Shown here: positions 1-8,137 of the stretch, one piece after another
How the letters are laid out: every line of letters starts with the position of its first letter
Position numbering within the stretch: the stretch's first letter is position 1
Made by a program: the position numbers and the translations under genes
IMG/VR virus record: IMGVR_UViG_2690316233_000001
Source of the DNA: a virus
Lineage: Duplodnaviria; Heunggongvirae; Uroviricota; Caudoviricetes
DNA length: 8,137 nucleotides
Reading direction: 5' to 3' (one strand)
Notes under the pieces: model-generated
Seen by the model: only the letters and a program-made list of their open reading frames with translations
What the model was told of the DNA's origin: nothing
The model's database searches: none

Positions 1-912
<912 letters not shown>

Positions 913-916
<4 letters not shown>

Positions 917-1698
917 GCTGCCACCTTCTGCTCTGCGGCTTTCTGTTTCAGGAATCCAAGAGCTTTCACTGCTTCGGCCTGTGTCAGTTCTGACGATGCG
1001 CGAATGTCGCGGCGAAATATCTGGGAACAGAGCGGCAATAAGTCGTCATCCCATGTTTTATCCAGGGCGATCAGCAGAGTGTTAATCTCCTGCATGGTTT
1101 CATCGTTTACCGGAGTGATGTCGCGTTCCGGCTGGCGTTCTGCAGTGTATGCGGTATTTTCGACAATGCGCTCGGCTTCATCCTTGTCATAGATACCAGC
1201 AAATCCGAAGGCCAGGCGGGCACACTGAATCATGGCTTTATGCCGTAACATCCGTTTGGGATGCGACTGCCACGGCCCCGTGATTTCTCTGCCTTCGCGG
1301 GTTTTGAATGGTTCGCGGCGGCATTCATCCATCCATTCGGTAACGCAGATCGGATGATTACGGTCCTTGCGGTAAATACGGCATGTGCAGGATTCGTTGT
1401 CCTGTTCAAAGTCCATGCCATCAAACTGCTGGTTTTCATTGATGATGCGGGACCAGCCATCAACGCCCACTACCGGAACGATGCCATTCTGCTTATCAGG
1501 AAAGGCGTAAATTTCTTTCGTCCACGGATTAAGGCCGTACTGGTTGGCAACGATCAGTAATGCGATGAACTGCGCATCGCTGGCATCACCTTTAAATGCC
1601 GTCTGGCGAAGAGTGGTGATCAGTTCCTGTGGGTCGACAGAATCCATGCCGACACGTTCAGCCAGCTTCCCAGCCAGCGTTGCGAGTGCTGTACTCAT
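913..1698 (-). CDS. bet: Red beta single-strand annealing protein
   Basis: 261-aa ORF ([59 protein letters not shown]...) matches lambda Bet in sequence and length; position between gam and exo is conserved. Confidence 0.96.
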
Positions 1699-1703
1699 CC
1701 GTT

Positions 1704-2120
1704 TTATACCTCTGAATCAATATCAACCTGATGGTGAGCAATGGTTTCAACCATGTACCGGATGTGTTCTGCCATGCGCTCCTGAAACTCAACATCGTCA
1801 TCAAACGCACGGGTAATGGCTTTTTTGCTGGCCCCGTGGCGTTGCAAATGATCGATGCATAGCGATTCAAACAGGTGCTGGGGCAGGCCTTTTTCCATGT
1901 CGTCTGCCAGTTCTGCCTCTTTCTCTTCACGGGCGATCTGCTGGTAGTGACGCGCCCAGCTCTGAGCCTCAAGACGATCCTGAATGTAATAAGCGTTCAT
2001 GGCCGAACTCCTGAAATAGCTGTGAAAATATCGCCCGCGAAATGCCGGGCTGATTAGGAAAACAGGAAAGGGGGTTAGTGAATGCTTTTGCTTGATCTCA
2101 GTTTCAGTATTAATATCCAT
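1704..2120 (-). CDS. gam: Gam, RecBCD inhibitor (long 138-aa form; the internal Met at MNAYYIQ, nt 2000, would give the short form)
   Basis: 138-aa ORF ([55 protein letters not shown]...) matches lambda Gam; 5' end overlaps kil as in lambda. Confidence 0.94.
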
Positions 2121-2218
2121 TTTTTATAAGCGTCGACGGCCTCACGAAACATCTTTTCATCGCCAATAAAAGTGGCAATAGTGAATTTTGTCTGGATAGC
2201 CATAAGTTTTTTATCCAT
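2075..2218 (-). CDS. kil: Kil, host cell-division (FtsZ) inhibitor, 47 aa
   Basis: Internal Met of track ORF 2075..2344 gives [47 protein letters not shown], same length and position as lambda kil. The upstream part of the track ORF is cIII read out of frame, so the 47-aa form is the real gene. Confidence 0.8.
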
Positions 2219-2351
2219 TTTTGGGGACTCCTGGCTGATTAAGTATGTCGATAAGGCGTTTCCATCCGTCACGTAATTTACGGGTGATTCGTTCAAGTAA
2301 AGATTCGGAAGGGCAGCCAGCAACAGGCCACCCTGCAATGGCATATTGCAT
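2211..2351 (-). CDS. cIII: CIII, FtsH (HflB) protease inhibitor that stabilises CII; 46-aa variant
   Basis: Hand translation of the minus strand from the ATG at 2351 gives [46 protein letters not shown] then TAA. This matches lambda CIII through residue 46; lambda continues 8 more residues as I recall. Overlaps the kil start by 8 nt. Not in the ORF track, presumably because it is under the length cutoff. Confidence 0.8.
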   Translation of the reverse strand: MQYAIAGWPVAGCPSESLLERITRKLRDGWKRLIDILNQPGVPKNG

Positions 2352-2423
2352 GGTGTGCTCCTTATTTATACATAACGAAAAACGCCTCGAGTGAAGCGTA
2401 ATTGGTATGCGGTAACGCCGCGC

Positions 2424-2792
2424 TCAGGCGGCTTTGATAGTCATATCATCTGGATCAAATATTCCTGATGTATCGATATCGGTAATTCTTATTCCTTCGC
2501 TACCATCCATTGGAGGCCATCCTTCCTGACCATTTCCATCATTCCAGTCGAACTCACACACAACACCATATGCATTTAAGTCGCTTGAAATTGCTATAAG
2601 CAGAGCATGTTGCGCCAGCATGATTAATACAGCATTTAATACAGAGCCGTGTTTATTGAGTCGGTATTCAGAGTCTGACCAGAAATTATTAATCTGGTGA
2701 AGTTTTTCCTCTGTCATTACGTCATGGTCGATTTCAATTTCCATTGATGCTTTCCAGTCGCAATCAATGATGTATTTTTTGATGTTTGACAT
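2424..2792 (-). CDS. ea10: Ea10 (lambda early-left protein, putative ssDNA-binding protein)
   Basis: 122-aa ORF (MSNIKKYIIDCDWKASMEIEIDHDVMTEEKLHQINNFWSDSEYRLNKHGSV...) matches lambda Ea10 as I recall it, in the same position between cIII and ral. Confidence 0.85.
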   Translation of the reverse strand: MSNIKKYIIDCDWKASMEIEIDHDVMTEEKLHQINNFWSDSEYRLNKHGSVLNAVLIMLAQHALLIAISSDLNAYGVVCEFDWNDGNGQEGWPPMDGSEGIRITDIDTSGIFDPDDMTIKAA

Positions 2793-2801
2793 CTATTCAT
2801 A

Positions 2802-2828
2802 TCCTCATAGATAAAAAATCGCCCTCAC
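2802..2828 (-). terminator. Intrinsic-terminator-like hairpin (tL2-like) between ral and ea10
   Basis: Stem GCCCTC (2811-2816) / GAGGGC (2823-2828) with a 6-nt loop; on the minus strand the hairpin is followed by a U-run (plus-strand AAAAAA at 2803-2808). Confidence 0.5.
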
Positions 2829-2974
2829 ACTGGAGGGCAAAGAAGATTTCCAATAATCAGAACAAGTCGGCTCCTGTTTAGTTACGAGCGACATTGCTCC
2901 GTGTATTCACTCGTTGGAATGAATACACAGTGCAGTGTTTATTCTGTTATTTATGCCAAAAATAAAGGTCACTA

Positions 2975-3175
2975 TCAGGCAGCTTTGTTGTTCTGTTTAC
3001 CAAGTTCTCTGGCAATCATTGCCGTCGTTCGTATTGCCCATTTATCGACATATTTCCCATCTTCCATTACAGGAAACATTTCTTCAGGCTTAACCATGCA
3101 TTCCGATTGCAGCTTGCATCCATTGCATCGCTTGAATTGTCCACACCATTGATTTTTATCAATAGTCGTAGTCAT
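2975..3175 (-). CDS. ral: Ral, restriction-alleviation protein (modulates host EcoK type I R-M)
   Basis: 66-aa ORF MTTTIDKNQWCGQFKRCNGCKLQSECMVKPEEMFPVMEDGKYVDKWAIRTTAMIARELGKQNNKAA matches lambda Ral. Confidence 0.9.
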   Translation of the reverse strand: MTTTIDKNQWCGQFKRCNGCKLQSECMVKPEEMFPVMEDGKYVDKWAIRTTAMIARELGKQNNKAA

Positions 3176-3245
3176 ACGGATAGTCCTGGTATTGTTCCAT
3201 CACATCCTGAGGATGCTCTTCGAACTCTTCAAATTCTTCTTCCAT
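3159..3245 (-). CDS. orf28-like small ORF (28 aa, acidic) upstream of ral
   Basis: Hand translation from the ATG at 3245: MEEEFEEFEEHPQDVMEQYQDYPYDYDY then stop. Same position and length as lambda orf28; overlaps the ral start. Whether it is translated is unknown. Confidence 0.45.
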   Translation of the reverse strand: MEEEFEEFEEHPQDVMEQYQDYPYDYDY

Positions 3246-3445
3246 ATATCACCTCAAATAAGTTGTTTGCTGCGAAAGTAAATACGCTTAAGTTACCTGT
3301 TATTTATCCCACCAAGTTCCGTATCTATCTATCCAGTTACACCAATCATCGACACTCCATTTTGTTGTGTCGCATTTTTGCAACTGGCATGAATATCTAC
3401 CTTCTTTGTAAAGTCGGCGTTTGACTTTCTTGAGCATGGCTCACC

Positions 3446-3700
3446 TCAATCGTAATAAGCTGGAATTGATTTTCCGCGTTGCTTCTGGCAGCGAAGGCTT
3501 CCGAGTGATATTGCTTTTTCAGAAAGGCTTAAACGTTTTCTCGGGGCTTCCTGAACAGGTTCCTCACTGTCTGTGCCGAAGATCGAATCGATGATGTTGC
3601 ATATAGCATCACGCTCGATAGCCAGCTTTCTGCGCCGCTCATGACGGCGAGTTTTGGCATTTCCTGCAAATGTTGATTTCCCGTACACGATTACCGTCAT
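3446..3700 (-). CDS. N: N-family transcription antiterminator, P22 gene-24-type (arginine-rich motif at N-terminus)
   Basis: Track ORF 3446..3784; the internal Met at 3700 gives MTVIVYGKSTFAGNAKTRRHERRRKLAIERD..., which resembles the P22 gp24 N-terminus and arginine-rich motif as I recall it. A strong Shine-Dalgarno GAGGAA lies 6 nt upstream of this ATG. The C-terminus (...QKQRGKSIPAYYD) resembles the lambda N C-terminus (...GKSIPLI). The upstream 28 in-frame codons have no RBS and are probably not translated. Confidence 0.8.
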   Translation of the reverse strand: MTVIVYGKSTFAGNAKTRRHERRRKLAIERDAICNIIDSIFGTDSEEPVQEAPRKRLSLSEKAISLGSLRCQKQRGKSIPAYYD

Positions 3701-3819
3701 GATGTTTTCCTCATGTGAAATGGCTTTGGGGGTGATGTGCCAGATGCTGATCTTCTGGTTGCTGTCGTTGCAGCTGCAATTCACATCACCGCCAAATCCA
3801 TCTCGTTTGGTATCTGTTT

Positions 3820-3853
3820 GCGCTTTGTCAGCGCCCCATCGAAGTTAAAGAGC
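3820..3853 (-). promoter_or_regulatory. nutL site: boxA-like (3845-3853) and boxB hairpin (3820-3834), P22 type
   Basis: Minus strand reads GGCTCTTTAACTTCGATGGGGCGCTGACAAAGCGCAAAC. GCTCTTTAA fits the boxA consensus CGCTCTTTA with one mismatch; GCGCTGACAAAGCGC is a perfect 5-bp stem with a 5-nt loop and is the P22 nutL boxB sequence as I recall it. Lies between the presumed pL and the N start. Confidence 0.75.
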
Positions 3854-3859
3854 CTGCCA

Positions 3860-4010
3860 ATCTGTTCCGTTTGGCTGCCAGCATCCTGCTGACGGCGATA
3901 ATAATGAACTAATGGTTCGATATTATCAAGAACTGCAAGTACGAGATTTTGCAACTCTTTAATTTTATTAGATAAGTTTTTGATATGTAATGAAATTTAT
4001 TTTTGCAAAG
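3860..4010 (-). promoter_or_regulatory. pL promoter / OL operator region (exact -35/-10 not resolved)
   Basis: AT-rich region upstream of nutL and N. Contains TTGCAA hexamers (3948-3953 and about 4004-4009) and an ACTGCAAGTACGA motif (3932-3944) that also occurs in the cI-cro intergenic region. I could not find a -35/-10 pair with canonical spacing. Confidence 0.45.
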
Positions 4011-4120
4011 ATTGAAGATTGGTCTGTAGGGGAGAAAGGACTGTATTGCTGGCGTGTTAGTTCGTGGGTTAGCACATATGCGGATGTTAAATAGGGGAGG
4101 CGAACGTGAGGTAAAGAAAA

Positions 4121-4143
4121 CCCGGCGCAGAGGCCGGGTTTTT
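4121..4143. terminator. Bidirectional rho-independent terminator (tImm-like) between the repressor operon and pL
   Basis: Stem CCCGGC (4121-4126) / GCCGGG (4133-4138) with loop GCAGAG. Followed by TTTTT on the plus strand (4139-4143) and preceded by AAAA (4117-4120), which gives a U-tract on the minus strand, directly after the stop of the 258-aa gene at 4144. Confidence 0.7.
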
Positions 4144-4920
4144 CTAGGCTACCAGAGAGTCAATCCAAGAGTCTCTGGTATGGAATGGCAACACTCGTGC
4201 GGTATCATTAAATAGTAGTGATAGTTGCTGTAGCTCAGGTGTTAACCCATCGCTGTCAACTATTACAAATCTATTGTTTATGTCAGGAACGACCTGACTT
4301 AAGTCAACAATCTTCCCAACTGTTGAGTGGGCAGTATTCCATCCTTTACTGCTGGCAAGGCTTACCGTAAACCCGCGTTTTGGTGGTATTAGTCGAGACT
4401 CATTCCTTAGCGTTAACGGAACAGTAATGTTATGCCCACTAATACCTTTCACTTTTTCCTTTAAGGCTAGTCGCTTCCCAAGCCCTGCTGATTTTAAGTA
4501 ACTGATTACACATTTTTCGAACTTATCGTCTTTGACCTCAGCATACCAATCAGCAGTTTGGGCGGATGCAAGAATCCCACCACGAATAACATTTGCAGTT
4601 ACCTGTCCAACGGACGACTCATCTGCCCACGCAGATATCTCTCCAGAGTCATTTAATGAAATTCCTTGCGAAGCGAGTGATGACCTGATCAGATCAATTT
4701 TCTTTTTAGTCAGGTGGATGCCGCGTGATTCAATATTCATCAATGTATCGCAGTAGTCTGTAACCCTATACTGACCACTCATCTCTTGAACGAATACGCT
4801 TATCTGCTCACAATCATCGTAGTATGTGAAGGGACTAATAACGCGCAGCAACGTGTCGCTCATTGGGTGGCATTCAAACCCGAGCTTAGATATGACTGTT
4901 GAACACGTTACATTTCCCAT
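4144..4920 (-). CDS. Hypothetical protein, 258 aa; distal gene of a two-gene module downstream of cI; candidate exclusion/defence protein
   Basis: Long uninterrupted ORF (MGNVTCSTVISKLGFECHPMSDTLLRV...RDSWIDSLVA). Its start overlaps the 3' end of the upstream 180-aa ORF by 13 nt, suggesting translational coupling. No long hydrophobic segments, so probably soluble. I recognise no family. The start codon is uncertain: weak RBS, and Met20 at 4863 is an alternative. Confidence 0.65.
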   Translation of the reverse strand: MGNVTCSTVISKLGFECHPMSDTLLRVISPFTYYDDCEQISVFVQEMSGQYRVTDYCDTLMNIESRGIHLTKKKIDLIRSSLASQGISLNDSGEISAWADESSVGQVTANVIRGGILASAQTADWYAEVKDDKFEKCVISYLKSAGLGKRLALKEKVKGISGHNITVPLTLRNESRLIPPKRGFTVSLASSKGWNTAHSTVGKIVDLSQVVPDINNRFVIVDSDGLTPELQQLSLLFNDTARVLPFHTRDSWIDSLVA

Positions 4921-5450
4921 GATAGCTGACCTGATTTATCTTGATTCGGTAAAGGTGGGCTGCCTTCATATATGATATTAAGCGCCTCGCAAAAATAATT
5001 CCAGTAGCCAAAAAAATCATCTGGCTTGATGTTCGTTTCAAGCTTGAGTGCAATTTCTTCCCCAGCTGATTCGAAGTACATGTGATAGTGAGGACCTCGA
5101 GCCACCTCAACAAAATCTGGATGGTGCACTATAGATTTATTACGGTGTGACTTGTTATGCGCAGGGTACGGGTCAAGCGCGTAAATGCGCCTGTCATGAA
5201 GAAACATCACAAATGAAAGCTTCACTATATCCACCCCTTCAACGATAGGAGAACGCCAGTGAAGCATAAATCTTATGCCTGTGATTGGGTTGCCAATTTC
5301 ATCAAAAGCTTTGAGATCCAATTTAAACCAGATTGGGGTTCGTCCCTCACTTCCGGTCCACGAAACTCCGCTAAAAGTTACTTTTTTCAAGCGAGTAATA
5401 GCTTGGTCAACCTCTTTCTGGGTAGGCTTAAAGTCGCCTTTTTTAGCCAC
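4908..5450 (-). CDS. Hypothetical protein, 180 aa; proximal gene of the two-gene module downstream of cI; candidate exclusion/defence protein
   Basis: ORF (MAKKGDFKPTQKEVDQAITRLKK...IVHHPDFVEVARGPHYHMYFES...SGQLSWEM). The start codon at 5450 is GTG, with a GGTGA Shine-Dalgarno-like sequence about 9 nt upstream and an in-frame stop at 5460-5462 that bounds the N-terminus. Contains a histidine-rich stretch (HHPDF...HYHMYF). No long hydrophobic segments. I recognise no family. Confidence 0.6.
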   Translation of the reverse strand: MAKKGDFKPTQKEVDQAITRLKKVTFSGVSWTGSEGRTPIWFKLDLKAFDEIGNPITGIRFMLHWRSPIVEGVDIVKLSFVMFLHDRRIYALDPYPAHNKSHRNKSIVHHPDFVEVARGPHYHMYFESAGEEIALKLETNIKPDDFFGYWNYFCEALNIIYEGSPPLPNQDKSGQLSWEM

Positions 5451-5547
5451 TGATTCGTATCACCATGAAAGTTATTGTTAATACCTATGCTTCTTGTCAC
5501 CCAAACGTCTCTTCAGGCCATTGGTTACCAGCTATGTGACGATGAAG

Positions 5548-6255
5548 TCACGAACTTTTAATCCATTCCCTTGCCTCGATGTCATCTAGGTGGCGAGATT
5601 GCTTCAAAATACCAGCCACATACTCCACCTTTGCTACTTGATGATAAGGCAACGTTATTGGCCTGTGGTCTTGATTGATGCTTGTAAATTGGTATTCTCC
5701 GTCTCTGTCATAGCCAAGAACCTTGATCATGTTGTGCCCTTCAATGGTTCTGACAAACACTTCATCACCTGGGAATACTTTGGTGTTAGGCTCAATGAGT
5801 ACATATTCTCCTGATTTAATTCTGGGCCACATGCTGTCTCCTTTTACACGAAGACCAAAGGCATCTGGATCATCGCTATAAATCTTGAGCCACCCATCGC
5901 GCTCTTCGGTCATCTCGATGGCACCATCAACACCAAGAATTGCCTCACCAACCACGCGCACTAACCCTTTTTTTAATTTGCCAACAATTGAAAAAGTATC
6001 TTCATCATTCGCTCCATTTAACGAAGTGCCGTGCTGAAGCCAAACAACATCAACGTTTAGAAATTTCGCAAGCGCATTCATTTTTTCCTGGCGTGGTAAA
6101 GACTCAGCATTAAACCATTTGCTAACGCCTTTGGACGAAAGAGAAAGGGCACGGGCTATGGCCATTCCCCTACCATGTTCATCAAGACCAGCTTCTTTAC
6201 AGGCTTGCGCTAGCCGCTGGGCGAATTCTTTGCGCACTTTTTCATTCTGAACCAT
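5548..6255 (-). CDS. cI: CI-type prophage repressor (N-terminal HTH, C-terminal S24/LexA-like autopeptidase domain)
   Basis: 235-aa ORF with a helix-turn-helix region (RLAQACKEAGLDEHGRGMAIARALSLSSKGVSKWFNAE) and a C-terminal VKGDSMWP...IKVLG region typical of LexA/CI self-cleaving repressors (Ser in GDSM, Lys downstream). Divergently oriented to cro. Not the lambda, 434 or P22 c2 sequence. Confidence 0.9.
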   Translation of the reverse strand: MVQNEKVRKEFAQRLAQACKEAGLDEHGRGMAIARALSLSSKGVSKWFNAESLPRQEKMNALAKFLNVDVVWLQHGTSLNGANDEDTFSIVGKLKKGLVRVVGEAILGVDGAIEMTEERDGWLKIYSDDPDAFGLRVKGDSMWPRIKSGEYVLIEPNTKVFPGDEVFVRTIEGHNMIKVLGYDRDGEYQFTSINQDHRPITLPYHQVAKVEYVAGILKQSRHLDDIEAREWIKSS

Positions 6256-6333
6256 GAGTACGATACTAAAGCACTTGCAAAAACTTTCAGTTCAATCATA
6301 ATGCGTACTGAAAGTACGAAAAAGGGTATTCCT
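6256..6333. promoter_or_regulatory. OR region: pR promoter (-35 TTGCAA 6274-6279, -10 CATAAT 6297-6302, 17-bp spacer), pRM, and operator repeats
   Basis: The pR hexamers are near consensus with a 17-bp spacer and point into cro. A 15-bp imperfect palindrome CGTACTGAAAGTACG (6304-6318) lies just downstream of the pR -10. The heptamer AGTACGA recurs at 6257-6263, 6313-6319 and in OL at 3938-3944. On the minus strand a -10-like TAGTAT (6263-6268) ends 7 nt before the cI ATG with no SD, suggesting a leaderless cI mRNA as for lambda pRM. Confidence 0.6.
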
Positions 6334-6561
6334 ATGCAAAATCTTGATGAGCCGATTAAAGGTGTCGGCATCCCTGAAGTTGCGAAGGCTTGTGGAGTTA
6401 GCGAAAGGGCTGTCTATAAGTGGCTCAAAAACGGCTTCCTCCCTAAGACTGAGTTTTTTGGGAAAACTAAATACGCATCAAAAATCGAAGAGATTTCTGG
6501 TGGCAAATATCAAGCAAGCGAAATGCTTGAAATAAGCAAAAAGAACCTTCTGGCTGCATAA
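6334..6561 (+). CDS. cro: Cro-like repressor (HTH), 75 aa
   Basis: Track ORF 6301..6561; the ATG at 6301 lies inside the pR -10, so the likely start is the ATG at 6334, preceded by AAAAAGGG. Product MQNLDEPIKGVGIPEVAKACGVSERAVYKWLKNGFLPK... has a clear HTH; it is the first gene rightward of the repressor gene. Confidence 0.8.
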   Translation: MQNLDEPIKGVGIPEVAKACGVSERAVYKWLKNGFLPKTEFFGKTKYASKIEEISGGKYQASEMLEISKKNLLAA

Positions 6562-6568
6562 GTAACAC

Positions 6569-6603
6569 CGCTCTTTATCAATCTGCACCGCCGACAACGC
6601 GGT
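6569..6603 (+). promoter_or_regulatory. nutR site: boxA CGCTCTTTA (6569-6577) and boxB ACCGCCGACAACGCGGT (6587-6603), P22 type
   Basis: Perfect boxA consensus followed at lambdoid spacing by a hairpin (stem CCGCC/GCGG-like, loop GACAA) that matches the P22 nutR boxB as I recall it. Lies immediately after the cro stop. Same specificity class as nutL and the N protein in this window. Confidence 0.75.
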
Positions 6604-6614
6604 AACTAATTAAG

Positions 6615-6648
6615 CACTCATCGAAAGATGAGTGTTAGTGATTATTTA
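6615..6648 (+). terminator. tR1-like intrinsic terminator between nutR and cII
   Basis: Perfect 8-bp stem CACTCATC (6615-6622) / GATGAGTG (6627-6634) with GAAA tetraloop, followed by the T-rich tract TTAGTGATTATTT. Confidence 0.6.
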
Positions 6649-6667
6649 CCTATGGGAATAGTAAGAA

Positions 6668-6964
6668 ATGACACAAACAAGTTACAGCAAACTATCACAG
6701 CGCGACGTTGATCGCGCAGAAACAGATTTACTCATCAACCTGTCAACGCTTACCCAGCGCGGTCTGGCAAAGATGATTGGCTGTCATGAATCGAAGATAA
6801 GCAGAACAGACTGGAGGTTTATTGCTTCGGTCTTGTGTGCTTTCGGAATGGCATCAGACATCAGTCCGATTAGTAGGGCTTTTAAGTATGCGCTTGATGA
6901 AATCACAAAGAAAAAACGCCCGGCGGCAACCGAGCGTTCTGAACAAATCCAGATGGAATTCTGA
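6668..6964 (+). CDS. cII: CII-type lysogeny establishment activator (chimeric: divergent N-terminal/HTH part, lambda-identical C-terminus)
   Basis: 98-aa ORF MTQTSYSKLSQRDVDRAETDLLINLSTLTQRGLAKMIGCHESKISR... ending ...KKRPAATERSEQIQMEF, which is the lambda CII C-terminus as I recall it. HTH in the middle; located between cro/tR1 and O. Confidence 0.85.
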   Translation: MTQTSYSKLSQRDVDRAETDLLINLSTLTQRGLAKMIGCHESKISRTDWRFIASVLCAFGMASDISPISRAFKYALDEITKKKRPAATERSEQIQMEF

Positions 6965-6984
6965 GGTCATTACTGGATCAATCC
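6908..6984 (-). ncRNA. oop: oop antisense RNA (overlaps the cII 3' end) with its terminator
   Basis: Minus strand reads ...GATTGATCCAGTAATGACCTCAGAATTCCATCTGGATTTGTTCAGAACGCTCGGTTGCCGCCGGGCGTTTTTT, nearly identical to lambda oop RNA as I recall it, including the GC-rich 3' hairpin and U-run. End coordinates are approximate (about +/-5 nt). Confidence 0.6.
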
Positions 6985-6996
6985 ACAGGAGTCATT

Positions 6997-7896
6997 ATGA
7001 CAAATACAGCAAAAATACTCAACTTCGGCAGAGGTAACTTTGCCGGACAGGAGCGTAATGTGGCAGATCTCGATGATGGTTACGCCAGACTATCAAATAT
7101 GCTGCTTGAGGCTTATTCGGGCGCAGATCTGACCAAGCGACAGTTTAAAGTGCTGCTTGCCATTCTGCGTAAAACCTATGGGTGGAATAAACCAATGGAC
7201 AGAATCACCGATTCTCAACTTAGCGAGATTACAAAGTTACCTGTCAAACGGTGCAATGAAGCCAAGTTAGAACTCGTCAGAATGAATATTATCAAGCAGC
7301 AAGGCGGCATGTTTGGACCAAACAAAAACATCTCAGAATGGTGTATCCCTCAAAACGAGGGAAAATCCCCTAAAACGAGGGATAAAACATCCCTCAAATT
7401 GGGGGATTGCTATCCCTCAAAACAGGGGAACACAAAAGACACTATTACAAAAGAAAAAAGAAAAGATTATTCGTCAGAGAATTCTGGCGAATCCTCTAAC
7501 CAACCAGAAAACGATCTTCCTGTGGAGAAACCAGATGCTGCAATTCAGCGCGGCAGCAAGTGGGGGACAGCAGAAGACCTGACCGCCGCAGAGTGGATGT
7601 TTGACATGGTGAAGACTATCGCACCATCAGCCAGAAAACCGAATTTTGCTGGGTGGGCTAACGATATCCGCCTGATGCGTGAACGTGACGGACGCAACCA
7701 TCGCGACATGTGTGTACTGTTCCGCTGGGCATGCCAGGACAACTTCTGGTCCGGTAACGTGCTTAGCCCGGCCAAACTCCGCGACAAGTGGACCCAGCTC
7801 GAAATCAACCGTAACAAGCAACAGGCAGTCGTGACAGCCAGCAAACCAAAACTGGACCTGACAAACACAGACTGGATTTACGGGGTGGATCTATGA
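6997..7896 (+). CDS. O: Replication initiator O (binds ori iterons)
   Basis: 299-aa ORF (MTNTAKILNFGRGNFAGQERNVADLDDGYARLSNMLLEAYSG...TDWIYGVDL) matches lambda O with a few substitutions; contains ori internally; stop overlaps the P start. Confidence 0.96.
   Translation: MTNTAKILNFGRGNFAGQERNVADLDDGYARLSNMLLEAYSGADLTKRQFKVLLAILRKTYGWNKPMDRITDSQLSEITKLPVKRCNEAKLELVRMNIIKQQGGMFGPNKNISEWCIPQNEGKSPKTRDKTSLKLGDCYPSKQGNTKDTITKEKRKDYSSENSGESSNQPENDLPVEKPDAAIQRGSKWGTAEDLTAAEWMFDMVKTIAPSARKPNFAGWANDIRLMRERDGRNHRDMCVLFRWACQDNFWSGNVLSPAKLRDKWTQLEINRNKQQAVVTASKPKLDLTNTDWIYGVDL
7344..7475. repeat. ori-lambda-type origin: four direct iterons (about 18-19 bp each, ATCCCTCAAAACGAGGGA-like) followed by an AT-rich region
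   Basis: Seen directly: TATCCCTCAAAACGAGGGAAA / AATCCCCTAAAACGAGGGATA / CATCCCTCAAATTGGGGGATT / TATCCCTCAAAACAGGGGAAC, then ACAAAAGACACTATTACAAAAGAAAAAAGAAAAGATTAT. Located in the middle of the O gene, as in lambda. Confidence 0.88.
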
Positions 7897-8137
7897 AAAA
7901 CATCGCCGCACAGATGGTTAACTTTGACCGTGAGCAGATGCGTCGGATCGCCAACAACATGCCGGAACAGTACGACGAAAAGCCGCAGGTACAGCAGGTT
8001 GCGCAGATCATCAACGGTGTGTTCAGCCAGTTACTGGCAACTTTCCCGGCGAGTCTGGCTAACCGTGACCAGAACGAACTGAACGAAATCCGCCGCCAGT
8101 GGGTTCTGGCTTTCCGGGAAAACGGGATCACCACAAT
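7893..8137 (+). CDS. P: Replication protein P (DnaB helicase loader), 5' part only; runs off the window
   Basis: ATG at 7893 overlaps the O stop. Translation MKNIAAQMVNFDREQMRRIANNMPEQYDEKPQVQQVAQIINGVFSQLLATFPASLANRDQNELNEIRRQWVLAFRENGITT matches the lambda P N-terminus. No stop in the window, so the feature is partial. Confidence 0.93.
   Translation, partial: MKNIAAQMVNFDREQMRRIANNMPEQYDEKPQVQQVAQIINGVFSQLLATFPASLANRDQNELNEIRRQWVLAFRENGITT

Follow-up and report, generated by a model that had tools for sequence, protein, structure and literature searches.

Which N/nut specificity does the early left operon of this prophage carry, from which parts has its antitermination module been assembled, and is the N protein encoded here likely to work? 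The window, which means the whole stretch of 8,137 nucleotides analysed, comes from an E. coli lambdoid prophage and represents its early region. It is identical to the whole of contig CXZV01000069.1 (E. coli assembly GCA_001283825.1), and this contig of 8.1 kb covers the prophage early region only. An earlier interpretation made from the letters alone (the sequence-only reading) had described the recombination block from exo to orf28 as near-identical to lambda. This is confirmed by an identity to lambda of 98.0% over positions 82–3270, and by Ral and orf28 proteins that are identical to those of lambda. The pL operon lies on the minus strand, in the order N, a 45-amino acid ORF, orf28, ral, ea10/DUF2528, cIII/kil, gam, bet and exo. 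The features of the window around N and up to the cro side are:

2975–3175, minus strand: ral, protein identical to lambda Ral.
3159–3245, minus strand: orf28, protein identical to lambda orf28.
3300–3437, minus strand: gene for a 45-amino acid protein of the DUF5484/T-even gp55.4 family (Pfam, phrog_1871, called gene in assemblies).
3446–3700, minus strand: N antiterminator gene, deletion allele, 84 amino acids, PF25694, with a P22-type arginine-rich motif (ARM).
3485–3492: deletion junction, 8-bp microhomology CTTCTGGC.
3701–3715, minus strand: ribosome-binding region of N, CATGAGGAAAACATC directly 5′ of the ATG.
3718–3804, minus strand: long leader hairpin (predicted fold) in the interval from nutL to the N ribosome-binding region.
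3820–3853, minus strand: nutL, with boxA GCTCTTTAAC at 3844–3853 and boxB GCGCTGACAAAGCGC at 3820–3834.
3901–3929, minus strand: candidate pL promoter (TTGATA, 17 nt, CATTAT), a consensus match only.
4144–5450, minus strand: two-gene cassette.
5548–6255, minus strand: cI-like S24 repressor.
6334–6561: cro, followed by nutR, cII, O and the start of P.
6569–6602, plus strand: nutR, with boxA CGCTCTTTATC and boxB CCGCCGACAACGCGG at 6588–6602, just past the cro stop.

The N reading frame opens at the ATG at position 3700 (MTVIVYGK...), as annotated in relatives, and its stop codon occupies 3446–3448. The protein is deposited as GenBank CTT18497.1 ('putative regulatory protein N'). It matches Pfam PF25694 (N_peptide) over residues 1–78 with 92.3 bits (cut-off 27.9) and phrog_271 ('anti-termination protein N-like') with an E-value of 4e-27; none of the NCBIfam models matched N. 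Residues 13–31 (NAKTRRHERRRKLAIERDA) are identical in 18 of 19 positions to the P22 N peptide NAKTRRHERRRKLAIERDT in PDB entry 1A4T, so that the arginine-rich N-terminus had rightly been called P22 gp24-like. The P22-type ARM and N-terminal module (amino acids 1–73) are joined straight to an 11-amino acid tail, QRGKSIPAYYD. The ribosome-binding region is kept in 1H12, Stx2_EH1965 and P22. A longer ORF of 112 amino acids with a GTG start (3446–3784) was rejected as the N frame, because relatives start at MTV and because its upstream part overlaps the conserved leader hairpin. Plus-strand ORFs at 3107–3424, 3654–3848 and 3737–3892 overlap N, ral or the leader and were not treated as genes, and a minus-strand ORF at 3781–3954 was considered and is without a family match.

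Upstream of the ribosome-binding region, the N leader RNA (fold energy −76.9 kcal/mol, z = −4.5) is predicted to form a hairpin that is long and imperfect. The 12 outer pairs of the stem are invariant in P22, 1H12 and an Stx2a phage, and the inner part differs in P22. No covariation or compensatory changes were found among the four sequences compared, which are too similar to provide such support. The predicted structure appears to resemble the leader hairpin of lambda N, which is RNase III-sensitive.

What sets the window apart from its closest relatives is the length of N. Near-identical prophages encode an N protein of 113 amino acids (e.g. WP_001504518.1, MB06102; NCBI 'transcriptional antitermination N peptide'), as opposed to 84 amino acids in the window. 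In MB06102, this 113-codon allele occupies NZ_CM129889 1786616–1786957. Relative to every close relative, N of the window displays an in-frame deletion of 87 bp, by which 29 codons (AEEVERKQNRIYYRKPRSEMGVTCSGRQK) located between two copies of CTTCTGGC have been lost. Over window positions 3100–4200, an identity of 99.6–99.9% is reached by 13 or more complete E. coli genomes, which have 87 extra bases, and alignment with strain MB06102 puts these bases between positions 3482 and 3492. The DNA flanking the deletion is 99.3–99.96% identical in the prophages with the 113-amino acid N, which agree with the window in their nut sites, in gene order and in the presence of the DUF5484 gene.

The 84-amino acid N falls into a cluster of 283 members, where the 13 other members listed measure 111–113 amino acids, save one partial sequence of 63; a similar in-frame loss is found in none of the 15 cluster members listed. 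Neither is there a comparable in-frame loss among the 120 listed cluster representatives of the N family (344 hits in total). These representatives comprise either 102 amino acids with a P22-type tail, or 109–113 amino acids with the core NRIYY..KP..EMGVTC.GRQK, and the few shorter proteins among them are frameshifted or partial. The core is conserved across E. coli, Salmonella, Cronobacter and Yokenella. A full-length relative aligns with lambda N in PDB entry 6GOV (chain N) with an E-value of 5e-9, and the match is strongest over the C-terminal core. Projected onto lambda N, the deletion corresponds to residues 71–98, i.e. most of the polymerase-binding domain (73–107). The equivalent of the last nine lambda residues is spared, and only the last 11 residues of the C-terminus remain. 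N of the window therefore has neither a lambda/phi21-type core nor a P22-type tail; since the core has been deleted, it is a member of the family by descent, as a deletion allele.

The specificity of the module can be read from the nut sites. Both boxB 15-mers (GCGCTGACAAAGCGC and CCGCCGACAACGCGG) are identical to the boxBs within nutL and nutR as annotated in the P22 reference genome, in agreement with the sequence-only reading, and the nutL boxB is also the 15-mer RNA of PDB entry 1A4T. The boxA elements and the spacing are nearly identical to P22 as well. A search for the combined boxA and boxB pattern returned two matches in the window, exactly nutL and nutR, with 0.00 expected from shuffles. 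Folding of the boxB RNAs, which had been proposed as a check, yields a hairpin in both cases: in nutL boxB, a stem of 5 bp carries the pentaloop GACAA (−7.1 kcal/mol), and nutR boxB forms a hairpin whose loop is closed by a C·C mismatch, just as it is in P22. A scan of the whole window against Rfam gave no nut or boxB match. Membership in the lambda or phi21 specificity class is contradicted by the fact that the two boxA–boxB sites are the only ones and that both contain a P22-type boxB; the control loci carry lambda-type (GCCCTGAARAAGGGC) and phi21-type boxBs at the equivalent positions. The N-terminal module of the window N is identical to lambda N in 14 of 52 positions and to phi21 N in 26 of 75.

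In every locus compared, ARM type and boxB type co-vary without exception. P22-type ARM and P22-type boxBs occur together in seven loci (the window, MB06102, 1H12, WP5-S18-ESBL-07, Stx2_EH1965, P22 and L), of which WP5-S18-ESBL-07 is the E. coli strain that carries the other 1H12-like prophage. Phage phi458 combines a lambda ARM with lambda boxBs, and DE3 combines a phi21 ARM with phi21 boxBs. The proposal that N and nut specificity vary as a unit is thus upheld in all loci compared, and the covariation defines this unit as nutL, N codons 1 to approximately 73, and nutR. The C-terminal parts of N appear to assort independently of it. These comparisons support an N/nut module of P22 specificity within a lambda-type pL operon, and from them we infer the RNA-binding specificity and the Nus dependence of the window N. 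It is classical knowledge that N and nut vary together among lambda, 21 and P22 (the work of Franklin in 1985 and of Lazinski et al. in 1989).

On the plus strand at 6613–6636, 11 nt past the nutR boxB and before cII, a perfect stem of 10 bp is capped by a GAAA tetraloop (GCACTCATC GAAA GATGAGTGT), with a weakly T-rich tail behind it. This hairpin could be an equivalent of the tR1 terminator or a processing site.

Comparison with named systems reveals a mosaic. Amino acids 1–72 of the window N are identical in 69 of 72 positions (96%) to N of Escherichia phage 1H12, as found in related prophages too, and in 51 of 70 positions (73%) to P22 gp24, which occupies the same position as the first pL gene. 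Phage 1H12 shares nut sites, immunity region and lambda-type recombination genes with the window, but has a P22-type N C-terminus, an adjacent sieB and a different gene between N and cI. In P22, the C-terminus of gp24 (LPGVALYAAGHRKSKQITAR) is unrelated to that of the window N, sieB/esc is found beside gene 24, and the recombination genes are erf/abc rather than exo/bet/gam. The second part of the mosaic is displayed by the full-length relatives, where residues 65–113 match phi21 N in 37 of 45 positions, phi458 N in 29 of 39, lambda N in 21 of 35 and phage L N in 26 of 49, and are unrelated to P22 gp24. The closest core is hence that of phage 21 N (lambda imm21/DE3; ASLGSLRCKKAEEVERKQNRIYYSKPRSEMGVTCVGRQK), with 82% identity, although the ARM and the boxB hairpins of phage 21 differ from the window (phi21 specificity). 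Lambda N (6GOV chain N) has the homologous C-terminal polymerase-binding core of the full-length relatives, the GKSIP motif and the same operon context, but a lambda ARM and boxBs with GAARA loops. The third part is the N tail (QKQRGKSIPAYYD), which is identical to the tail of gp24 from Salmonella phages L and ST64T; over window positions 3440–3487, DNA identity to phage L amounts to 94%. The phage L/ST64T protein also shows the P22-type ARM and boxBs, whereas the middle of its core is divergent (RDVNPLGNKIHAV), the DUF5484 gene is missing, and the phage is a P22-like podovirus.

From the letters alone, the C-terminus of N had been called lambda-like and the protein possibly chimeric. The chimera and the ending ...GKSIPAYYD stand, and the suggested alignment to lambda, P22 and phage 21 proteins does identify the N-terminal module as P22-type; the C-terminal core of the relatives, on the other hand, is nearest to phage 21. 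A single junction between orf28 and N is not borne out. There are at least three junctions, located at 3270/3271, at ~3483 within N (codon 73) and at ~3902. Lambda-type DNA stops at 3270, 25 bp upstream of orf28. The segment from 3271 to ~3482 comprises the DUF5484 gene and the N tail, and the same unit follows a lambda-ARM N in phi458. Homology to 1H12-type prophages (92%), in which sieB and an N tail of P22 type are present instead, extends from 3483 to 4139, and homology to P22 (72%) from 3575 to 3902, where the −10 hexamer of the pL candidate lies. Within cII, lambda-type DNA begins again at 6903. In phi458 (3160–3635), the last residues of the lambda-type N (QKQRGKSIPGYYD) and the downstream DUF5484 gene are those of the window's module. 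Tail and DUF5484 gene therefore move together, independently of N specificity.

The left end of lambda DNA at 3270–3273 lies no more than 3 bp from the point at which, in lambda imm21/DE3, the imm21 substitution has its left edge; in that phage, N abuts orf28 without sieB. This shared edge suggests a recurrent exchange point just upstream of orf28.

The interval between orf28 and N had been considered an empty spacer of about 200 bp, too short for sieB. Its length is correct (200 bp, as compared to 679 bp in lambda), but it holds a gene. The 45-amino acid ORF starts 8 nt past the N stop, and a strong Shine-Dalgarno sequence (GAGGTG) is placed five bases 5′ of its ATG. The protein matches Pfam DUF5484 (PF17583) with 42.1 bits and an E-value of 7e-11 (cut-off 27) and phrog_1871 with an E-value of 6e-21; no match was found among NCBIfam models. 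Public assemblies have the exact 45-amino acid protein as a called gene in 277 index blocks, and wherever its location was read, it lies between N and ral. Using tblastn, copies with 44–51% identity were detected in ~890 phage records, mostly genomes of ~165–170 kb, including ORFs annotated as 55.4 in the records of T2, IME08 and SP18, and a copy with 98% identity follows the N gene of phage phi458. By these matches, the ORF is a member of the DUF5484/T-even gp55.4 family. We found no relevant literature on DUF5484 or gp55.4.

The DUF5484 gene sits in the slot that holds sieB in lambda and P22. The absence of a sieB-type gene, which had been proposed from the length of the interval, is corroborated by tblastn with lambda, P22 and 1H12 SieB as queries: no homologue was found in 3246–3445, and matches elsewhere in the window had E-values above 0.4 (positive control 1e-101). 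Phages L and ST64T likewise have no sieB between N and ral, as described for phage L (PMC8022706). In the window, a conserved small gene common to T-even phages thus fills the sieB slot downstream of N, and it might provide an alternative exclusion or host-takeover function.

Based on this dataset, we consider it highly probable that the locus is an N/nut module of P22 specificity with a mosaic N, which has lost its core here and is probably impaired. The arginine-rich motif of N would bind the GACAA-loop boxB hairpins of nutL and nutR in the pL and pR transcripts. In the intact relatives, N and host Nus factors at the adjacent boxA would then enable RNA polymerase to pass early terminators. 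The mosaic, whose parts are exchanged independently, consists of a P22-type specificity module (amino acids 1–73), always accompanied by P22-type boxBs, of a lambda/phi21-type polymerase-binding core, and of a phage-L-type tail that travels with the small DUF5484 gene located downstream, where sieB would otherwise lie. The polymerase-binding core, equivalent to lambda N 71–98, has been lost in this one strain through an in-frame deletion mediated by microhomology.

The consequences of such a loss may be judged from work on other N proteins. The complex of lambda N with RNA polymerase (PDB 6GOV) is summarised in a review (PMC7819879). When residues 73–107 are deleted from lambda N, only 7% of transcription reads through tR1 instead of 38%, and H-19B N proteins with C-terminal deletions show a clear defect at a second terminator located distally; lambda N deleted for 81–107 stays fully active at the nut-proximal tR1, and shorter deletions are active there too (PMC3526286). 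Given these deletion data and the lost core, we expect the 84-amino acid N to bind nut RNA still, and to be impaired for processive antitermination; we regard this as probable, with room for doubt. An impaired N would probably render the prophage attenuated or defective for lytic development.

Conversely, the 84-amino acid N may be a fully functional short antiterminator that no longer needs the core when the tail directly follows the specificity module, and the prophage may be normally inducible. This appears unlikely, albeit worth serious consideration. The deletion is exactly in frame and retains the tail, and the activity of the 81–107 deletion of lambda N at tR1 (PMC3526286) is compatible with it. 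Furthermore, gp24 of L and of P22 have the N-terminal 75 residues and the boxBs in common and completely different C-termini, and they are interchangeable (PMC8022706). P22-tail N proteins hence work without the core, and the requirement for the core is not universal. However, the segment lost here spans the equivalents of lambda N 73–80, and it is the difference between the 73–107 and the 81–107 deletion that accounts for a five-fold drop in read-through, while H-19B N with C-terminal deletions fails at distal terminators (PMC3526286). The strong conservation of the core, with no other in-frame loss among the 120 representatives listed, also speaks against a dispensable core.

A still more speculative reading, to which we give rather little credence, is that of a still-active 'mini-N' (with a dispensable core, or with local action only) and, separately from it, of a DUF5484 protein serving exclusion or host takeover. 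In a first form, the specificity module fused to the 11-residue tail may suffice for antitermination; if true, this would mean that N can do without the conserved lambda/phi21-type core. In a second form, the protein may block Rho only at nut-proximal terminators, without processive modification of RNA polymerase; this would describe an attenuated, semi-domesticated prophage.

We think it very improbable that the 87-bp deletion is an artefact of assembly or sequencing, with the 113-amino acid form as the true gene. The deletion allele comes from one sequenced strain, and thus from one sample only: the 84-amino acid sequence was found in two contigs, the NCBI contig and a contig in the Logan assembly of ERR134537, and both are assumed to derive from the same reads. 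Yet a different assembler produced the Logan contig, whose sequence is contained exactly in that of the window and has the identical junction. The event is in frame, and the repeat measures only 8 bp, far below the k-mer sizes of assemblers. Least tenable of all is the sequence-only reading as a whole, i.e. a P22/lambda chimera as an intact N, only one junction, placed in a 200-bp spacer without genes, and a simple loss of sieB: its P22-type ARM and boxBs, lambda-type flank and missing sieB are all real, but the spacer holds a conserved DUF5484 gene, the junctions number at least three, N is not intact compared with all relatives, and the C-terminal core of the relatives is nearer to phi21 than to lambda.

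Among 5426 complete E. coli genomes, 266 (~5%) contain the P22-type 5′ part of N together with nutL (window positions 3560–3860) at an identity of at least 95%, and close N homologues (88–89%) occur in Stx2a-converting phages. Lambdoid phages are known to fall into N/nut specificity classes, to inherit N and nut together, to have mosaic N C-termini and to vary in whether they carry sieB. The module as such is ordinary, since absence of sieB and interchangeable N C-termini have been published for L versus P22 (PMC8022706), and the question first posed for this locus carries little weight, the protein being already deposited as a putative N. The only new details are the strain-specific deletion in N and the DUF5484 gene. 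As a natural in-frame deletion of the core, the former offers a ready-made allele for separating the needs of local and of processive antitermination in a background of P22 specificity.

Further observations concern other parts of the window. The gene cIII (2211–2364, minus strand) encodes 46 amino acids in the window and in several relatives, as compared to 54 in lambda, and the lambda cIII thermoregulator (Rfam RF01804) was recognized at 2306–2364 with 88.5 bits. The only other Rfam match, to a snoRNA at 7337–7419, was below threshold and was rejected as a false positive; it stems from the iterons of ori within the O gene, which are repeated units similar to TCCCTCAAAACGAGGGA.

The cassette between pL and cI consists of two overlapping genes in the position of rexA/rexB of lambda:

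4144–4920, minus strand: gene for a 258-amino acid DUF1828 protein.
4908–5450, minus strand: gene for a 180-amino acid protein with a weak DUF6978 match.

The slot is filled by rexAB in lambda and by a different single gene in phage 1H12. The cassette genes match phrog_1960 and phrog_2017 strongly, and they match both halves of the PADLOC candidate defence system PDC-M24 weakly (B with an E-value of 6e-7, A with 1.5e-3). NCBIfam models gave no match for either of the two rex-position genes, and no relevant literature was found on DUF1828, DUF6978 or PDC-M24. The pair may represent a defence cassette that is expressed together with the repressor. Right after the DUF1828 gene, at 4117–4142, there is a hairpin resembling a bidirectional terminator (AAAACCCGGC...GCCGGGTTTT), and window positions 4096–4145 are 90% identical to the end of lambda rexB (lambda 35782–35831). 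Judging by this identity, the terminator was kept while the cargo genes were swapped.

What the first reader, a model, noticed from the sequence alone, without database searches (positions are those of the whole stretch)
6256..6333. Non-lambda immunity specificity: candidate operator motif shared by OR and OL, and a probably leaderless cI
The repressor is not lambda CI, and the cI-cro intergenic region carries a 15-bp imperfect palindrome CGTACTGAAAGTACG (6304-6318) immediately downstream of a strong pR. The heptamer AGTACGA occurs three times in this region and in OL (6257-6263, 6313-6319, 3938-3944; the OL copy sits in ACTGCAAGTACGA, matching the OR site at 12 of 13 positions). These are candidate operator half-sites for this repressor/Cro pair. 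The cI ATG lies 7 nt after a -10-like TAGTAT with no Shine-Dalgarno, which suggests a leaderless pRM transcript as in lambda.
Basis: partly seen in the sequence, partly recalled or inferred. Interest (0 to 1): 0.4.

Follow-up and report, generated by a model that had tools for sequence, protein, structure and literature searches.

The report
Phage 933W-type operators, leaderless repressor gene
The repeated motif is the already mapped set of repressor-binding sites of the Shiga-toxin phage 933W immunity system, carried here by an E. coli prophage, and its repressor mRNA does start at the AUG; the finding is correct but ordinary.

Summary
Every sequence fact in the finding is correct. The window carries the immunity module of Shiga-toxin phage 933W. 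Its CI is 231/235 identical to 933W CI, with residues 1-87 identical, and its Cro is 75/75 identical. The AGTACGA copies are the right half-sites of OR1, OR3 and OL2, each plus one flanking base. All three OR sites are identical to the sites annotated in the 933W record and footprinted in the literature. The two OL sites are natural variants that differ only at positions 6-8. The motif nGWACYnnnRGTWCn hits four times, all at these sites, against 0.04 expected. The leaderless reading also holds. Published Cappable-seq of EDL933 puts the only cI start site on the A of the ATG, in all eight conditions. It also confirms pR (+1 at window 6310) and pL (+1 at 3893). No Shine-Dalgarno precedes cI. One 2018 paper says 933W cI mRNA has one, which these data contradict. 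Verdict: real and correctly read, but already known.

The parts
6304..6318 (.). OR1, CGTACTGAAAGTACG. It covers pR positions -6 to +9.
   Evidence: It is identical to 'operator oR1' of NC_000924 (12831-12845). PMC3317979 describes OR1 as the tightest natural site, bound about 10-fold more tightly than the consensus, and reports that T at position 3 raises affinity.
6280..6294 (.). OR2, AAAACTTTCAGTTCA. It fills the pR spacer (-30 to -16) and is centred at -32 from the pRM start.
   Evidence: It is identical to oR2 of NC_000924. It is the only site with A instead of G at position 2 of one half-site, exactly as PMC3317979 describes OR2.
6248..6262 (.). OR3, TGAACCATGAGTACG. It is centred on base 6255, which is both the A of the cI ATG and the pRM start.
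   Evidence: It is identical to oR3 of NC_000924 (12775-12789). It also spans the ATG in Salmonella phages SF6 and MS2 LVA.
3905..3919 (.). OL1, TGAACTAATGGTTCG. It covers pL positions -12 to -26.
   Evidence: It is the top weight-matrix hit in the window and an exact motif hit. It aligns with OL1 of phi24B and 933W, TGAACCAATAGTTCG, and differs only at positions 6 and 6'.
3929..3943 (.). OL2, AGAACTGCAAGTACG.
   Evidence: It is an exact motif hit and lies 24 bp centre to centre from OL1, as in 933W. It aligns with 933W OL2, AGAACTATTGGTACG, and Lambda_2E9 AGAACTATAAGTACG. Positions 1-6 and 1'-5' are kept; the centre varies.
6275..6310 (+). pR: -35 TTGCAA (6275-6280), 16-nt spacer, -10 CATAAT (6297-6302), +1 at G 6310. 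The cro leader is 24 nt.
   Evidence: The promoter scan finds it and NC_000924 annotates pR here. The Cappable-seq start 1346320(+) in EDL933 maps to window 6310.
6255..6290 (-). pRM: -35-like CTGAAA (6290-6285), 16-nt spacer, -10 TAGTAT (6268-6263), +1 at 6255, the A of the cI ATG. The mRNA is leaderless.
   Evidence: NC_000924 annotates 'pM' here. The Cappable-seq start 1346265(-) is the last base of CDS complement(1345558..1346265), found in 8 of 8 conditions, with no other start between 1346200 and 1346319 in the held tables. The arrangement of -10 hexamer, 7 nt, then ATG is conserved in SF6 and MS2 LVA.
3893..3929 (-). pL: -35 TTGATA (3929-3924), 17-nt spacer, -10 CATTAT (3906-3901), +1 at 3893.
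   Evidence: The promoter scan finds it. The Cappable-seq start 1343173(-) in EDL933, present in 8 of 8 conditions, maps to window 3893.
5548..6255 (-). cI repressor gene (235 aa; HTH plus S24 peptidase domains).
   Evidence: Pfam gives HTH_3 and Peptidase_S24. The protein is 231/235 identical to 933W CI, with residues 1-87 identical.
6334..6561 (+). cro gene (75 aa).
   Evidence: The protein is 75/75 identical to 933W Cro. The pR start at 6310 excludes the in-frame upstream ATG at 6301.

Best explanation
The window holds the early regulatory region of a lambdoid E. coli prophage that carries the phage 933W immunity module.

How it most likely works: CI dimers recognise five 15-bp dyad sites of the form nG(A/T)AC(T/C)nnn(A/G)GT(A/T)Cn.

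- At OR, the tightest site, OR1, lies over the pR start, and OR2 fills the pR spacer. Occupying these two sites shuts off pR.
- OR3 is centred exactly on the pRM start, which is also the cI AUG. Filling OR3 at somewhat higher repressor concentration shuts off cI itself.
- At OL, OL1 (spacer and -10) and OL2 (upstream edge of the -35) shut off pL. There is no OL3.
- cI is transcribed from pRM as a leaderless mRNA beginning with AUG.
- Cro, which is identical to 933W Cro, is expected to use the same sites after induction.

Shown here: sequence identity of CI's DNA-binding domain, of Cro and of the three OR sites to 933W; the motif statistics; the positions of promoters and sites; and the mapping of published start sites onto the window.

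Taken from the literature for 933W itself: repressor binding (footprints and EMSA), the affinity order OR1 > OR2 ~ OR3, the lack of cooperativity, and the transcription start sites.

Inferred: that this prophage behaves the same way, that its two variant OL sites bind repressor, and that Cro binds the same sites.
For: - Homology: the cI-cro segment is 97-98.6% identical to 933W and relatives in 106 phage records. The CI N-terminal domain and Cro are identical to 933W's.
- Annotation transfer: oR1, oR2, oR3, pM and pR of NC_000924 map onto the window with a constant offset, and the three operators are base-for-base identical.
- Consistency with the biochemistry paper PMC3317979. The five 933W sites I reconstructed reproduce its description: 15 bp; positions 4-5 invariant (A, C); position 2 is G except in one OR2 half-site; position 6 is T in 7 and C in 3 of 10 half-sites; the centre is A/T; OL2 has non-consensus 3' and 6'.
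- Statistics: 4 motif hits against 0.04 expected. Five weight-matrix hits are clearly separated from background, including the two OL sites that were not in the training set.
- Comparative evidence: the sites persist with 24-bp spacing in Lambda_2E9, SF6 (81.5% identity) and MS2 LVA (about 71%), while their flanks diverge.
- Start sites: Cappable-seq in EDL933 places starts at the cI ATG, in OR1 for cro, and 8 nt after the pL -10.
- No Shine-Dalgarno precedes cI. The P27 record also notes 'no RBS found' for cI.
Against: - No binding or transcript data exist for this particular prophage.
- Its OL2 has a G·C centre. In a consensus context that change lowered affinity about 3-fold (PMC3317979), so its strength is unknown.
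- PMC5977221 states that 933W cI mRNA contains a Shine-Dalgarno sequence, citing Tyler 2004, which I could not read.
- With the mapped pRM start, OR2 is centred at -32 and lies over the -35 hexamer. This does not fit the lambda model of activation from -42, although the literature reports that OR2-bound 933W repressor activates pRM.
- The supplementary tables are stored truncated, so a minor additional start site cannot be excluded.
Confidence: 0.92

Rival explanations
1. cI is translated from a leadered pRM transcript that has a ribosome-binding site, so the TAGTAT hexamer is not the functional -10.
For: PMC5977221 says that the repressor mRNAs of 933W and 434 contain a Shine-Dalgarno sequence, unlike those of lambda and BAA2326, citing Tyler et al. 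2004.
Against: - Cappable-seq gives one cI start, exactly on the A of the ATG, in 8 of 8 conditions and with strong signal. No other minus-strand start appears between 1346200 and 1346319 in the held tables.
- The 25 nt upstream of the ATG have no anti-SD complementarity (-0.2 kcal/mol).
- The P27 record notes 'no RBS found' for cI.
- The spacing of -10 hexamer, 7 nt, then ATG is conserved while the hexamer itself changes: TAGTAT, TACTAT, TATAAT.
Confidence: 0.05
2. The palindrome acts as an RNA hairpin, such as a terminator or attenuator in the cro leader or in antisense transcripts, rather than as a protein-binding site.
For: The simple scan flags 6318-6304 on the minus strand as terminator-like: a 6-bp stem followed by CATTATGATT.
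Against: - The pR transcript starts at 6310, inside the palindrome, so cro mRNA cannot form the hairpin.
- The stem has only three G-C pairs and no real T-run follows it.
- The same dyad recurs at four other places with different centres, which fits a DNA-binding motif and not an RNA structure.
Confidence: 0.02
3. The shared heptamers are chance repeats in AT-rich intergenic DNA.
For: Two further AGTACGA copies lie inside coding sequence.
Against: - Five copies against 0.42 expected, and 0 of 200 shuffles reached 5.
- The 15-bp dyad pattern has 4 hits against 0.04 expected, all in OR or OL.
- The sites are conserved in diverged relatives.
Confidence: 0.01

Closest known systems
Immunity region of Shiga-toxin phage 933W and its relatives phi24B, P27 and the Stx2a phages (CI, Cro, OR1-3, OL1-2)
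   Same: - The CI DNA-binding domain and Cro are identical.
- OR1, OR2, OR3, pR and pRM are identical apart from 3 bases outside the operators.
- There are two OL sites 24 bp apart and no OL3.
- pL has the same architecture.
   Different: - OL1 and OL2 differ at positions 6-8. Window OL1 is TGAACTAATGGTTCG against 933W TGAACCAATAGTTCG. Window OL2 is AGAACTGCAAGTACG against 933W AGAACTATTGGTACG.
- CI has 4 substitutions, in the linker and the C-terminal domain.
- The genes between cI and OL are a DUF6978/DUF1828 pair instead of stk and its neighbours.
- N and nutL are of the P22 type.
- No stx gene is in view.
Phage lambda OR/OL switch with leaderless cI
   Same: - Divergent pR and pRM with three operators between cI and cro.
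- CI with HTH and S24 domains.
- cI mRNA starts at the AUG.
- OR3 mediates negative autoregulation.
   Different: - The dyads are 15 bp with a different sequence, not 17 bp.
- There are only two OL sites.
- The literature reports no cooperative binding by the 933W repressor (PMC3317979).
- The pR and pRM starts are 55 bp apart, against about 80 bp in lambda (lambda figure from my own knowledge).
- OR3 sits on the pRM start rather than between its -35 and -10.
- OR2 is centred at -32, not -42.
H-19B / BP-4795-type immunity
   Same: The C-terminal (cleavage and oligomerisation) part of cI, window 5548-6001, is 93.8% identical at the DNA level.
   Different: The N-terminal domain, OR and cro are unrelated, so the operator specificity differs.

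Membership tests
933W-type immunity module (imm933W) | CI DNA-binding domain of 933W specificity | tested here: met
   CI is 231/235 identical to 933W CI, and residues 1-87 are identical.
933W-type immunity module (imm933W) | Cognate Cro | tested here: met
   Cro is 75/75 identical to 933W Cro.
933W-type immunity module (imm933W) | Three 15-bp dyad operators in OR at the annotated positions | tested here: met
   All three sites are identical to oR1, oR2 and oR3 of NC_000924.
933W-type immunity module (imm933W) | Two OL sites and no OL3 | tested here: met
   There are two sites 24 bp apart. No further weight-matrix hit above 4 lies between 3944 and 4144. The two sites are sequence variants of the 933W sites.
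933W-type immunity module (imm933W) | Repressor physically binds these sites and represses pR and pL | not testable with these tools
   This is shown for the identical OR sites of 933W in the literature cited by PMC3317979 (Koudelka 2004; Bullwinkle 2011). It has not been shown for the variant OL sites.
Leaderless cI mRNA (lambda pRM type) | Transcription starts on the A of the AUG | tested here: met
   The Cappable-seq start 1346265(-) is the first base of the cI CDS in EDL933, in 8 of 8 conditions. This is met for 933W. It is transferred to the window by sequence identity from -40 to +12, with one mismatch at -41.
Leaderless cI mRNA (lambda pRM type) | No Shine-Dalgarno, and a -10 element about 7 nt upstream of the ATG | tested here: met
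   The anti-SD duplex energy is -0.2 kcal/mol. TAGTAT is followed by 7 nt and then the ATG, and this spacing is conserved in SF6 and MS2 LVA.
Leaderless cI mRNA (lambda pRM type) | The leaderless transcript is translated | not testable with these tools
   Testing this would need a reporter fusion or N-terminal sequencing.
Lambda-type cooperative OR switch | OR2 centred near -42 of pRM, so that bound repressor touches sigma region 4 | tested here: not met
   The OR2 centre (6287) is 32 bp from the pRM start (6255) and covers the -35-like hexamer. The lambda value is from my own knowledge.
Lambda-type cooperative OR switch | A third OL site for the long-range loop that represses pRM | tested here: not met
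   No third OL site is present. PMC3317979 and PMC5977221 also say that 933W lacks OL3.
Lambda-type cooperative OR switch | Cooperative binding of repressor to OR1 and OR2 | not testable with these tools

The most novel reading that the evidence does not exclude
With the in vivo pRM start on the cI AUG, OR2 of 933W-type phages is centred at -32 and lies on top of the only plausible -35 hexamer. The pR and pRM starts are only 55 bp apart. The reported 'activation' of pRM by repressor therefore cannot use the lambda contact from -42. It may instead be relief of competition from the overlapping pR, or an unusual same-site arrangement of repressor and RNA polymerase. Separately, this prophage's OL2 has a G·C centre and may be a naturally weakened operator. 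I could not read the primary 2004 and 2011 papers, so the geometry question may already have been addressed there.
Probability: 0.15. Interest if true: 0.3.

Novelty: already known. Interest (0 to 1): 0.1.

Why it matters
It matters little as a discovery. The operators, the promoters and the repressor's specificity were annotated in 1999 and dissected biochemically between 2004 and 2012. The module is medically relevant because in Stx phages it gates Shiga-toxin expression.

Three modest points come out of this check:
- A non-Stx E. coli prophage carries the same immunity. It should therefore be homo-immune with 933W-type Stx phages.
- Public Cappable-seq data settle that 933W cI mRNA is leaderless, contrary to a statement in a 2018 paper.
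- Natural OL variants change only the operator centre.

Tried and rejected
- I tried to read the primary mapping papers: Tyler 2004 (PMC524894), Koudelka 2004 (PMC524892), Bullwinkle 2011 (PMC3133280) and Plunkett 1999 (PMC93574). None is held. Their content is used only as reported by PMC3317979, PMC5977221, PMC4848623 and the GenBank annotations.
- A search for '933W' with 'leaderless' found nothing on 933W cI.
- I considered other pRM candidates. One was the palindromic TTGCAA (6280-6275) as a -35 with a -10 at CATGGT and a start near 6245. Another was CATTAT (6303-6298) as a -10 with a start near 6290. I rejected both because no Cappable-seq start lies at 1346200-1346259 or 1346266-1346319. 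The first would also skip the start codon.
- I considered TTGCAA (3949-3954) as the pL -35 with GATAAT as the -10. I rejected it because the spacer would be 21 nt. The scan and the mapped start both support TTGATA / 17 nt / CATTAT.
- I considered the 57-aa ORF at 3781-3954 (minus strand). It has no Pfam hit and begins upstream of the pL start, so it is probably not a gene.
- The terminator scan did not flag the 4121-4138 hairpin. Its assignment rests on homology to the 'tM' feature of 933W.

Full report
**What is in the window.** The window is the early region of a lambdoid prophage.
- Leftward genes: exo (236-916), bet (913-1698), gam (1704-2120) and a P22-type N (3446-3700).
- Two genes of unknown function on the minus strand: 4144-4920 and 4908-5450.
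- The repressor gene cI (5548-6255, minus strand; HTH plus Peptidase_S24 domains).
- Rightward genes: cro (6334-6561), cII (6668-6964) and O (6997-7896).

The finding concerns the 78-bp cI-cro spacer (6256-6333) and the region upstream of N.

**Check of the observation.** Every sequence statement is correct.
- The palindrome CGTACTGAAAGTACG is at 6304-6318.
- AGTACGA is at 6257-6263, 6313-6319 and 3938-3944.
- The OL copy matches the OR copy at 12 of 13 positions.
- On the minus strand, TAGTAT (6268-6263) is followed by 7 nt and then the cI ATG.
- The heptamer occurs five times in the window, not three. The two extra copies are inside genes. Five copies against 0.42 expected is still non-random.

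**Identity of the module.** The cI-cro segment is 97-98.6% identical to phage 933W and more than 100 related records. CI is 231/235 identical to 933W CI. All four changes lie after residue 87, so the DNA-binding domain is identical. Cro is 75/75 identical.

The 933W RefSeq record annotates oR3, pM, pR, oR2 and oR1. With a constant offset these fall in the window at:
- oR3: 6248-6262
- pM: 6263-6290, minus strand
- pR: 6275-6302
- oR2: 6280-6294
- oR1: 6304-6318

The window differs from 933W at only three bases of the spacer, none inside an operator. The heptamer at 6257-6263 is the right half of OR3 plus one flanking base. The left half of OR3 lies inside cI, so the site is centred on the A of the start codon.

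**The left operator.** The phi24B record annotates OL1 and OL2, and the same sequences are in 933W. The window has homologous sites 24 bp apart:
- OL1, 3905-3919: TGAACTAATGGTTCG
- OL2, 3929-3943: AGAACTGCAAGTACG

Both sites differ from their 933W counterparts only at positions 6-8. This OL variant is at least 99% identical in 13 complete E. coli genome records, so the window is probably an ordinary E. coli prophage.

**Agreement with the biochemistry.** PMC3317979 (Bullwinkle et al. 2012) describes five natural sites. Each is 15 bp and rotationally symmetric.
- Positions 4-5 are invariant.
- Position 2 is G except in one half of OR2.
- Position 6 is T in 7 and C in 3 of 10 half-sites.
- The centre is A/T.
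- OR1 is the tightest site.
- T at position 3 raises affinity.
- There is no OL3 and no cooperative binding.

The five 933W sites I reconstructed from the records reproduce every one of these counts. PMC5977221 gives the relative dissociation constants in intact OR as OR1 = 1, OR2 = 13.6 and OR3 = 26.4.

**Statistics and comparison.** The pattern nGWACYnnnRGTWCn hits four times, at OL1, OL2, OR3 and OR1, against 0.04 expected. A half-site weight matrix built from the 933W sites ranks exactly five window sites (12.3-18.9) above the next best (8.5). These five include the two OL sites, which were not in the training set. The sites and their 24-bp spacing persist in Lambda_2E9, Salmonella phage SF6 (81.5% identity) and MS2 LVA (about 71%), while the flanks diverge.

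**Promoters and the leaderless question.** The promoter scan finds two promoters:
- pR: TTGCAA / 16 nt / CATAAT.
- pL: TTGATA / 17 nt / CATTAT on the minus strand.

A Cappable-seq study of the 933W lysogen EDL933 (PMC10469882, Table S5) lists three starts, each in all eight conditions. One is at 1346265(-) for cI, one at 1346320(+) for cro, and one at 1343173(-) upstream of N. In NZ_CP008957 the cI CDS is complement(1345558..1346265), so the cI start is the A of the ATG. No other start lies between 1346200 and 1346319 in the held, truncated tables.

Mapped onto the window, the starts are:
- pRM +1 at 6255
- pR +1 at 6310, a G inside OR1
- pL +1 at 3893

The 25 nt upstream of cI have no anti-SD complementarity (-0.2 kcal/mol, against -4.2 to -7.3 for five other genes). 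The arrangement of -10 hexamer, 7 nt, then ATG is kept in SF6 (TACTAT) and MS2 LVA (TATAAT).

The leaderless inference is therefore supported. The statement in PMC5977221 that 933W cI mRNA has a Shine-Dalgarno sequence conflicts with these data. I could not read the paper it cites.

**How it most likely works.**
- Repressor on OR1 (pR -6 to +9) and OR2 (pR -30 to -16) blocks pR.
- Repressor on OL1 (pL -12 to -26) and OL2 (pL -36 to -50) blocks pL.
- Repressor on OR3 (pRM -7 to +8) blocks cI's own promoter.

Binding and regulation are taken from the literature on 933W. Their transfer to this prophage is inference from identity.

One point does not fit lambda. OR2 is centred 32 bp, not 42 bp, from the pRM start. 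It covers the -35-like hexamer, and the two divergent starts are only 55 bp apart. How OR2-bound repressor activates pRM, as the literature reports, is not explained by anything I could read.

**Verdict.** The feature is already known, and interest is low.

Noticed in passing
window 4144-5450 (minus strand): Two overlapping genes lie between cI and OL, where lambda has rexAB. They are 4908-5450 (DUF6978) and 4144-4920 (DUF1828). They give weak hits to the two components of the PADLOC candidate defence system PDC-M24 (A: 1.5e-3; B: 6e-7). 933W carries stk and other genes at this position instead.
   Followed up: partly
window 6301-6333: An in-frame ATG at 6301 gives an 86-aa cro ORF, which some records annotate (for example LR595860). 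The mapped pR start at 6310 lies downstream of it, so the 75-aa form starting at 6334 is the real one.
   Followed up: partly
window 5548-6001: cI is a mosaic. Its C-terminal part is 93.8% identical in phages of H-19B-type immunity (BP-4795 and several Stx1a phages). Those matches do not extend into the N-terminal domain, OR or cro.
   Followed up: partly
window 3446-3893: N is of the P22 type (arginine-rich motif GNAKTRRHERRRKLAIERD). On the minus strand, boxB is at 3820-3834 and boxA at 3844-3853. Alignment A3 shows a mosaic joint just downstream of the pL start: the window and Lambda_2E9 share one nutL, while 933W and SF6 share another.
   Followed up: partly
L005 1618-1632; L011 1509-1523: Salmonella phages SF6 and MS2 LVA each have a possible third operator-like site near OL (weight-matrix scores 12.5 and 9.2). 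The window and 933W have none.
   Followed up: no
PMC5977221 section 3.3 versus PMC10469882 Table S5: The literature disagrees with itself. One paper says 933W cI mRNA has a Shine-Dalgarno sequence. Cappable-seq data place the only cI start on the A of the AUG.
   Followed up: partly
window 5551-5565: A weak operator-like hit, CGAACTTTTAATCCA (score about 9), lies next to the cI stop codon. It is probably chance.
   Followed up: no
window 4121-4138: A G+C-rich hairpin (CCCGGC-GCAGAG-GCCGGG) is flanked by A and T runs. It is homologous to the feature annotated 'tM' (terminator of the pM transcript) in 933W. The simple terminator scan did not flag it.
   Followed up: partly
window 6677-6690 (minus strand): TTGCTGTAACTTGT lies inside the start of cII and resembles the CII-binding repeat of a pRE promoter (one mismatch). 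It is not statistically distinguishable from chance.
   Followed up: no

Follow-up and report, generated by a model that had tools for sequence, protein, structure and literature searches.

Does the boundary between a foreign immunity region and lambda-type replication genes fall inside cII in this prophage, and has the exchange changed what the CII activator recognizes? The window, by which we mean the whole 8,137-nt stretch of DNA analysed, corresponds to the early region of an E. coli prophage that resembles lambda, with genes in the order exo, bet, gam, kil, cIII, an N homologue, a two-gene cassette, cI, cro, cII, O and the start of P. Within it, cII (6668–6964, plus strand) is an intact open reading frame of 98 codons and a stop, located between cro (with nutR/tR1) and O, all on the plus strand of the rightward early operon. 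It encodes a full-length CII-family transcriptional activator. Residues 1–92 align with positions 1–91 of the 91-position Pfam profile Phage_CII (PF05269, E = 8e-34), and further matches are to PHROG 191 (E = 7e-38) and to the lambda CII structures 1XWR, 1ZPQ and 8IGR (E = 6e-9). The initial annotation, made from the sequence alone, had described the N-terminal two-thirds of the protein as unlike lambda. The divergence is real and extends further than proposed, over about four fifths of the protein (80 of 98 residues), and the Pfam match identifies this part as a divergent homologue of lambda CII rather than an unrelated sequence.

The gene divides into two parts of different ancestry. Codons 1–81 (6668–6910, plus strand), which contain the helix-turn-helix (HTH) and the last predicted helix, form a body of the 21/HK022/933W type, with the 933W allele as its nearest relative: 231 of 243 nt (95%) are identical to 933W, compared with 105 of 243 (43%) to lambda, a background-level similarity given by a gapped global alignment. 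At the protein level, 77 of residues 1–80 match 933W, and lambda agrees at 21 of 85 aligned positions (~25%). The next six nucleotides, AAAAAA (6911–6916, codons K82–K83), are common to all alleles and correspond on the other strand to the U-tract of the oop terminator. Beyond them, comparison with lambda and 933W at the nucleotide level shows codons 84–98 (RPAATERSEQIQMEF) and the stop (6917–6964, plus strand) to be a lambda-type tail, with 49 of the 50 nt at 6917–6966 (98%) identical to lambda and 35 (70%) to 933W. The last 18 residues of CII, KKKRPAATERSEQIQMEF, match lambda at 17 positions and 933W at 10, in keeping with the original description of this end as lambda-type.

A three-way comparison of the window, lambda and 933W places the exchange narrowly. 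The last 933W-type informative site is at 6910 and the first lambda-type site is at 6917, so the exchange lies within the six A's at 6911–6916; around this joint, an uninterrupted run of 8 sites of the 933W type gives way to one of 15 sites of the lambda type. In a global alignment of 6562–8137 with lambda, near-identity starts at AAAAAACGCCCGG, with no real similarity before ~6910. The breakpoint is therefore sharp, without the uniform divergence across cII that would have argued against a chimeric gene, and the proposal that the boundary of the immunity exchange falls inside cII is borne out. Similarity to lambda begins, give or take a few bases, at the 3′ end of oop, where the overlap of oop with cII also starts.

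To the right of the joint, the sequence continues as lambda type. Identity to lambda is 346 of 347 nt (99.7%) at 6997–7343 and 97.7% over 6903–8137 by BLAST, confirming that the lambda O/P replication module was kept. O (6997–7896, plus strand; ORF list and Pfam Phage_rep_O) is a lambda-type replication initiator with four iterons, 97.7% identical to that of lambda, and is followed by a lambda-type P that starts at 7893. Among the informative sites between the joint and 8137, 25 are lambda-type and 9 are 933W-type. A short-patch conversion of 6917–6966 alone in an otherwise 933W-like phage was considered and rejected, as lambda-type sites continue in this way through O and P. Three single-nucleotide differences in the 5′ half of oop (6958, 6980 and 6984) agree with 933W, HK629 and HK633 and not with lambda, which points to a lambda-like relative, not lambda itself, as the donor.

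The joint in cII is one edge of a larger substitution. A BLAST comparison of the window with lambda 30000–41000 gave a left flank (82–3270) that is 98% identical to lambda and then, at 3271–6902, no match to lambda except for one 50-nt stretch (4096–4145); identity to lambda is thus lost abruptly at both ends of the cI–cro region. The non-lambda segment, at ~3271–6910, comprises N, the two-gene cassette, cI, cro, nutR/tR1 and the cII body. Because lambda-like DNA is also present to its left, the joint in cII marks where an immunity substitution of 3.6 kb ends on the right. Of its genes, cI (5548–6255, minus strand) is of the 933W type, cro lies at 6334–6561 on the plus strand (ORF list and Pfam search), and N (3483–4139) is 1H12-like at 92% rather than 933W-like.

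Two features inside the substituted region deserve separate mention. The cro–cII spacer (6575–6660, nutR/tR1) is unlike that of 933W, although the flanking cro and cII body are of the 933W type; it contains a terminator-like hairpin at 6613–6636 and matches phage 1H12 and, in part, HK022 and PDP110P2. This spacer is a second small mosaic joint within the immunity region. Directly downstream of cI, at the position of lambda rexA/rexB, two overlapping minus-strand open reading frames (4144–5450) encode proteins of 180 aa, with a weak match to DUF6978, and 258 aa, carrying DUF1828. Both show weak similarity to the two components of PDC-M24, a candidate defence system in PADLOC (A, E = 1.5e-3; B, E = 6e-7), and they also match PHROGs 2017 and 1960, to neither of which a function is assigned. 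The two genes may act together in exclusion or defence, expressed from the prophage.

A junction of this kind could also be produced by assembly, as a chimera between two prophages of one genome. E. coli genomes often have several lambdoid prophages that contain the junction block, which occurs at a median of 1 and a maximum of 6 places per genome; the block is present in roughly 1,770 E. coli genomes and roughly 300 phages. The same 106-nt junction, however, is found without change in 12 complete E. coli genomes, assembled independently and from different hosts and countries, with 721 further records at 95–99% identity, and sequenced phages have the same arrangement. Almost the whole window is likewise 99.7% identical to prophages in multiple complete E. 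coli genomes from various hosts and countries. The exact recurrence of the junction in complete genomes excludes an assembly artefact for practical purposes, and we give this explanation next to no credence.

The lambda-type segment begins with the antisense RNA gene oop. Searching Rfam at its gathering thresholds returned nothing for oop, the sole match in the window being the lambda cIII thermoregulator element RF01804 (full-length at 2306–2364, minus strand, 88.5 bits); oop was therefore judged by comparison with lambda and by folding. With its extent taken from lambda coordinates mapped onto the window, oop is ~77 nt long (~6910–6986, minus strand), lambda type and of the HK629/HK633/2G7b subtype: it is identical to lambda oop at 73 of 77 positions, differing at 6910, 6958, 6980 and 6984, and in the alignment it is identical to the oop of 2G7b and HK633 and one base from that of HK629. 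It overlaps the last 52–55 nt of cII; the overlap in lambda is 52 nt (PMC5869508). The RNA folds into two hairpins, as lambda oop does (−28.4 kcal/mol, z = −3.4).

The 3′ hairpin is the oop terminator, tO, identified by a terminator scan at 6913–6940 on the minus strand with 12 pairs, 6 of them GC, followed by a U-run at 6907–6912. Together with the identity to lambda oop, it upholds the earlier assignment of the downstream RNA and its terminator as lambda-type. Across 13 distinct lambdoid sequences, 98.6% of the cells of the terminator stem in the alignment are paired, and two pairs have changed in a compensatory manner, C–G to U–A and G–C to C–G. The 5′ hairpin is not conserved as pairing, with 80% of cells paired and the 933W and HK022 types folding differently; we therefore claim the terminator alone as a conserved structure. 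The sigma-70 promoter of oop, pO, was located by a promoter scan at 6994–7022 on the minus strand, in the 5′ end of O, with a TTGAGT hexamer, a 17-nt spacer and an extended −10 element, TG-CATAAT. The surrounding 44 nt (6987–7030) are identical to lambda at every position.

Retention of the oop/cII pairing, which the initial annotation had presented as a consequence of where the boundary falls, is correct and trivial: oop is encoded in cis and is complementary to whichever cII allele it overlaps, so the pairing is perfect by construction. By analogy with lambda, oop would be transcribed leftward from pO, end within cII and pair with the 3′ end of the cII mRNA, lowering CII synthesis in an RNase III-dependent way.

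The double use of this segment raises an alternative that requires no recombination at all: cII might have diverged uniformly from lambda, its 3′ end being held lambda-like by the dual constraint of protein tail and oop. The region is indeed dual-coding, the terminator stem has been kept by compensatory change, and every type shares a few conserved tail positions. Three observations are difficult to accommodate in this way. First, the identity of 49 of 50 nt to lambda includes synonymous positions. Second, identity to lambda of 97–100% extends 1.2 kb farther, into O and P. Third, bodies 94–96% identical to that of the window occur with tails in which 8 of 18 residues and 15 of 50 nt are different, which shows that the lambda sequence of this segment is not dictated by constraint. 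An origin by constraint is accordingly most improbable; the joint is a true recombination joint, not a constrained island, and we infer that homologous recombination produced it.

Our preferred reading, which we hold with high confidence, is that this is a natural lambdoid mosaic joint, with a hybrid CII that should work like any CII and an oop RNA that would lower its synthesis. In this reading the immunity region at ~3271–6910 has been replaced by a heterologous one with 933W-type cI, cro and cII body, and the right crossover fell at the A6/U6 run. This run forms the left margin of a short, conserved linker between the immunity and replication modules. The linker consists of four overlapping elements: the last 15–17 codons of cII, which would serve as a protein degradation tag; oop with its terminator, an antisense RNA; pO, the promoter of that RNA; and the beginning of O with its ribosome site, where the replication genes begin.

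The position of the crossover in the protein fits such a hybrid. CII proteins of the lambda family are characterized by a four-helix HTH fold, which forms a tetramer, and by a flexible C-terminal tail, a layout known from crystal structures of lambda CII. For the CII of the window, an AlphaFold model of low confidence (mean pLDDT 54.6, pTM 0.26) has helices at residues 11–27, 32–37, 49–61 and 67–82 and leaves residues 83–98 unstructured, with pLDDT < 50. The joint most likely sits where folded CII ends and the flexible tail starts, a placement that draws mainly on what is known of lambda CII because the model is poor. With the crossover at the end of the folded part, the hybrid CII should remain functional. 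The C-terminal 16 residues of lambda CII are described as a separable degradation tag, both necessary and sufficient (Kobiler 2002, as cited in PMC5869508). The tail in the window, identical to that of lambda at 17 of 18 residues, would on this similarity be the FtsH (HflB) degradation signal of the hybrid protein.

The remaining question is what the 933W-type body binds. The initial annotation had presumed that the exchange changed the DNA-binding specificity of CII to match pRE and pI as they occur in the donor of the immunity region, with lambda oop and the replication module retained. This idea has some grounds, since the HTH-bearing body has only ~25% identity to lambda CII, and the exchanged segment includes pRE, which travels with the body. 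Several lines of evidence nonetheless speak for an unchanged target.

First, the window retains a lambda-type site at pRE, one of three leftward promoters (the others being pI at xis and paQ in Q) at which the −35 of lambda-family phages is flanked by a TTGC-N6-TTGC direct repeat. A pattern search found a predicted CII-binding direct repeat of the pRE type, TTGC-TGTAAC-TTGT, at 6677–6690 on the minus strand, within cII codons 4–8. It occupies the position of the lambda pRE site, and the records of HK629, mEpX1 and epsilon34 mark a CII site there as well. Its TTGC and TTG elements do not vary among 17 phages that span three types of cII body, while adjacent bases do. A −10-like hexamer of a pRE-type promoter, TACTAT (6658–6663, minus strand), follows 13 nt past the repeat and aligns with AAGTAT of lambda; its spacing to the repeat is that of lambda, and the spacing is constant in all three body types. 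The protein side agrees: when aligned with lambda CII, the protein retains the core of the recognition helix, S-x-I-S-R, and the D-W after it.

Second, a CII identical to that of the window coexists with lambda-type targets that were not part of the exchange. We examined a complete sister prophage in E. coli AMSHJX01 (locus L019), in which cII is identical to that of the window. Its pI-type site, TTGCGAGTAATTGC, is located 13 nt upstream from a lambda-like xis; the corresponding sequence in lambda pI is TTGCGTGTAATTGC. Its paQ site, TTGCGAGCACTTGC, is exactly that of lambda and lies at nt 288–301 of Q, a gene with 97% identity to its lambda counterpart. Both sites lie outside the immunity region, and their coexistence with this CII speaks against a change of specificity. 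The search for CII sites upstream of cI and int that had been suggested as a check thus returned a lambda-type repeat at pRE in the window and a near-lambda pI site in the sister prophage. Totals of TTGC-N6-TTGY are not above chance, at 2 against 1.2 expected in the window and 9 against 6.6 expected in the 48-kb locus, so the weight rests on the position and orientation of the sites at pRE, pI and paQ. As a separate observation on the sister prophage, made at 15829–17124 of the locus, its int lies at 15829–16902, and the prophage is integrated in the chromosome beside mdtA and not at the lambda attB, yet has a lambda-like xis and pI region.

Third, comparable hybrids behave as expected of an unchanged target. 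Lambda imm21 hybrids, which combine this type of cII with the int and Q of lambda, still lysogenise. In the case of epsilon34, the N-terminal part of gp48 is weakly CII-like and its C-terminal end matches lambda CII at 16 of 18 residues (Villafane et al. 2008, PMC2629481). Like the window, epsilon34 has kept TTGCN6TTGC/T sites, and the target of its CII, a protein still more divergent than the one studied here, was judged to be the same as that of lambda or very similar (PMC2629481). Epsilon34 differs from the window in having a third body type, an ES18-like replication module and a lambda-like block that ends soon after the cII stop.

Taken with the pRE, pI and paQ sites, these cases make an altered CII specificity improbable, and the assumption of the initial annotation on this point is not sustained. 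The folded, 933W-type part of the protein (residues 1 to ~82) would bind TTGC-N6-TTGC repeats at pRE, pI and paQ and activate transcription from them. Judged from sequence, the specificity of the CII in the window is likely the same as that of lambda CII; it is likely rather than proven because the CII orthologues of phages L and P22 (phage L CI versus P22 C1) are said to differ in specificity (PMC8022706).

How does this joint compare with known systems? Lambda itself (NC_001416, 38360–38720) has a cII/oop/pO layout identical to that of the window, with the pRE repeat at the same codons. The difference lies in the first 80 residues of CII and in the loss of all DNA similarity to the left of 6911, as a result of which the region of the lambda ‘ice’ site is not conserved in the window. 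Joints of this type are already known, from the phage 21 record and from the papers on lambda imm21 and epsilon34. Phage 21 has a CII of the same body family (89% protein identity) and, as in the window, a border between non-lambda and lambda sequence that falls inside cII in the oop overlap and beyond which oop, pO, O and P are of the lambda type; its record (AJ237660) places the ‘border lambda immunity’ at 665/666, cII at 402–701 and ‘oopRNA’ at 644–724. Unlike in the window, the last non-lambda bases of phage 21 lie in the loop of the oop terminator, 36 nt before the end of cII, and its tail has an extra codon (RPVCKTERSEQIQMEF). The switch in the window occurs ~17–20 nt to the left of that in phage 21, in the A6 run, so that the whole terminator and the tail are lambda-type.

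For lambda imm21, Hayes et al. 2012 (PMC3349717) describe the same location of the border, within cII and beneath oop, and lambda OOP still silences imm21 cII despite five mismatches (PMC3349717). The same work describes a lambda/P22 hybrid in which the joint falls within pO, and also a block, conserved among 23 lambdoid phages, which it traces to the boundary sequence of Clark et al. 2001 (PMC3349717).

In the Shiga-toxin phage 933W (and H-19B), cI, cro and the cII body are 95–100% identical to those of the window, and O is lambda-like in both. They differ in that the tail and oop of 933W are an allele of their own (KKKSPVAAGDSKQIDMQF), with a terminator of the form UCCCCGG...CCGGGGA, and that 933W has a different nutR/tR1 spacer, six iterons compared with four in the window, and other genes downstream of cI. 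The difference in iteron number maps to 7343–7344, where the window has the four ori iterons of lambda and 933W has a 39-bp insertion. Stx phage P27 and PDP110P2 resemble the window in combining a 933W/21-type body with a lambda-type tail and oop, and their CII proteins are 97–98% identical to it. In P27, the lambda-type sequence starts ~10 nt further left, with CACCAAT before the A6 run compared with CACAAAG in the window, and in 2G7b, HK629 and Kapi1 it also starts ~10 nt to the left. PDP110P2 has the same joint as the window and differs by an HK022-type replication module downstream.

These comparisons extend to a general pattern in which the cII body, the tail with oop, and the replication module assort independently. 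In an alignment of 18 phages used for typing, we distinguished three types of cII body (lambda; 21/HK022/933W; epsilon34/P22-like), four types of tail and oop (lambda, 21, 933W and HK022) and at least four downstream replication modules, which occur in many combinations, with joints at at least three positions within ~20 nt. A survey of 5.8 billion proteins, with tails typed in 102 CII homologues, agrees with this picture: bodies at least 90% identical to that of the window carry all four tail types, and body identity and tail identity are weakly correlated (r = 0.32).

Such assortment invites a further proposal, that the cII-tail/oop block is itself an independently assorting module with functionally distinct alleles, rather than a passive stretch of shared sequence, and that the A6/U6 tract at its left end is a preferred site of crossover. 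We regard this as a tentative idea that is probably not correct. Were it true, the lambda, 21, 933W and HK022 alleles would set the half-life of CII and the strength of antisense and terminator, and the frequency of lysogeny would be set independently of immunity specificity.

The joint brings no new mechanism and opens no long-standing question. It is nevertheless a natural case of textbook quality for the swapping of immunity regions in lambdoid phages, and it carries a practical consequence for annotation, as the allele type of CII cannot be called from one end of the gene.

Outside the phages typed above, genomes of Enterobacter, Cronobacter and related genera encode CII proteins with bodies 74–86% identical to that of the window and a shorter, quite different tail (for example, LEGLTKEKAPMSGNSFEA) in which the Q-I-x-M-x-F ending is missing. 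This sequence difference suggests that the arrangement of oop and degron in these genera is a different one, or is absent.
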